A stretch of 57,741 nucleotides of DNA from an uncultured Chloroflexota bacterium (GCA_903864185.1 CAIPEX010000025.1:1-57741); one strand, 5' to 3'. Shown: positions 1-57,741, numbered from the stretch's first letter. The notes: a model not told the origin generated them from the letters alone. Numbers and translations are program-made.

Positions 1-1
1 C

Positions 2-223
2 ACCACCGCAACAGAACTGCGGGCAGAACTTGCCAACCATCTCACGAGCGGCGTCGATTGGATCGCAGCCGTGACGGCGATGAGCGCAGGTGGCACAACG
101 CGCTTCATCGAGGTTGGCGCTGGTCGCGTACTCAGCGGCCTGGTGAAGCGAATCCCTGCAGCGAGTACCGCCGAGGTGCTCAGCATTGATGAGCTCTATG
201 CCGCAACAGCGGCTGGAGCATAG
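2..223 (+). CDS. fabD: Malonyl-CoA:ACP transacylase, C-terminal fragment (truncated by window edge)
   Basis: Frame 2 reads ...NHLTSGVDWIAAV...RFIEVGAGRVLSGLVKRI...TAG(221-223), a typical FabD C-terminus; directly precedes fabF. Confidence 0.85.
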   Translation, partial: TTATELRAELANHLTSGVDWIAAVTAMSAGGTTRFIEVGAGRVLSGLVKRIPAASTAEVLSIDELYAATAAGA

Positions 224-231
224 GAGGAAGC

Positions 232-1497
232 ATGCGCGAACCCGATCACACGCGACGCGTCGTTATCACCGGCCTCGGCATCGTCTCGCCGATCGGCAAC
301 ACCGTGGGCGACGTATGGAGTTCCCTCACCGAGGGGCGCAGCGGCATCGCGCAGATCACCCACTGGGATCCAACCCCCTATGCCCCTTACGTTGTTGCTG
401 GCGAAGTGAAGGGCTTCGACGCCAGCCAGTGGCTCGACGCAAAGCAGATCCGCCGCACTGGCCCCGAGATCCACTGGGGCGTTGCGGCAGCCATGGAGGC
501 ACTCCGCCACAGCGGCCTTGAGATCACCGATACGAACCGCGAAGAGGTGGGCGTCGTCTTCGGCTCGGGCGCAGGTGGACAGAGCCTCTTCATTGAGAAC
601 CAGATGGCCTGGAAGGAGAAGGGGTCGCGTTCTGTTGCGCCGACCTTCATCGCCCACGGCCTCGTCGACAGCACCTCGGGCATGATCGCGATCGAGTCGG
701 GTGCCGTCGGGCACAACCTCGCCGTGGTCTCCGCCTGCGCCACTGGCACGCACGCCTTGGGCGAAGCGGCCGAGGCGATCAAGCGTGGCGATGTCACCGC
801 CGTCATCGCCGGCTCCACAGAGAACCCCCTCATCGAGGTTGCCCATATCGGGTTCATGAACATGCGCGGCCTTGGTGCGCCGCGCGCCGGCGAGGGCCCA
901 GCAACGGCAAGCCGCCCCTACGACAAGGATCGCGCCGGCTTCGTTCTTGGCGAAGGGTCGGGCGCCTTCATTGTTGAAGACCTCGCCGCGGCAACCGCAC
1001 GCGGCGCCACGATCTACGCCGAAGTGGTGGGCTACGGCAGCTCCGCCGACGCACACGACATGATCCAGCCGATCGAGGGTGGTGCCGGCTCAGCACGCTC
1101 CATCAAGTGGGCGCTGCAGCGCGGCAAGATCGACGCGTCGGAGATCGACCTGATCAATCCGCACGGTACGAGCACCCCGGTGGGTGATGAGCGCGAGGCG
1201 CTTGCCTTCTATGCTGCACTCGGCCAGCGCGCGTCGCAGATCCCTGTATCGGCAACAAAGTCGCTCACCGGCCACCTCATGGGTGCCGCGGGTGCAGTTG
1301 AGGCGATCTTCACCACGCTCTCGCTCCACCACCAGACGATTCCTGGAACCCTCAACACGCGAGAGATCGACCCAGCGTGCAATCTCAACGTAATCCTCGA
1401 GACGCGAGCAGCGGAGATTCGCGCTGCGGTGAGCAACAATGTTGGCCTTGGCGGGCACAATGGTGCAGTCGTCTTGCGACGCTGGACAGGAAAGTAG
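232..1497 (+). CDS. fabF: Beta-ketoacyl-ACP synthase II, copy 1
   Basis: RRVVITGLG, ACATG (catalytic Cys), HGTST, KSLTGHLMGAAG; SD GGAGG upstream. Confidence 0.92.
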   Translation: MREPDHTRRVVITGLGIVSPIGNTVGDVWSSLTEGRSGIAQITHWDPTPYAPYVVAGEVKGFDASQWLDAKQIRRTGPEIHWGVAAAMEALRHSGLEITDTNREEVGVVFGSGAGGQSLFIENQMAWKEKGSRSVAPTFIAHGLVDSTSGMIAIESGAVGHNLAVVSACATGTHALGEAAEAIKRGDVTAVIAGSTENPLIEVAHIGFMNMRGLGAPRAGEGPATASRPYDKDRAGFVLGEGSGAFIVEDLAAATARGATIYAEVVGYGSSADAHDMIQPIEGGAGSARSIKWALQRGKIDASEIDLINPHGTSTPVGDEREALAFYAALGQRASQIPVSATKSLTGHLMGAAGAVEAIFTTLSLHHQTIPGTLNTREIDPACNLNVILETRAAEIRAAVSNNVGLGGHNGAVVLRRWTGK

Positions 1498-1505
1498 GAG
1501 GCGAG

Positions 1506-2780
1506 ATGGCAGCCGCGATGCGACCAGATGAACAGCGCGCCGTCATCACGGGCTACGGTGCCATCACACCCATCGGGAATAGTGCCGCCGAATATTGGGA
1601 CGGCCTGATCGCTGGTCGATCTGGCGCAGGACTGATCACCCACTTTGATCCAGGAGACAACGAGGTGCGGATTGCGGCAGAGGTCAAAGACTTCGACCCG
1701 CTCAAGACGATGGACATGAAGATGGCGCGGCGGATGAGCCGCTTTGTGCAGTTTGCGATCGCCGCGGCAACCGAGGCGATCGAGCACGCTGGCCTCTCGA
1801 AGATCCACGAGTGGGATGAGGAGCGCCGCGATCGTGTCGCCACGGTCATCAACACCGGTGGTGGCGGCATCGAGCAGGTCACGATTGGGAGTGATGCCTA
1901 CCGCGAGAAGGGTGGACGCTTCGTCAGCCCATTCGCAATCCCCGCCCTCAGCCCGAGCATGGGCGCCTGCATGGTGAGCATGAAGTACGGACTCACTGGT
2001 GCGGCGATCACCCAGGCGGCCGCCTGCGCAACGGGCGTGCTCGCCTTCCAAGACGCACTGCGCCTGATCCGTAGCGGTGAGGCCGATCTGGTGATTGCCG
2101 GCGGCGTTGAGGCGCCACTCCTCCCGATGGCCTTCGCCGCCCTCAGCAACATGGGCGCACTGAGCAAGCGCAACGAAGATCCGACGCGTGCGAGCCGCCC
2201 ATTCGACAAGAACCGTGACGGCTTCGTCTTTGGCGAAGGTGGTGCCGTCTTCGTCGTCGAGTCACTCGCCCATGCCAAGGCGCGCGGCGCCACCATTCGT
2301 GCCGAGCTGCTCGGTGCCGGTGCAACCGCCGACGCCTTCCATATCAGCGCACCTGAGCCAACCGGCCGCGGTGCCGCTGGCTCAATGACGAAGGCGCTTC
2401 GTGACGGCGGCGCAACGGCAGAAGAGGTCAGCTACATCGTGGCGCACGGCACCAGCACGCCACTGAACGACGCGACTGAGACGAAGGCGATCAAGCGAGC
2501 CCTCGGCGATCACGCCTACACGATCCCGATCAGCTCACCGAAGAGCATGGTCGGCCACCTCCTTGGCGGCGCTGGCGCCGTGGCCGGCCTCGCCGCCATC
2601 CGAGCGATCGAGACGGGCACCGTGCCGCCAACGATCAACCTCGAAACACCAGACCCAGAGTGCGACCTTGACTACGTACCGAACACCGCGCGCACGAACC
2701 AGGCAATCGACCGTGTGTTAATCAACGGCTTCGGCTTCGGTGGCCAGAACGCCTCGGCGCTCTTCGGGAAAATGCGTTAA
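1506..2780 (+). CDS. fabF: Beta-ketoacyl-ACP synthase II, copy 2
   Basis: AACATG, HGTST, KSMVGHLLGGAG, NGFGFGG; start moved to ATG 1506 after SD GGAGG. Confidence 0.92.
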   Translation: MAAAMRPDEQRAVITGYGAITPIGNSAAEYWDGLIAGRSGAGLITHFDPGDNEVRIAAEVKDFDPLKTMDMKMARRMSRFVQFAIAAATEAIEHAGLSKIHEWDEERRDRVATVINTGGGGIEQVTIGSDAYREKGGRFVSPFAIPALSPSMGACMVSMKYGLTGAAITQAAACATGVLAFQDALRLIRSGEADLVIAGGVEAPLLPMAFAALSNMGALSKRNEDPTRASRPFDKNRDGFVFGEGGAVFVVESLAHAKARGATIRAELLGAGATADAFHISAPEPTGRGAAGSMTKALRDGGATAEEVSYIVAHGTSTPLNDATETKAIKRALGDHAYTIPISSPKSMVGHLLGGAGAVAGLAAIRAIETGTVPPTINLETPDPECDLDYVPNTARTNQAIDRVLINGFGFGGQNASALFGKMR

Positions 2781-2789
2781 GGCCAACGC

Positions 2790-3086
2790 ATGGAGATGCG
2801 CGTGCGTGCGTCGCTGATTCACTGGCGGGGGCCATCGCCATTTCATTTCGTCCCCATCCCAAAGAAGGAGAGCGCACAGATCAAGTCGCTCTCTCGCCAG
2901 CTCACCTACGGCTGGGGAGTAATCCCGGTCAAGGGACGCATCGGCGCCACTACGTTTAGCACCTCGCTCTTTCCTAAAAGCGACTCGTACCTCATCCCGA
3001 TCAAGGTTGCGGTCCGCACAGCCGAGGGATTAGAGATTGGCGATTCCGTAACTGTTGACCTCACTTTTGAATTGAGTCCGCAATAG
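2790..3086 (+). CDS. DUF1905-family small protein
   Basis: WRGPSPFHFV...GWGVIPVKGRIG..TFSTSLFPK..YLIPIK..VR pattern. Confidence 0.75.
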   Translation: MEMRVRASLIHWRGPSPFHFVPIPKKESAQIKSLSRQLTYGWGVIPVKGRIGATTFSTSLFPKSDSYLIPIKVAVRTAEGLEIGDSVTVDLTFELSPQ

Positions 3087-3088
3087 CC

Positions 3089-3415
3089 ATGCGGTTCGTT
3101 CTCTTCGTCATTGACAGCGGCAGCAACACTGCCACCCCTGGCGAAGGTGCCGCAATCGACGCCTTCAACGAGCGCCTTACGGCGGGCAACCATTTGATCC
3201 TCGCCGCGGGTATTGCCGAACCGAACCGCGCCACGCTGATCGACAATCGCAACGATCTCGGCGCCATCACCCCTGGCACACTCTTCTCCGGCCCCGAGCA
3301 CTACAGCGGCTTTTGGATTATCAACGCCGATTCACCCGAGCAGGCGCAGGCCTTTGCGGTGGATGGCTCTCGCGCGTGTAATCGCCGGGTGGAGCTGCGG
3401 CCGTTTCTCGTTTAA
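3089..3415 (+). CDS. YciI/DGPF-like small protein
   Basis: AFNERL..G....AAG, SGFWII.A.S.E.A, VELRPF. Confidence 0.75.
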   Translation: MRFVLFVIDSGSNTATPGEGAAIDAFNERLTAGNHLILAAGIAEPNRATLIDNRNDLGAITPGTLFSGPEHYSGFWIINADSPEQAQAFAVDGSRACNRRVELRPFLV

Positions 3416-4047
3416 CTTGCACGCACCTCAATTGACCAGTTAGGGCGCCAAGCCCAGAGCGCTGTGCCCAACGCAAGCAATATTGACGTACACGCCCAAG
3501 CCCAACCGTCAGCTACCGGAAGCCCGATCCAAGCCCATCCAGCCGCAGCGGTTTCATCAGCGAAACCAAACACGCCAACCGCCAGGAGATAGAGTGCCGG
3601 CGCAATTGACGCGGTGCGCCATCCAGCAAAGAACCGGGCAACGAGTAGCCAGCCTAGGTAAGTCATGAGCGCTCGTGTGGCAATCAGATACGTATCGCCT
3701 ACATCTGAAGCATTGAGTCCCGCAGAGACCTGTGCGCCGATCGCTCCAAGAGCCAAGAATGCACAGACGCTTGAGGCCACGAGTACTGCGTCATAGCGAC
3801 GTATGCGGCGCGCTGCTACGGACTCTTGCGCGGGAAGCCCACTAGACAGCCCAAACCCTAAAGCGCTTGGCAACCCTAAAGCGATGAAGAGGGCGATCAC
3901 CAGCGGTGCGCCAATGGGACTCACCCGAATAGAGATTGCGCTGGCTGGAACTTGCAAAAGAAGTGCCGATCCGACTACCGAAAGAGCAATCAGATTGACT
4001 CGGCGAACTTTTCGATACAGGGACACGCTATTGAATGCTGTAGTCAT
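3412..4047 (-). CDS. Integral membrane protein of the ABC cassette
   Basis: About 6 hydrophobic segments; overlaps the preceding permease. Confidence 0.65.
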   Translation of the reverse strand: MTTAFNSVSLYRKVRRVNLIALSVVGSALLLQVPASAISIRVSPIGAPLVIALFIALGLPSALGFGLSSGLPAQESVAARRIRRYDAVLVASSVCAFLALGAIGAQVSAGLNASDVGDTYLIATRALMTYLGWLLVARFFAGWRTASIAPALYLLAVGVFGFADETAAAGWAWIGLPVADGWAWACTSILLALGTALWAWRPNWSIEVRAS

Positions 4048-5305
4048 CGGGCGATTGGCATTTAGCGACTAACGCAGACAGACGCTCCAACCAAGCATTC
4101 CGTGTTGCGATGGACACGGCACTAAGTGTGCTGTACAGATCCTTGATGGGGATGCCGCCAGATGCTGACGGATCTGCGATCAACCAGCCGAGATTCTCTT
4201 GTAGCATCGCTTCGGACCCACCCATCGCTGTGAACCACCAGCCACGCAACACATCAATAGAAGAACCACTGAGAGGCGCAACCGCCGCCTCAAAAGCACA
4301 CGCGGGCCACGGCGCCAACCCTTGTGATATTGACCAGCGAACTGAATCTGGATCTGACTTCCACAAGTCGAGCGTGAGGGTGCCCACTGATGAGGGGCTC
4401 GCGAGCTCTTCACTCCAGCGACCTGGGATCGGCAAGTCCTCACGAGTCAGTGCAACTATCACTGCAGTCAACGTCGTCCGAAACACTTGTGTGGGGCCGT
4501 CGTGCTCAGACCACAGGCACAACTCTGTTGCGCCGACCATGCTGCACTTTAAGGCGGACCGATCGCGCGCCACCTCTGGAATCGGACCAACATTCCAGGC
4601 GAACGCGCTACTGACCATCACCCCTGTAACGAGCATTGCGGTTGCGACGATGCGTGACCATCGCATATGGAATGCGCCGATCGCATAGAGCGCTACGGCG
4701 ATGATTGTTACATTCATAATCAGGCCTGCGAGCAGTGCAGCCGGCGCAATATCAGCGCCGATGCGGCAGCAATCTCGGTACATGCCGCTTAACTGTCGCA
4801 ACCATTCCGCAGGCAGCGCCGGCACAAAGGCGAACCAGAGAAATGGTGCCAAGAGCATGCCTGGCAGAGCCACCGACATGGGGAGTCGTAGCCCTGCAAG
4901 GAAACCCACTAGGCTCCACGCGCAGATTGCAACGAATCCAACTACAACGATGCGAATCTCAGGCAGCCCTGCCTGACCGTAGACAGCGGCAAAAACGACG
5001 GAGCCGAGTAAAAACACTGCCCCCAAGATGATCGATGGGGTTACCGCGATGATCGTGATCGCCCACTTAGGGCGAGTGTGTGGCGCGTCCCATATGCCGC
5101 CGCGACGAAGCCGAGCAGCCTCCCATGCCGCAGTCGCCGCGACAAAACCCACTAAGAAGCACATAGAAGAGGTTGCGCCCGCCGTCGCAGCAACTCCGTA
5201 GTTGTTCGGGTAGATTGCCTTCGTCACATAGAGGATGGAAAGGATCAGCGTAGGTAACGTCAGCCAAGCTGCGGGCGATATCCTTAGAATTGTTCTGAGA
5301 CGCAC
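4028..5305 (-). CDS. ABC permease-like membrane protein with C-terminal extracytoplasmic domain
   Basis: 7-8 TM segments then a soluble Cys-containing domain; abuts the ATPase gene. Confidence 0.65.
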   Translation of the reverse strand: MRLRTILRISPAAWLTLPTLILSILYVTKAIYPNNYGVAATAGATSSMCFLVGFVAATAAWEAARLRRGGIWDAPHTRPKWAITIIAVTPSIILGAVFLLGSVVFAAVYGQAGLPEIRIVVVGFVAICAWSLVGFLAGLRLPMSVALPGMLLAPFLWFAFVPALPAEWLRQLSGMYRDCCRIGADIAPAALLAGLIMNVTIIAVALYAIGAFHMRWSRIVATAMLVTGVMVSSAFAWNVGPIPEVARDRSALKCSMVGATELCLWSEHDGPTQVFRTTLTAVIVALTREDLPIPGRWSEELASPSSVGTLTLDLWKSDPDSVRWSISQGLAPWPACAFEAAVAPLSGSSIDVLRGWWFTAMGGSEAMLQENLGWLIADPSASGGIPIKDLYSTLSAVSIATRNAWLERLSALVAKCQSPDDYSIQ

Positions 5306-6052
5306 CTACTTGCTGCCAGCAATTAGTGTGAGGAATGCTGTCTCAATTGGGCGCTCACTCCCTGCAGGGGCACGCGCCGCAAAGTCCCGCAGCGCACCAT
5401 CAAACGCGATATTGCCTGCATGAAGTACGGCGACATGCTGATATGCGTTCGTTATTTCTCCTGTGTCATGGGTCGAAACCACAACCGTTCGGTCCGCACC
5501 AATCTTTACCAGTAATTCACGGAACATCGCTCGCTGCTCTGGGTCAAGGCCAGAGGTGGGCTCGTCAAGCAGCAAGACTTCTGCATCGTGAACCAGGGCA
5601 CTGGCAAGACCAACGCGCCGTTGCTGGCCTCCTGAAAGTTCACTTGCAGGCCGGTCAGCTAGATCCTGAAGAGACACGCGAGCTAACGCTTCAGTTGCCC
5701 CGCGCCATGAATCGTCACGACTCATCCCCTTCAGCCAACCAGAATACGCCACCTGCTCTCGCACGGTGAGCCCTGGTGCTGCTCGATACTGCTGCGGCAT
5801 CCATGCCACGCGCGTTCGAAACTGGGTTTGCTGCTCGTGGGAATCCAACTCGTTCAGCGAAACTTTGCCACCCTTTGCCATCAGCGCTGTCGCGCCAATG
5901 GACAAGAGCGTGCTCTTGCCTGCGCCATTGATCCCAAGAAGGGCGGTAACGCCTGTAGGCACGTGCCAAGTTAAGTGTTGCAGGACGGCAAGTTCGCCTT
6001 GGCCTTTGCGGCGGTAGCTGAAGGTGATGTCACGCAGTTGGAGCCCGTTCAT
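5306..6052 (-). CDS. ABC transporter ATP-binding protein
   Basis: GINGAGKST, LSGGQ, LLLDEPT, STH; ATG 6052 with SD GGAGG. Confidence 0.92.
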   Translation of the reverse strand: MNGLQLRDITFSYRRKGQGELAVLQHLTWHVPTGVTALLGINGAGKSTLLSIGATALMAKGGKVSLNELDSHEQQTQFRTRVAWMPQQYRAAPGLTVREQVAYSGWLKGMSRDDSWRGATEALARVSLQDLADRPASELSGGQQRRVGLASALVHDAEVLLLDEPTSGLDPEQRAMFRELLVKIGADRTVVVSTHDTGEITNAYQHVAVLHAGNIAFDGALRDFAARAPAGSERPIETAFLTLIAGSK

Positions 6053-6060
6053 CACTTGCC

Positions 6061-6093
6061 TCCACATATACGAATCAAGTTCGGATATGTGGA
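6061..6093. promoter_or_regulatory. 14-bp inverted repeat overlapping the SD of the ABC ATPase gene
   Basis: TCCACATATACGAA-tcaag-TTCGGATATGTGGA, 1 mismatch. Confidence 0.5.
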
Positions 6094-6108
6094 TCCTAGC
6101 AGGGGGGG

Positions 6109-8463
6109 CTACCTCTCGTCGTTGCGCATGTGGCTTCGCTCTAGCGGGAGCCTTCGCAGTCGCAAGGAGTTGAGCACAACGCTCACACTCGAGAGGCCCA
6201 TCGCTGCAGCAGCGAGTGCGGGGTCAAGACCAATACCAAATGTTGGGAGCAGCGCTCCGGCCGCGAGTGGCACGAGGATGATGTTGTAGCCGAAGGCCCA
6301 GGTGAGATTCTGCTTGATGATGCGCGTTGTCGCACGAGCAAGATCAATGAGCTGCACCACGCCGTGGAGATCCGAGCTTGCGAGTGTGGCGCTTGCGGCC
6401 TCGACGGCAATCTCAGCGCCGCCGCCCATGGCAATGCCAACGCTTGCAGCAGCGAGTGCTAGCGCATCGTTGATGCCATCGCCAACCATCGCAACCGGTC
6501 CACCAACGAGGCGTGAGATCTCTTCGACCGCGTCACCTTTTTCGCGCGGGAGCACGCCGCCGCGCGCGTGCTCGGGAGGGATGCCGATGCGTGCCGCAAT
6601 GGCGGCAACGGTCTCTGCGCGATCTCCCGAGATGATCCATGAGGCAATGCCACGATCGGCGAGCGCGCGTACCGTTGCTGCCGCCTCAGGTCGAACCTCG
6701 TCTGCAAGGGCAATGAGGCCAATCGGCTGTGCGTTCAGCGCAACATAGACAACGGTGTGGCCAGCCGCCGCCTCTTCATCGGCCCAGCGATCGAGCGGTG
6801 CGAGGAGTTCGGCCTGCACGCTGAGTGCCAGAAGGTGCGCGCGCGACCCGACGGCAATCGACGCGCCATCGATGGTGGCAACGACGCCGCCACCGACCAG
6901 GGTACGGCGCGCCGTTGCAGCTGGCCATTCCGCGGCAGCCGCAGTTGCGGCTGCAACGATGGCACGGCCGAGCGGGTGCTCGGAGCCGGCCTCGGCTGCT
7001 GCCGCGGCGATCAGGAGGGCATCGCTGTCGCCGGCAAGGGGCCCGGTTGAGAGGGGTCGCAGCGCAACGATGGCGGGGCGCCCGAGGGTGAGGGTGCCGG
7101 TCTTATCCCAGATGACCGCCTTCAACTTCCCCGCCGTTTCGAGCACGGCGGCATCCCGCACGAGGATTCCACGCTCAGAACCACGACCGATCCCAGCGAT
7201 GACGGCGGTTGGCGTGGCGAGCCCCATCGCGCAGGGGCAGGCGACCACGAGCACGGCGATCGCGCTGGCGACCGCCCGCACGAGGCGCGGCTCGGCGCCG
7301 AAGAGGTACCAGGCGGCAAAGGTGGCGAGGGCGATGAGGAGGATCGTTGGCACGAAGATTGCGGAGATTCGGTCGGCGAGGCGCGCGATCGCGGGCTTCG
7401 ATCCTTGCGCTCGTTCAACGGCGGCGACGATGCGCGCCAGCGCAGTGCTGCTGCCAACCGATACGGCACGCATGATGATTGGTGCATCGAGGAGCAGCGT
7501 GCCGGCAAGGATGCGTGCCCCCGTGTCGCGAAGGACGGGGATCGACTCTCCGCTCATTGCAGATTCATCGAGCGAGGCTCCGCCACGAACGATGATCCCG
7601 TCAACAGGAATTCTGTCACCAGGTCGAACGAGGATGAGATCTCCCGCAATAACGCGCGCGAGTTCGACGCGCTCGGTTCGCGTTGCATCAGGGTGCGGAA
7701 CGAGTTCCACGATAGATGGACGCAAGTTCAAGAGTGCGCGCACTGCACCAGTTGTTGCCTCGCGCGCGCGTGACTCCATCCATCGCCCGAGTGAAACGAA
7801 ACCGATGATCAGTGCGGCGGCATCCCATGTTGCATGTGCTGGAACGCCGATCTGCATCAGTTCGCTATGAAAGATCGTGAGCACAACAGACCAGCCCCAC
7901 GCGGTGGTGGTGCCGAGACTCACGAGCGTCTCCATCGTGAGGCTCCCATGGCGAAGTGCGCGCAGCGCCCGCGAATGGAACGGCCAACCAACGTAGAACT
8001 GCACGAGGGTTGCAGGAAGGATCAACCAACGATTGACCTGATCCATGCTGATGAAGAGCCAGTCTTGCAGCATGAGGAACATGGCAATGAATCCAAAGGC
8101 AGTGGCGATGATGCCACCGCGCAACATTGCGCGCGAGGCACGCGCGCGACCAGTGGCAAGCTCTTCGCTCAACGCTGCGCGCGCGGCATCAACATCGGCG
8201 TCTGGCTCACGGCCGGCGAGTGCGAGCGCGGCCGCCGGCACCTCATAGCCGGAGGCGGCGATTGCGGCGGCGAGTTCTGCAACGCCCGTCTGGTCGGGGA
8301 GATAGCGAATCGTCGCGCTCTCGGTCGCAAGGTTGACCTGCGCCTCTGCGACGCCGTCAGCTGCCTTGAGGAAACGCTCGACCCGGTTGACGCACGAGGC
8401 GCACGTCATCCCCACGATCGGCAGGGTGACCTCGGCGCCGGGAGTTGGCTCGTGTGTCTGCAT
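6109..8463 (-). CDS. copA: Cu(I)-exporting P1B-type ATPase
   Basis: GMTCASC metal-binding domain, CPC, DKTGT, SEHP, GDGIND, YN and MxxS membrane motifs. Confidence 0.93.
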   Translation of the reverse strand: MQTHEPTPGAEVTLPIVGMTCASCVNRVERFLKAADGVAEAQVNLATESATIRYLPDQTGVAELAAAIAASGYEVPAAALALAGREPDADVDAARAALSEELATGRARASRAMLRGGIIATAFGFIAMFLMLQDWLFISMDQVNRWLILPATLVQFYVGWPFHSRALRALRHGSLTMETLVSLGTTTAWGWSVVLTIFHSELMQIGVPAHATWDAAALIIGFVSLGRWMESRAREATTGAVRALLNLRPSIVELVPHPDATRTERVELARVIAGDLILVRPGDRIPVDGIIVRGGASLDESAMSGESIPVLRDTGARILAGTLLLDAPIIMRAVSVGSSTALARIVAAVERAQGSKPAIARLADRISAIFVPTILLIALATFAAWYLFGAEPRLVRAVASAIAVLVVACPCAMGLATPTAVIAGIGRGSERGILVRDAAVLETAGKLKAVIWDKTGTLTLGRPAIVALRPLSTGPLAGDSDALLIAAAAAEAGSEHPLGRAIVAAATAAAAEWPAATARRTLVGGGVVATIDGASIAVGSRAHLLALSVQAELLAPLDRWADEEAAAGHTVVYVALNAQPIGLIALADEVRPEAAATVRALADRGIASWIISGDRAETVAAIAARIGIPPEHARGGVLPREKGDAVEEISRLVGGPVAMVGDGINDALALAAASVGIAMGGGAEIAVEAASATLASSDLHGVVQLIDLARATTRIIKQNLTWAFGYNIILVPLAAGALLPTFGIGLDPALAAAAMGLSSVSVVLNSLRLRRLPLERSHMRNDER

Positions 8464-8478
8464 ACTCCTGGGGAGTAT
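8462..8478. promoter_or_regulatory. CsoR/RicR-type copper operator
   Basis: ATACTCC-TGG-GGAGTAT palindrome overlapping the copA -10 (TATACT on - strand), SD and start codon. Confidence 0.65.
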
Positions 8479-8507
8479 AGAGGATTTTGAGCGGCTAGGA
8501 TCCCATC

Positions 8508-9041
8508 ATGAAGGAGTGGAGCTGGCGCAGTCCGTGGGGCACGATCCCCGTGCTTGTCGTGAATGGACGCATTGCCGCAATCGCGCTCGACGCGCGCACA
8601 CCACCCGAGGTGCCGGATGCGTCAACCGGTCGTATGCCCGCGCCTGGCCCGATCGCGAGTAGCGCGGTGATGAACGCCACGCTCAACGCGGCGATCGCTG
8701 GAAGGCTCTCATCGCGCGCACTGCTCGCTGCGGTCGACCTGCAATGGGCGACGCCGTTTGAACGTTCCGTGTTGCGTGCCCTTGCAACCATTCCTGCAGG
8801 TGCAACAGCAACCTACGGCGAGCTCGCTGCAGCAATCGGTGCGCCGCGCGCAGCGCGTGCAGTGGGGAGTGCACTCGGACGTAACCGTGTTCCAGTACTA
8901 CTTCCTTGCCATCGTGTCCTCGCTGCCGCAGGGATCGGCGGCTATGGGAGTGGCGCAGGATCGACGTGGCGTCCTGGCGGCATGGCGCCGCTTGCGTTCA
9001 AGCGCGCACTCTTAGCGCGTGAAGGGGTAGACCTGCGCTAA
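8508..9041 (+). CDS. ogt: Methylated-DNA--protein-cysteine methyltransferase
   Basis: TYGELA, ARAVG, PCHRV active site; TAGGAT -10 six nt before ATG. Confidence 0.9.
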   Translation: MKEWSWRSPWGTIPVLVVNGRIAAIALDARTPPEVPDASTGRMPAPGPIASSAVMNATLNAAIAGRLSSRALLAAVDLQWATPFERSVLRALATIPAGATATYGELAAAIGAPRAARAVGSALGRNRVPVLLPCHRVLAAAGIGGYGSGAGSTWRPGGMAPLAFKRALLAREGVDLR

Positions 9042-9337
9042 GCGTGCAGCGAGAGTCCGTGGAATCCCACAACGATGCGCGCTCGCGGCATCTCATCAAA
9101 AACAAGTGCGAGCTCACCTTCGCGAACCAGCTGCTCGACAATTTTTGCCTCGCGCTCTGGGAGTCCGATCCATGCATCACCCGTTGGCGTGCTGATGCGC
9201 GTTGACATCTCTTCATCGCCAGGAAGGTTGTAGGCGCGCCGCACCTCGTGAAGCGGAACATACGGACGCGCCTTGGCCATGCGCCGCAACTGTGCGGCGG
9301 TCGCTTGCCGTTGCGCTGGTGCGCTCAACTCACTCAT
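9038..9337 (-). CDS. Hypothetical protein
   Basis: 99-aa ORF tightly coupled to the M24 peptidase gene. Confidence 0.6.
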   Translation of the reverse strand: MSELSAPAQRQATAAQLRRMAKARPYVPLHEVRRAYNLPGDEEMSTRISTPTGDAWIGLPEREAKIVEQLVREGELALVFDEMPRARIVVGFHGLSLHA

Positions 9338-9339
9338 TG

Positions 9340-10587
9340 CTATCCAGCAACGACGTAGAGTTCGCGGCTTGTGAGATTGAGCTGGTCGACTGCGCGCTCA
9401 CCGCAGAGCACGATGTCTTCGATGCGCGCACCGTTCACCCCTTCAACGTAGATGCCCGGCTCAATGGAGAAGGCGTGCCCCGGGATAAGCGGCGTCGTAT
9501 TTCCGGCCACGATGTACGGATCTTCGTGCTCCTCGAGGCCGATCCCGTGCCCGGTGCGGTGGAAGAAGCGTGCCCCCTCCCCTGCCGCGTCGATCACGGC
9601 TCGAGCAGCAGCATCGACCGATTCGCAGCTCACCCCTGGGCGAACGTGATCGGTCGCCGCCTGGTGGGCGCGCTTCAAAATGTCGTAACGGCGCAGAAAG
9701 TCGTCACTTGGTGGCACCGCCCCGTTCGGGCCGGTCACCCAGAGGGTGCGGGTGGTGTCGGAACCGTAGCCGCCGAAGACCCCGCCGATGTCGAGCACGA
9801 TCGCATCGCCCGCGTTGATCACGCGCGACGAGGCCTCGTGGTGTGGTGATGCCGAGTTCGGGCCGGAGCCAACAATGGCGAACGATGAGACCTCGTGCCC
9901 CGCGCCGGTGAGTCGCTCGCGCACCTCGCGTGCCACATCGTTCTCTGTTCGACCGAGAAGTTTGCCGCTCGTGATCGCCATGACCACGGTGTCGACGGCG
10001 CGACCTGCGGCACGCAGGAGCGCCGACTCTTCGGCCGACTTCACCATGCGCAGCTTGCCGATCACTGCCGACGCGAGCTGTGTCTGCGTAATCGCGCCGT
10101 GCGTACGGAGCGCCGCCTCGATACGAATCAGGAACGTTGCCCAGAGTCGATCCGACACGGCGACGGTGCGCGCAGCGCCACCCGACCGACCGCCAGCCTT
10201 CACTGCACTCGCAACGAGTGCGAAGGGGTCGTCGGTCTCACCAAATGGAACACAGGCGACATGGCCGCCGCGCATCGCAGGAGCGTCGCCGGCCATCCCC
10301 GCCTCAAGTCGCGGAACAATCAATGTCGGCGCGCCACTCGCTGGGATCACCAGCATCGTGAGTCGCTCGAGCGCTGGTGCGGCGTACCCAGTGAGGTAGC
10401 GCATGTCGGCGCCGAAGCCGAGCAAGACGGCGTCGAGGCCAGCATCGTTCACCGCGTCACGCGCGGCGGAGAGTCGCGCCGCATACGCGGCGGGGCCGAT
10501 CAGGCGTGCCTCGAGTGCGTGCCCTGCGCCCAGGCCAGGGAGTGCGGCGGCATAGGCGGTGGAAATCTCCTGGGCTCGGTCACTCAT
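9340..10587 (-). CDS. Xaa-Pro aminopeptidase, M24 family
   Basis: Creatinase-like N domain; PHH, DIGG, SDTTRT, HRTGHGIG, EPGIY, RIED. Confidence 0.9.
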   Translation of the reverse strand: MSDRAQEISTAYAAALPGLGAGHALEARLIGPAAYAARLSAARDAVNDAGLDAVLLGFGADMRYLTGYAAPALERLTMLVIPASGAPTLIVPRLEAGMAGDAPAMRGGHVACVPFGETDDPFALVASAVKAGGRSGGAARTVAVSDRLWATFLIRIEAALRTHGAITQTQLASAVIGKLRMVKSAEESALLRAAGRAVDTVVMAITSGKLLGRTENDVAREVRERLTGAGHEVSSFAIVGSGPNSASPHHEASSRVINAGDAIVLDIGGVFGGYGSDTTRTLWVTGPNGAVPPSDDFLRRYDILKRAHQAATDHVRPGVSCESVDAAARAVIDAAGEGARFFHRTGHGIGLEEHEDPYIVAGNTTPLIPGHAFSIEPGIYVEGVNGARIEDIVLCGERAVDQLNLTSRELYVVAG

Positions 10588-10994
10588 TCGGCCTCCGGCA
10601 CTCGCGAGCCCGCTACCGGCGGCACCGGCAGGTCGAGCATCTCTGCGAGGATCGCATGTCCGCGCTCAAAGAGGGCGCGGTAGGGCATGGCACGCGCCGC
10701 ACCTGCAGCGATGAGCGCGGCGCGGGTGGCTGGATCGTCGTGCTGGACAAGCGCAAGCACGCGCCAGCCTGCCGCCGTAGCGCGCGCCACGGCATCGGCT
10801 GGGGCATAGGAGCGGCTGGTCGCGTCGATGGCGACGAGATCATGCGGAGCTGCGGTCGACCCGGCAAGCGCGGCGGTGAGCCCCTCGAGGGTGCTGTGCC
10901 GTTCAACGAGGGCGCCGAGGGTGCGCCCTTGACCTTCAATCCGCGTTGCCCAGATTAGGTCGTCGGCGAGTACGAAGAGGCGCGGTGCGCTCAC
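10584..10994 (-). CDS. Atypical stand-alone receiver-like protein
   Basis: VLADDL...DLVAID...AGA CheY-like pattern; conserved Lys not evident. Confidence 0.5.
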   Translation of the reverse strand: MSAPRLFVLADDLIWATRIEGQGRTLGALVERHSTLEGLTAALAGSTAAPHDLVAIDATSRSYAPADAVARATAAGWRVLALVQHDDPATRAALIAAGAARAMPYRALFERGHAILAEMLDLPVPPVAGSRVPEAE

Positions 10995-12022
10995 TCTACG
11001 GTCCAGGTCTCCCCGGAGGCGAGGAGCTTCTGGAGATCAACGGGGCCCTTCGCGGCACGCGCCGCCTTCGCACCATCGATCTGCTCCACAAGAAGTTGGT
11101 CGTGCGTTGGGCGCGGCACGCGACGGAAGACGCCCACAGGGACGGGGAAGTCGGGCCACCACATGCGGCTCAAGATCTGCGTCCGCGTTGCATCTGGGTC
11201 GGTCTCGTCGTGAACCCAGAGGTCGGCAACGCTCACGCCGTTCTCGCCGATCGTCACGACCTCAGGTCGCAGGCCGTTGAGTCGGATCCCCTTGTTCTTC
11301 TCGGCGCCGAAGATCATCGGCTCGCCGTGCTTGAGCACCAGCATGCGATCCTCCTTCACCGACTTGTCGGTGAAGTCGCGCCAGGCGCCGTCGTTGAAGA
11401 TGTTGCAGTTCTGCAGTACCTCGAGAAAGGCGGCGCCGGAGTGCTCGCCCGCGCGATGCATCATCTCTTGCAGATGCTCAGAGTGCGTGTCGACCGATCG
11501 CGCGATGAAGCTCGCCTCTGCCGCAGCAACCAGGTTGAGCGGAATGATTGGCGTCTCGATGGTGCCGAGCGGCGTCGACTTCGTCTTCTTGCCGATCGGC
11601 GAGGTTGGCGAGGCCTGACCCTTCGTCAGACCGTAGATGCGGTTGTTGAACATGATCATCTTCATGTCGACGTTGCGACGCATCGCGTGAATCAAGTGGT
11701 TCCCGCCAATCGACAGCGCGTCGCCGTCGCCCGTGATCACCCAGACCATCAGGTCGGGGCGCGCCGCCTTGAGCCCAGTAGCAATCGTTGCCGCGCGGCC
11801 GTGAATGGTGTGGAAGCCGAAGGTGTTCATGTAGTACGGGAGTCGACCCGAGCAGCCGATCCCGGAGATGAAGACGATCTTCTCCTTCGCGACGCCGAAG
11901 TCGGGCATCGTCTTCTGGGTCTGCGCCAAGATGGAATAGTCGCCGCAGCCTGGGCACCAGCGCACGTCCTGGTCGGATTCGAAGTCCTTCTTTGTCAGTA
12001 CGGGGAGCTCACTCTGCGTCAC
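10991..12022 (-). CDS. korB: 2-oxoacid:ferredoxin oxidoreductase beta subunit
   Basis: WCPGCGD, SGIGCS, GDGD TPP motif, NNRIYGLTKGQ. Confidence 0.92.
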   Translation of the reverse strand: MTQSELPVLTKKDFESDQDVRWCPGCGDYSILAQTQKTMPDFGVAKEKIVFISGIGCSGRLPYYMNTFGFHTIHGRAATIATGLKAARPDLMVWVITGDGDALSIGGNHLIHAMRRNVDMKMIMFNNRIYGLTKGQASPTSPIGKKTKSTPLGTIETPIIPLNLVAAAEASFIARSVDTHSEHLQEMMHRAGEHSGAAFLEVLQNCNIFNDGAWRDFTDKSVKEDRMLVLKHGEPMIFGAEKNKGIRLNGLRPEVVTIGENGVSVADLWVHDETDPDATRTQILSRMWWPDFPVPVGVFRRVPRPTHDQLLVEQIDGAKAARAAKGPVDLQKLLASGETWTVE

Positions 12023-13896
12023 TTCGCTACCTCCACACTCTCGCCGAGGAGCGACTCGGCCTTCGCTTCGATCTCACCAATCTGGAACGGCTTCCCGCGC
12101 ACGAGGTTGAAGCCGATGGCGTCAACGAGGTACTTCGAGCGAATGAGCATGCGCAGCTGCCCGGCGTTGAGCTCAGGCATCAGCACCTTATCGAAGCGCT
12201 GGAGGATCTCACCCAGGTCGCCTGGGAGTGGGTTGATGTGCCGGATATGCGCATGGCCGACCTTGCGCCCGCGTGCGCGCAGCCGCTCGACCGCCGAGCG
12301 AATCGAGCCATAGGTTGATCCCCAGCCGAGGATCAAGAGCTCGCCGCGATCATCGCCGTAGATCTCGGTCGCCGGGATATCACGCACGATGCGTGCAACC
12401 TTCTCGGCGCGCAGCAGGTTCATGCGGTGATGGTTGTCGGGGTCGTAGGAGACGGTGCCGAGCTCGTCGAGTTTCTCAAGCCCGCCGATGCGGTGCTCGA
12501 GCCCAGGCGTTCCTGGCACGGCCCATGGTCGCGCCAGCGTCTCTGGGTCGCGCTTATACGGACGGAATCCTGGACCCGTTGCGGCCGGTGCATTCTCGAC
12601 CTTGATCGATGGGAGATCGGCAACCTGCGGAATGAGCCACGGCTCTGCACCGGTCGCGAGGAAGGCGTCAGACAAATAGACGACCGGTGTCATGTGCTTC
12701 AGCGCAATGCGCCACGCCTCGATCGCCATCGTGAAGCACTCGGCAGGCGTTGCGGGTGCAACAACCGGAATCGGCGAGTCGGAGTTGCGGCCGAACATGC
12801 TCATCAGCAGGTCGCCCTGCTCGGTCTTCGTTGGCATCCCTGTCGACGGTCCAGCGCGCTGCACGTCGACAACGACGAGGGGGAGCTCGACCATCACGGC
12901 GAGTCCGAGCATCTCTGCCTTGAGCGCCATCCCTGGGCCTGACGTCGTCGTCATGCCGAGTGCGCCGCCGTATGCGGCGCCGACTGCGGCGCCGATCGCC
13001 GCGATCTCATCTTCAGACTGCACCGTCTTGATGCCGAGGTGCTTATATGACGAGAGCTGATGCAAGATGTCGGAGGCCGGCGTGATTGGGTAGCTCGCCA
13101 AGAAGAGGTCGCGCTCCGCGAGGCGTGAGGCGGTGACGAACCCGAGGGCGGTCGCCTCGTTCCCCGTAATGTTGCGATACATGCCCGGTGGTAGGTGCGC
13201 AGGCGCAACGCGATAGTGCGTGTGGAACATCTCCGTCGTCTCGCCGAACGCGTAGCCGGCATGGAGTGCGCGGCGATTCGCTTCGGCGACTGCATCTTTG
13301 CCTGCAAACTTTTCGGCGATCCACTTCTCGGTTGCGGCCATCGACCGCTCGTAGAGCCAGAACATGACGCCGAGGGCGAAGAAGTTTTTGGTGAGCTCGA
13401 TCTGCTTGCTCGTCATGCCGAGCCCCTCACACGCATTGGCAACCATCGTCGACATAGGGATCTCGTAGAGGTTGTAGCCCTGGAGTGAACGGTCCTTCAG
13501 CGGGTCGCTCTCATAGCCAGCCTTGCGCAGATTGATCTCGTTGAACGCGTCGGTGTTCACGATGATCCCGCCGCCGGGAACGAGGTCGGCAATGTTCACC
13601 TTGAGTGCAGCGGGGTTCATCGCCACGAGGACATCGGGGCGGTCGCCTGGGGTGTGGATGTCGCCACTAGAGAAGCTGATCTGGAAGCCAGAGACGCCTG
13701 GCAACGAGCCTGCTGGCGCGCGAATCTCCGCGGGGAAGTCGGGCAGGGTTGAGACGTCGTTGCCGAAGAGGGCGGTGGTGGCGGTGAACTGCGAGCCGGT
13801 CAGCTGCATCCCGTCGCCTGAGTCGCCAGCAAACCGAATCGTCACGCGATCCAGCTCGGTAATCGACTGCTGTTCTCCGCTCTTGTTCGTGGTCAC
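12019..13896 (-). CDS. korA: 2-oxoacid:ferredoxin oxidoreductase alpha subunit (gamma-alpha fusion)
   Basis: AGDSGDGMQ, PAEIR, YPITP, EDEIAA, QRAGPSTG. Confidence 0.92.
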   Translation of the reverse strand: MTTNKSGEQQSITELDRVTIRFAGDSGDGMQLTGSQFTATTALFGNDVSTLPDFPAEIRAPAGSLPGVSGFQISFSSGDIHTPGDRPDVLVAMNPAALKVNIADLVPGGGIIVNTDAFNEINLRKAGYESDPLKDRSLQGYNLYEIPMSTMVANACEGLGMTSKQIELTKNFFALGVMFWLYERSMAATEKWIAEKFAGKDAVAEANRRALHAGYAFGETTEMFHTHYRVAPAHLPPGMYRNITGNEATALGFVTASRLAERDLFLASYPITPASDILHQLSSYKHLGIKTVQSEDEIAAIGAAVGAAYGGALGMTTTSGPGMALKAEMLGLAVMVELPLVVVDVQRAGPSTGMPTKTEQGDLLMSMFGRNSDSPIPVVAPATPAECFTMAIEAWRIALKHMTPVVYLSDAFLATGAEPWLIPQVADLPSIKVENAPAATGPGFRPYKRDPETLARPWAVPGTPGLEHRIGGLEKLDELGTVSYDPDNHHRMNLLRAEKVARIVRDIPATEIYGDDRGELLILGWGSTYGSIRSAVERLRARGRKVGHAHIRHINPLPGDLGEILQRFDKVLMPELNAGQLRMLIRSKYLVDAIGFNLVRGKPFQIGEIEAKAESLLGESVEVAK

Positions 13897-13916
13897 TGCT
13901 CCTCCGTCAACTGGGT

Positions 13917-14591
13917 CTAGCGGGATCGCCGTTGGCGCTTGGGTGAGCCTACCCCATCTCCGTAGAAGGCTCGTAACTCGGCCAAGAGACGCTCCTCGTC
14001 ACGGCGCCCGAGGAAGTGCCAGAGCAGGTAGCCCGTAACACCGAGGGTCCAGAGGAGCGCTAGCGCCGGGACGATCGGCGGGATGCTCCCATCTGCCGCG
14101 AGGGCGAGACTCCCCTCGATGCCACTCACCCAGAGCACGAGCGCGCCAATTGAGTAGCCAACCGTCATTGCACTCGTAAAGGAGCTCGGACGAGCGAAGC
14201 TAAAGAAGGCGAGTTTCGGTGCGGCAGGATCGTTGAAGTAGGCCGCCTCGAGGCGGTGCGCAACAAGCGCTGCGCGACCAAGCTGCGCATTGATTGCGCG
14301 TTCCAAAAATTCTGCGTGTCGCCGGGCGAAGACCGTGTAATAAAACAGATAGCCCGCCTCAAGAAACGCGAAGGGCACGATGAATGGCACGCACGCAATC
14401 GCACGTTCGAACTGGTCCAGGTTTGAGAGTGCAAGCAGCCCGATGGCCACGATCCCCCAGATCGTGATCTGCCGAAAGAAGAGGGCCGAGTAGGCGTACT
14501 GCATCGCGCGCATGCGGCCGAGTTGCGCCTCGGAGATCCGAAGTTGGTCGCGTGCTGCTGACGTCACACCCTCATCATCGCCGATTGACAT
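13917..14591 (-). CDS. Hypothetical membrane protein
   Basis: About 4 TM segments; no recognised motif. Confidence 0.6.
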   Translation of the reverse strand: MSIGDDEGVTSAARDQLRISEAQLGRMRAMQYAYSALFFRQITIWGIVAIGLLALSNLDQFERAIACVPFIVPFAFLEAGYLFYYTVFARRHAEFLERAINAQLGRAALVAHRLEAAYFNDPAAPKLAFFSFARPSSFTSAMTVGYSIGALVLWVSGIEGSLALAADGSIPPIVPALALLWTLGVTGYLLWHFLGRRDEERLLAELRAFYGDGVGSPKRQRRSR

Positions 14592-14612
14592 AAAACCGGC
14601 AGGCGCTAGAAT
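14585..14612 (+). promoter_or_regulatory. Sigma70-type promoter for a leaderless lipoprotein mRNA
   Basis: TTGACA(14585-90)-16 nt-TAGAAT(14607-12); ATG at 14618 with no SD. Confidence 0.65.
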
Positions 14613-14617
14613 GCCTC

Positions 14618-14995
14618 ATGAAGTCAATCGCGGCACTCCTGCTCGCCCTTCTCGTCGCCGCCTGCTCGAGTGGTCCTGAGGCGACTGGGCCAGCCGCCTA
14701 CGTCATCACCCGCAGCTGGTCGAACGGCTATGAGGAGTCCGGCACGGTCTACGCCGACGGGCACGTTGTTATGGATCATGGCGGCCATGTCGAGCGCGTG
14801 ATCCTGCCTGAAGACCAGATGCAGGAGCTCGCCGCAGCGGCAGCCCTCGGGGTGGCACCTGGAAGCAATGGCAGCGATCCGATTGTTGGGGTGACGGTTG
14901 GCATTGATGCTCCCGTTAGTCCTGCAGATCTCTCCGAAGGGTCACTCGCCGAACTCTTGAATCGCGTCCTCGACTCCCACACGCTCCACCCGTAG
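14618..14995 (+). CDS. Small lipoprotein
   Basis: Signal peptide with lipobox VAAC. Confidence 0.7.
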   Translation: MKSIAALLLALLVAACSSGPEATGPAAYVITRSWSNGYEESGTVYADGHVVMDHGGHVERVILPEDQMQELAAAAALGVAPGSNGSDPIVGVTVGIDAPVSPADLSEGSLAELLNRVLDSHTLHP

Positions 14996-15002
14996 CGGCG
15001 CG

Positions 15003-15854
15003 CTACTCCGCGATCGCGTCGATCAGCACAAGGTGCCGCCCGAGCGGCTCACCGCGTCGCTCGGTAAACGTCCCGCCGAGCATCTCGCCGACCGCCTGCT
15101 CTAGGAGCGCCGCATCGAGATTCGGTGGCGCGAGGTCGATCACCGCAATCCTGCCGCCAGGAGTGAGCCAGTCGCGGGCGGCCGCCACCTGCCGTCGCCG
15201 CGCCTCCGCTGAGAGCTGACTCAACACAAAGGGGAGAACAACCAGCCCTGCCGGCGCGCCTTCTGGGCCGGCGTCGATAGCGCGTGGATGAAGATGCGCG
15301 GAGAGTCCGTGTGCGATCAGGCGGCGACGCGCGCGCTCCAGTCGCCGCTCATCTCCATCGTAGGCAGAGGTCTCGCCGCGCGATGCGAGGAGCACCGTCC
15401 AGAAGCCGATCCCCGCGCCAAGCTCCACGATGCGACCGGCGAATGGCAGCGCGTCGAGCCAGAGCACCGCGCGGTCGAGCTCTCCTTGCCACGTTGCACC
15501 GGCAAGTGGGCCGCGATCGTATGGTGCGCGATTCAAATACCACGCTTCCAGTGCATCTGGATCCTGCGGTGGCGGCAAGAGACCGAGTCGCGCCGGCACG
15601 CCCTCGCGCTCTGCTGCTGCATCAATCGGTGCGCGTGCGGCAGGCGCTGTTGTTGGAAGTGGAATGCCAACGGGTGGCGTGCCGCCAGCGCCGCGAAGGC
15701 GCAGGCCCTCTTTCAGTTTCGCGCGAAGGTACGGTTGCTCTGGTGCGCGGGTGAGGCACGATGAACAGAGGAGAGTCCAGCGCTCGAGTGCGTCAGCAGT
15801 TGGCGCAACTGCTGCGCCGCACCATGAGCACGAGAAGGGGACAAGGGCGCTCAA
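15003..15854 (-). CDS. Class I SAM-dependent methyltransferase with N-terminal CxxC...CxxC motif
   Basis: IVELGAGIG, LTPGGRIAVID; CSWC/CSSC; TTG 15854 chosen as start to avoid overlapping the ferredoxin. Confidence 0.7.
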   Translation of the reverse strand: MSALVPFSCSWCGAAVAPTADALERWTLLCSSCLTRAPEQPYLRAKLKEGLRLRGAGGTPPVGIPLPTTAPAARAPIDAAAEREGVPARLGLLPPPQDPDALEAWYLNRAPYDRGPLAGATWQGELDRAVLWLDALPFAGRIVELGAGIGFWTVLLASRGETSAYDGDERRLERARRRLIAHGLSAHLHPRAIDAGPEGAPAGLVVLPFVLSQLSAEARRRQVAAARDWLTPGGRIAVIDLAPPNLDAALLEQAVGEMLGGTFTERRGEPLGRHLVLIDAIAE

Positions 15855-15864
15855 GGCGCCAGCC

Positions 15865-16152
15865 TTAGCGCGGCTTGGCGGTATCGACCGATGTGCGCGC
15901 TGCTGTCTTGTCCTTGTACCAGGTTGCATCGATCTGGATGTAGTTTGACCACTGCGCTGGTACCGACTCGGCGGGGAAGATCGAGTTCACTGGGCACTCT
16001 GGCTCACAGGCACCGCAGTCGATGCACTCGTCGGGGTCGATGAAGAGCTTTCGGTCGCTCCCCTCTTCGAAGTGGATGCAGTCAACCGGACACACCGCGA
16101 CGCACGACTGGTCGAGGACATCGATACAGGGCTCAGCGATCACGTAGGCCAT
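15865..16152 (-). CDS. fdxA: Ferredoxin, FdxA-like 7Fe/8Fe
   Basis: [24 protein letters not shown] ... [12 protein letters not shown]. Confidence 0.9.
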
Positions 16153-16252
16153 CTCACCAACTCCTCATCTCTTGGCCGCCGCTCTAGCAGCCTCGTGCGC
16201 CCGAAGGTACCACTTCGCACCGTGGTTTGCCCTCTGCCCCACTGGTGAAGCG

Positions 16253-16492
16253 CTACATCCCCGACGGGGTAAAGGCAGGGTCAAGGTAGCGGCTCGGCTC
16301 ATCGCCGAAGTCGAGCATGCAGCCACGCCCGCAGAACCAGAAACGCTCGACCCCTGGCTCGGCAGGGTCAACAGCGCCGACGTGCCTGCCTGGTGCCGCC
16401 GCGTTGACCAGGTCTGCCACGAGCACCGTGCTCGTGAGCGCCGCCGGCTCAACCGCAACCTCCATGCCACACACTGGATCGATTGCCATCAT
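16253..16492 (-). CDS. YHS-domain protein
   Basis: DPVCGMEV ... FCGRGC..F...P.RY. Confidence 0.8.
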   Translation of the reverse strand: MMAIDPVCGMEVAVEPAALTSTVLVADLVNAAAPGRHVGAVDPAEPGVERFWFCGRGCMLDFGDEPSRYLDPAFTPSGM

Positions 16493-17424
16493 GCCTCCTC
16501 CTCTGCTCGCTTCGCGCTCAGTGCCGCCTCGCGCCGATGAATCTCGGCCAAGGCGGGTGCAAGCGCCGCGTCGTCGCGGCCTGCCGTACGTTCAGCATCG
16601 CGCATCCACGCCGCGAGCACAACAAAGACCGCGATGAGGAAGAGGATGTCGCCGATCATCCACATCAGCGCGCCGGCAAGCTGCTGGTCTTCGAGTGGTG
16701 ACGGACCCCAGGTTCGACCGAGCGTTTCGTAGTGCGGGTAAAGGACGCGCGGTGCCCACATGATCGCGACGCCGAGGAAGCTGTTCTGCGGCATCTGCGT
16801 AATGAGATACCCGAGTGCAGCACCGCGCGAGAGCTTATGGCGCATCGGGTCGACCGAGAAGACGGGCGCCCAAAAGATCAGCGCGCAGGTGAGATAGAGC
16901 AGGTGCTCGGCATCGTGAACGAGCGGATCTTCAAGGGCGAGGTCGAAGAGCGATGAGAGATGCGTTGCCCACATCACAGCAACGAGGAGGACCCAACCCG
17001 TGATCGGATGCGTGACCGCGCCAACGGCACGACTCTGCAGCACGCGCAGGATGCGAGCACGCCGCGCCGGCGTCGCAAGTCGAAGGAGCAGCGTAATTGG
17101 GCCGGCCTGCAAGAGGAGGATCGGCACGGGGAAGAGCAAGATCAGGTGCTGCACCATGTGGACGCTAAAGAGTGCGGTGTCATACCGCTCGACAACCGAC
17201 TGCAAGGCGATGAGGGTGAGGGCGAGCGCGGCGATCAGTGCGACGCTACGACGGCGCGGGACTGGATTCCCTGGATGTGCGGCGTTCACACGTCGAACGG
17301 CGAGCCACCAGAGCACGAGGGTTGCGAGGACCGCCAGAGTGACGAGCGGAGGCGAGGTCCAGTAGCCGAGGGCGGCAATGCTCGGCTCGGGCGGCAAGGG
17401 TCCGTGGGCGGGAATCTGGCTCAC
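16489..17424 (-). CDS. ctaG: Cytochrome c oxidase assembly factor, caa3-type CtaG
   Basis: LFSVHMVQHL, WATH, HDAEH, DQQLAGALMW. Confidence 0.85.
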   Translation of the reverse strand: MSQIPAHGPLPPEPSIAALGYWTSPPLVTLAVLATLVLWWLAVRRVNAAHPGNPVPRRRSVALIAALALTLIALQSVVERYDTALFSVHMVQHLILLFPVPILLLQAGPITLLLRLATPARRARILRVLQSRAVGAVTHPITGWVLLVAVMWATHLSSLFDLALEDPLVHDAEHLLYLTCALIFWAPVFSVDPMRHKLSRGAALGYLITQMPQNSFLGVAIMWAPRVLYPHYETLGRTWGPSPLEDQQLAGALMWMIGDILFLIAVFVVLAAWMRDAERTAGRDDAALAPALAEIHRREAALSAKRAEEEA

Positions 17425-17479
17425 GGGTACAATCTACCTGCCGAGAGTTGATCCGGTGATAGCTGCGAGGTGCAAGACA

Positions 17480-17644
17480 TTGCGTAGGTTCCCAATCGCG
17501 TTCGGTGCCCTCTTCTTCCTCATTGGCGGGGTCTACCTCTACGTCTCCAACGACATCGCTGGCGCCTTCATGCTCATCACCCTTGGGGTGGCCATGGCCA
17601 CGATGACGATGATCGTCATTCATGCCATGGAGACCGACAACTAG
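17480..17644 (+). CDS. Small 2-TM protein resembling the N-half of actinobacterial oxidase subunit IV (CtaF)
   Basis: FGALFFLIGGVYLYVSNDIAGAFML; TTG start inferred after GAGG, with TACAAT upstream. Confidence 0.5.
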   Translation: MRRFPIAFGALFFLIGGVYLYVSNDIAGAFMLITLGVAMATMTMIVIHAMETDN

Positions 17645-17656
17645 GCAGACGAGCAG

Positions 17657-18757
17657 ATGGACCTCCTTCGCGCGCTCCTTGAGTGGGTGGTCTCCCTGAT
17701 CGGACCCCTCGTCGCTCCCGACTGGGCAGCCCTGATCCGCCTCATCCCCATCGGCGTCCTCCTCCTCGTTGCCAGCTTCTACGGCTGGGTCCTCCTGCGC
17801 TATCGCCGCGCGGGGACGCGCCGCGTCGGTCACCCGCCACGTGCTCCGCGCGCGCCAGCAGGCATCCATCTCCCTGGTCCAAGCCTGGCGCCGTTCCTCA
17901 TCTCTGCTGCTGCGGCGGCGCTCTTCTTCTCAGCGGCGCTTGGTGGCATCGCCCTCCTCGTTGCGGCACTCTTCCTCGTCTTCGCGTTGATCGCCTGGGG
18001 CCGCGAGGCGGTGCATGAGTACGACGCACTCGGCGGCGTCCAGAGCCAGGCGCTCATCGCTGCTGACGCAGCGAACTCGACCGAACTACTGACTCCTGCC
18101 GGGCCACCAGATGGTGTGCACCTGCCGCCACCATCGCTCCTCCCCTTCCTCGTCAGCCTCGGCGCCGCAGTAATGCTCTTTGGTGCAGCGATCGGTCTCT
18201 CGTTCGTCTTGCTTGGCGCGCTCATGACCGTCCTCGCGCTCATCGGCTGGCTTATCGACTCTGGGCGGGAATATCGTGCAGTTGCCGAAGCAGATGCAAC
18301 GGGCCATCTGGTCTCACCAGCGCCAAAGCGCGCGCCACAGTTCGTCATCGCACTGATGTCGCTCCTCTTCGTTGTGGTTGGCGGCGCGCAGGCAGGGTTC
18401 TTCGCAAGCAGCGATGTGAGCCCGAGTCCAAGCCCATCGGGCAGCACGTGCGTTGCCGACGCGACAGGCGTTCTCACCGTGTGTGCCGAGCTCGTCGCCT
18501 TCTCGGTGCCAACCATCGAGATCGCCGCGGGAGCACCAACAAAGATTCGCTTCGTTAACTACGACGCTGGCGTGCCGCACAACATTGCCATCTACGAGGG
18601 GAGCGCCGATGCCAGTGGCACGCAGATCTTCAACGGCGAGATCTTTGCGGGCGTTGATGAGCGGACCTACGACATCCCTGCGCTCAATGCTGGAGCAACG
18701 TACGCATTCCTTTGCCTTGTGCACCCGAACATGGTCGGCACGGTGGTCGTGCAGTGA
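17657..18757 (+). CDS. Membrane protein with duplicated CtaF/Cox-like hairpins fused to a C-terminal cupredoxin
   Basis: Two HLP.PS..PFL...W...EY repeats, PS linker, PHN ... CLVHPNM type-1 Cu ligands. Confidence 0.75.
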   Translation: MDLLRALLEWVVSLIGPLVAPDWAALIRLIPIGVLLLVASFYGWVLLRYRRAGTRRVGHPPRAPRAPAGIHLPGPSLAPFLISAAAAALFFSAALGGIALLVAALFLVFALIAWGREAVHEYDALGGVQSQALIAADAANSTELLTPAGPPDGVHLPPPSLLPFLVSLGAAVMLFGAAIGLSFVLLGALMTVLALIGWLIDSGREYRAVAEADATGHLVSPAPKRAPQFVIALMSLLFVVVGGAQAGFFASSDVSPSPSPSGSTCVADATGVLTVCAELVAFSVPTIEIAAGAPTKIRFVNYDAGVPHNIAIYEGSADASGTQIFNGEIFAGVDERTYDIPALNAGATYAFLCLVHPNMVGTVVVQ

Positions 18758-19299
18758 TCCCCCCGGTGCGCACAGCGCACCGCAGCAGTGCGCAACGCGG
18801 CGCGCTCACGCTCCTTCTTGCACTTGTGCTTACCCTCTGCGCCGCCTGCTCGGGCGGGCCAGGTACATCGACGAGTGACGGGTTGATCGGCCGGACGATC
18901 AGCATCCCCAACGGCACGCTCCTCGATGGTGGAACGCTCGCCTCGTTCGGCGAGGTGGCCGGCGAGCGCCGCATCCTCCTCAACTTCTGGGCGAGCTGGT
19001 GTATGCCGTGCCGTGAAGAGATCCCGCTGCTCGCCGCCTACGCGGCTGAGCCAACGAGTGGGGCGGTGGTGATCGGCGTCCTCTATCGAGACGAGGCTGC
19101 GCTCGGTCAAACCGCCGCTGCCACGCTTGGCGCAACCTGGCCGACCCTTGTCGACGCCGACGGCGCAATCGCCGCGCAGGTCCCCGTGAATGCGGCGCCG
19201 CTCACCCTCCTCTTGAACTCCGAGGGGCTTGTCCTCGACTACCAGGTTGGACAGTTCGCAACTGCAGCAGACCTTGACGCATTCGCAAGCCAGCCGTAG
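18754..19299 (+). CDS. TlpA/ResA-like membrane-anchored thiol-disulfide oxidoreductase
   Basis: LNFWASWCMPCREE; possible lipobox; GTG overlaps the previous stop. Confidence 0.85.
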   Translation: MIPPVRTAHRSSAQRGALTLLLALVLTLCAACSGGPGTSTSDGLIGRTISIPNGTLLDGGTLASFGEVAGERRILLNFWASWCMPCREEIPLLAAYAAEPTSGAVVIGVLYRDEAALGQTAAATLGATWPTLVDADGAIAAQVPVNAAPLTLLLNSEGLVLDYQVGQFATAADLDAFASQP

Positions 19300-19335
19300 C
19301 GCAGAGCGCGCACGAAGAGAGATTCAAGCGGGGGT

Positions 19336-19410
19336 TGGTTGCGGGGGATGGATTCGAACCACCGACCTTCGGGTTATGAGCCCGACGAGCTGCCACTGCT
19401 CCACCCCGCC
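19336..19410 (-). tRNA. tRNA-fMet (CAT)
   Basis: Cloverleaf; anticodon arm TCGGG-CTCATAA-CCCGA with 3 G:C pairs; unpaired 1:72; CCA encoded. Confidence 0.93.
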
Positions 19411-19455
19411 CGTGCAGTATCAGGGCTGTGGCAGGCTTCGTCAAACCACGAGGGC

Positions 19456-19941
19456 TTATCGCTCGCTGATGTGCTGATGAAGATACGCGGCGAGTGGAAG
19501 GCGAGCACCAAAACCTTCGCCAAACGCGTGAGCGAACGCAACCTCGTCACCATCTGACTCTTGCCAGCAGAAGAGGAATGGCCGCCCATCGGCTACAGCG
19601 GGGAAATCAATCAACCCACGTTCGATATCGCGCAACTCCACACCACGAACAGAGACGCGATCGACGCTCGCCTGCATCTGATCGACAAGCGCCTTGATTC
19701 GCAACTCCACCATTGAGCTCGTGGTGAGCGCATCATGGAGTGACGCATCGGCGTCGGTGAACTGCAATTGATTTTGATCGGTGCCCCCAGGGAGCGCGCC
19801 GGTGCGCTCGAGGCGGCGGAGTCGCAGCAAATCCCCCTTCATCTGCTCGAGTGCCGAGCGCTGAGCACGGAGGAGGGCGATCAGAGGGCGCAACTCAACG
19901 AGCGCGCTCGTGGCAGCCTCGACCGACCAGATACGTTGCAT
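19456..19941 (-). CDS. DUF2203-family protein
   Basis: GVELRDIERGLIDFPA...F.FCW...E..H.F.EGF..R.PL. Confidence 0.8.
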   Translation of the reverse strand: MQRIWSVEAATSALVELRPLIALLRAQRSALEQMKGDLLRLRRLERTGALPGGTDQNQLQFTDADASLHDALTTSSMVELRIKALVDQMQASVDRVSVRGVELRDIERGLIDFPAVADGRPFLFCWQESDGDEVAFAHAFGEGFGARLPLAAYLHQHISER

Positions 19942-20029
19942 ACGGTGATTCTCCCACGGGAGGCGCCTCGTTTCTAGGTCGCACGGCCACACACAGCGCA
20001 CCGCATGCTCGCCGTGGGAGAATCGTCGC

Positions 20030-20104
20030 GGGCCGGTAGCTCAGTGGTAGAGCAGGGGTCTTTTAAACCCTTGGTCGCGGGTTCGAACCCCGCCCGGCTC
20101 ACCA
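20030..20104 (+). tRNA. tRNA-Lys (TTT)
   Basis: GGGCCGG...loop CTTTTAA...GGTTCGAACCC...CCGGCTCACCA. Confidence 0.95.
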
Positions 20105-20200
20105 AGACGCTCACCGTTGTCTCGAGCGTGCAGGGCCGCGCGGTGCGACAGGGTGAGGGAGAGGCGCGGGAGTGCGCCGGCGATTGGTGCGCTAGTAACT

Positions 20201-21703
20201 CTACGGATCCTTTCGTCCAAGTTTCGCGCGCAGCCAGGCGGCGGCACGCTCACGCTGGGCATAGACGACGGCCGCAGCAAGGAGGAGGACGAAGTTCAGC
20301 GTCCATGCACCTGCTGCCGACAGATAGCCAAGCTGCTGGCCAACTTCACCCTGAATCGCAAGGCCCGGCACGGTGAGCCCGAAGAGTCCGAGTCGGAATA
20401 CCGGTGCCTTGGGTGATGTGCCTGCAATGAGTGTGCTGTTTGCAGTCGCGAGCGCGCTGGGGGTTGTGCCACCAATGAGTACGGCGTGTCCGCCAAGCAC
20501 GATGCCGTGTGCGCCGATGCGCGCGTTGTCGACGGGCAGATCATCTTGTGCGATCGTCGCCCACTCGCCAGTGAGTCCAGCGGCTGTTGGTGCGATCCAG
20601 TAGGTGCTCGTGACAGCCGAACCATCTGCTGCAACTCCACCAGCAACGTAGAGCGTGCCGTTCGCCGACCAGAGCGCTGCGCCCACGCGCGGCGAAGGGA
20701 GGAGCGCACCTTCTGCCGTCCATCGATAGATCTCGCCAATCGGTGTCTCGCCTTGCGCAGGATCTGGGGTTGCGGCTGGTGCGCCGTGGCCAGTTGCTGG
20801 ACTGTGTGCAACGGCAAGATCGCCGCGAAGTACCACGTTTGTCGCAACTGCTGCCTCTGCCTCACTGCCGCCCCACACATAGAGTGCATCGCCGACAAGT
20901 GCGGCCGCTGCGTCGGCACGTGCGGCTGGGAGTTCCATCAGTGGGACCCATGCCGCAAGGTCACCGCTCGACTGCAGGGCTGCCTTCCAGACGCTCGTTT
21001 GCGCAACGCCATTGGCGTCTCGGCCGCCGATAAGGATGAGTCCGTCACTGACCGCAACGAGTGCTGCGCCAGAGCGCGCGCTCGGGAGATCCAGCATGGT
21101 CGAAGGTGTCCAGGTGGCAATGAGGCCCGTGGTTGCATCTGGCGTGCCGACATAGACACTCGTCGTTGCCTTCACGTCTAGTGTCGCTCCGCCAACGACA
21201 TACGCCTTCCCGGCGAAGAAGGCTGCGGCAACATCGGTTCGCGGTGCCGGAAGTGGTGCACCGGCGCTCCATGTGCTGAGTCCGTCGGGGCCAACTTCGG
21301 CAACGGCGGTTCCCGTCGTGCCGCCACCGCCGCCCAGGTAGTAGAGATGCGCACCAGCTTGGACAAGCCCGCCGCCGACTCCGCCACCAGGGAGATCCGT
21401 GGTCGTGCCGCTCTTCCACGGGAGGAGCGCGCCGTTTGGCGCAGGGCACGGGAGCCCCTCATTCTCTGCTGGGCAGATGTTCACGAGCGAGAGACCGTTG
21501 AGGCCGAGCTCAACGGTTGGCGAGACGGTGAGGTAGTAGGCGCGGTCCGGGATGTAGCCAAGCATCATGATGATGACAAGCGTCCAGAGGATTGCGCGTA
21601 CGCCAGCCCATCCCCAGCCCGATGCATCGAGCAGGCCGAAGAGCACACGCTTCGGTGGCACGTTGCCACTCTCGAGCGCGCGTGGGGCGTTCGTTGTATT
21701 CAT
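20201..21703 (-). CDS. Membrane-anchored Kelch beta-propeller protein
   Basis: Repeated LYxxGG...W....LP.PR Kelch motifs between N- and C-terminal TM helices. Confidence 0.8.
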   Translation of the reverse strand: MNTTNAPRALESGNVPPKRVLFGLLDASGWGWAGVRAILWTLVIIMMLGYIPDRAYYLTVSPTVELGLNGLSLVNICPAENEGLPCPAPNGALLPWKSGTTTDLPGGGVGGGLVQAGAHLYYLGGGGGTTGTAVAEVGPDGLSTWSAGAPLPAPRTDVAAAFFAGKAYVVGGATLDVKATTSVYVGTPDATTGLIATWTPSTMLDLPSARSGAALVAVSDGLILIGGRDANGVAQTSVWKAALQSSGDLAAWVPLMELPAARADAAAALVGDALYVWGGSEAEAAVATNVVLRGDLAVAHSPATGHGAPAATPDPAQGETPIGEIYRWTAEGALLPSPRVGAALWSANGTLYVAGGVAADGSAVTSTYWIAPTAAGLTGEWATIAQDDLPVDNARIGAHGIVLGGHAVLIGGTTPSALATANSTLIAGTSPKAPVFRLGLFGLTVPGLAIQGEVGQQLGYLSAAGAWTLNFVLLLAAAVVYAQRERAAAWLRAKLGRKDP

Positions 21704-22707
21704 CACTTCGCCGTCAACGTTCCGACCATGTTCGGATGCACCGTGCAGACGAAGGCGTAGGTGCCCTTTGCGAGCGCAGGGATCGTGTAGGTCTGCTGCG
21801 CAATACCAGGGAAGATCGCCCCCCGGAACACCTCTGCACCAGTGGCGCTCCCTGTGTGAATCGCGACGTTATGCGGAATGCCCAGATCCTGGTTGTCAAA
21901 CGCGATCGCAAACGGAACGCCAGCGGTCACCGTGAGGCTCATCGTGGTGTACTGCACGCCCTGCGCAACGATGCTGTAGGTCTTGCCGGGTGCAACAGAG
22001 GGGCCGCCCGTTGGGGCTGGCGTTGGCGATGCAGCAAATGCATCGCTCCAGCAATCAGGAACTGGCGTTGCATCGGCTGCTGGAACATATGCTGCGTCGC
22101 GCCAGCCCGTTACCTGAACCCTCGCTCCCGTTGCAGGATCGGTCACGGTGATCGTGTCAGTGTTCGTTGAGCGGATCCAGGCAATCAACTCTTCAATCTC
22201 GCGATAGTTGAGCGGTCCACCATTCGTGTCAGACCAGACACCCATGAGTGAATTTGCATTGCCGCACACGTACCGGCCGCCGACGGTCAGCACATTCTTG
22301 AGGTATGCCGGGGTTAGATGCGAGAGCAGCTTCCCTTGATCGTTTAGCACTGGCCCAATGCCACCCTGCCCCTGTGCGCCGTGACAGCGCGCGCAGTTTG
22401 CCTGGAAGAGGTTGTAGCCACGTGTCACCGTTTCGAGGTACTGCTCCTCTTTCGCGGCATCAAGGCGCGCAGAGCCAGTGACACCTGGGAGTCCCTGGTC
22501 GTAGAAGGTATACACGATGACAAAAAGCGTGACGATGGCGATGCCGAGCAGTGCTGCGGCGCGCGAGGAGCCGCTCTGCTTGACAATCTTTGCCGCTCGC
22601 TCAGCATCGAGCCCGTGCGTATGAATTGGTGCAGGGCTTGAGAGGCGTGGCACTGGCGTGCTCGCCTTCTCTACTGGAACAGGGAGCTGCTTCTGCTCGT
22701 CGCTCAT
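21703..22707 (-). CDS. Membrane-anchored monoheme cytochrome c fused to a cupredoxin
   Basis: TM helix, CARCH, candidate Met ligand (SLMGVW), PT linker, PHN ... CTVHPNM. Confidence 0.85.
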   Translation of the reverse strand: MSDEQKQLPVPVEKASTPVPRLSSPAPIHTHGLDAERAAKIVKQSGSSRAAALLGIAIVTLFVIVYTFYDQGLPGVTGSARLDAAKEEQYLETVTRGYNLFQANCARCHGAQGQGGIGPVLNDQGKLLSHLTPAYLKNVLTVGGRYVCGNANSLMGVWSDTNGGPLNYREIEELIAWIRSTNTDTITVTDPATGARVQVTGWRDAAYVPAADATPVPDCWSDAFAASPTPAPTGGPSVAPGKTYSIVAQGVQYTTMSLTVTAGVPFAIAFDNQDLGIPHNVAIHTGSATGAEVFRGAIFPGIAQQTYTIPALAKGTYAFVCTVHPNMVGTLTAK

Positions 22708-23375
22708 TAGATGCACCCCGTTGCGGCGCGTGGCGCTTCGATCCCTGGCTGCCCGAGCGCTACGGGCATGCCGCCAAGGTTGATCTTCCCCGTGTCGAGG
22801 GTGAGCACGCCGTCGGCGTCAACGCTCAAGGAGAAGCGGTCCATGCCGCGCGGCGCTGGGCCGAGTCCGTCTGCCTTCGTGCCGAGTCGGTCGTAGCGAC
22901 TGCCATGGCAGGCGCACTCAAGCCAGTAGGTCTTGATGCAGGGGTTTGGCTTGCAGCCAAGATGTGGGCAGCGTTGATAGAGGGCGCGAACGTTGAGCGC
23001 ACTCCCCTCGCCTGTTGGGTCGTCACCGGCGATGAACTCCTTCCGGCTCGGATCAACGAGCATGATGAAGGCGCGGGCGTCTTGTACATACGCGGGGTAG
23101 CCCTGGTCAATTGGAAGTCCCACGTTGGCGTTGATCAGTGACTGCAGCGTGCCGACGCGCACCTTGCCACCAAATCCCCCTTCGAGATTTGGCCAGAGGA
23201 AGCCGAGTGTGCCCGCAGTGACCTCGAGGAGCCAGAGACCGAAACCGGCGCCAATCGTGGTGCGCAAGAGTCGACGGCGCGAGATGCCCTGAACCTCTTC
23301 ATGGCGCAGCGCCTTGATGGTCTCGCCGGTCAAGGCCTGTGGCTTGTCGGCTGGCTCAACTTGATAGTGGCTCAT
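22707..23375 (-). CDS. Rieske [2Fe-2S] protein
   Basis: Tat-like SRRRLL plus TM helix, CPHLGC, CACHGSRY. Confidence 0.92.
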   Translation of the reverse strand: MSHYQVEPADKPQALTGETIKALRHEEVQGISRRRLLRTTIGAGFGLWLLEVTAGTLGFLWPNLEGGFGGKVRVGTLQSLINANVGLPIDQGYPAYVQDARAFIMLVDPSRKEFIAGDDPTGEGSALNVRALYQRCPHLGCKPNPCIKTYWLECACHGSRYDRLGTKADGLGPAPRGMDRFSLSVDADGVLTLDTGKINLGGMPVALGQPGIEAPRAATGCI

Positions 23376-23959
23376 AGGCTGAAGAAGAATCCGGTTGACC
23401 AGGGGAGGATGAACGAGTAGCCCGGCCCGCGGAAGAAGATTCCGATGAAGGTGACGGTGAGGCCGAGTGCCCAAAGGAGCGAGAAGAGCATCACCTCAAG
23501 CTTCCGATCCGACGGGCGCGTGCTGCGAATGTTGCGACGGTCAAGATACGGAATGAGCGCAGAGCCAACGAGCACGCCGATCGGCGTGAGCGCACCGGCA
23601 ACGGTCGGGTGGAAATAGGCGAGGAGCTCTTGGAGTCCGAGGAAATACCACGGCGCCTTTGCAACGGCGGGGGTGACGTTCGGGTTCGCAAGCTCTTCGA
23701 GTGGTGCATTGATGAAGAGTCCGAGCATGAGCAAGAAGATGCTCATGGCCACGGCGGCCAAGAACTCAATCGTTAGGAGGTGGGGCCAGGTCATCACCGT
23801 GTCGTCTGGCTCTTTTTGTACGCGCACGACGGCGTCTTGCTTTACCAGCGCCAAGAGGCGGTAGGGGCGCGCTGCCATCGGCACGCGCTGCTTATCAATC
23901 TCCGTCTGGCGCGACGGATCGACTGGCAGCGAGCTTGCGGGGCGCTGCTCGTCACTCAC
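23372..23959 (-). CDS. Cytochrome b6 subunit IV-like protein (PetD/QcrC-like)
   Basis: WPHLL..E, ANP..TP...KAPWYF, LIPYLDR; 3 TM segments. Confidence 0.85.
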   Translation of the reverse strand: MSDEQRPASSLPVDPSRQTEIDKQRVPMAARPYRLLALVKQDAVVRVQKEPDDTVMTWPHLLTIEFLAAVAMSIFLLMLGLFINAPLEELANPNVTPAVAKAPWYFLGLQELLAYFHPTVAGALTPIGVLVGSALIPYLDRRNIRSTRPSDRKLEVMLFSLLWALGLTVTFIGIFFRGPGYSFILPWSTGFFFSL

Positions 23960-23965
23960 GGCAGA

Positions 23966-24694
23966 TCACAGCGGTCCGCTGATTCCGCCGTCCTTGCGGA
24001 TCCGCCAGAAGTGGACCGCGAGGAAGACGGCCGCGAGGAGCGGCAGCACCATCACATGGAGCACATAGAAGCGAAGGAGCGTGTTCTGTCCCACCTCGAG
24101 GCCGCCGAGGAGGAGGAGCTTCGATGGCGTATTGAAGAGCGGCGCATAGCCGGCCATGTTCGATCCGATCGTGATCGCCCAGTAGGCGATCTGATCCCAT
24201 GGGAGCAGGTAGCCGGTGAAGCTGAGCATCATCGTCAAGAAGAGGAGGAGGACGCCGACCACCCAGTTGAATTCGCGTGGCGGCTTGTATGCGCCGTGAT
24301 AGAAGACGCGCATCATGTGAAGGAAGACGAAGAACACCATGAGGTGCGCGCCCCAGCGATGGATGTTGCGCGTGATCTGCCCGAATGGGACGAGCGTCTG
24401 GATGCGAATGATGTCGCTATACGCCTGCGTTGCAGAGGGGGCGTAGAAGAACATCAGGTAGACGCCGGTCACGGTAAGGACGAGGAAGAGGAAGAAGGAG
24501 AGCCCGCCGAGACAGAAGGTGTAGGCGAACTTCACGGCGTGCTGGCGTACACGCACTGGGTGAAGGTGGAGGAAGACGTTGTTCATCACCGCATAGGCAC
24601 GGCTCCGCTCGTCGCTCGGGTAGGCATTGCGGAAAATGGAGCGCCAAGCTGACGACCGTCGAACTGCCTGATCGACTCGCGCTAGAAGGCTCAT
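23966..24694 (-). CDS. Cytochrome b6-type split cytochrome b (PetB/QcrB-like)
   Basis: [27 protein letters not shown], helix-D His pair separated by 14 residues. Confidence 0.92.
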
Positions 24695-26529
24695 TGCGCT
24701 CCTCCCCCTGTGCCGGCAACCCCTGCGAGCTGCCCATCTCGGTATGACTCCTTATAGAGGCGACCATCCGAGCTGATCTCCTGCATCTCGAACCTCTCCA
24801 TCGTAATGGCGTCGAACGGACAGCGCTTGACGCAGAGGGCGCAGCGGATGCAGCGCTCCTCGTCGAGGATCATGGCCGCGCCGTTCTCCCAGCCATACGC
24901 CTCGCTGAGCACGGGGAGCTGCCCCTCGGCCTTCAGCTGGTTGATATCCACCATATGGATGACCCCCTCGGGGCAGACATCGGCGCAGGCGCCGCACAAG
25001 ACGCAGCGCATCGGATCGAACCAGATGTTGTAGTTGCACATGAGGCAGCGGGTGCTCTCGGCGACCGCCTGCTGCGCCCCGTAACCAAGCTCCACCTGGG
25101 TGGTGAAGTTCACCGTTGGGTCGGCAGAGGGGAGGCGCGCTGCAAGCGGGAGCACGGGGATGTGCTGGCGCGGGATGGTGTCGTAGAACTCAGGCATGTC
25201 GTGGCGCCACGAACTCGTGACGCGCACATTCGCATCGACCGTCACCGTTGCCTGGCCCGCAAGGTAGCGATCGATTGCATAGGCGCACTTCTTCGCGTGA
25301 CCGGCCGCCTCGATCATCGTCGCTGGCCCAGTGACAAAATCGCCACACGCCCACACGCCACGGATGTTGGTGGCGTAGGTTGCCGGGTCAACCTTCACGC
25401 GACCGCGTGCAACTTCGAAGCTGCTCTGCACGGGAAGGAAGCCGAGGTCGGCCGCCTGCGAAACCGCCGGGATCACCGTGTCAGCAGGGATGATGAATTC
25501 TGATCCTTCAATCGGCACGGGGCTACGTCGGCCGGAGGCGTCGGGTTCGCCGAGGCGATTCTTAATCATGCGCACCCCGGTGATGTGGCCGTTCTCACCG
25601 ACCAGCTCGAGTGGCGAGACAAGGAAGTCCATGCGCACGCCCTCGCGCTCGGTCTCGCCCAACTCCTCTTCGTCGACAACGAGTTCGGCACGGGTGCGGC
25701 GATATGCAATCGTGACGCGCTCGGCACCGTGTCGGAGCGAGGTGCGCGAGCAGTCCATCGCCGTGTAGCCACCACCGATGACGACGACATCCTTACCCAC
25801 GCTGATCGGCTTTCCGAGGTTTGCATCTTTCATGAAATCAACGCCGTAGACGAGGCCGTCGAGGTCGGCGCCAGGGATGTCGAGGGCGACCGCGTTCATC
25901 GCACCAGCACAGATCGCAATCGCGTCGTAGTCGGCCTGCACCTGCTCAAAGCTCAGCTCGCGGCCGATCTCGGTGTTGTAGACAAACTTCACGCCGAGCC
26001 GCTCAATCAGCCGCACGTCGGTCTCGATCGCCTCGCGAGGGAGGCGGAATGCCGGCACGCCAATGAGCATCGTGCCGCCGCCGTACGGGAGGCTGTCATA
26101 CACGGTGACCTGGTAGCCCTTTACTGCAAGCTCGCGCGCCACAGAGAGGCCGGCGGGGCCGGCGCCGATCACGGCAACGCGCTCGGCGCGCGGCGAGATC
26201 GCTGGAGCGACATCGGGGATCCCCGATGCTGCGTGCCACTCGACGAGGAAGCGCTTCATCGCCCGGATCGCGAGTGGCCGATCAATATCGCCACGGCGGC
26301 AGGCCCGCTCGCACGGTGCCGAGCAGACGTAGGAGCACATTGCAGCGATGGGGTTTGGCTCGCGGGAGAGGATGTAGCCCTCTTCGAAGCGTCCTTCGGC
26401 GGCGAGGTTGAGGTAGCCGCGGCAGTTGGTGCCGACGGGACAGGCCTCCTGGCACTCAATGTTGCACTGCAACCATGAGGCGTCTACCGGCTGGACGAGG
26501 AAGTCCTGGTTCGCGAGAGTCACATTCAA
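24691..26529 (-). CDS. NAD(P)H-dependent flavo-iron-sulfur oxidoreductase (GltD/NfnB/DsrL-like) with C-terminal 2[4Fe-4S] domain
   Basis: [65 protein letters not shown]. Confidence 0.9.
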
Positions 26530-26610
26530 CCTTTCCTTGGGTCGCGCGACGGGGTTACTCCTCCGTGATCGTATCAGGGAGCCCTAAGCGCCGTGCTCAG
26601 CGAGGAACTG

Positions 26611-27093
26611 TTACGAACGTGCGGTGATCTCGGCGAGGACCTCAGCGGCATGCCCGGTTGGGGTGACCTTTGGCCAGACCCGCGCCACGGATCCATCGGG
26701 GGCAATGAGCAGGGTGATGCGGTGCACCGCGTGGAAAGTCTTCCCGAGCATCTCCCTCTCCCCCCAGGCGCCATACGCCTCGGCCACCGCGTGGTCGGGG
26801 TCGGAAAGGATTGGAAAGTTCAGTGAAAACTTCTCCCGGAATGCTGCCTTGCTCGCCTGGTCATCGGGACTCACGCCCCAGACCACGGCACCCGCTCGCT
26901 GCAACTCCGCGTCAGCATCACGAAACTCACACGCCTCGATCGTGCAGCCAGGCGTGTCGTCTTTCGGATAGAAGTAGAGGACGAGCCAGCTCCCCGCAGC
27001 ATCGGCACGCTTCCGCTCAATGCCGTCGGCGTCGCGCAGCGTGAAGTCGGGGGCGGGTGTCCCTACCGATGGATGGTCGCCCAGTTCGCTCAT
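26611..27093 (-). CDS. bcp: Peroxiredoxin BCP/PrxQ
   Basis: YFYPKDDTPGCTIEAC. Confidence 0.92.
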   Translation of the reverse strand: MSELGDHPSVGTPAPDFTLRDADGIERKRADAAGSWLVLYFYPKDDTPGCTIEACEFRDADAELQRAGAVVWGVSPDDQASKAAFREKFSLNFPILSDPDHAVAEAYGAWGEREMLGKTFHAVHRITLLIAPDGSVARVWPKVTPTGHAAEVLAEITARS

Positions 27094-29210
27094 CGGGCAA
27101 GTATAGGCTCAAGGAGCGCACGCGCAATGCTCACAAGTACGCCGCCAGCGCTAGCGATAATTAGGACCAGGTCGGCGCGGCCAAACGTTGATGGCCGGAA
27201 GCGTGTTGCGGGTCGCGTGCGTGTTGGCATGCGCACGCCACGGATCTCGAGTGCAATCGCAATGCGTGGGACGGCGCGCACAAACGAGTCGAAGAGATCG
27301 ACGAGCAGGGTGAGGCCCCCACGCGACGTGGTAAGGCGCCGAATCGCCCGTCGCTCACGCGCTTCAGAGAACATCGCGGGGATCGTCGCCGCCGTTGTCA
27401 GGAGTGCCATCGTTGGTGCAAAGGGTGCACCGAGGCGCTCAACCGCCGCATCGGCAAGCCGGAGTGGCTCAAATGGACGGATCAAGACAAGGCTCCCCGC
27501 CGCAAAGGTGAGGAGTCGCGCAACGGCGCCGATCGCCTGCTCAACCTCTGCCCCGCCAATCACATTGGCAAGAAAGAGACCAAGCGCAGCGGGTGTGAGC
27601 GCGAGCCCAATGCGCAGGGTGCCGAGCGCATCGACGCCTGCGCGCCAGGCGATGAGGAGGGCTGGGATCGCAATTGCCCCTTGCGCCAAGAGGGTCGCTG
27701 GGCTGATGAGTGAGAGGAGGAACCAGAAGAGCGCCAGCCCCATGCGCGTGAGTGGGTTTGCACTGCCGACCAGGCGCTTGGTGATCGCTGGGCTCAACAG
27801 CTGCTGTGCCGCATCGACCACCTCGCCGAGCGGGGCAATCAGGCGCGTACGGATAGAAGGGGCGCCTCCCGCCGTCATCGTGCCGCGTGGGTGTTCGATG
27901 ACGCGCGCTCGGGCCGGAGCGAGTGCCGCGTCATGGGTCGCAATAAGGAGCGCAGTGCCAGCGGCGGCAAACTCATCGATGATCGCGCTCACCTGCGCTA
28001 CTGCGGCTGCGTCGAGTCCTGCGGTCGGCTCATCGAGCACAACCAGCTTAGCTTCACGTGCGAGTGCCACAACGAGAGAGAGGCGACGGCGTTCGCCATC
28101 GGAGAGTCGCGCGGGCATTACATCCACGAGCCTTGCGACGCGCAGTCGTTCGGCGAGCACGAGGGCTCGCGGCAGGTTCTCCACTGCAATCAACTGTCGC
28201 GCCGGCCGCGCGCCAAGCAAGAGCCCGGGGTCTTGCGGTGCATAGGCGATACGAACATCTGCCACCGTTCGCGCGCCGACCGAGAGCGGTAGTGTTCCAG
28301 CTACGAGGCTGAGGAGTGTCGACTTGCCGCTCCCCGTTGGGCCGGTGAGGATGGTTACTGTTCCGGGAATCACGTCAATGCTCACCGCTTCCATCTCGCG
28401 ACCAAGCGCGCGCGCACCACGCAACTGTGCGATTGATGTTTGCTGGTGGAGACGCACCGCTGATGCTGGTTGTGCAGTGGCCACAGTGGGATCGCCAGCA
28501 GCGAGAGCCGTTGCACCGCGGCCGTTAACCAGGTGGAGTGTGGCCGTAGGAGTTTCGCCCAGTGATTCTACGGTGTGGGTTGCGATGACGCGTGTCGCAC
28601 CGGTTGCACGCATCACCTGCCGCAGCGTTGTGGCGGTAGCAGCGTCGAGAGAGTTAAACGGTTCGTCGGCGATGAGGAGTTGCGGTTGCGCAACGAGAGC
28701 GGCGAGTGCGGCGGCGAGCATACGTTCTCCGCCACTGAGGTGCGCAACGGATCGCTCGAGCAGCGGGCTGATGGTGAGCTCGTGCGCCGCGGCGTCAATC
28801 GCCTGGCGCATTTCGCCCGTGGCGATGATCCGCGACTCCAAGGGGAGGGCGGCGTCATCAAGGAGGCGCGGGAGGGCGGCGGTTGGCGCCGGGCCGGCAG
28901 GGATCAGGCCGAGGCGAGCGAGGTGCGCGACGGGTGGCCCAGGCTCGCCACGGGCGGCCGCCGCGACGAGATCGATCCCGCCCACGGTGAGCTCCCCGCT
29001 CAACTCCCCCGGCAAGAGGGTGCCGAGGAGCCCGGCGAGGGCGAACAGGAGGGTGCTCTTCCCCGCACCTGATGCGCCCGTAATAAGGAGAAGGCCACCT
29101 GGTGCGAGGCTCGTGCGCGTCCCCCGTAGGTCGAGGGTCGGCGCTGGCGCGCCAGCGGGACGCCAGACGAGGTCACACATCTCAATAGCCGGAGGCGGCT
29201 CCTTCAGCAT
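27090..29210 (-). CDS. ECF transporter: fused ATPase-ATPase-EcfT polypeptide
   Basis: GASGAGKST/LSGGE/ADEP, GPTGSGKST/LSDGE/LDEPT, then a TM domain ending ALEIRG. Confidence 0.8.
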   Translation of the reverse strand: MLKEPPPAIEMCDLVWRPAGAPAPTLDLRGTRTSLAPGGLLLITGASGAGKSTLLFALAGLLGTLLPGELSGELTVGGIDLVAAAARGEPGPPVAHLARLGLIPAGPAPTAALPRLLDDAALPLESRIIATGEMRQAIDAAAHELTISPLLERSVAHLSGGERMLAAALAALVAQPQLLIADEPFNSLDAATATTLRQVMRATGATRVIATHTVESLGETPTATLHLVNGRGATALAAGDPTVATAQPASAVRLHQQTSIAQLRGARALGREMEAVSIDVIPGTVTILTGPTGSGKSTLLSLVAGTLPLSVGARTVADVRIAYAPQDPGLLLGARPARQLIAVENLPRALVLAERLRVARLVDVMPARLSDGERRRLSLVVALAREAKLVVLDEPTAGLDAAAVAQVSAIIDEFAAAGTALLIATHDAALAPARARVIEHPRGTMTAGGAPSIRTRLIAPLGEVVDAAQQLLSPAITKRLVGSANPLTRMGLALFWFLLSLISPATLLAQGAIAIPALLIAWRAGVDALGTLRIGLALTPAALGLFLANVIGGAEVEQAIGAVARLLTFAAGSLVLIRPFEPLRLADAAVERLGAPFAPTMALLTTAATIPAMFSEARERRAIRRLTTSRGGLTLLVDLFDSFVRAVPRIAIALEIRGVRMPTRTRPATRFRPSTFGRADLVLIIASAGGVLVSIARALLEPILAR

Positions 29211-29216
29211 GGTCGA

Positions 29217-29777
29217 CTATGCGCCGATCAGGTCGAGGGCCCCACTGCGACGCAGTGCTGCGCGCAGGAGCCATGCCCCTACACCGCCGACGAGCGCCGA
29301 GCTGGCGACCATTGCACCAGCGAGGAGGAGTGCGAACGTCACATCCACACCAGCGAAATACAGCGGGATGTCATGCACGGCCATGCCGATCCCCGAGAGT
29401 GCACCGGCGAACACGACGATGTCGATGTGTGGCCGCCGATACGCAATCAGTGCAAACGCAACCTCTGCGCCGATCCCTTGCGCCGCGCCAGAAGCGATTG
29501 CATCAATCGACCACTGACTCGCAAGCAAGAACGAAACGGAGGCAGCGATCATCTCGCCGGCAAGTGCAGCACCAGGTCGGCGAATGATCAAACCCGCCAG
29601 CGGCCCAGCGATCACCCAGGTTCCCGCAAACAAGAGGTACTGCAGCGGCAAGACTGCGGCAAAGAGTGGCGAGAGTGAACTCCAGAGGATTCCCCACCCT
29701 GCAAACAGCACCCCCGATGCAATACCGAGTGTGGCAAGCGTCACGAGATCAAGGAGACTCCAACGGCGGCCGCTCAT
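29217..29777 (-). CDS. ECF S component, YkoE-like (thiamine/HMP)
   Basis: W.LLDLV, IIRRPGAAL.GE, QGIGAE motifs; lies in a TPP riboswitch operon. Confidence 0.85.
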   Translation of the reverse strand: MSGRRWSLLDLVTLATLGIASGVLFAGWGILWSSLSPLFAAVLPLQYLLFAGTWVIAGPLAGLIIRRPGAALAGEMIAASVSFLLASQWSIDAIASGAAQGIGAEVAFALIAYRRPHIDIVVFAGALSGIGMAVHDIPLYFAGVDVTFALLLAGAMVASSALVGGVGAWLLRAALRRSGALDLIGA

Positions 29778-30436
29778 GCGGTGACTCCGCTGACGAGGAG
29801 AAGCTTGCCGCTGTGGACGGTAAGAACAACGCGTGCGCTGGTTGCAACATTGGAGAGGCCGCGCGATGCGCCGACATGCAGCGTCTCGTGTGTCAGTGGC
29901 CATCGCGTGCCACTGATGCTTACCGTCGCGTCGGCACCCCACGGAATCAGTGAGAGCGTTTGACCCACGTGATCGAGAAGTTCGCAGCGCTCATTCGCGG
30001 CAAGGAGCCGCACAACAGAATCCGCGCCGAGCAGCACGAGCAGCGCGCCGCTCGCGCGCACGCGCGGATGCTCGAGGAGAGCGGCGATCCCCAGCGCATG
30101 ATCGACACGCCCACCCCAGACGCCGATCAGGGCAATCTCCGACGCACCAGCGTCGAGGGCGGCGAGGAGGGCGAGCTCGGTATCGGTCGCCTCTTTCTCT
30201 ACGGGGAACCTCGTGCAGCGCACCCCGGCCGCCACCAGCGCCTCGTATTCGGCGGAGGTGAGGGAGTCGAAGTCGCCAATGACCTGATGGAGCGTGAGGC
30301 CGAGTGCGGCTGCCTGGCGAGCACCGCCGTCGGCAGCAATCACGAGGTCGGCCGAGCGCCAACCTGGCTGCACGCGATCGAGGCTCGCAGCGTCGACCGG
30401 ATCACCGCCGGTAAGTATTAACGCGCGCACGAACAC
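29774..30436 (-). CDS. thiN: Thiamine pyrophosphokinase
   Basis: AADGGA, GDFDS, EKEATDTELAL, GGRVDH, RGLSN. Confidence 0.9.
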   Translation of the reverse strand: MFVRALILTGGDPVDAASLDRVQPGWRSADLVIAADGGARQAAALGLTLHQVIGDFDSLTSAEYEALVAAGVRCTRFPVEKEATDTELALLAALDAGASEIALIGVWGGRVDHALGIAALLEHPRVRASGALLVLLGADSVVRLLAANERCELLDHVGQTLSLIPWGADATVSISGTRWPLTHETLHVGASRGLSNVATSARVVLTVHSGKLLLVSGVTA

Positions 30437-30459
30437 CTCCCACTATCGCGGAGGGCTCT

Positions 30460-30550
30460 GCGTCTCCCTTCGCCGGCATGACCCGGATCAGGTTCCGAGG
30501 GTTCGCGGGCCTTCCCGCATCTCAGCGCCATCTGGCGCTCCCCTGTCGCG
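30460..30550 (-). ncRNA. TPP riboswitch
   Basis: - strand GGGGAGCGCC...GCTGAGA...ACCCT..AACCTGATCCGGGTCATGCCGGCGAAGGGA; downstream CCCTCC can pair with the thiN SD GGGAGG. Confidence 0.92.
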
Positions 30551-30561
30551 ATGGATGGAGT

Positions 30562-31236
30562 CTAGCGCTTTGGTGTCGCTATCGGGTGACCGTCGAGCAG
30601 CTGATCAACCCACGCTGCAACTGAGGCCGCATGCTCATGTGCGTCTGCCTCATAAAAACGATCGGGATGAAAGAAGGGCGAGTGAATCCCAACCGCGCGC
30701 GATCCAACTGCGCGCGCCATGCGCATATCGTCGAGCGTGTCGCCAAGATACGCAGAATCTGCCGTTGAGCCGCTATGCCCAAGCGCCGCGAGGCCGCGGC
30801 GGAGTGGCGCTGGGTGGGGCTTCTGCTCCGGCGCATCATCACCATAGACAACCGCCCCAAGCAGATCAACAACACCGGTGCGCTGCAACTGCACGCTCAC
30901 CACCTTCCGATCGCCCGCGGTCACCACGCCGATCGGAATCCCTGCATCAACGAGGCGTGTCAGCGCGGCGAACGCGCCAGGAAGGAGCTCCGCCGCGTGG
31001 CCGTGATACGCCGCATGCCAAACGTCTGCCGCGCCTTCAATGAGGTGCTCGGGGACGCCGAACGCCTTGTACATGAGCCGCCAGTTCGCCGAGAAGTGCT
31101 CACCGTATCGCTCGCGCGTGAGCGCAGGCAGGCCGAAGGCGCGCATCACCTCGACGTTGGCGAGGTAGACGTGCTCGGTCGTATCGATCAGGGTGCCGTC
31201 CCAGTCGAACAGCACCGCCTTCATTCCCGTCTGCAT
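30562..31236 (-). CDS. HAD-family phosphatase
   Basis: FDWDGTLID, KPHP, YLGDTLDD. Confidence 0.88.
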   Translation of the reverse strand: MQTGMKAVLFDWDGTLIDTTEHVYLANVEVMRAFGLPALTRERYGEHFSANWRLMYKAFGVPEHLIEGAADVWHAAYHGHAAELLPGAFAALTRLVDAGIPIGVVTAGDRKVVSVQLQRTGVVDLLGAVVYGDDAPEQKPHPAPLRRGLAALGHSGSTADSAYLGDTLDDMRMARAVGSRAVGIHSPFFHPDRFYEADAHEHAASVAAWVDQLLDGHPIATPKR

Positions 31237-31269
31237 CGCCTGATCCTAGTGCGCGCCTAGAATCAAGGG

Positions 31270-31881
31270 ATGACGAGCAATCCAGCCCCGGTCCCTCGCG
31301 GCGCGCGTGAACCCCAGAGTCGCGTCAGCGACTTCCCTGGCGGTATGCACGTGCGGGCAACCTGGGGGAGCAGTGGCCAGGCGGCCGCCGTCTTCGCCCT
31401 CTCTGAGCAGGGCGGGGTGCTCATCGACCATGGGGCGCTCGGCGCCGGGGCAGACGGCGATCCCGATCGACTCTGCCGGATGGAGCTCCGTGTCGAGACG
31501 CCAGCTGGAGCCTGGGCGGTTCGGCTCGCCTCCACGATTTACGACGAGCCGCGCGCGCTCTACTGGGACGCTGGGCAACTCTTCGTTGCCGGCTACGGCT
31601 TCGCCGTCTACGCGTTTGGCGCGCGCAGTGGCGATCTCATCTGGAGCCATCAAGCGGGAACACCGATCGTTGAGCTCATCGCCTCGCCACGATTTGGTCA
31701 TGTGATTGTGCAAAGCGAAATTGAGACCTGGGCGATTCGCCCCGACGGTGAGGTGCGTTGGCGCCTTGCGCATAGTGATGTTGTTGCAGAAGCCGCACTC
31801 ATGGGCGGCCAACTCGTCTTGACGAGTGTGAGCGGCGAAACGCAGGCGATCGATCCTGCAACCGGATCGCGCCACGCATGA
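31270..31881 (+). CDS. Hypothetical protein with PQQ-like propeller blades
   Basis: YAFGARSGDLIW, AIRPDGEVRW, AIDPATG. Confidence 0.55.
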   Translation: MTSNPAPVPRGAREPQSRVSDFPGGMHVRATWGSSGQAAAVFALSEQGGVLIDHGALGAGADGDPDRLCRMELRVETPAGAWAVRLASTIYDEPRALYWDAGQLFVAGYGFAVYAFGARSGDLIWSHQAGTPIVELIASPRFGHVIVQSEIETWAIRPDGEVRWRLAHSDVVAEAALMGGQLVLTSVSGETQAIDPATGSRHA

Positions 31882-32801
31882 TCTCTCCACTGCAACTCGC
31901 CGCTGGCGGTGCGCTCCTGATCGCTGCCGGTGCACTCATTAACGCACGCCTCGGTGCGCGCATGCGCGCAGGTCGCTTGCTTGCTGGCGTCCAGCCGCAC
32001 ACGCCAACCGAGGCACTCGCCTCTACCGATCATGCGTATGTCGCAATCAACGGAAGTGTTGATGCCGCTGAGGCCTTTGAAGACGAGAATCATCGGCCGC
32101 TCGTCTATCGTCGTGAGCGCGTGCTGATCTCCGACGGGAGGTCGTGGCGCGAGATCGACCGCGCGGTACGCAGTGTCCCGTTCTCTCTGAGCGATGCCAC
32201 CTCTGCGATCGCCATTGATGTGGGCGAACTCGACGAAGGGCTAATCGTCATCGAGCGTCGCTGGGATGGGAGTGTCGCCGAGCTTCACGCGGCCCAGCGC
32301 GAGTACGCCACGTCCGCATCAGCGGCACTTGTTGTTGAACTTGCAGCGAGCGACCCCGAGCGTGGTGCACGCCTCATCCTTGAGCAGATCAGCACGCTCG
32401 ATCACGCGACAGCCGCCGGTGGCCTGGCTGGGGGGCAGCTCACCGCTGGACCAGGGGGGCGACCCTTGATTCTCACCACGCTTGAGCGTGGTGAGGCGCT
32501 GCGCATCCTCGGTGCCGAGAAGCGCTGGGCGCACCTTGCCGGCCTCGCCGCACTCCTCCTCTTTGTGCTCGGCGCCCTCCTCTGCCTCGCCGCCGTAATC
32601 AGCCTCCTCGCGACGCCTCTCAGCGGGGCAGGAGTGACGGCCAGTCCCACCCCAACGCCCGAGACGGGTGATGCACGCACGGGTGGCACAAGCGTCGGCC
32701 TCGGTGGGCTCATCTCGCTCCTCCTGGCCCTTACCGCGCCATTCGCACTCGCGGGCCTCGTCGCCCTTCTTGCACGCGCCGCGATTAGAATGCGGCGATG
32801 A
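31878..32801 (+). CDS. Membrane protein, GIDE-domain-like
   Basis: N-terminal TM, V.I.G.V, RSVPFSLSDATSAIAID, C-terminal TMs. Confidence 0.5.
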   Translation: MISPLQLAAGGALLIAAGALINARLGARMRAGRLLAGVQPHTPTEALASTDHAYVAINGSVDAAEAFEDENHRPLVYRRERVLISDGRSWREIDRAVRSVPFSLSDATSAIAIDVGELDEGLIVIERRWDGSVAELHAAQREYATSASAALVVELAASDPERGARLILEQISTLDHATAAGGLAGGQLTAGPGGRPLILTTLERGEALRILGAEKRWAHLAGLAALLLFVLGALLCLAAVISLLATPLSGAGVTASPTPTPETGDARTGGTSVGLGGLISLLLALTAPFALAGLVALLARAAIRMRR

Positions 32802-34069
32802 AGCAGCGCCCCTACGCCATTGACGAGATTCGTTCGCGCTTCCCTGCGTTGAGCAACACGCTCCCCGACGGCACGCCGATCGCCTTCCTCGACGGACCGG
32901 CGGGAACGCAGGTGCCCGAGACGGTGATCGATGCCTATCGCGACTTTTTCCTTCACGCCAATGCGAACTCTGGTGGCGATTGGATCACCTCGAACCGACA
33001 GGCAGAGGTCGCAGATGCAGCGCATCGCGCTGCGGAAGATCTCCTGAACGCCCCGCGTGAATCCGTCAAGTTCGGTGCGAACATGACCACGCTGAACTTT
33101 GATCTTTCACGCTCTCTCGCACGCGGCCTTAAGGCGGGCGACGAGATCATTGTCACCATGCTCGACCACGACGCAAACTACAGTCCATGGAAGCTCCTCG
33201 CAGAGGACCACGGCCTTGTGATTCGCGGCATTCGCGTCAACCCAGAAGATGCGACGCTCGATATGGAGCAGTACACGACGCTGTTGTCCTCGCGGACGAA
33301 GATTGTCGCAACGGGGATGTCGTCGAATGCGGTAGGGACGATCAATCCGTCAAAAGAGATCGTGCGCCTCGCACATGAGGCGGGAGCGCTCACCGTCCTC
33401 GATGCGGTGTGCAGCACGCCGCACTACCCCATTGATGTGCAGGCGCTCGACACGGACTTCCTCCTCTGCTCCCCGTACAAGTTCTACGGACCCCATGCTG
33501 GCCTGCTCTTCGGGCGCCTTGAGCTCCTTGAGCGCTACGGCCGATATAAGGTGCGACCCGCCCACGACCAGTGGGAGACCGGGACGCCGAGCTTCGAGGG
33601 GATGGCCGGGGTCACCGCCGCGATCGACTACCTCGCCTGGATTGGCGAGGAGTTCGGAAGCCCGGCAGACACCTCCCCACTCACGGGGCGTCGTGGGGCG
33701 ATTCGTGCGGGAATTCGGGCGATCGGGCGCCATGAGCGCGCCATCACCACGCAGCTCCTCGACGGGCTGGAGGCGATCCCCGGGGTCACCGTGCGCGGCA
33801 TCACCGACCGCGATCGACTCGATGAGCGCACCTCCATCGTCTCGTTCACCACGACCTTTGCGCACCCCGATGCGATCCAACGTGCGCTTGGTGCACTCGG
33901 TATTCAAACCTGGAGCGGCGACTTCTATGCGGTGAATGCCATCGAATCGCTCGGGCTCACCGCGAGCGGCGGCACGGTGCGCATCGGGCTCATGTCGTAC
34001 AACAGCGCGGCAGAAGTAGATCGACTCGTGCACGCTGTGCGCGCAATGAGTGGCGCAGCACAGGTATGA
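32798..34069 (+). CDS. Cysteine desulfurase-like class V PLP enzyme
   Basis: FLDGPAGTQVP, DHDAN, CSPYKFYGPH (PLP Lys), ETGT. Confidence 0.85.
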   Translation: MKQRPYAIDEIRSRFPALSNTLPDGTPIAFLDGPAGTQVPETVIDAYRDFFLHANANSGGDWITSNRQAEVADAAHRAAEDLLNAPRESVKFGANMTTLNFDLSRSLARGLKAGDEIIVTMLDHDANYSPWKLLAEDHGLVIRGIRVNPEDATLDMEQYTTLLSSRTKIVATGMSSNAVGTINPSKEIVRLAHEAGALTVLDAVCSTPHYPIDVQALDTDFLLCSPYKFYGPHAGLLFGRLELLERYGRYKVRPAHDQWETGTPSFEGMAGVTAAIDYLAWIGEEFGSPADTSPLTGRRGAIRAGIRAIGRHERAITTQLLDGLEAIPGVTVRGITDRDRLDERTSIVSFTTTFAHPDAIQRALGALGIQTWSGDFYAVNAIESLGLTASGGTVRIGLMSYNSAAEVDRLVHAVRAMSGAAQV

Positions 34070-34791
34070 GCAGCGCACCACTCATCCTTATCACCGTTGC
34101 GGATCACGACGCTGCACTTGATGCGGCGCGTGTCGCACTCGTGAACGCACGCTATGCCGATGGTGTACGCCGCGCAGGTGGACTCCCACTGCTCATCTCG
34201 CACACGAGTTCAGCAGAACAGCGCGCCACGGCATTCGCACGAATGGACGGGCTCCTCCTCTCTGGTGGTGCCGACATCGACCCTGCGCGCTACAACGAGC
34301 CGGTTGCGGGTGCGGTAGAGATTGATACGGCACGAGACGCACTTGAGTGGGCAGCACTCGATGCTGCTGATGCACGAAAGATTCCCGTGTTCGGCATCTG
34401 TCGCGGACTGCAGTTCCTGAATGTGCATCGCGGCGGCTCACTCTTGCAGCACATCGATGGCCAGGTCACTGCTGCATATCCAGAGACGCCAGCGCTTGTG
34501 CACCCGCTAGCGATTGAAGTGGGCACGCGCCTCGCGACGATCCTCGCTCCAAACAGCGCACCGCTCGCCGTCAATAGCTATCACCACCAGGCGGTCACGC
34601 CAGATCGCCTCGCGCCAAGCCTCCGCGCCGCTGCGTTTACCGACTCACCGCGCGGTCCACTCGTTGAGGGGCTCGAGGAGCCGGGCGAGCGATTCGTCTT
34701 GGGGGTGCAGTGCCACCCAGAGCGAACCGAGAGTAGCCCCGCCGAGCTCGAACTCGTCTGGCGCGCCTTTGTGAACGCAGCGCGCGGGTAA
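34066..34791 (+). CDS. Gamma-glutamyl hydrolase, PuuD/peptidase C26 family
   Basis: LSGGAD, GICRG, NSYHHQ, GVQCHPE. Confidence 0.88.
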   Translation: MSSAPLILITVADHDAALDAARVALVNARYADGVRRAGGLPLLISHTSSAEQRATAFARMDGLLLSGGADIDPARYNEPVAGAVEIDTARDALEWAALDAADARKIPVFGICRGLQFLNVHRGGSLLQHIDGQVTAAYPETPALVHPLAIEVGTRLATILAPNSAPLAVNSYHHQAVTPDRLAPSLRAAAFTDSPRGPLVEGLEEPGERFVLGVQCHPERTESSPAELELVWRAFVNAARG

Positions 34792-34792
34792 C

Positions 34793-34815
34793 CTCAGGCT
34801 GTGGCACAGTCTGAG
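34793..34815. promoter_or_regulatory. Palindrome upstream of the WYL gene (candidate operator)
   Basis: CTCAGGCTGTG-G-CACAGTCTGAG, 11-bp arms with 1 mismatch, ending 2 nt before the ATG. Confidence 0.55.
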
Positions 34816-34817
34816 AC

Positions 34818-35831
34818 ATGAACCGCAACGCTGAACATGCCTCAGGTGAGCGATTCGACAAGAGCGACCGCTCCGCGCGCCTCCTGCGCACGCTCAAATA
34901 TGTAGAGGGGGCCGGCGAGGCGGGGATCCGTCCCGAAGACCTCGCGCGACGCCTCGGGGTAAGCCGCCGTACCGCCTACCGTGACCTCAAGGCGCTTGAG
35001 CGCGAGGTCGAGGTTCCGATCTGGAACTCGCACGGGCGCTGGGGCGTAACGAGCGAAGGCCTCCTCCCCGCCCTGCGCTTTAGTCGCGACGAGGCGCTCT
35101 CACTCGTCCTCGCGGCGCGCCTCCTCGCAAAGTTCTCAACCGGATACGACCCGGAGTTTGGTGCGGCGCTCATGAAGCTCGGCGGCATGCTCGATGAGCC
35201 GCTGCGCTCATCGGTTGAGCGCACCGTCACACAGCTGAGTGAACTCAATCGCGATACCGCAGCACAGCAGCGCTTGCGCCTGCTCGCAACTGCCTGGGTG
35301 AGTGGTCGCGTCGTTGAGTTTGATTACGCCGCGGCGTGGAGCAATGCTGGTGCAGTGCGCACCGCGCGCGTACATCCATATCTCATTGAGCCGTCATCGG
35401 CAACGCTCGCTACGTATCTGATTGGTTACGACGAGACGCGCAAGGCTCTGCGCACATTCCGGGCCGACCGCATCACCAACATCAAGGTGACGAGCGACAC
35501 GTTTGTTCAACCAAAAGATGTGGATCTTGAGCACACGCTTGCTGCAGCCTGGGACATTGTTGCCGACCAGCCGCTCGAAGAGATCGTCGTGCGATTTAGT
35601 CCTGCAGTTGCTGCGCGCGTTGCAGAGACACGGTGGCATCCCTCGCAAACAATTACCAACGAGCCAGGTGGCTCACTGGTGTGGAAGGCGCGTGTTTCTG
35701 GAAGTCTTGAGGTGCGCTCGTGGATCTTAGGGTGGGGTGATGGCGCAGAGGTGTTGCGACCAGAAACACTCCGTGCCGACGTCGCTCGAACCCATGCGAC
35801 CGCTGCAGCAACGTACACGGCACGCGGATAG
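34818..35831 (+). CDS. wHTH-WYL-WCX transcriptional regulator
   Basis: LARRLGVSRRTAYRDL, VHPY, YLIGY...RTFRADRI, WILGWG..AEVL.P. Confidence 0.92.
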   Translation: MNRNAEHASGERFDKSDRSARLLRTLKYVEGAGEAGIRPEDLARRLGVSRRTAYRDLKALEREVEVPIWNSHGRWGVTSEGLLPALRFSRDEALSLVLAARLLAKFSTGYDPEFGAALMKLGGMLDEPLRSSVERTVTQLSELNRDTAAQQRLRLLATAWVSGRVVEFDYAAAWSNAGAVRTARVHPYLIEPSSATLATYLIGYDETRKALRTFRADRITNIKVTSDTFVQPKDVDLEHTLAAAWDIVADQPLEEIVVRFSPAVAARVAETRWHPSQTITNEPGGSLVWKARVSGSLEVRSWILGWGDGAEVLRPETLRADVARTHATAAATYTARG

Positions 35832-35834
35832 CTG

Positions 35835-37235
35835 ATGGACGCGAGTAGGTTCAAGGCGGTCAACCTCATCTCTGATCCGATTCACGGCTATATCGAATTG
35901 ACGAAGCGCCTTGATGCTGAGGGTGCTGCGGCGCTGGGCTACGCGGCTGAGGGGGCGGCAGAAGAGGACCTCCTCGACACCCCCTGGGTGCAGCGATTAC
36001 GACGTATCAGCCAGCTACAGAGCGCCCGTTGGGTCTTCCCCACTGCCGAGCACAGCCGTTTTGCGCACGGATTGGGCGTCATGCACGAGGCGGGGCTCTG
36101 GGCGCGCCACCTCTATCCGTCGCTCGCCGAGCAGCTCCGTGCACAGGGAGATCCCTGCCCGAGCGAGGGGCTCGTCGTTGAAACCCTTCGCGTCGCGGGG
36201 CTCCTCCACGATGTGGGGCATGGCCCCTTCGCGCACTTCTTCGACCACGCCGTTCTCGAGGCGTACCCGGCACCAGCCGACCCACGCCGTGCGCCAGGAA
36301 AGCGCCTCGCCCATGAGGACCTCTCAGCGCTCATCATCGAACGCGAACTCGGCGACGTGATCCGCGCCCTCCGTCGTGCCCCCGGAGAGCAGGTCGCCCA
36401 TGCAGCATTCGAGCCGGATGAGTCGATCAATCCAATCTGGGTCAGCTTCCTCATCTCGAAGCCGCCACTCGTAGACGCGACGGTGCCGCGCTGGCTGCGC
36501 ATCGTGCAGCCACTCCTCTCGGGCGTCTTCACCGTCGACAACCTCGACTACGTTCGTCGCGACTCCTACATGACGGGGGTGCACATTGCCGCCGTCGACG
36601 TCGAGCGCTTGCGCCACTACAGCTTCATCGGACCGCGCGGGCTCACGCTCTATGAGCCCGCTGTCGGCGCGCTTGAAGCGTTCCTTGGCGCGCGACAGTT
36701 CCTCTATCAACAGGTCTACCTGCACCGCACCGTCCGGGGGATCGACCTTGATATGAAAGAGGCATTTGCGCCGAGCATCCGTGCGATCTTTGGTGACCAC
36801 TCTCCCGCTGACGATCTCGCGAGCTACCTCGAGCTCGACGAGTACGCACTCCTCCATCAAGCGGCACGCTGGGCGCGCGGTCAAGATCTTGCCGTGAACC
36901 CGCAGCCGAAAGATGGAACCGTCACCCCAGAGGTTGCCGAGGCATGGCGCGCAATCCTCTTCCGCAACCCGCGCTGGCATCTGGAAGAGGAGATTCGTGC
37001 CGACTACGAGACGCCAACCGTGCCGCAGTCACTCCTTGATCAGCTTGGCCAGGCCATCCCTGGCGAGGTTGAGATCGACCTCGGACTCTGCGACCCCCGC
37101 CATGTGGAGGGGGATGCCGCAGACCAACTTCTCGCAATTGAGGGGCATGACGGGCGGGCGGCGATCCCCATCTCCACCCTCCTTCTGAAGCTCCCCCTTC
37201 TCTCGGTGGTTGCAAGGCGTTATCGTCGGCGGTAG
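35835..37235 (+). CDS. HD-domain phosphohydrolase, SAMHD1/dNTPase-like
   Basis: DPIHGYI, QRLRRISQL, HSRFAHGLG, LLHDVGHGPFAH, DNLDYVRRD, QVYLHRT. Confidence 0.88.
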   Translation: MDASRFKAVNLISDPIHGYIELTKRLDAEGAAALGYAAEGAAEEDLLDTPWVQRLRRISQLQSARWVFPTAEHSRFAHGLGVMHEAGLWARHLYPSLAEQLRAQGDPCPSEGLVVETLRVAGLLHDVGHGPFAHFFDHAVLEAYPAPADPRRAPGKRLAHEDLSALIIERELGDVIRALRRAPGEQVAHAAFEPDESINPIWVSFLISKPPLVDATVPRWLRIVQPLLSGVFTVDNLDYVRRDSYMTGVHIAAVDVERLRHYSFIGPRGLTLYEPAVGALEAFLGARQFLYQQVYLHRTVRGIDLDMKEAFAPSIRAIFGDHSPADDLASYLELDEYALLHQAARWARGQDLAVNPQPKDGTVTPEVAEAWRAILFRNPRWHLEEEIRADYETPTVPQSLLDQLGQAIPGEVEIDLGLCDPRHVEGDAADQLLAIEGHDGRAAIPISTLLLKLPLLSVVARRYRRR

Positions 37236-37282
37236 TCGTAGGCTAAACGGCGTCTGCCCGTTGCCCCGACCTGGGAGGGGCC

Positions 37283-40200
37283 ATGCGTAACCGCCGAGCA
37301 CACAACCCACGCAATCTCGCGGCCTTGCTCCTTCTCGCGGTGGCCTTGATTGCTCCAGCCCCCGCTACTGCGCAGAACAAGCGGCATGGGAGCCGGCCAC
37401 ATCCGGCTGGAACCGCTACCCCAATCAACGTGCACAGCATCCGCGGTGGTGCTGATGCAAACGGCACGGTTCACGTCATCGTGCGCCTCAAGACGCCAGG
37501 GTCGGGTGCCACAGCGGGGAGTGCCGCCATGGGGCGCATTCGCACCCTTGATCGTCAGGCGATGCGCACGACTATTGCACAGCTCGGTGGCACGATTGAC
37601 GCGCAATTCAGCCATATCTACAACGGACTTCGCGTGCACATGCCGATGAAGCGCGTCGAGACGCTCGCTGCAAATCCACGCGTTGCCTCAATCTCACTCG
37701 TCACTCGCTACCAGCGCCCCGCGTTCACATCTGGCGCCATGCGGCCAGCAAATGCCGGTGCCGCCATCGCAGTGCATGCGAGCAGCGTCTGGGCACAGAC
37801 TGCATCAAGATTTACTGGTACGGGCAAGGGTGTTGCAGTGGCCATCGTTGACACTGGAATCGACTACGAGCACCTTGACTTCGGACCAGGCGGGGCCAAC
37901 AACTTCGGCGAAGATGCGAAGGTGATTGGCGGCACCGACCTTGTGGGTGACAACTACGATCCTGGCGCAGGCGGAAGTGCAGATCTCCCCTTCCCTGACG
38001 ACGATCCGAAGGACTGCTCCACAGAACTTGGTGGCGGCCATGGAACGCACGTGGCAGGAACGATTGCCGGCTTTGGAGTTGAATACGACTCAGGCACATC
38101 GTCGTACTCCACCTATACGGGTCGATACGATGCTTCGCTCACGGCGCTCGACCTTGCTTCGATGCACATTGCGCCAGGGATGGCCCCTCGTGCATCACTC
38201 ATTGCGATCCGCGTCTTCGGGTGTAATGGCGCAACAGAGGTTGCTGCCGACGGGATTGAGGCGGCCGTTGCCGCTGGCGCCGACATCATTAACGTATCGC
38301 TCGGCTCACCCTACGGGATCAAGGGCAGCGCCGAGCAAGAGGCGATCGACGCCGCCACTGCTGCAGGCGTAACGGTGGTCGTTGCTGCGGGCAACGAAGG
38401 CGCTGGTGCCTTCTTGGTCGGTTCACCTTCGACTGAGGATGGCGCGCTCAGCGTGGCCGCCCTCGACGATCGCGCAAAGCACCCGGCGGTCAGGTTGATG
38501 CGCCAAGATCTAGCGAGTTGGGTAAGCGTGGGAACCTTCCTCAATACGAATGTCTATGACTTTGGTGGCGACACCTATGAACACACTATCGTCAGCCTCT
38601 TCCAAGATGCTGGGGCGGGTGGCAACCCATCAGAGTATTCACTCGGATGCCCATCTACGGGTGATGACGGCTCCCCGTATGTTCAAGACTGGGATACGTC
38701 GCGATCAGATTTGTCAGGCACGATCGTGATCATCCGTCGTGGCGAATGCACATTCAAAGAGAAGGTTGACGCGATGCTGGTAAAAGGCGTTGCAGGAGTG
38801 ATCATCTTGCAGAAGCAGGACCTCATCGTAGATGACCCTGAGGCATACCCTCCATTCCTTGGGGCTGAGTATCCGACCAGCAACATCCCTGTGCTCATGG
38901 CTAACGGTGATACTGAAACCGCACTCGTGAGTGCGCTTGATGGAGGTCTGGAAGGCAGCCCAAGTCGGCTTGAGCTCTCTCCCGATGGTCTAGCGAATCC
39001 CTACTACCAGACCGTTGCAGAATTCTCATCGGGCGGCCCGCGCTGGGGCGACCTCGCGCTGAAGCCGGAGGTTGCGGCGCCAGGTGTCGACATCGTCTCC
39101 GCAATGTCTGGCAGCGCAGACGGTGCTGCGTGGATGAGCGGCACCTCAATGGCAACGCCAGTGACGGCAGGGGTTGCTGCACTCGTGAAGCAGGCGCACC
39201 CAACATGGGCGCCAGATGCGATCAAGTCGGCAATTATCGGCTCTGCAGAATCGGTAGGCGACGGCATCAGCCTGCGTAGCGTTGGTGCCGGGCGCATCAA
39301 TGCACAGAACGCCGTCGCTGCAGCGGTAACGATCAAGGCGGGACCAAACGCAACCCTGAGTTTCGGCTGGGTGAAGGGCGATGCCCAAGGCACGCTCATC
39401 AAAACCTTGAGCTTTGTTATGACGAATCGAACAATGAAGACAACTAAATCCACACTGCGCGTCGGTGCGGCAGAAGGCTTCGACCTGCCGAGTGGCGTGA
39501 CCCTTGCCATCTATAACGGCACAAAGAGGCTCAAGTCGAGCACAAAGATCAGCCTCGCCAAGGGGAAGAGCGTCACGCTCACCGTGACGCTCACTGCGAG
39601 TGTTGCAGCACAAAACGCCTTCCAGGGACTCACGAATGAGGATGAGGGTGACACGGCGGACTGGGCACTCGGCGGCACGCTTAATGCACTCGTGCACGTC
39701 GACACGCCAAAAAAGCCATCACTCCGCCTCCCGGTGTTCGCCGTCCTGCGCCATACAGAGGCGTTCACGTTCGAACCAACCCTTACTGAGTTTGGCCCGG
39801 GAATCAGTTACACGAGCACCACTGGGACAGCAAGCGCAAATACGACGGTTGAGGCCTACACCTGGATCGGTCACGACAGCAGAGAGCGCATTGCCAATGG
39901 GGCAGACCTTCGTGACCTTGGCTTCAATGCGTGGGTAGCGAGCGACTGGTCGATGTTCTCTCACGATATGGGAGCACTTGATCTGCTCCTTACAAGCTAC
40001 ACGCCATCGTGGAACCAGGCACTGAACGAATACGACATCGAGTTCGACCTTAACCAGGATGGTTCTACCGATGTGAGCATTGTCATCGGAGACTATGGAT
40101 ACTTATTCAGTGGATACGCAGATGGCACACTCGGCTGCCTCTACGTTGACTATTTTGGCTGGGTAAATAATCAGTTGCCTGGGGGCACCTACGATGGTGG

Positions 40201-40669
40201 TGCCGAGGGGATCTGCTCCGCCTCTGCAGATCCTGGCAGCTCTGCACTGCGTGTGCACTTGGACGATCTCTACTATTTCGTGAACGATGACGGGAATTTT
40301 GGAGGGATCCCGGAGATTCCATTCACCATCACGAGCTATAACGGTGGTGGTTGGGATTACGATCAGTTTGGCTCCATGGGTAATCCATTTGTGATCAACG
40401 TTGAGTCGATTACAGAAGCGACGGGGTCGATTCCTTCTGGCAGTACACCCGAATGGACTAACCCCGGTCTTGAGGTTATTGCAGAAAGCACAACAGGGGA
40501 GGGTGGTGGTTTCTACATGGCGTATCGTGGCAGTCAATATTATGGTAATACCGATACGGGATACATCGATTCAACCTGCACGCCAAGCCTCGGATGGATC
40601 CTGCGAAATCCGTACGGTGTTGATACGGCGTCAGAAACGTACGAGGTCTATCTTCCCTTACCGAACTAA
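37283..40669 (+). CDS. Secreted S8 subtilase (Vpr-like) with propeptide, PA domain and long C-terminal extension
   Basis: Signal peptide, VDTGID, GHGTHVAG, AAGNEG, SGTSMATP; PA motif IRRGECTF. Confidence 0.9.
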   Translation: MRNRRAHNPRNLAALLLLAVALIAPAPATAQNKRHGSRPHPAGTATPINVHSIRGGADANGTVHVIVRLKTPGSGATAGSAAMGRIRTLDRQAMRTTIAQLGGTIDAQFSHIYNGLRVHMPMKRVETLAANPRVASISLVTRYQRPAFTSGAMRPANAGAAIAVHASSVWAQTASRFTGTGKGVAVAIVDTGIDYEHLDFGPGGANNFGEDAKVIGGTDLVGDNYDPGAGGSADLPFPDDDPKDCSTELGGGHGTHVAGTIAGFGVEYDSGTSSYSTYTGRYDASLTALDLASMHIAPGMAPRASLIAIRVFGCNGATEVAADGIEAAVAAGADIINVSLGSPYGIKGSAEQEAIDAATAAGVTVVVAAGNEGAGAFLVGSPSTEDGALSVAALDDRAKHPAVRLMRQDLASWVSVGTFLNTNVYDFGGDTYEHTIVSLFQDAGAGGNPSEYSLGCPSTGDDGSPYVQDWDTSRSDLSGTIVIIRRGECTFKEKVDAMLVKGVAGVIILQKQDLIVDDPEAYPPFLGAEYPTSNIPVLMANGDTETALVSALDGGLEGSPSRLELSPDGLANPYYQTVAEFSSGGPRWGDLALKPEVAAPGVDIVSAMSGSADGAAWMSGTSMATPVTAGVAALVKQAHPTWAPDAIKSAIIGSAESVGDGISLRSVGAGRINAQNAVAAAVTIKAGPNATLSFGWVKGDAQGTLIKTLSFVMTNRTMKTTKSTLRVGAAEGFDLPSGVTLAIYNGTKRLKSSTKISLAKGKSVTLTVTLTASVAAQNAFQGLTNEDEGDTADWALGGTLNALVHVDTPKKPSLRLPVFAVLRHTEAFTFEPTLTEFGPGISYTSTTGTASANTTVEAYTWIGHDSRERIANGADLRDLGFNAWVASDWSMFSHDMGALDLLLTSYTPSWNQALNEYDIEFDLNQDGSTDVSIVIGDYGYLFSGYADGTLGCLYVDYFGWVNNQLPGGTYDGGAEGICSASADPGSSALRVHLDDLYYFVNDDGNFGGIPEIPFTITSYNGGGWDYDQFGSMGNPFVINVESITEATGSIPSGSTPEWTNPGLEVIAESTTGEGGGFYMAYRGSQYYGNTDTGYIDSTCTPSLGWILRNPYGVDTASETYEVYLPLPN

Positions 40670-42669
40670 CGGTTAGCGCGAAGCCAGGAGAGCACCTCGG
40701 CCATGGCGCGGCAGTCGACCTCGTTATAGGCGGCTACCGCGCGGATGAAGTCGTAATCCGTCAATCCTGTACTCGTGCTCGCGGCGCGGTGCTCCGCCTC
40801 ATAGGCGGCGGCCATCGCACCGAGGCCATCTGCAGGGCCATCCGACCAGACGGTTGCGATGAGACCGGCCTGGTGCATCGCCTTGGCAATCGACTTCAGG
40901 CCAAAGCCCCACGCGCCCGTCACTCCAACTGGCACGCGGTGCACGAGCTGATCGAGGGCATCAAACCAGCCGAGCTCCTCAGGTAGGCGCCAGTCGGGAT
41001 GACGATCGGCCGCACAGTTGTAGGAGTTCGAGAGGAGATTCGGCTCCGCTGGCGACCAGTGCACGATCCGCGCGGCCGACCAGTCGAGCCCGAGTGAGCG
41101 TCGCCATGCGTCCATGTAGGCGCGCCAGTCATCGAGCACCTCGCGCTCACCAGAGAGCGAGAGGCGCGACGCGGTCCACTGCCCAAATGGTCCATCTACT
41201 GGGGCGTGACCGGCAACCGCACCCGCAGCCTGGGCCACGGCAATCTCACTAGCTGTTGGTGGCCGCCCGTCGACTTGCACGAGGCAGCCAACCTGGAAGA
41301 TGCAAACGTTTCCGCCAACTGCAGGGAGTTGAAGGAAATCATCGTCGAGATTCTGCGTGTTCTCAAAGTCGACACAGAACTCGAGTTTCCATGGCGCACG
41401 CCAGACCTGCTCCTGATCGGGCGGAAGTGCGATGCGCTCGGGAATAACCGCTCGCTCTGGATGAGCAGCAACATCGCGCACCCGTTCCGGACTATTTGCC
41501 TCGAGGACGAGTGCGAGGCGACGCGGTCGAACATCACCACCAACACCGAGTAGCTCAGGGGTGAGGCCACCCGTGTCGCGGCGCATGATGCCCTTCGCAA
41601 TGGCGGCATCGCGCAACTCTGGTCCAACTCCTGGAAGCGCGGTGAGCTCGCCAATCTCGCGAGCAATCTTCGACTTTGCGCTACTCCACGGCGCATCTTC
41701 GCCTGAGCCGAGGTTCGGATAGAGCTCGGGGCGCGTTGGCCGCGGAAGTGCATCCCAGCTCGCCCCCTCGGCACGAACAAGTCGCATCCACTCAATCGCT
41801 CGCGCGACATCGTCAACGAGTGGGAGGGCACCGTCGCGTGTTGCCTCGCGCTCGACGGGGACGCGCCCAAGGCGCTCGAGCGCACCACCGCCGCGCTGCT
41901 TCTGATTCACCCAGTTGCGACCGAGCAAGAACGCGTCGGGTGGGCAGTAGCCCTGGATACGCGCCACGGCGGCCGTGTAGACGAGCACCTGGCCCGCATA
42001 GTGCCGATGCGCGTTGGAGGCGAGGCCGCTCGTGGTGATGTCGAGCGTCGAGAACTTCACGTCGATGACAACGTAGTGCCAGGGTGGAACAGCCCCGTGA
42101 TCGCTCGCCAGGCCAGGCGCGGGAGCCTCTGCCTCACCCGCGCCGAGCGTGCCGGGGAAGAGGCGCTCGAGCGCGTCGCTCCGCACAAGAAGATCGATCG
42201 ATCCATAGGTGCGGTCTTCGGGGTTTCGAACGACCGCCTGCTCGATCATCTCGACGCCGGCACGCATTGCCTCAAACGTCTCGACCGCCGACTCCAAGCG
42301 TAGTGCCGCCTCCCAGCCGCCACCAATCACCGTATGTGATGCAACCTTCGGCTCAAGGAGGCGGAAAATCCCCTCTTCAAACTCCGACCCCTTGCGAAAG
42401 AGGAGCGCGGTCAGATCGTACGGACTCGGTGGCACGGCGTCCGCGCCCTCATCTTTCACGAATCCTTTCGCTGCGCCGTGCGCATGGAGCCAATCAAGCA
42501 GTGGATCACGCCGCAACCAGTTGCGCGTCTTCGACGCCGACACCCAGTCGCGCCATGCGGCACGATCTCCAGGTGCAGGATTCAGTGTCTCTCCGCGATC
42601 GTTCGTCGTAAGCGCGGCGCGACCCTGTACAGGAATGTTGCCGGCGCGATACTGGCGCATCTCTCCCAT
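40666..42669 (-). CDS. TM0106-like nuclease: PD-(D/E)XK domain, HhH and RNase H-like/DEDD domain
   Basis: GSIDLLVRSD...VIDVKFS, LPGVGP, VDFEN, GLKSIAK, YNEVDC. Confidence 0.75.
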   Translation of the reverse strand: MGEMRQYRAGNIPVQGRAALTTNDRGETLNPAPGDRAAWRDWVSASKTRNWLRRDPLLDWLHAHGAAKGFVKDEGADAVPPSPYDLTALLFRKGSEFEEGIFRLLEPKVASHTVIGGGWEAALRLESAVETFEAMRAGVEMIEQAVVRNPEDRTYGSIDLLVRSDALERLFPGTLGAGEAEAPAPGLASDHGAVPPWHYVVIDVKFSTLDITTSGLASNAHRHYAGQVLVYTAAVARIQGYCPPDAFLLGRNWVNQKQRGGGALERLGRVPVEREATRDGALPLVDDVARAIEWMRLVRAEGASWDALPRPTRPELYPNLGSGEDAPWSSAKSKIAREIGELTALPGVGPELRDAAIAKGIMRRDTGGLTPELLGVGGDVRPRRLALVLEANSPERVRDVAAHPERAVIPERIALPPDQEQVWRAPWKLEFCVDFENTQNLDDDFLQLPAVGGNVCIFQVGCLVQVDGRPPTASEIAVAQAAGAVAGHAPVDGPFGQWTASRLSLSGEREVLDDWRAYMDAWRRSLGLDWSAARIVHWSPAEPNLLSNSYNCAADRHPDWRLPEELGWFDALDQLVHRVPVGVTGAWGFGLKSIAKAMHQAGLIATVWSDGPADGLGAMAAAYEAEHRAASTSTGLTDYDFIRAVAAYNEVDCRAMAEVLSWLRANR

Positions 42670-42671
42670 CG

Positions 42672-43589
42672 TTATGGTGCTCGCGTGATGAGCGCCACGC
42701 CACCGAGAAGCAGGAGTGCACCCGCAGCGAGTCCGGCATCGAGCGGCTCGTGGAGAAGCCCGACGCCGAGCAATGCGGCAACGAGCGGCTGCAAGAAGAG
42801 GATCCCCGCAGCAGTCCGCGGCGGCGCCGCAGCATATCCGCGATACCAGCTGCTCCAGCCGATTGCTGTTGCGCCAATACCGAGATAGGCGATCCCGGCG
42901 AGCGTTGCAGGCTCCGTTGCGGCGCGCAGGTCGATGCCGCGCACAGCGAGTTCAATCGCGGCGAAAGGCACGATGAGTGGAAGTGAGATCGTCGCGGTGA
43001 GGGCGATGGCGCGACGGGCACCGATAGCAGCAACGATCGGTCGGCCGAGGCTCGAGTAGAGCGCCCAGGTTGCGCCTGCGCCGATGAGCATGCCGACGCC
43101 AAGGAGGCGGCTCGTATTGAGCGGGGTGGCGACGATCGATGCTTCGAGCGCGCCGCTCGCGCGGAGGGCGAGCACGGCAACGCCGAGTGTTGCCACGACG
43201 ATCCCAAGCCAGGCGCGCGGTGCGATCGGCTCGCCTTCGCGTGCACGCCCAAAAAGCAAGACGAAGACGGGGGTCGACATCGTCACTACCGCCCCCTCAA
43301 CTCCAGACGTGAGCGAGGTGCCGCCAAACTGCAAGAGCATGGAGGTCGCGCCAACTGCTGCAGCGATCACCGTCGCACGATGCGGCGCGAGGTTCCACCC
43401 ACTCGACTCGCCGCGCAGTCGTCCGAACAGCGTGAGCACGCCAACCCCGAGTGCGAGGCGTAGGAGGGTGAGGGTGGCAGGCGGCACCGCCGAGAAAACT
43501 GCCGCCGAGACAACGTAGAGGCCACCCCAGAGCGCAGCGGCAAGAGCAAGATCGGCTACGGCGGAGGGGCTTGCCTGGCGTTGCTGCAT
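42672..43589 (-). CDS. DMT/EamA transporter
   Basis: LWG, ~10 TM segments, LQPLVA..LG..LLHE; ATG 43589 after TAGACT. Confidence 0.85.
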   Translation of the reverse strand: MQQRQASPSAVADLALAAALWGGLYVVSAAVFSAVPPATLTLLRLALGVGVLTLFGRLRGESSGWNLAPHRATVIAAAVGATSMLLQFGGTSLTSGVEGAVVTMSTPVFVLLFGRAREGEPIAPRAWLGIVVATLGVAVLALRASGALEASIVATPLNTSRLLGVGMLIGAGATWALYSSLGRPIVAAIGARRAIALTATISLPLIVPFAAIELAVRGIDLRAATEPATLAGIAYLGIGATAIGWSSWYRGYAAAPPRTAAGILFLQPLVAALLGVGLLHEPLDAGLAAGALLLLGGVALITRAP

Positions 43590-43642
43590 CTCGTGCAGTC
43601 TAGCGGTGTGCATTCATCCTGCGCAGCGCTACGATGCGTTGT

Positions 43643-44356
43643 ATGAACGTACGACTTGACGAGACACTGCGTGCCCCAGCCTTCACCCCCGCAGGTGACA
43701 AACGCGCCGTCTACGAAACCTACGGAACCTCGTTCCTCACCTACCTCGCACGTCGAGCTGCGAAGACGCAGATCCTCGTCCCGCTCGCTACGCTCCTCGC
43801 TCGAGGGCGACCCGGCGGCCCAGAGACGGCAGCGGCACTTGCCTGCCTCGCCTACTACGCTGCTGCGGCGTCAACAACCTACGGAACGGGCTATCGACAG
43901 CCGAGCTTCGTTAATGAGGAGGAGGCGCACGAACGCGACCGAGAGACTGGTGTCGACATCACTGCCATCAATCTGGGGAAGGGGCGTGAGATCGCTGCAG
44001 AGATTCGTGCCCTCATTCCTCGAATCGGCATGTATACGAGTCGCGAGCGCGTGCTCGGGACAACGATTGGCTTGCGGGGTCTCGGCATGCCAGCGCCATC
44101 CACATTCACCTTTGCGGTGAGTAGTGAGGGGCGCCGCGCGGGCCTGGTGGAGTGGAGCGCCTCAGCGCGCGGCACCATCGTCACCGAGCTTGCCCCTCTG
44201 CTCAACAGGAGCCGGATCCGGGCCTACGGCGGGCTCGACCTGAGCGGCAGCGACGGGAGCCGCGGCAGCGCCACCCTCACGCGCGATGGGGCGTGCGAGA
44301 TCCGTATCGTCGATGCGAATGGGAACGCGATCCACCTGAAGGCCCCCCTCAAGTAG
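43643..44356 (+). CDS. Hypothetical protein
   Basis: Long ORF with TACGAT -10 seven nt before the ATG. Confidence 0.55.
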   Translation: MNVRLDETLRAPAFTPAGDKRAVYETYGTSFLTYLARRAAKTQILVPLATLLARGRPGGPETAAALACLAYYAAAASTTYGTGYRQPSFVNEEEAHERDRETGVDITAINLGKGREIAAEIRALIPRIGMYTSRERVLGTTIGLRGLGMPAPSTFTFAVSSEGRRAGLVEWSASARGTIVTELAPLLNRSRIRAYGGLDLSGSDGSRGSATLTRDGACEIRIVDANGNAIHLKAPLK

Positions 44357-44380
44357 CGCGACTCGTGGCACCATAGGCAG

Positions 44381-45676
44381 ATGATCATCGCCAAGCGGCC
44401 AGCACCTCTCGACCCCGCCCGCATCGCTGCCGTACGCCGCCCGTTCGACGAAGCAGACATGTTCCCGCCGCAGGTCTTCCACGACGCGGCGCTCTTTGCC
44501 TGGGAGTCTGAAGAGATCTTCCGTCACGAGTGGCGCTGTGTTGGCCGCGATGAGGAGACGCCGAATGTCGGCTCGTATCGCCTCCTCGAGTTTGCTGGCG
44601 AGCAGGTCATCATCTCGCGCGGCGAGGACATGCAACTGCACGCCTTCATCAACGCGTGCCGACACCGCGGAGCGACGCTTATCGAAGGACCCGCCGACGG
44701 GAGGTCCGACTGTGGCGAGGCGAAGAAGATCGTCTGTCCGTATCACGCCTGGGTGTATGGGCCAGACGGGAAGCTACAGAAGGCGAAGCACACCGAAGAT
44801 CTGAAGCGCTTCAATCCGGGCGACTACGACCTCGTGCCGTTGCGGTGCGAAACGTGGCAGGGATTTGTCTTCCTCACCCTCGACACAGATGCGGAGCCGC
44901 TCCTCACCTACCTTGATGATCTCGTCGACGTATTCTCGCGCTTTAACTTTGCACCACTGCGACGCGCGAAGCGCGAGGTGTACGAGGTTGCAGCGAACTG
45001 GAAGATCCTCGTCGAAAATTATTCTGAGTGTTATCACTGCCCTGGAGTGCACCCACAACTGAATGCGCTCACCCCCTACGACCTTGGCGAAGATATTCCG
45101 GCGCGCGGTTGGTGGAAGGGTGGCTGGCAGCCACTGGTCGGCGAGGCACTCACCATGGGTCTCGACAAGGGCTCACACGAGCGACCATGGCTGCACGGGA
45201 TGACCGAGACCGACGCGAAGCGGATCCAGTACTTCGCCGTCTGGCCGAATCTCCTCCTCTCACTCCATCCCGACTACCTCATGGTGCACATGATCGAACC
45301 GCTTGGGCCGGGGCAATCGCGGGTGGTGTGCGACTGGTATCTCCACCCCGACACGATGAAGCGCCCCGACTACGACTTCTCCGATGCGCACGGGTTCTGG
45401 GATATGACAAACCGCCAGGACTGGCACGTCTGTGAGCTGCAGCAGCGCGGCACCGCATCCCAACAACTTCCACCAGGGCGCTACACCGAGCTCGAGGCGA
45501 GCGTGCAGGCGTTCGACCTGATGGTTGCCGATCGATATGCCGCCGACGGCGTGCGCACCGCTCGCGGTTGGGCGGCTGGTCTTGCGCCAGGCGACATGGA
45601 GGGGATCGACTTCTCCGACCGGCAGGCGGCGCGGGCGGCGATCGCTGCAAAACTTGCGGCGGCCGAACTCCCCTAA
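44381..45676 (+). CDS. Rieske non-heme iron oxygenase alpha subunit (GbcA/CntA/choline-monooxygenase-like)
   Basis: NACRHRG, CPYHAW, NWK..ENYSECYHCPGVHP, NRQD. Confidence 0.88.
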   Translation: MIIAKRPAPLDPARIAAVRRPFDEADMFPPQVFHDAALFAWESEEIFRHEWRCVGRDEETPNVGSYRLLEFAGEQVIISRGEDMQLHAFINACRHRGATLIEGPADGRSDCGEAKKIVCPYHAWVYGPDGKLQKAKHTEDLKRFNPGDYDLVPLRCETWQGFVFLTLDTDAEPLLTYLDDLVDVFSRFNFAPLRRAKREVYEVAANWKILVENYSECYHCPGVHPQLNALTPYDLGEDIPARGWWKGGWQPLVGEALTMGLDKGSHERPWLHGMTETDAKRIQYFAVWPNLLLSLHPDYLMVHMIEPLGPGQSRVVCDWYLHPDTMKRPDYDFSDAHGFWDMTNRQDWHVCELQQRGTASQQLPPGRYTELEASVQAFDLMVADRYAADGVRTARGWAAGLAPGDMEGIDFSDRQAARAAIAAKLAAAELP

Positions 45677-45692
45677 CCGCTTCGTCGAACCT

Positions 45693-46862
45693 CTAGCTGT
45701 TCGGCTCGCCCATGTCGCCCATCGGACTTGATGGTCCGCCTGCGCGATTGCGCAGTGCAAAGCGACGATCTGGTAGAACGAGCGGATCGCGATGGAGTGC
45801 GGCGCGCGCCACCATCTCGCCAACCGCAGGGCCTTGCTTATAGCCGTGCCCGGAGCCGCCGCCCGCAAGCCACACCTGCGGGTTATCTGGATGTTGGTCG
45901 AGGACGTAGTGCCCACTCTTCGTGCGTTCATGCTGGCAGGCACGGCTCTCGCGAATCGGTGCATCGCTCAATCGCGGGAAGCGCACGGCGCAACTTCGAG
46001 CGCGCTCAATTGATCCAGGATGTGCAGCATCGGGCCATTCGCTCGGATTGAAACTTCCGTTGTCGAACTCTGGTCCAACCTTTGTGCCGTGTCCGCGCTC
46101 GTCGGGAATCCCCCAGACGGCGAGCCCCTCGTCGATCCACGTAGGAATCTCACCGAGCCCCATCCCTGGCGCATCAAAGTAGATTGCATCGCGGCGCGTT
46201 GGCACGATCGACGCTTCTGCGTCGGCGCCAACCAGTGCCGGGAAGAGTGTCGGTAGCCACGGTCCAGCGGCCCATACCGTTGCCCCAGCGGAAATTGGCG
46301 CACCGCTCTCATCGAGTGCGGTGCCATCGGCTGCGGGCGTCGCGCGACCGCGAATAATCTCGCCGCCCTCTTCACGCAGTGCGCGGGCAGCTGCACGCAC
46401 GCCATCACCGGCGCGCAGGAATCCCGCCGTCGGCTCGAGCAGCACGTAGCGCACATGGTCTCCAGCGACTGCGGGCCAACGGCGAAGCGCCTCGTCGACC
46501 GTGAGTCGCTCGCATGGGACGCCGGCTTCGCGCATGCGCAGTTCCGACGAGCCCTCCCAGACGCCTGTGCCAGAGACAAACCAGGCGACACCGGTATTCA
46601 CGAAGATCTCCTCGCCCACCTGCGCCCCGAGCTCTTTCCACGCGGCGAGTGAGCGCTGGGCCCAACTGAGCAAGAGTGTGTCCTCGCCGTGCGAGTGGCG
46701 AATGATGCGGCTGTGATCGCCAGAGGTGGTCTGCGGATGCCCTGGCTCGCGCTCTTCAATAAGTTGGACACTCGCGCCGAGCCGGCGCGCCTGTAGTGCC
46801 GTCCAGGTTCCCCAGACGCCGCCGCCAACCACGAGAAGGTCGGGGGTGCCGCCCTTCTTCAT
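45693..46862 (-). CDS. FAD-dependent N-methyl amino acid oxidase (monomeric sarcosine oxidase-like)
   Basis: VVGGGVWG, TSGDHSRIIR, RACQH (candidate FAD-linked Cys), GGSGHGYK. Confidence 0.8.
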   Translation of the reverse strand: MKKGGTPDLLVVGGGVWGTWTALQARRLGASVQLIEEREPGHPQTTSGDHSRIIRHSHGEDTLLLSWAQRSLAAWKELGAQVGEEIFVNTGVAWFVSGTGVWEGSSELRMREAGVPCERLTVDEALRRWPAVAGDHVRYVLLEPTAGFLRAGDGVRAAARALREEGGEIIRGRATPAADGTALDESGAPISAGATVWAAGPWLPTLFPALVGADAEASIVPTRRDAIYFDAPGMGLGEIPTWIDEGLAVWGIPDERGHGTKVGPEFDNGSFNPSEWPDAAHPGSIERARSCAVRFPRLSDAPIRESRACQHERTKSGHYVLDQHPDNPQVWLAGGGSGHGYKQGPAVGEMVARAALHRDPLVLPDRRFALRNRAGGPSSPMGDMGEPNS

Positions 46863-46864
46863 GG

Positions 46865-47728
46865 CTACTTCTTTGTGCCGAGCGTTCGGAAGCGGGCGAG
46901 GAAGTCGCGTGTGCGCTGATCTTGCGGCGCGTCGATCACCTGCTCTGGTGGCCCAACCTCGACAAATTCGCCCTGGTCCATGTAGTAGACGCGGTCTGCC
47001 GCCTCGTGGGCGAAGTCCATCTCATGCGTGACGACGATCATCGTTCGCCCCTCGTGGGCGAGGTCGGCCATCACCTTGAGCACCTCGCCGACAAGCGTCG
47101 GGTCGAGTGCACTCGTCGGCTCGTCAAAGAGGAGGACCTTCGGCTGCATCGTGAGCGCGCGAGCGATCGCGACACGCTGCCGCTGTCCGCCCGAGAGTCG
47201 CGATGGATACTCGTCGCGCTTATCGAGCAGGCCGACCTTCTCGAGGTACTTCTCGGCGATCGCCTCCGCCTCTTTTCGCGCCATCCCCTTCACGAGGATT
47301 GGCGCCTCAATGCAGTTGCCAATCACGCTCAAGTGTGGGAAGAGATTGAACTCCTGAAAGACCATGCCTGCGCGCATGCGCAGCTCGCGAATGCGCTCGG
47401 CGCGATCCTTCCCCTCGGTATGGAACGGGTCTGCATTAACGACAACGCCGTCGATCTCTACGCGGCCGTCGGTTGGGTCTTCGAGGAAGTTCAGGCTGCG
47501 CAAGAAGGTGCTCTTCCCCGAGCCAGAGCGGCCGAGAATGCAGACCGTCTCGCCTGGCCACACCGTGATCGATGCGCCACGCAGTACATGGTTGTCACCG
47601 AACCATTTGGCAATCCGTGTGGCCTGCAAGACTGGCCCTGCGCCTGCCTTCACAAGCACGCCAGGCTTTTCTGCGGGGTGGAGCTGGTGTGGCTCTGCTG
47701 CGCCGCGCAAGTCGATCGGCTTGCTCAT
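46865..47728 (-). CDS. Polar amino acid ABC transporter ATPase
   Basis: GRSGSGKST, LSGGQ, FDEPTSALDP, VTHEM. Confidence 0.93.
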   Translation of the reverse strand: MSKPIDLRGAAEPHQLHPAEKPGVLVKAGAGPVLQATRIAKWFGDNHVLRGASITVWPGETVCILGRSGSGKSTFLRSLNFLEDPTDGRVEIDGVVVNADPFHTEGKDRAERIRELRMRAGMVFQEFNLFPHLSVIGNCIEAPILVKGMARKEAEAIAEKYLEKVGLLDKRDEYPSRLSGGQRQRVAIARALTMQPKVLLFDEPTSALDPTLVGEVLKVMADLAHEGRTMIVVTHEMDFAHEAADRVYYMDQGEFVEVGPPEQVIDAPQDQRTRDFLARFRTLGTKK

Positions 47729-48546
47729 GCTTTTACCGCCTGATTCCTATCGCCGGCAGCCATGCGGCGCTCGAGCCAGCTCTGCAGCGCGGAGAAGGCG
47801 ATCGTCATGATCCAATAGAAGACGGCAGCGATGAGAAGCGTCTGCAGCGACTTGAACTCGCGGCGTCCGATGTTTTGTGCGCGCCAGAGAATTTCATGCA
47901 GCGTCACCGTTGATGCGAGTGCTGAATCCTTAAGCATCGCAATGAAGTCGTTGCCGATCGCTGGCAGCACGATGCGGAACGCCTGCGGCGCAACCACACG
48001 TCGAAACGCGGTCTGCTCCGACATTCCGAGCGCGACCGCGGCTTCGCGCTGGCCAACCGGCACCGCCTGAATCCCGGCGCGGAAGAGCTCGGTCATGTAG
48101 GCGCCGTAATTCATGCCAAGTGCGCCGACAGCACAGACAAACGGATCGAGCACGATCCCAACCTGCGGGAGTCCGAGGTACCAGAAGAGCACCTGCAAGA
48201 GGAGCGGGGTGCCGCGGAAGAAGCTGACGTAGAAGGAGGCGATGGCGTTGGCCGTGGCGCTGCGTGAGAGGCGGCCGAGGGCGCCGAGCACCGCAAGGAT
48301 GGTTGCGAGCATTATCGAGAGCAGCGCGACAACAATCGTAAGGCTGATGCCGCCAGCGATGAACGGCGCGGCGCTCGCCAGGAAAGTGGCCTCGACATTG
48401 AAGTAGACAGCGATAAAGGTGCCGATTGCAAGCAGGATCAGGGTCGTGATGATGCGGAAGCGCAAGCTCCATGCTGATTCTCGGCGGCGATCGCTCTGAG
48501 CAACAGCCGCTGCAAGTTCACTTTGGCTTAACGATCCTGCGTTCAT
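47725..48546 (-). CDS. Polar amino acid ABC transporter permease
   Basis: FRGTPLLLQ, GQREAAVALGM, KDSAL. Confidence 0.92.
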   Translation of the reverse strand: MNAGSLSQSELAAAVAQSDRRRESAWSLRFRIITTLILLAIGTFIAVYFNVEATFLASAAPFIAGGISLTIVVALLSIMLATILAVLGALGRLSRSATANAIASFYVSFFRGTPLLLQVLFWYLGLPQVGIVLDPFVCAVGALGMNYGAYMTELFRAGIQAVPVGQREAAVALGMSEQTAFRRVVAPQAFRIVLPAIGNDFIAMLKDSALASTVTLHEILWRAQNIGRREFKSLQTLLIAAVFYWIMTIAFSALQSWLERRMAAGDRNQAVKA

Positions 48547-48577
48547 TCTCTCCCTATCAATCTCTTTGGCGAGATAT

Positions 48578-48616
48578 GAAACGGGGAGCCGCGGCGGTGC
48601 CGCGACTCCCCGTTTC
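48578..48616. repeat. Intercistronic stem-loop between the binding-protein and permease genes
   Basis: GAAACGGGGAG...CTCCCCGTTTC; likely an mRNA-stabilising or attenuating hairpin. Confidence 0.65.
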
Positions 48617-48656
48617 GCCAGTCGATCCCGGTGATCCGGGTTCTGGTCTCGTTACC

Positions 48657-49532
48657 TTACGGTGCGACCGTGACGTCAACGCCCAGGTAGCTCTCTGACA
48701 GAGCAGAGAGCGCCCCGCTCGAATGACCAAGCGCAATGATGCGGTTGATCTCTGCGAGCAGTGCAGGGTCTGCACCCTCGGAGCCCTTGTCAAGCGCAAC
48801 CGAGATCTTCTCCGTCGTAAGGACAAGTGCTGGATCCATCACCTTGATTGCTGCGACGCCATCCGTGGCAGCAGCCTCAAGCGTGGCAATGGAGTTCGCA
48901 ATGAAGTCCTTGCTCTGGATGAAGAAGTCCCAGGTGCGGCCGGCGCTCAGGCCTTCGATGCAGAGGTTGTCTGTATCTTCAGTCTGAACAGTCACACCCG
49001 TGAGCGTCATTGGCGTGTTAACGGTGACAAGCGTCTCACCAGCAAGTTCGCCAGCAAGCCACTTCTCGTAGATCGTCGACGAGCCGACACAAGCCTTCAG
49101 GCCGTTAAGGTCTGCCAACGACATAGCCGTTGAGTCCTGCGGCACGGCAATCGTTGCCTGTGCGTAGTAGTACGGCTCGGAGAAGTCAATCACCTTAGTG
49201 CGAGCTTCCGTCTGGGCCATTGAGCCAACAGAGATATCCCATCGTCCGCCCCAGCTGCCAGCGGTGAGCTCGTCCCATGTTGGGGTGACCCACACGATGT
49301 CAACTTCAAGAGCAGTAGCGATCATCTTCGCGACTGAGGTGTCGAACCCGTCGTACTCGCCCGACGCTGTGTCGAGGAACGAATAGGGGGCGTAGTTCGG
49401 GTCGGTGGCAATGCGGATCACGCCAGCCGTCTTAATTGCGGCCAAGGTGGTCTTTGGTGCCGAGCACCCCGCCAGGGCAACTGTCATCGCCGCAACCGCG
49501 AGCGCGGCGAATAGTGTCTTACGCATACGCAT
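48657..49532 (-). CDS. Amino acid ABC substrate-binding lipoprotein (family 3)
   Basis: Lipobox LAGC, YAPYSF, GFD, FSEPYY. Confidence 0.9.
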   Translation of the reverse strand: MRMRKTLFAALAVAAMTVALAGCSAPKTTLAAIKTAGVIRIATDPNYAPYSFLDTASGEYDGFDTSVAKMIATALEVDIVWVTPTWDELTAGSWGGRWDISVGSMAQTEARTKVIDFSEPYYYAQATIAVPQDSTAMSLADLNGLKACVGSSTIYEKWLAGELAGETLVTVNTPMTLTGVTVQTEDTDNLCIEGLSAGRTWDFFIQSKDFIANSIATLEAAATDGVAAIKVMDPALVLTTEKISVALDKGSEGADPALLAEINRIIALGHSSGALSALSESYLGVDVTVAP

Positions 49533-49650
49533 AGGTTCTTTACCTCGCTTGCAGGGGCGGGACAGCCGAGAGGCTACCTCTGCGCCTTAGCGGGATTATC
49601 GCACGCTGACGGGAGGTCGGGGGGTGGCAGTTGCGAGGTCGCTACGCGGG

Positions 49651-50562
49651 TTAGCGACGGGCGGCGACCACGACCCCTACGAAGAGCACGAGGGCCCCAA
49701 GGAGCTGGCCGGGGGTGGGCAACTCCTGGAAGACCAGGCTCCCGACAAGGAGGGTCATGATCGGCTGCACAAAGAGGAGTACCGAGCCCACCACGCTCGG
49801 GAGGTGAGGGATCGAGGCGTTGATGAGGGGGTAGCCGAGCACCTGCGAGAGGAGGGCGAGAAGGACGAGCCAGCCCACCCCTGGCCAGAGGTCGGGTGGG
49901 AGCAGGGTGCCCCCGGCCAGCCCGAGGACGAGAGCGACGAGGACCGTCCCGATCGCCGCATCGCGCAGGAGCCCAAAGGGCCCAACCGCCGCGGACCCGG
50001 TGGAGACTCGTCGGGTGATCACGAGGTAGAGCCCATAGAAGGTGGCTGCGCCCAGACCCCAGAGCACGCCGAGGGCTGGGTCGCTCCCTGCTGAGGCCTG
50101 CCCCGCAGGCGTGAGCCCCAACGCGACGAGCGGATCAAGGACGCGGGCGAGCATGAGGAGGCCGAGAAAGGCAAGCGGGATCGCCGCAATGGCGCGACCT
50201 GGGGTGCGCTCACCCGTGAGCGCCGCAATGATGCCAACGAGGAACACCTGCGCATTCGGTACGACCGTTGCGAGGCCAACCCCGAGGAGTGGGATCGCGA
50301 TATGGAAACACTGCAGGTCGAGCGCAAAGAGCGCACCCGCTGCGAGCCCGAGCAGGCGGTCGCGCCGGGTCGCGCGATGCCCTTCACGGTGGGCAAGGAT
50401 GGCCAAGAAGGGGAGGGCGATCGCGCCGCGGAAGAGCGTGACGACTGCTGGTGCTGCTCCAGAGAGCTTCGCGAGTGGGGACGACTGGGAGATCGCAATC
50501 GCCCCGAGCGCCGCGCCGAGTCGTGGATGGCGAGTGGCGAAAGCGAGTGGTGCAGCGGGCAT
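49651..50562 (-). CDS. DMT/EamA transporter
   Basis: ~10 TM segments, QPI...LVFQE; start uncertain. Confidence 0.82.
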   Translation of the reverse strand: MPAAPLAFATRHPRLGAALGAIAISQSSPLAKLSGAAPAVVTLFRGAIALPFLAILAHREGHRATRRDRLLGLAAGALFALDLQCFHIAIPLLGVGLATVVPNAQVFLVGIIAALTGERTPGRAIAAIPLAFLGLLMLARVLDPLVALGLTPAGQASAGSDPALGVLWGLGAATFYGLYLVITRRVSTGSAAVGPFGLLRDAAIGTVLVALVLGLAGGTLLPPDLWPGVGWLVLLALLSQVLGYPLINASIPHLPSVVGSVLLFVQPIMTLLVGSLVFQELPTPGQLLGALVLFVGVVVAARR

Positions 50563-50605
50563 AAAAAAAGAATACACCGTGCACGCATCCGTGCACGGTG
50601 TATTC
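50562..50605 (-). terminator. Rho-independent terminator
   Basis: Perfect 16-bp stem GAATACACCGTGCACG/CGTGCACGGTGTATTC followed by T7 on the - strand. Confidence 0.85.
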
Positions 50606-50615
50606 CCAGTGCTAG

Positions 50616-51122
50616 CTAGTCGTCTTCGCCTTCTCCTTCATCTTCACCGTCAGAATCGCCACCCTGATTATCCCCGCCGCCTGTGCCTGCGTGATCACCT
50701 GAGTGGTGCTTCCCGCCATTGTCATCGCCCTGATCGTCGTTCTCATCATCGCCGCCGCCACCAGGAGGCGGTGGGAGCACGCCCCCACCGTTTGTTGGAT
50801 CGGGCTGCGCTGGCATGCTCGCGTCAACGACCGGGTCAACACTTACTACAGGTGTTGCGCTTGGTTCAACGACATCCATCGATGGGGATGCAGTAGCTCC
50901 TGCTACTTCCACCGACGTGGTGTTGCCCTGCGGTGGGAAAAGAGCACCGTCGTCTGCAAATGCAGAGCCGACTGCCAGGCCGCCTGCAACGGCCAGCACA
51001 AAGGCGGCAATCGCTCCAGCTGGATGACTCGATGCACGCTCTTGAACAGCCGGGGGAATCATGTTCCAAGGCTCGACTGGAGCCCCAACATGGTTCGACG
51101 GTTGATTCTTGCGCTTGTCCAT
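50616..51122 (-). CDS. Membrane-anchored or secreted protein with a Gly/Asp/Glu/His-rich tail
   Basis: ATG after GAGAGG, one hydrophobic helix, acidic low-complexity C-terminus, followed by a terminator. Confidence 0.65.
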   Translation of the reverse strand: MDKRKNQPSNHVGAPVEPWNMIPPAVQERASSHPAGAIAAFVLAVAGGLAVGSAFADDGALFPPQGNTTSVEVAGATASPSMDVVEPSATPVVSVDPVVDASMPAQPDPTNGGGVLPPPPGGGGDDENDDQGDDNGGKHHSGDHAGTGGGDNQGGDSDGEDEGEGEDD

Positions 51123-51233
51123 CGTGTACCTCTCTTCTTTTTGACACCGTCTGGTGTCTGCACTCATCTTCCGTGCTGGGCTGCGCTGCGTCCTGTGCTC
51201 AGCCAAAAAATACGGTGAGAAGTCTCTAATACT

Positions 51234-52001
51234 TTAGATGCTCACGAGGCGAAATCCCTCTGTGGCTAGCAGCCGCCCGTCGTAGGCCATGGCGAGGGCT
51301 CCAAAACCAGGCTCCTGGTCGACCCGGGCCAGGCCCTCCTCCCCTTCCAGGTAGCCGATGGTAGCGAGGGTGTCGGCGCGGGCGATTGAGGGCCCCACGA
51401 CCGAGAAGCTCACCCATGGAGAGGTGGAGGGGAGGCCGGTTCGAGGGTCGCGGAGGTGCCCTGGCCGCTCGGTGGGGCCACTCGTGGCGATCGCCGCATC
51501 ACGGAGGAGCACCCGTGCCATGACGGAGCCGGGGGCGAGCGGGTCGACCACCCCCACGTCCCAGCCGATCCCTCGTGGCCCGCCGCCCGTGGCAGCGACG
51601 TCACCGCCGATGCCGAGCGTCAGGTTCACCATTCCTGCCTGGTTCAACACCCCCATGGCCTCGCCGATCGCCCAGCCTTTGACGAAGCCCGACGGATCGA
51701 GGCGCCCATCCATGCTTGCATGCCATGCGTCGAAGAGCCCGCTCGTCTCTTCGTAGAGGGCATCGCAGATTTCCAGAACCATGCGCGTCTCGGCGTGCGC
51801 ATCGTGCAGGTGTAACAGGCCGTCACGAATGCGGCTGATCTCTGAGGTTGGACGGTAGGTCGAAAAGCGCTCTTCGATCTCGTCGAGTCGAGTAAAGCAC
51901 GCCTCTACCGCCTCGTGGTTGATTGCGCCAATAACACCAAGAGAGGCGGCGCTGCCAAAGACTGGCCGAACGATCCGGTGAACTGATGCAGGCTCCAGCA
52001 A
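51234..52001 (-). CDS. apbE: FAD:protein FMN transferase
   Basis: FSTYRPTSEISR, DPSGFVKGW, GGDV, IATSG, H..DPRTG, ADTLAT. Confidence 0.88.
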   Translation of the reverse strand: MLEPASVHRIVRPVFGSAASLGVIGAINHEAVEACFTRLDEIEERFSTYRPTSEISRIRDGLLHLHDAHAETRMVLEICDALYEETSGLFDAWHASMDGRLDPSGFVKGWAIGEAMGVLNQAGMVNLTLGIGGDVAATGGGPRGIGWDVGVVDPLAPGSVMARVLLRDAAIATSGPTERPGHLRDPRTGLPSTSPWVSFSVVGPSIARADTLATIGYLEGEEGLARVDQEPGFGALAMAYDGRLLATEGFRLVSI

Positions 52002-52601
52002 CTAGTAGGTCGCCTGATCAATCGCATTCTGGAGTGAGTTCGCGTAACCCCACCATGAGTACGATGCGCCACTGCACGCACTTGGGGGATTTGCAAGAGC
52101 GTTCAGTGGCCTGCCTGCGAAGGTCTCACCCGTCGTTTTTCCTGCATTGAGTCCGATTGCAGCATTGTTGAACACCGTTGCGGTGCAGCTTGCCCTGCGG
52201 TAACCGATTGAATATGAACCAGTCTTCTGTACAGACGCATCAACAACTTGTCCATTCGCAATTTTTACTGTCACTTGCATGAGGCCATAGCGGTAGTTGA
52301 CGTTCGCGCCAGTGTAGGTTCCGTTATGTACCGTCTTACCGGCTGGCGTCGAGGTTGGCGTCGGGGTTGGCGTCGGGGTCTTTGTTGGTTTCGGCGTGTT
52401 TGTTGGCTTCGGCGACTTGCCGCTCGTGGCGCTCGAGGTCGGCGTGGGAGTTGGCGTCGGCGTTGCCGAGGCTCCAGGATCTGGCGTCAGTGATGGATCA
52501 GGGCTAAAGCTGATGCCGCCATCGTCTGGTGGCGCATAGGCGAGGATGAGTCGCAGCGCTGCGACGGTGAGGATCAGGGAGACGAGGCCGCGCTTCGGCA
52601 T
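52002..52601 (-). CDS. FMN-binding (flavinylated) extracytoplasmic protein
   Basis: N-terminal anchor, PT-rich linker, YG.MQV.V.I..G, SGAS motif, SLQNAID. Confidence 0.8.
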   Translation of the reverse strand: MPKRGLVSLILTVAALRLILAYAPPDDGGISFSPDPSLTPDPGASATPTPTPTPTSSATSGKSPKPTNTPKPTKTPTPTPTPTSTPAGKTVHNGTYTGANVNYRYGLMQVTVKIANGQVVDASVQKTGSYSIGYRRASCTATVFNNAAIGLNAGKTTGETFAGRPLNALANPPSACSGASYSWWGYANSLQNAIDQATY

Positions 52602-54001
52602 TACCAGTTGAAGCGCTCAAGGTGGACCTGGCGCTTTGGCACGCCGAGCTCCTTGAGGCTCTCCTCTACTGCCGACATCATGCTTGGCGAGCCACAGAGA
52701 TAGACATCGCGATCACGGATATCAGGATACGAGGCCCAGAGCCCGGCGGGCGAGAGCGGATCGTCGCGGAATGCGTACTTATCACGGCTTCCCAGCATGT
52801 AGCTCACCTTAGCGCCGCGCATCTCAGCGATGCGGTCGACCTCAGTGCGCAGCACGAGCGACTCTTTTGAGGGACCGCGGTAGAGGAGCGCGAGGTCGCC
52901 GCGGCGAGCGGGGAGCACTTCGAGGAGTGCCCGCAGCGGCGTGATCCCAATGCCACCGGCGATCAGGAGCACCTTCTCGCGCGTTCGCACCGCTCCGGTC
53001 AAGATGCCATATGGGCCTTCGAGGAAGACGCGCGTTCCTGGCTTAACACGCTGCAACTCGTGCGTGCGGTCGCCAAGCGCCTCGATCGTGAAACGCAGCG
53101 TTTTTCCGTCGGGGCCAGCGGAGAGCGAGAACGGATGCGAGCGCCACCAACCATCAGCGGCGAGGACACGTATGCCAAACCACTGTCCTGCGCGAACTGG
53201 GAGGCGATCGAGTCCGCTCCCAGCGATGTAGATTGACGCGACACCGGAGCGCTCAATTACCACCTGGTCAATGTAGTAGCGATGCGCGATGTTGCGAATC
53301 AGTGGCTCAATAAAACGATAGATGACAAGTGGCAAGAACGTGACTGCATAGATTGCGATCCATGTGATGAGTGCGATCTGATCGTTTGCGAAGTCGCTCC
53401 CGATCTTGATCTGATGCAAGAAGCCCAGCGCAACAGCGATGTAAACGTAGAGATGGATGCCGTACCAGGTCTCATACGAGATGCGTGCACGTGCCGCGCG
53501 CACTGAGACGATCGCGACAACGATGAAGAGGGCGAGCCCAACGCTGCCGCCAAGGCCGCCCGGCTGATTGAATGTGAAGTCAACCGCAGATGCCCAAATC
53601 TCTCCCGGTGATGCGATGGCATCGAACGATGCAAAGGCGGCCGACGAGGCGATCGCGTGTGCGAGCAGGAGCCAAACACTTGCAAAACCTGCAAGTCGAT
53701 GGAGGCGCGAGGCTTCGTCACTCCCAACAACCTGATCGATCCAGGGCGCACGCGACATAAGCAGCACGCCGACAAGCGCGAGATAGGTGCCGAAGATTGC
53801 GGTGAGCTGGCCAATCGAGGCGATGATGTCAATCGGGCTCGCAACATGATTGGCACCGCCGTGCCGGAGCCACATCCCGAAGAGGACGATGCCAACGCCA
53901 AGCACGATCCAGTTCAAGTCCGAGGGGGAGATTGACCAGCGCCGAGGCAGCGGCGGGCTGTTCTTCGGTAGGGCGCGCTGGGGCGTGGTCATTGTTGCCA
54001 T
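52601..54001 (-). CDS. Ferric-reductase-like transmembrane protein fused to an FAD/NAD(P)-binding domain
   Basis: Heme His pairs, HPFSLS, EGPYG, IAGGIGITP, YLCG, HLERF. Confidence 0.88.
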   Translation of the reverse strand: MATMTTPQRALPKNSPPLPRRWSISPSDLNWIVLGVGIVLFGMWLRHGGANHVASPIDIIASIGQLTAIFGTYLALVGVLLMSRAPWIDQVVGSDEASRLHRLAGFASVWLLLAHAIASSAAFASFDAIASPGEIWASAVDFTFNQPGGLGGSVGLALFIVVAIVSVRAARARISYETWYGIHLYVYIAVALGFLHQIKIGSDFANDQIALITWIAIYAVTFLPLVIYRFIEPLIRNIAHRYYIDQVVIERSGVASIYIAGSGLDRLPVRAGQWFGIRVLAADGWWRSHPFSLSAGPDGKTLRFTIEALGDRTHELQRVKPGTRVFLEGPYGILTGAVRTREKVLLIAGGIGITPLRALLEVLPARRGDLALLYRGPSKESLVLRTEVDRIAEMRGAKVSYMLGSRDKYAFRDDPLSPAGLWASYPDIRDRDVYLCGSPSMMSAVEESLKELGVPKRQVHLERFNW

Positions 54002-54097
54002 GCCCTAAGGATGGGCGGTAGCCCCCCTTTGCGTCCTGTTGCCGTTCAAATGGTCACGCTCGTCATATGAGAAATATCAAAAAATCAAGCGTGAGCC

Positions 54098-54640
54098 CTA
54101 GCGCGGATGGGTAAGCGGGGCCGACCGCCCGCCCGTTGCCCTGAGGAGGTCGTGCGGCGCAAGGGCGACTGAGAGACCGCGCCGTCCGGCAGAAACGACG
54201 ATCGCATCGAGCGAGAGCGCGCTCTGGTCGAGCAGGAGTGGGATCTGGCGCTTCGGACTCAGTGGGCTCACCCCGCCCGGCACACTCCCCGTCACGCGTC
54301 GCACATCGTCAATGCTGGCGAGCACTGCCCGCTTCGCCTCCAGCTCCGCGGCGATGGTTCGTTCTGCCGCCTCGCTCGTACTCGGGATGACTGCGAAGGC
54401 ATAGGCGCCCACTGCAGGTGGCGCACCCTCAAGTGCAAAGAGGAGTGTCTTGAAGAGCGTGCTTGGATCGATGCCCAGTTCAGCGGCAGCTGCTGCGCCA
54501 TATGCAACTTGGACCCCACGATGCTGCTCGACGCCCGTTGGCGGTGTGATCTCATAGTGCACAAGCCTGTGCGGGATATGTTGTTGCACGAGCAGCGCAA
54601 CGCCCGGAGTGGGCGCTGGGATTCGCGTCTCGTCACTCAC
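54098..54640 (-). CDS. ybaK: YbaK/EbsC aminoacyl-tRNA deacylase
   Basis: FKTL, TGSVPGGVSPL, SAGRRGL. Confidence 0.85.
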   Translation of the reverse strand: MSDETRIPAPTPGVALLVQQHIPHRLVHYEITPPTGVEQHRGVQVAYGAAAAAELGIDPSTLFKTLLFALEGAPPAVGAYAFAVIPSTSEAAERTIAAELEAKRAVLASIDDVRRVTGSVPGGVSPLSPKRQIPLLLDQSALSLDAIVVSAGRRGLSVALAPHDLLRATGGRSAPLTHPR

Positions 54641-56132
54641 CTACAGAGCTGAGCGGGATGCGTACGATCATGCGTGCGCCACCGGTCGCTGATGACTCAG
54701 CAGTGATCGTTCCGTTGTGGGCTAGTGCAATGCTACGTGCAATTGCCAACCCGAGCCCTGCGCCTCCATCTGCACGTACCGCACCTGCACCACGGTAGAA
54801 GGGTTCAAAGATCTTCTCGCGTTCGCTCTCTGGGACTCCGGCACCAGAATCATCAACCCAGATTGCTGCACCAACTGCGTCGGTGCCAGCGCCAATGCTG
54901 ATCTCACCTCGTGGGAGTGAGTGGCGCATCGCATTTTCAACAAGGCCAAGGATTAACTGGATCAGTCGATCGCGATCGGCAGAAACTGGCAGCTCGACAA
55001 GTTCAATCGCCTCGTGAAGCGAGAAGTTGCTCTTTTGCACCATCGGGCGCGCCCGCTCAAACGCACTGCGTGCTATATCGCCAAGATCCACTGCATCAAG
55101 GTTCACACCAGCACCCTGAAGGGTGACGAGGTCTGCGCTCAGCCGGCCAAGGCGCTCAGACTCCGCAACGATCCCGCGCAACAAGTCAAGGCCGGCTGGT
55201 TTCACGAGATTTTCGCGTTCGAGGATTTCGGCACTCGACAAGATGACGGATGTCGGGGTGCGGAGCTCGTGGGATGCGCTTGCAACCATCGCTCGCTCGC
55301 GAGCAGCGGCAGCGGCGATCGGCGCAAGGGCTCGTCGCGTGATCAAGAGTGCAACACCAAGCGCTGCGCCGAGGGAGAGGAGCACGACGAAAATAAGTGA
55401 GCTGAACAGGTTCTGCCGCTGTGCATCCCGCACGTCAAGGCGGCCCGCAACTTGCACGTAGGCGAGCACGGGGCCGGTTGGATCTTGCGGGTGGCGCAGC
55501 GGGATCGTGATCACGCGGTACTCCACCCTACCGATAACAACCGTGAGTCCGATAGGCCCGTTGGCCTCATGTATCTGCGTGACGATGGGGAAATCGGTGA
55601 GCGCGCCAGCGGAAAGTGCGAGAACCGCTCCCTGCGGAGAGAGGACTGCCCACGGCCCACCCGCGCCGTACTCTTCGTCGTTGAGTCCAGGAGGGATACT
55701 TGGCGGCGCATCGATGTGGATGCTCGTGAAGTAGCGCGCGTTCACGGCAACAGACGCGTGAGCCCCAGAGCTACCACCATCACCGTTCTCATCGTCGTCG
55801 TTCCCGTCTCCACCAGGATCTTCGCTCTCACTCGGCATGCTCGCCCCCGGCCTCTCGCTCTTGTCGGGCTTCGGCGTGGGCTTGGCACTTGGCGTTGGAG
55901 TTGGCATGGGTGGAAGCTCTTCTTGGATCGCCGCTGCGATCCGTGTTGCGCGCTCTACCAGTGCAGCATCGAGCCCAGCATCAAGTGCATTGGTTCCCGC
56001 TACTGCCCCGCCGATCGCAACGAGCCCAACAACGAGCCCCGTGGCCACAAGGATAAAGATGGTGATCTGGCGCTTCGTTCGCGAAAGGAGTGCCTCAACG
56101 CCTTCACTCCCCGTGTGCGTCTGATACGGCAT
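54633..56132 (-). CDS. Sensor histidine kinase
   Basis: 2 TM segments, ASHELRTP, LVENA, DDSGAG, FEPFYR, GLGLAI. Confidence 0.92.
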   Translation of the reverse strand: MPYQTHTGSEGVEALLSRTKRQITIFILVATGLVVGLVAIGGAVAGTNALDAGLDAALVERATRIAAAIQEELPPMPTPTPSAKPTPKPDKSERPGASMPSESEDPGGDGNDDDENGDGGSSGAHASVAVNARYFTSIHIDAPPSIPPGLNDEEYGAGGPWAVLSPQGAVLALSAGALTDFPIVTQIHEANGPIGLTVVIGRVEYRVITIPLRHPQDPTGPVLAYVQVAGRLDVRDAQRQNLFSSLIFVVLLSLGAALGVALLITRRALAPIAAAAARERAMVASASHELRTPTSVILSSAEILERENLVKPAGLDLLRGIVAESERLGRLSADLVTLQGAGVNLDAVDLGDIARSAFERARPMVQKSNFSLHEAIELVELPVSADRDRLIQLILGLVENAMRHSLPRGEISIGAGTDAVGAAIWVDDSGAGVPESEREKIFEPFYRGAGAVRADGGAGLGLAIARSIALAHNGTITAESSATGGARMIVRIPLSSVGE

Positions 56133-56133
56133 G

Positions 56134-56826
56134 CTACTTCTTCTTTTTCATCTCGCTCAGTCGGTAGCCAACACCGCGAACGGTCTTGAGCAGGTCTGCG
56201 TGCCCCGCCTCTTCGAATTTATTCCGAAGATAGTGGACATACAAATCGACAACATTTGAGTACACGTCTGGCTCTGAACCCCACACCTCGTCGAGGATCT
56301 GCTGCCGTGTCAGCACCGTGTCGCGGTTGCGCAGCAGGTAGGCAAGGAGTGCGTACTCGCGCGCTGAAAGATCGATGATCTGCTCGCCCTTCTTCAACGC
56401 GTGGCGCGCCTCATCGAGAATGAGTCCCGGAGCAATCTCACGTGTCGCCTCGCCGTTGAGACTCATCTCGCCACGACGGCCGAGCGCACGCACGCGTGCG
56501 AGGAGTTCCGACGCGGCGAATGGCTTTGTCAGGTAGTCGTCCGCACCAGAGTCGAGACCTTCTACACGATCGTCGACGGTGCCGAGCGCGGTAAGCATCA
56601 GCACGGGGGTGGTGTCGCCAGCGTGGCGCATCTCGCGCAGGATGGACGAGCCCTCCAGGTCGGGCAGCATGCGGTCGAGCAGGACCAGGTCCCAGGTGCC
56701 CGACTGCCAGCGCAACATCCCGTCGGCGCCAGTGGCGGCGAGCTCCGTCGTGTGCTGCTCGCCAGCAAGGAGCCGCACGATGAGTGGGCCGAGCCGTGCG
56801 TCGTCTTCGATCAACAAGATGTGCAT
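56134..56826 (-). CDS. OmpR-family response regulator
   Basis: IEDD, LLDRMLP, LTA, KPF, TVRGVGY. Confidence 0.94.
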   Translation of the reverse strand: MHILLIEDDARLGPLIVRLLAGEQHTTELAATGADGMLRWQSGTWDLVLLDRMLPDLEGSSILREMRHAGDTTPVLMLTALGTVDDRVEGLDSGADDYLTKPFAASELLARVRALGRRGEMSLNGEATREIAPGLILDEARHALKKGEQIIDLSAREYALLAYLLRNRDTVLTRQQILDEVWGSEPDVYSNVVDLYVHYLRNKFEEAGHADLLKTVRGVGYRLSEMKKKK

Positions 56827-56907
56827 AGGGTGATCGTGCGCGTCGCACGAGATATGGTCAAGCGCTCGGCCTGCTCTCTGTGCGTTTTCTCATTTATGAG
56901 CGTGGAG

Positions 56908-56984
56908 TGGTGCGCCCGGAGGGAATCGAACCCCCGACCCTCTGGTCCGAAGCCAGATGCTCTAATCCGCTGAGCTACGGGCGC
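56908..56984 (-). tRNA. tRNA-Arg (TCG)
   Basis: GCGCCCG...TCTGG-CTTCGGA-CCAGA...GGTTCGATTCC...CGGGCGCACCA. Confidence 0.92.
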
Positions 56985-57000
56985 ATATCGCGAGGAGTGC

Positions 57001-57077
<77 letters not shown>

Positions 57078-57132
57078 ACCGATCCCGCTCCCGCGAGGGT
57101 GGAATGATAGCGGATGGGGGTACCCTGCGCCC

Positions 57133-57741
57133 ATGAGAAAAAACGCGGAAGAGACGGGCGACGTCATCCTCCAGGTGGCGCTGACCTTCGATCACGACGC
57201 GATCAGCGCCGATGTTGGCGAGGGGAGCCGCGTCTTTGAGCGATCGGTTGGCGAGCTCGGTCCGCGCGTTGGTCTCCCGCGCATCCTTGCGCTGCTCGCG
57301 CAGGAATCAATTCCGGCAACGTTTTTCGTCCCCGTGCACACCGCACGAACCTGGCCGGGCGACCTCGCCGCAATCGTTGCTGGTGGACATGAGGTCGCAT
57401 GCCACGGTTGGGCGCACGAAGATCACGCGGCACTTGCACCGGCAGCCGAGAAGGAACTTATCGAACGCCAGCGCTCTGCGCTGACCGAGGCCGTGCGCAC
57501 ACTCGATCCAGGCGCCGCAGCAGTGCGTGGCTTTCGCGCGCCGTACTGGTCGCTCTCTCCGTCGACCCTTACGTTTGCCGAGGCGGCGGGATTCTCCTAT
57601 GACTCGTCGCTCGGCTGGGAGGAGACCCGCATCACTCCAGTTCGCCATGGCGATGCACATGCACGTGAGGTTTCACAACTGGGCAGCGCTGGAAAAATCC
57701 TTGAGGTGCCGATCAGTCGCTGGCTCGACGATTGGGCCTGG
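57133..57741 (+). CDS. Polysaccharide deacetylase (CE4, PuuE/PgdA-like), truncated by window edge
   Basis: Translated by hand: [34 protein letters not shown]. Confidence 0.82.

Follow-up and report, generated by a model that had tools for sequence, protein, structure and literature searches.

A cytochrome b6-type complex III with a candidate NADP(H) flavoprotein subunit in aerobic Limnocylindria

The only complex III-type enzyme recognisable in the genome of a freshwater Candidatus Limnocylindrus, an uncultured Chloroflexota bacterium, is encoded in one operon with an NADP(H)-type iron-sulfur flavoprotein. Six co-directional open reading frames occupy the minus strand at 20201-26529 of the 57,741-nt stretch analysed here (GCA_903864185.1 CAIPEX010000025.1:1-57741, hereafter the window) and encode a flavoprotein, cytochrome b6, subunit IV, a Rieske protein, a cytochrome c-cupredoxin and a Kelch protein (Table 1). 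In aerobic Limnocylindria, the genes of the flavoprotein-bearing complex form a core set across the class. We tentatively propose that it is a b6-type complex III of the APWY clade, in which a flavoprotein of the Kuste4570 type would serve as an extra cytoplasmic subunit, and we lean towards NADP+ reduction as its role, a reading that we favour at a little under even likelihood.

The operon and its distribution

The earlier note on this DNA described six genes joined by overlaps or a 6-bp gap, and the junctions read from the sequence agree: there are ATGA overlaps between flavoprotein and b6 and between subunit IV and Rieske, a 6-nt gap between b6 and subunit IV, and overlaps of 10 nt at the Rieske/cytochrome c junction and 4 nt at the cytochrome c/Kelch junction. 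The first of these overlaps suggests that flavoprotein and b6 are translationally coupled, which we count in favor of a shared complex. For the Rieske gene, the Met codon at 23375 is the most likely start, rather than a TTG at 23474; the resulting protein has a twin-arginine motif, and homologues begin at the same place. Scans for promoters and terminators did not exceed what shuffled sequence gave. Each of the six genes is partly covered by contigs from the RNA libraries of four freshwater studies, and the flavoprotein/b6 junction is spanned in two runs, a weak hint only, the runs (small word shares, 0.05-0.14) being represented by contigs that carry no strand, start or expression level.

Table 1. 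Genes of the operon and selected neighbors in the window
Feature	Coordinates	Strand	Remarks
NADP(H)/FAD iron-sulfur flavoprotein	24691..26529	-	612 aa; Pfam + NCBIfam
Cytochrome b6	23966..24694	-	242 aa; PF00033, 155 bits
Subunit IV	23372..23959	-	195 aa; PF00032
Rieske [2Fe-2S] protein	22707..23375	-	222 aa from revised start; PF00355
Membrane-anchored monohaem cytochrome c-cupredoxin fusion	21703..22716	-	Pfam cytochrome c + cupredoxin
Kelch beta-propeller protein	20201..21706	-	501 aa; Kelch Pfam matches
Membrane cupredoxin	17657..18757	+	Pfam; adjoins ctaG
ctaG, oxidase assembly gene	16489-17424		beside membrane cupredoxin
2-oxoacid:ferredoxin oxidoreductase	10991-13896		within window

An orthologue of the flavoprotein is present in 107 of the 121 Limnocylindria genomes sampled, and cytochrome b6 lies directly downstream of it in 103 of these 107. 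Two genera (g5 and g6) are without flavoprotein orthologue, b6 and Kelch alike. Between families the flavoprotein (82-84% identity) is about as conserved as b6 (84-89%), with lower values for the Rieske protein (about 65-68%), the Kelch protein (40-47%) and the cytochrome c-cupredoxin (43%). The Kelch protein, which has hydrophobic segments at both ends, was found in all 24 genomes of the genus and 9 of 16 genomes of family f2, on the same strand and 2.5-3 kb beyond b6, and in none of six genomes of the two operon-less genera; across the order, its gene and the operon are co-inherited. Solitary b6 copies without flavoprotein occur in three genomes (G079, G082 and G109). The second b6 copies of G079 and G082, considered as natural controls, are recent 82-83% duplicates that keep all motifs and are uninformative.

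Beyond Chloroflexota and Brocadia, linked loci were found in Nitrospinota, Zixibacteria, Eisenbacteria, Acidobacteriota, Nitrospirota and Planctomycetaceae. Conservation of the flavoprotein beside cytochrome b, on which the earlier note had let its reading depend, thus holds across the class and in other phyla. A search with an eight-row alignment, using the Rossmann motif as pattern, gave a sample of 80 loci and not a census; among the matches listed, 13 of the 80 are linked to cytochrome b, as are 13 of the 27 that reach the ferredoxin domain.

Protein features of the complex

The flavoprotein consists of an N-terminal two-cluster domain (Fer4_20, residues 20-102), two Rossmann folds (Pyr_redox_2, 117-411), a linker in which a CxxC occupies 495/498 and, at the C-terminus, a 2x[4Fe-4S] ferredoxin domain (two 4Fe-4S motifs, 502-586), as delimited by Pfam and NCBIfam. 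With a YRR motif at residues 276-278, it matches the GltD/NfnB-like protein with an extra 2[4Fe-4S] domain that had been described earlier. It has 22 cysteines, 17 of them invariant across 14 cytochrome-b-linked homologues. The protein scores below all NCBIfam cut-offs for NfnB/GltD/StnC-type families, including those for GltD (TIGR01317, 200.8 versus a cut-off of 447.7; TIGR01318, 268 versus 483). In a tree of 79 rows, all 16 cytochrome-b-linked rows fall in one 18-row group (SH-aLRT 87) whose linked members come from seven phyla, set apart both from 20 NfnB/GltD-like rows, which form a clade with support 99, and from the host genome's own paralogue.

Searches of the 92%-complete genome gave only a marginal 20-bit match to PF01645 for GltB, a single NfnA-like match (DHODB_Fe-S_bind) that is PyrK, adjoining PyrD, and no match for DsrA; the absence of a gltB, nfnA or dsr partner, first seen in the window, extends to the rest of this genome. 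We rejected GltD as an identity on its sub-threshold scores and missing GltB partner, NfnB on its missing NfnA partner and the position of the flavoprotein outside the 20-row clade, and DsrL, which has the same architecture, on the lack of a dsrAB context and of a DsrA match in the genome. A Brocadia gene lying between Rieske and b6, the published position of the anammox Kuste4570, is 40% identical to the flavoprotein over residues 15-579 (essentially full length) and belongs to the same tree group, in support of the previously drawn link to anammox NAD(P) oxidoreductases.

Split b6, subunit IV and Rieske genes are present in one row. Cytochrome b6 (E 3.6e-52 against spinach b6) has four haem-ligand His residues, Cys61 of a CxGG motif (the haem cn site), the C-terminal Arg/Lys motif and a 58-residue N-terminal extension containing His43; PDB b6 chains align with it only from residue 59, where Cys61 matches chain Cys35. 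His43 is invariant in 13 of 13 flavoprotein-linked cytochromes b and missing from the PDB b6 chains and from four of four other unlinked Limnocylindrales paralogues. In the anammox-type complexes, an N-terminal His of this kind has been proposed as ligand of an interfacial haem b. We rejected His43 as a sign that a cytochrome b is linked to a flavoprotein, since it also occurs, with the same spacing, in a Desulfobacterales cytochrome b that is unlinked. By its Qo motif in subunit IV (A102-P103-W104-Y105, invariant in 9 of 9 aligned homologues), the complex is assigned to the APWY clade as defined in PMC4122944. The Rieske protein has the cluster boxes CPHLGC and CACHGS and a twin-arginine signal. 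Its Ser/Tyr pair, which the Kuste4569-like gene has too, is typical of Rieske proteins with a high potential; for the anammox type, a value above +300 mV would be expected. Like this pair, the haem cn Cys, His43 and the YRR motif are all kept as in anammox-type genes. Cytochrome b6 scores 297.6 bits against the NCBIfam ExtP model (NF040969; cut-off 290); no porin or multihaem cytochrome is found among the six operon genes, and the ExtP name would mislead in this context.

On the output side, the cytochrome c-cupredoxin has one CxxCH at residue 108 and Cu-ligand motifs. It is presumed to be the high-potential output subunit, and its gene follows the Rieske gene in Limnocylindria loci L023-L027. 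The copper domain of the membrane cupredoxin is 47% identical to that of the cytochrome c-cupredoxin, and the protein shows 42% identity to a cupredoxin whose gene comes after coxIII on another contig (C6); it probably serves as a copper carrier between complex and oxidase. The genome has one COX1, and CoxII retains the CuA ligands, so that the apparent aerobe with copper-based output suspected earlier does possess both a CuA-type oxidase and copper proteins. Because the genome contains a single cytochrome b and one CuA-type oxidase, and searches of it for NrfD/ACIII and cytochrome bd found neither, the operon is its only recognisable quinol-to-oxidase route.

Proposed electron flow and its alternatives

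In our model, quinol would be oxidised at Qo. The first electron would pass to the Rieske cluster, putatively of high potential, and from there to oxygen, with the periplasmic cytochrome c-cupredoxin handing electrons via copper proteins to the CuA-type haem-copper oxidase. The second electron would cross the membrane via haems bP and bN and then either reduce quinone at the haem cn/Qi site, as in an ordinary Q cycle, or exit via four Fe-S clusters to FAD and NADP+. The Fe-S/FAD wire may be poised near equilibrium and reversible, with NADP+ reduction the selected function: low-potential electrons would have an outlet whenever the quinone pool is reduced. This function has been proposed for anammox complexes, and the same proposed path is traced in the anammox homologues by published AlphaFold3 models and by Rieske potentials, which are +303 and +335 mV (PMC12954380, in the part available). 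We infer that the flavoprotein docks on the complex; a structure prediction from alignments, with two copies each of b6 and subunit IV (residues 21-195) and with residues 447-612 of the flavoprotein, scored 0.02 and 0.10, where the mark is 0.32, and speaks neither for nor against binding.

By our own estimate, NADP+ reduction against a normal membrane potential would be about isoenergetic. With a working Qi site, we further estimate, electrons would prefer quinone over NADP+, which counts against an outlet, as does the consideration that, in a sole complex III, half of the electrons would be returned if the NADP+ branch were obligatory. The genome encodes PntB and G6PD, so the cell need not rely on this route for NADPH. 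Menaquinone-based energetics is an assumption here, because MenB and MqnA/D were not found in the genome and a MenA-like prenyltransferase appeared only below cut-off.

The same assembly might run in reverse, with NADPH oxidised at the flavoprotein and electrons passing via haems cn/bN to quinone at Qi. It would then be a built-in NADPH:quinone reductase, by analogy with FNR on chloroplast b6f; we consider this reversal unlikely, though worth serious weight. Electron transfer from NADPH to quinone would be downhill and without charge transfer across the membrane; against it counts that much less energy would be conserved than by complex I. The only quinol-to-oxidase link should have a working Qi site, and the haem cn Cys and C-terminal Arg/Lys motif of b6 fit such a site. 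The Rieske Ser/Tyr pair, if paired with a low-potential quinone, suits the outlet to NADP+. Precedents point both ways: a paralogous YRR-type module sits in the same genome's complex I gene row, with forward flow from NAD(P)H to quinone, and FNR-b6f coupling is cited in PMC5600118, but reverse flow is judged unlikely for the anammox homologues in the available part of PMC12954380.

That the flavoprotein is a soluble NADPH Fe-S oxidoreductase, serving ferredoxin or another acceptor and co-transcribed with b6 without binding it, seems improbable to us. Homologues of the same architecture do lack a cytochrome b neighbor in 14 of the 27 ferredoxin-domain loci among the matches listed, and a 2-oxoacid:ferredoxin oxidoreductase is encoded in the window. 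Against this stand the ATGA coupling, the b6 adjacency in 103 of 107 class genomes together with joint loss, the linkage in seven phyla with linked proteins clustering on the tree, and the experimental co-migration of all Kuste4569-4574 subunits, as related in PMC12954380.

Returning to the NADP+-reducing complex, it is tempting to extend it one step further. Each of the two coupling sites ahead of the oxidase would have its own GltD module of the NADPH type (YRR), the two being paralogous: one belongs to the complex I gene row, the other to the sole Rieske/b6 complex. The low-potential electron from Qo might then leave as NADPH and re-enter at complex I. This is a long shot. If true, an 'external Q cycle' would run through the NADP pool of an aerobic bacterium that is abundant in freshwater, and membrane potential and the redox state of the quinone pool would set its direction.

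Very improbable, finally, is that the NfnB-like FAD bifurcates, sending NADPH electrons downhill to haems/quinone and uphill to ferredoxin in a Fix/Etf-like manner that would give an aerobe a way to make low-potential ferredoxin: the closest solved relatives are bifurcating enzymes (NfnB chains 4ylf_B and 5jca_L, plus 8oh5_C), the Fe-S clusters form separate N-terminal and C-terminal sets and a ferredoxin-dependent oxidoreductase is encoded nearby, but a single linear wire made of all four clusters, as in anammox models, is equally possible, and the operon is without a ferredoxin gene. The 8oh5 entry, titled formate dehydrogenase-O, is presumably the bifurcating transhydrogenase StnABC.

Comparison with known systems

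This kind of complex is already published, in the anammox work and as the 'APWY clade' of Kao and Hunte 2014 (PMC4122944) or 'subfamily G' of Dibrova et al. 2013/2017 (PMC5600118). Since it is in print, for anammox bacteria and 'many other cases', that short cytochromes b occur together with large NAD(P)-binding Fe-S oxidoreductases (PMC5600118; PMC12954380), the label of top candidate system given in the earlier note is too strong. What is new is the aerobic variant, with haem-copper output and a Kelch protein. The main text of PMC13212565 contains no 'complex III' and one 'cytochrome'; the operon genes may already be listed in supplementary tables and figures of this paper, of PMC4122944 or of PMC5600118.

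Proteins of the NfnB/GltD/StnC type (4ylf_B, 5jca_L, 2vdc_G, 8oh5_C, 9bov_A) share the two-cluster domain, FAD/NADPH folds and YRR motif with the flavoprotein, which differs in its added ferredoxin domain, its separate tree group and the absence of their partners from the genome. Chloroplast and cyanobacterial b6f have the b6 core, haem cn Cys and C-terminal motif in common with the operon, and FNR as a reported bound subunit (PMC5600118) makes an n-side NADP-linked flavoenzyme an idea common to both. In contrast to b6f, no cytochrome f is found among the six operon genes and b6 has its extra 58-residue N-terminus, while the flavoprotein, for which four Fe-S clusters are predicted, is of the GltD/NfnB type and has no relationship to plant-type FNR.

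The APWY clade, or subfamily G, includes Geobacter ExtO/ExtP/ExtQ, which share the APWY Qo motif; b6 lies above the ExtP cut-off. The Geobacter ext cluster differs in its multihaem cytochromes and, in the available part of PMC5877670, has no flavoprotein. That this cytochrome b type also occurs without one, in ExtOPQ and in the solitary b6 copies of G079, G082 and G109, counts against the NADP(H)-flavoprotein model. The clade has been proposed to run in reverse (PMC4122944), whereas the complex described here is the only forward route to the oxidase, and the operon argues against the view that APWY-type complexes only run in reverse.

Anammox complexes have been explained as a special NAD(P)H-making device in an anaerobic chemolithoautotroph. 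As the complex is class-wide in aerobic Limnocylindria and the sole complex III in a 1.1-Mb streamlined genome, its function cannot be anammox-specific. The simple output side (one haem c, one copper) and the abundance of the lineage in lakes aid tractability, and with them the long-standing question of what an NAD(P) module does on a bc-type complex becomes more tractable. The Kuenenia sets Kuste4569-4574 and Kustd1480-1485 (PMC12954380, in the part available) resemble the operon in split b6 with CxGG Cys and His43, subunit IV, the Rieske Ser/Tyr pair, a homologous full-length flavoprotein and the order flavoprotein-b6-subunit IV; the Brocadia locus reads Rieske-flavoprotein-b6-subunit IV. 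They differ in having hexa- or octahaem cytochromes and an HAO-like protein in place of a monohaem cytochrome c-cupredoxin and a Kelch protein; CxxCH counts of 6 and 8 are found in genes of the Brocadia locus, where the operon has only one CxxCH plus a cupredoxin. Unlike anammox bacteria, the host of the operon has an aerobic heterotroph-type genome with a CuA oxidase and a single cytochrome b.

Organization of the operon

The genome that holds the window measures 1.12 Mb in 72 contigs and is 92% complete, and the window is one of those contigs in its entirety. Going by the organism names under which near-identical proteins are filed, it belongs to Candidatus Limnocylindrus (class Limnocylindria, Chloroflexota). 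ORF calling places six minus-strand genes in a row whose junctions are, in order, ATGA, a 6-nt gap, a second ATGA, a 10-nt overlap and a 4-nt overlap, bordered upstream by a peroxiredoxin gene and downstream by a tRNA-Lys gene. Behind the flavoprotein, Pfam and NCBIfam identify cytochrome b6, subunit IV, a Rieske protein, a cytochrome c-cupredoxin fusion and a Kelch protein. The flavoprotein's top NCBIfam match, PRK12771 "NAD(P)-binding protein", scores 429 bits against a cut-off of 516 and so falls below it. The start chosen for the Rieske gene, at 23375, is the best one, giving a twin-arginine motif. Each of the six genes is partly covered by contigs, 90-99% alike, of four freshwater RNA libraries, and contigs in libraries X1 and X3 bridge the flavoprotein/b6 junction, with DNA carry-over possible throughout.

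The Limnocylindria Rieske proteins are extended at the C terminus and close with a conserved Cys, a feature that the aligned homologues from Brocadia, Nitrospinota and Acidobacteriota lack. This apparent aerobe also encodes a 2-oxoacid:ferredoxin oxidoreductase, in two genes 7 kb away from the operon.

Coordinates of the operon and of other features discussed in the text
Feature	Location	Strand	Details
Six-gene operon	window, 20201-26529	-	
Flavoprotein	window, 24691-26529	-	612 aa; Fer4_20 20-102; Pyr_redox_2 117-411; two 4Fe-4S motifs 502-586 (Pfam, NCBIfam)
Cytochrome b6	window, 23966-24694	-	
Rieske protein	window, 22707-23375	-	222 aa
Membrane cupredoxin	window, 17657-18757		beside ctaG
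2-oxoacid:ferredoxin oxidoreductase	window, 10991-13896	-	two genes; POR/POR_N/PFOR_II and TPP-binding subunit
Flavoprotein paralogue	contig C57, L113:4847-7387	+	846-aa fusion
Double cupredoxin	contig C6, L124:931-2187	-	418 aa; sulfocyanin-like and plastocyanin-like domains
Cupredoxin	contig C6, L124:5456-6310	+	284 aa
MenA-like prenyltransferase	C9:12248-12859		sub-threshold
Solitary b6	G079:C3:1388975-1389697		
Solitary b6	G082:C3:35509-36234		
Solitary b6	G109:C1:382503-383225		

Conservation of the flavoprotein beside cytochrome b

The earlier note had joined the flavoprotein to cytochrome b in one complex, and our synteny survey finds the two genes conserved side by side. We drew evenly from the class, taking 121 genomes that were each at least 80% complete. 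The flavoprotein orthologue (E up to 1e-120) occurs in 107 of them and in 32 of 34 genera, and b6 (E up to 1e-60) in 108. In 103 of the 107 orthologue-bearing genomes b6 is the immediate downstream neighbour, sharing contig and strand. Adjacency was read by eye from two coordinate tables, with G027 and G052 entered from separate results, and the counts take in four genomes flagged unpublished (G090, G110, G119 and G123). The genes sit on different contigs in G068, G076 and G087, and in G110 the class search found the orthologue and no b6. At the same thresholds G086, G102 and G128 gave b6 and no flavoprotein match, and 11 of the 121 genomes gave neither. These class-level counts of the operon are an addition by the present case.

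Among close relatives, the orthologue (82-94%) or high-identity pieces of it are present in 23 of 24 same-genus genomes and 10 of 16 genomes of the sister family, and b6 follows directly in all 10 sister-family genomes that have the orthologue. The one same-genus exception, G019, has a paralogue only. The other six sister-family genomes, of genera g5 and g6, have just a 35-41% paralogue, and neither an operon-type b6 nor the Kelch gene was found in them; the finding that all three genes are lost together is new with the present case. Some larger sister-family genomes carry a second, solitary b6, 82-83% identical, with no subunit IV, Rieske or flavoprotein gene within 8 kb in the two regions examined.

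Beyond the class, at least 80 loci were sampled with an alignment of full-length flavoprotein homologues, as a sample and not a census. Both b6 and subunit IV adjoin the flavoprotein gene in 13 of the 80 loci listed: five labelled Limnocylindria or Chloroflexia, three from Acidobacteriota, and one each from Nitrospinota, Zixibacteria, Eisenbacteria, Nitrospirota and Planctomycetaceae. In a maximum-likelihood tree built quickly from 79 flavoprotein rows, with near-identical rows of the genus and short or incomplete sequences excluded, all 16 linked rows, Brocadia among them, fall in one 18-row group (SH-aLRT 87, not starred), together with two unlinked, long-branch rows. The own-genome paralogue groups elsewhere, and NfnB/GltD-like proteins of 430-455 aa form a separate clade of 20 rows (support 99), so that the phylogeny proposed in the earlier note sets the flavoprotein with the linked rows and apart from NfnB/GltD. 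The YRR motif is retained in the Limnocylindria, Nitrospinota and Brocadia proteins; in seven other linked flavoproteins Leu-Glu-x stands in its place. Five of these seven accompany fused cytochromes b, and the haem cn Cys is missing in all except the Nitrospirota one (L046). This split hints at possible NADPH-type and NADH-type subgroups. In three Limnocylindria-type loci outside the order (L025-L027) the flavoprotein contains an insert of some 45 residues that follows the FAD/NADP fold (alignment columns 485-530) and is missing in the window's order.

Place in the respiratory chain and direction of electron flow

The genome-wide search found no real GltB and no DsrA in the 92%-complete genome, whose sole NfnA-like protein is PyrK, adjoining PyrD; the absence of such partners noted earlier for the window holds for the genome at this completeness. 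The only flavoprotein paralogue joins a 2Fe-2S/NuoG-type N-terminus, a GltD-like module with YRR and 2x[4Fe-4S], and stands within a complex I row (nuoD-nuoH-nuoE-nuoF-[fusion]-nuoJ...nuoL-nuoM). It resembles PDB match 8oh5, which we take to be an Stn-type transhydrogenase. The NuoE/NuoF/fusion triad recurs in Ktedonobacter, one other Limnocylindria genome and four Firmicutes loci, and the paralogous module in the complex I row is an addition by the present case.

Since the operon b6 is the genome's only cytochrome b, neither NrfD/ACIII nor cytochrome bd was found, and there is one COX1, in a coxII-coxI-coxIII-cupredoxin row whose CoxII keeps the CuA ligands, the complex is, as far as a 92%-complete genome shows, the sole recognisable route from quinol to the copper-fed oxidase. 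The finding that a streamlined aerobe has no cytochrome b besides this one is likewise an addition. The cupredoxin domains of the operon subunit, the membrane cupredoxin and the oxidase row share 39-47% mutual identity. The oxidase row is flanked by two cupredoxin proteins, and the CuA motif of CoxII has Ala where Glu is usual. PntB and G6PD are both encoded. Of the menaquinone markers, neither MenB (TIGR01929) nor MqnA/D (PF02621) was found genome-wide, a sub-threshold MenA-like prenyltransferase being the lone menaquinone-type match; an auxotrophy of this streamlined organism is possible.

Gene-level evidence supports a cytoplasmic NADP(H) flavoprotein that would be in electronic contact with the n-side of a functioning complex III. 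If the quinone is of the menaquinone type and the Rieske potential lies near +300 mV, the second Qo electron would emerge at very low potential and, after crossing the membrane against the potential, would by our own estimate be roughly isoenergetic with NADP+, which would make the wire reversible. We lean towards the published model, in which the flavoprotein would reduce NADP+ with this electron. A close second is the opposite flow, in which NADPH would feed the Qi quinone.

Relation to known cytochrome b complexes

The b6 carries four haem His residues, and its Cys61 aligns with the residue, Cys35, to which haem cn attaches in solved b6 chains; the 58 residues of its N-terminus, His43 among them, have no counterpart there. 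With 297.6 against a threshold of 290, the b6 narrowly qualifies as the NCBIfam equivalog "selenite/tellurite reduction operon cytochrome ExtP", a label that would mislead if taken over from automatic annotation. Subunit IV has the Qo motif APWY, as in 9 of 9 aligned homologues, which places the complex in the uncharacterised "APWY clade", proposed to run in reverse (PMC4122944); this motif-based assignment is an addition by the present case. A more general report of the association, for "subfamily G" cytochromes b "in many other cases", is also published (PMC5600118). The genome paper on Nitrospina describes the b6-type operon as shared and does not mention the flavoprotein (PMC3578206).

The flavoprotein-cytochrome b association is already published for anammox bacteria, in a paper that predicts an interfacial haem b with His43 of Kuste4571 as its ligand (PMC12954380). 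The window's b6 has His at the same residue number, and all 13 linked cytochromes b compared keep it. As a mark specific to linkage His43 is ruled out, being present at the same spacing in an unlinked Desulfobacterales cytochrome b; it is absent from four other unlinked Limnocylindrales paralogues. A Brocadia genome has two b6 clusters, one ordered Rieske, flavoprotein, b6, subunit IV, as in the published Kuste4569-4572 arrangement. Its flavoprotein (586 aa) is 40% identical to the window's across residues 15-579, and its b6 50% identical. In Rieske box II the window protein and the Kuste4569-like gene share a Ser/Tyr pair, whereas the Kustd1480-like Rieske has Phe at that position, in agreement with the publication.
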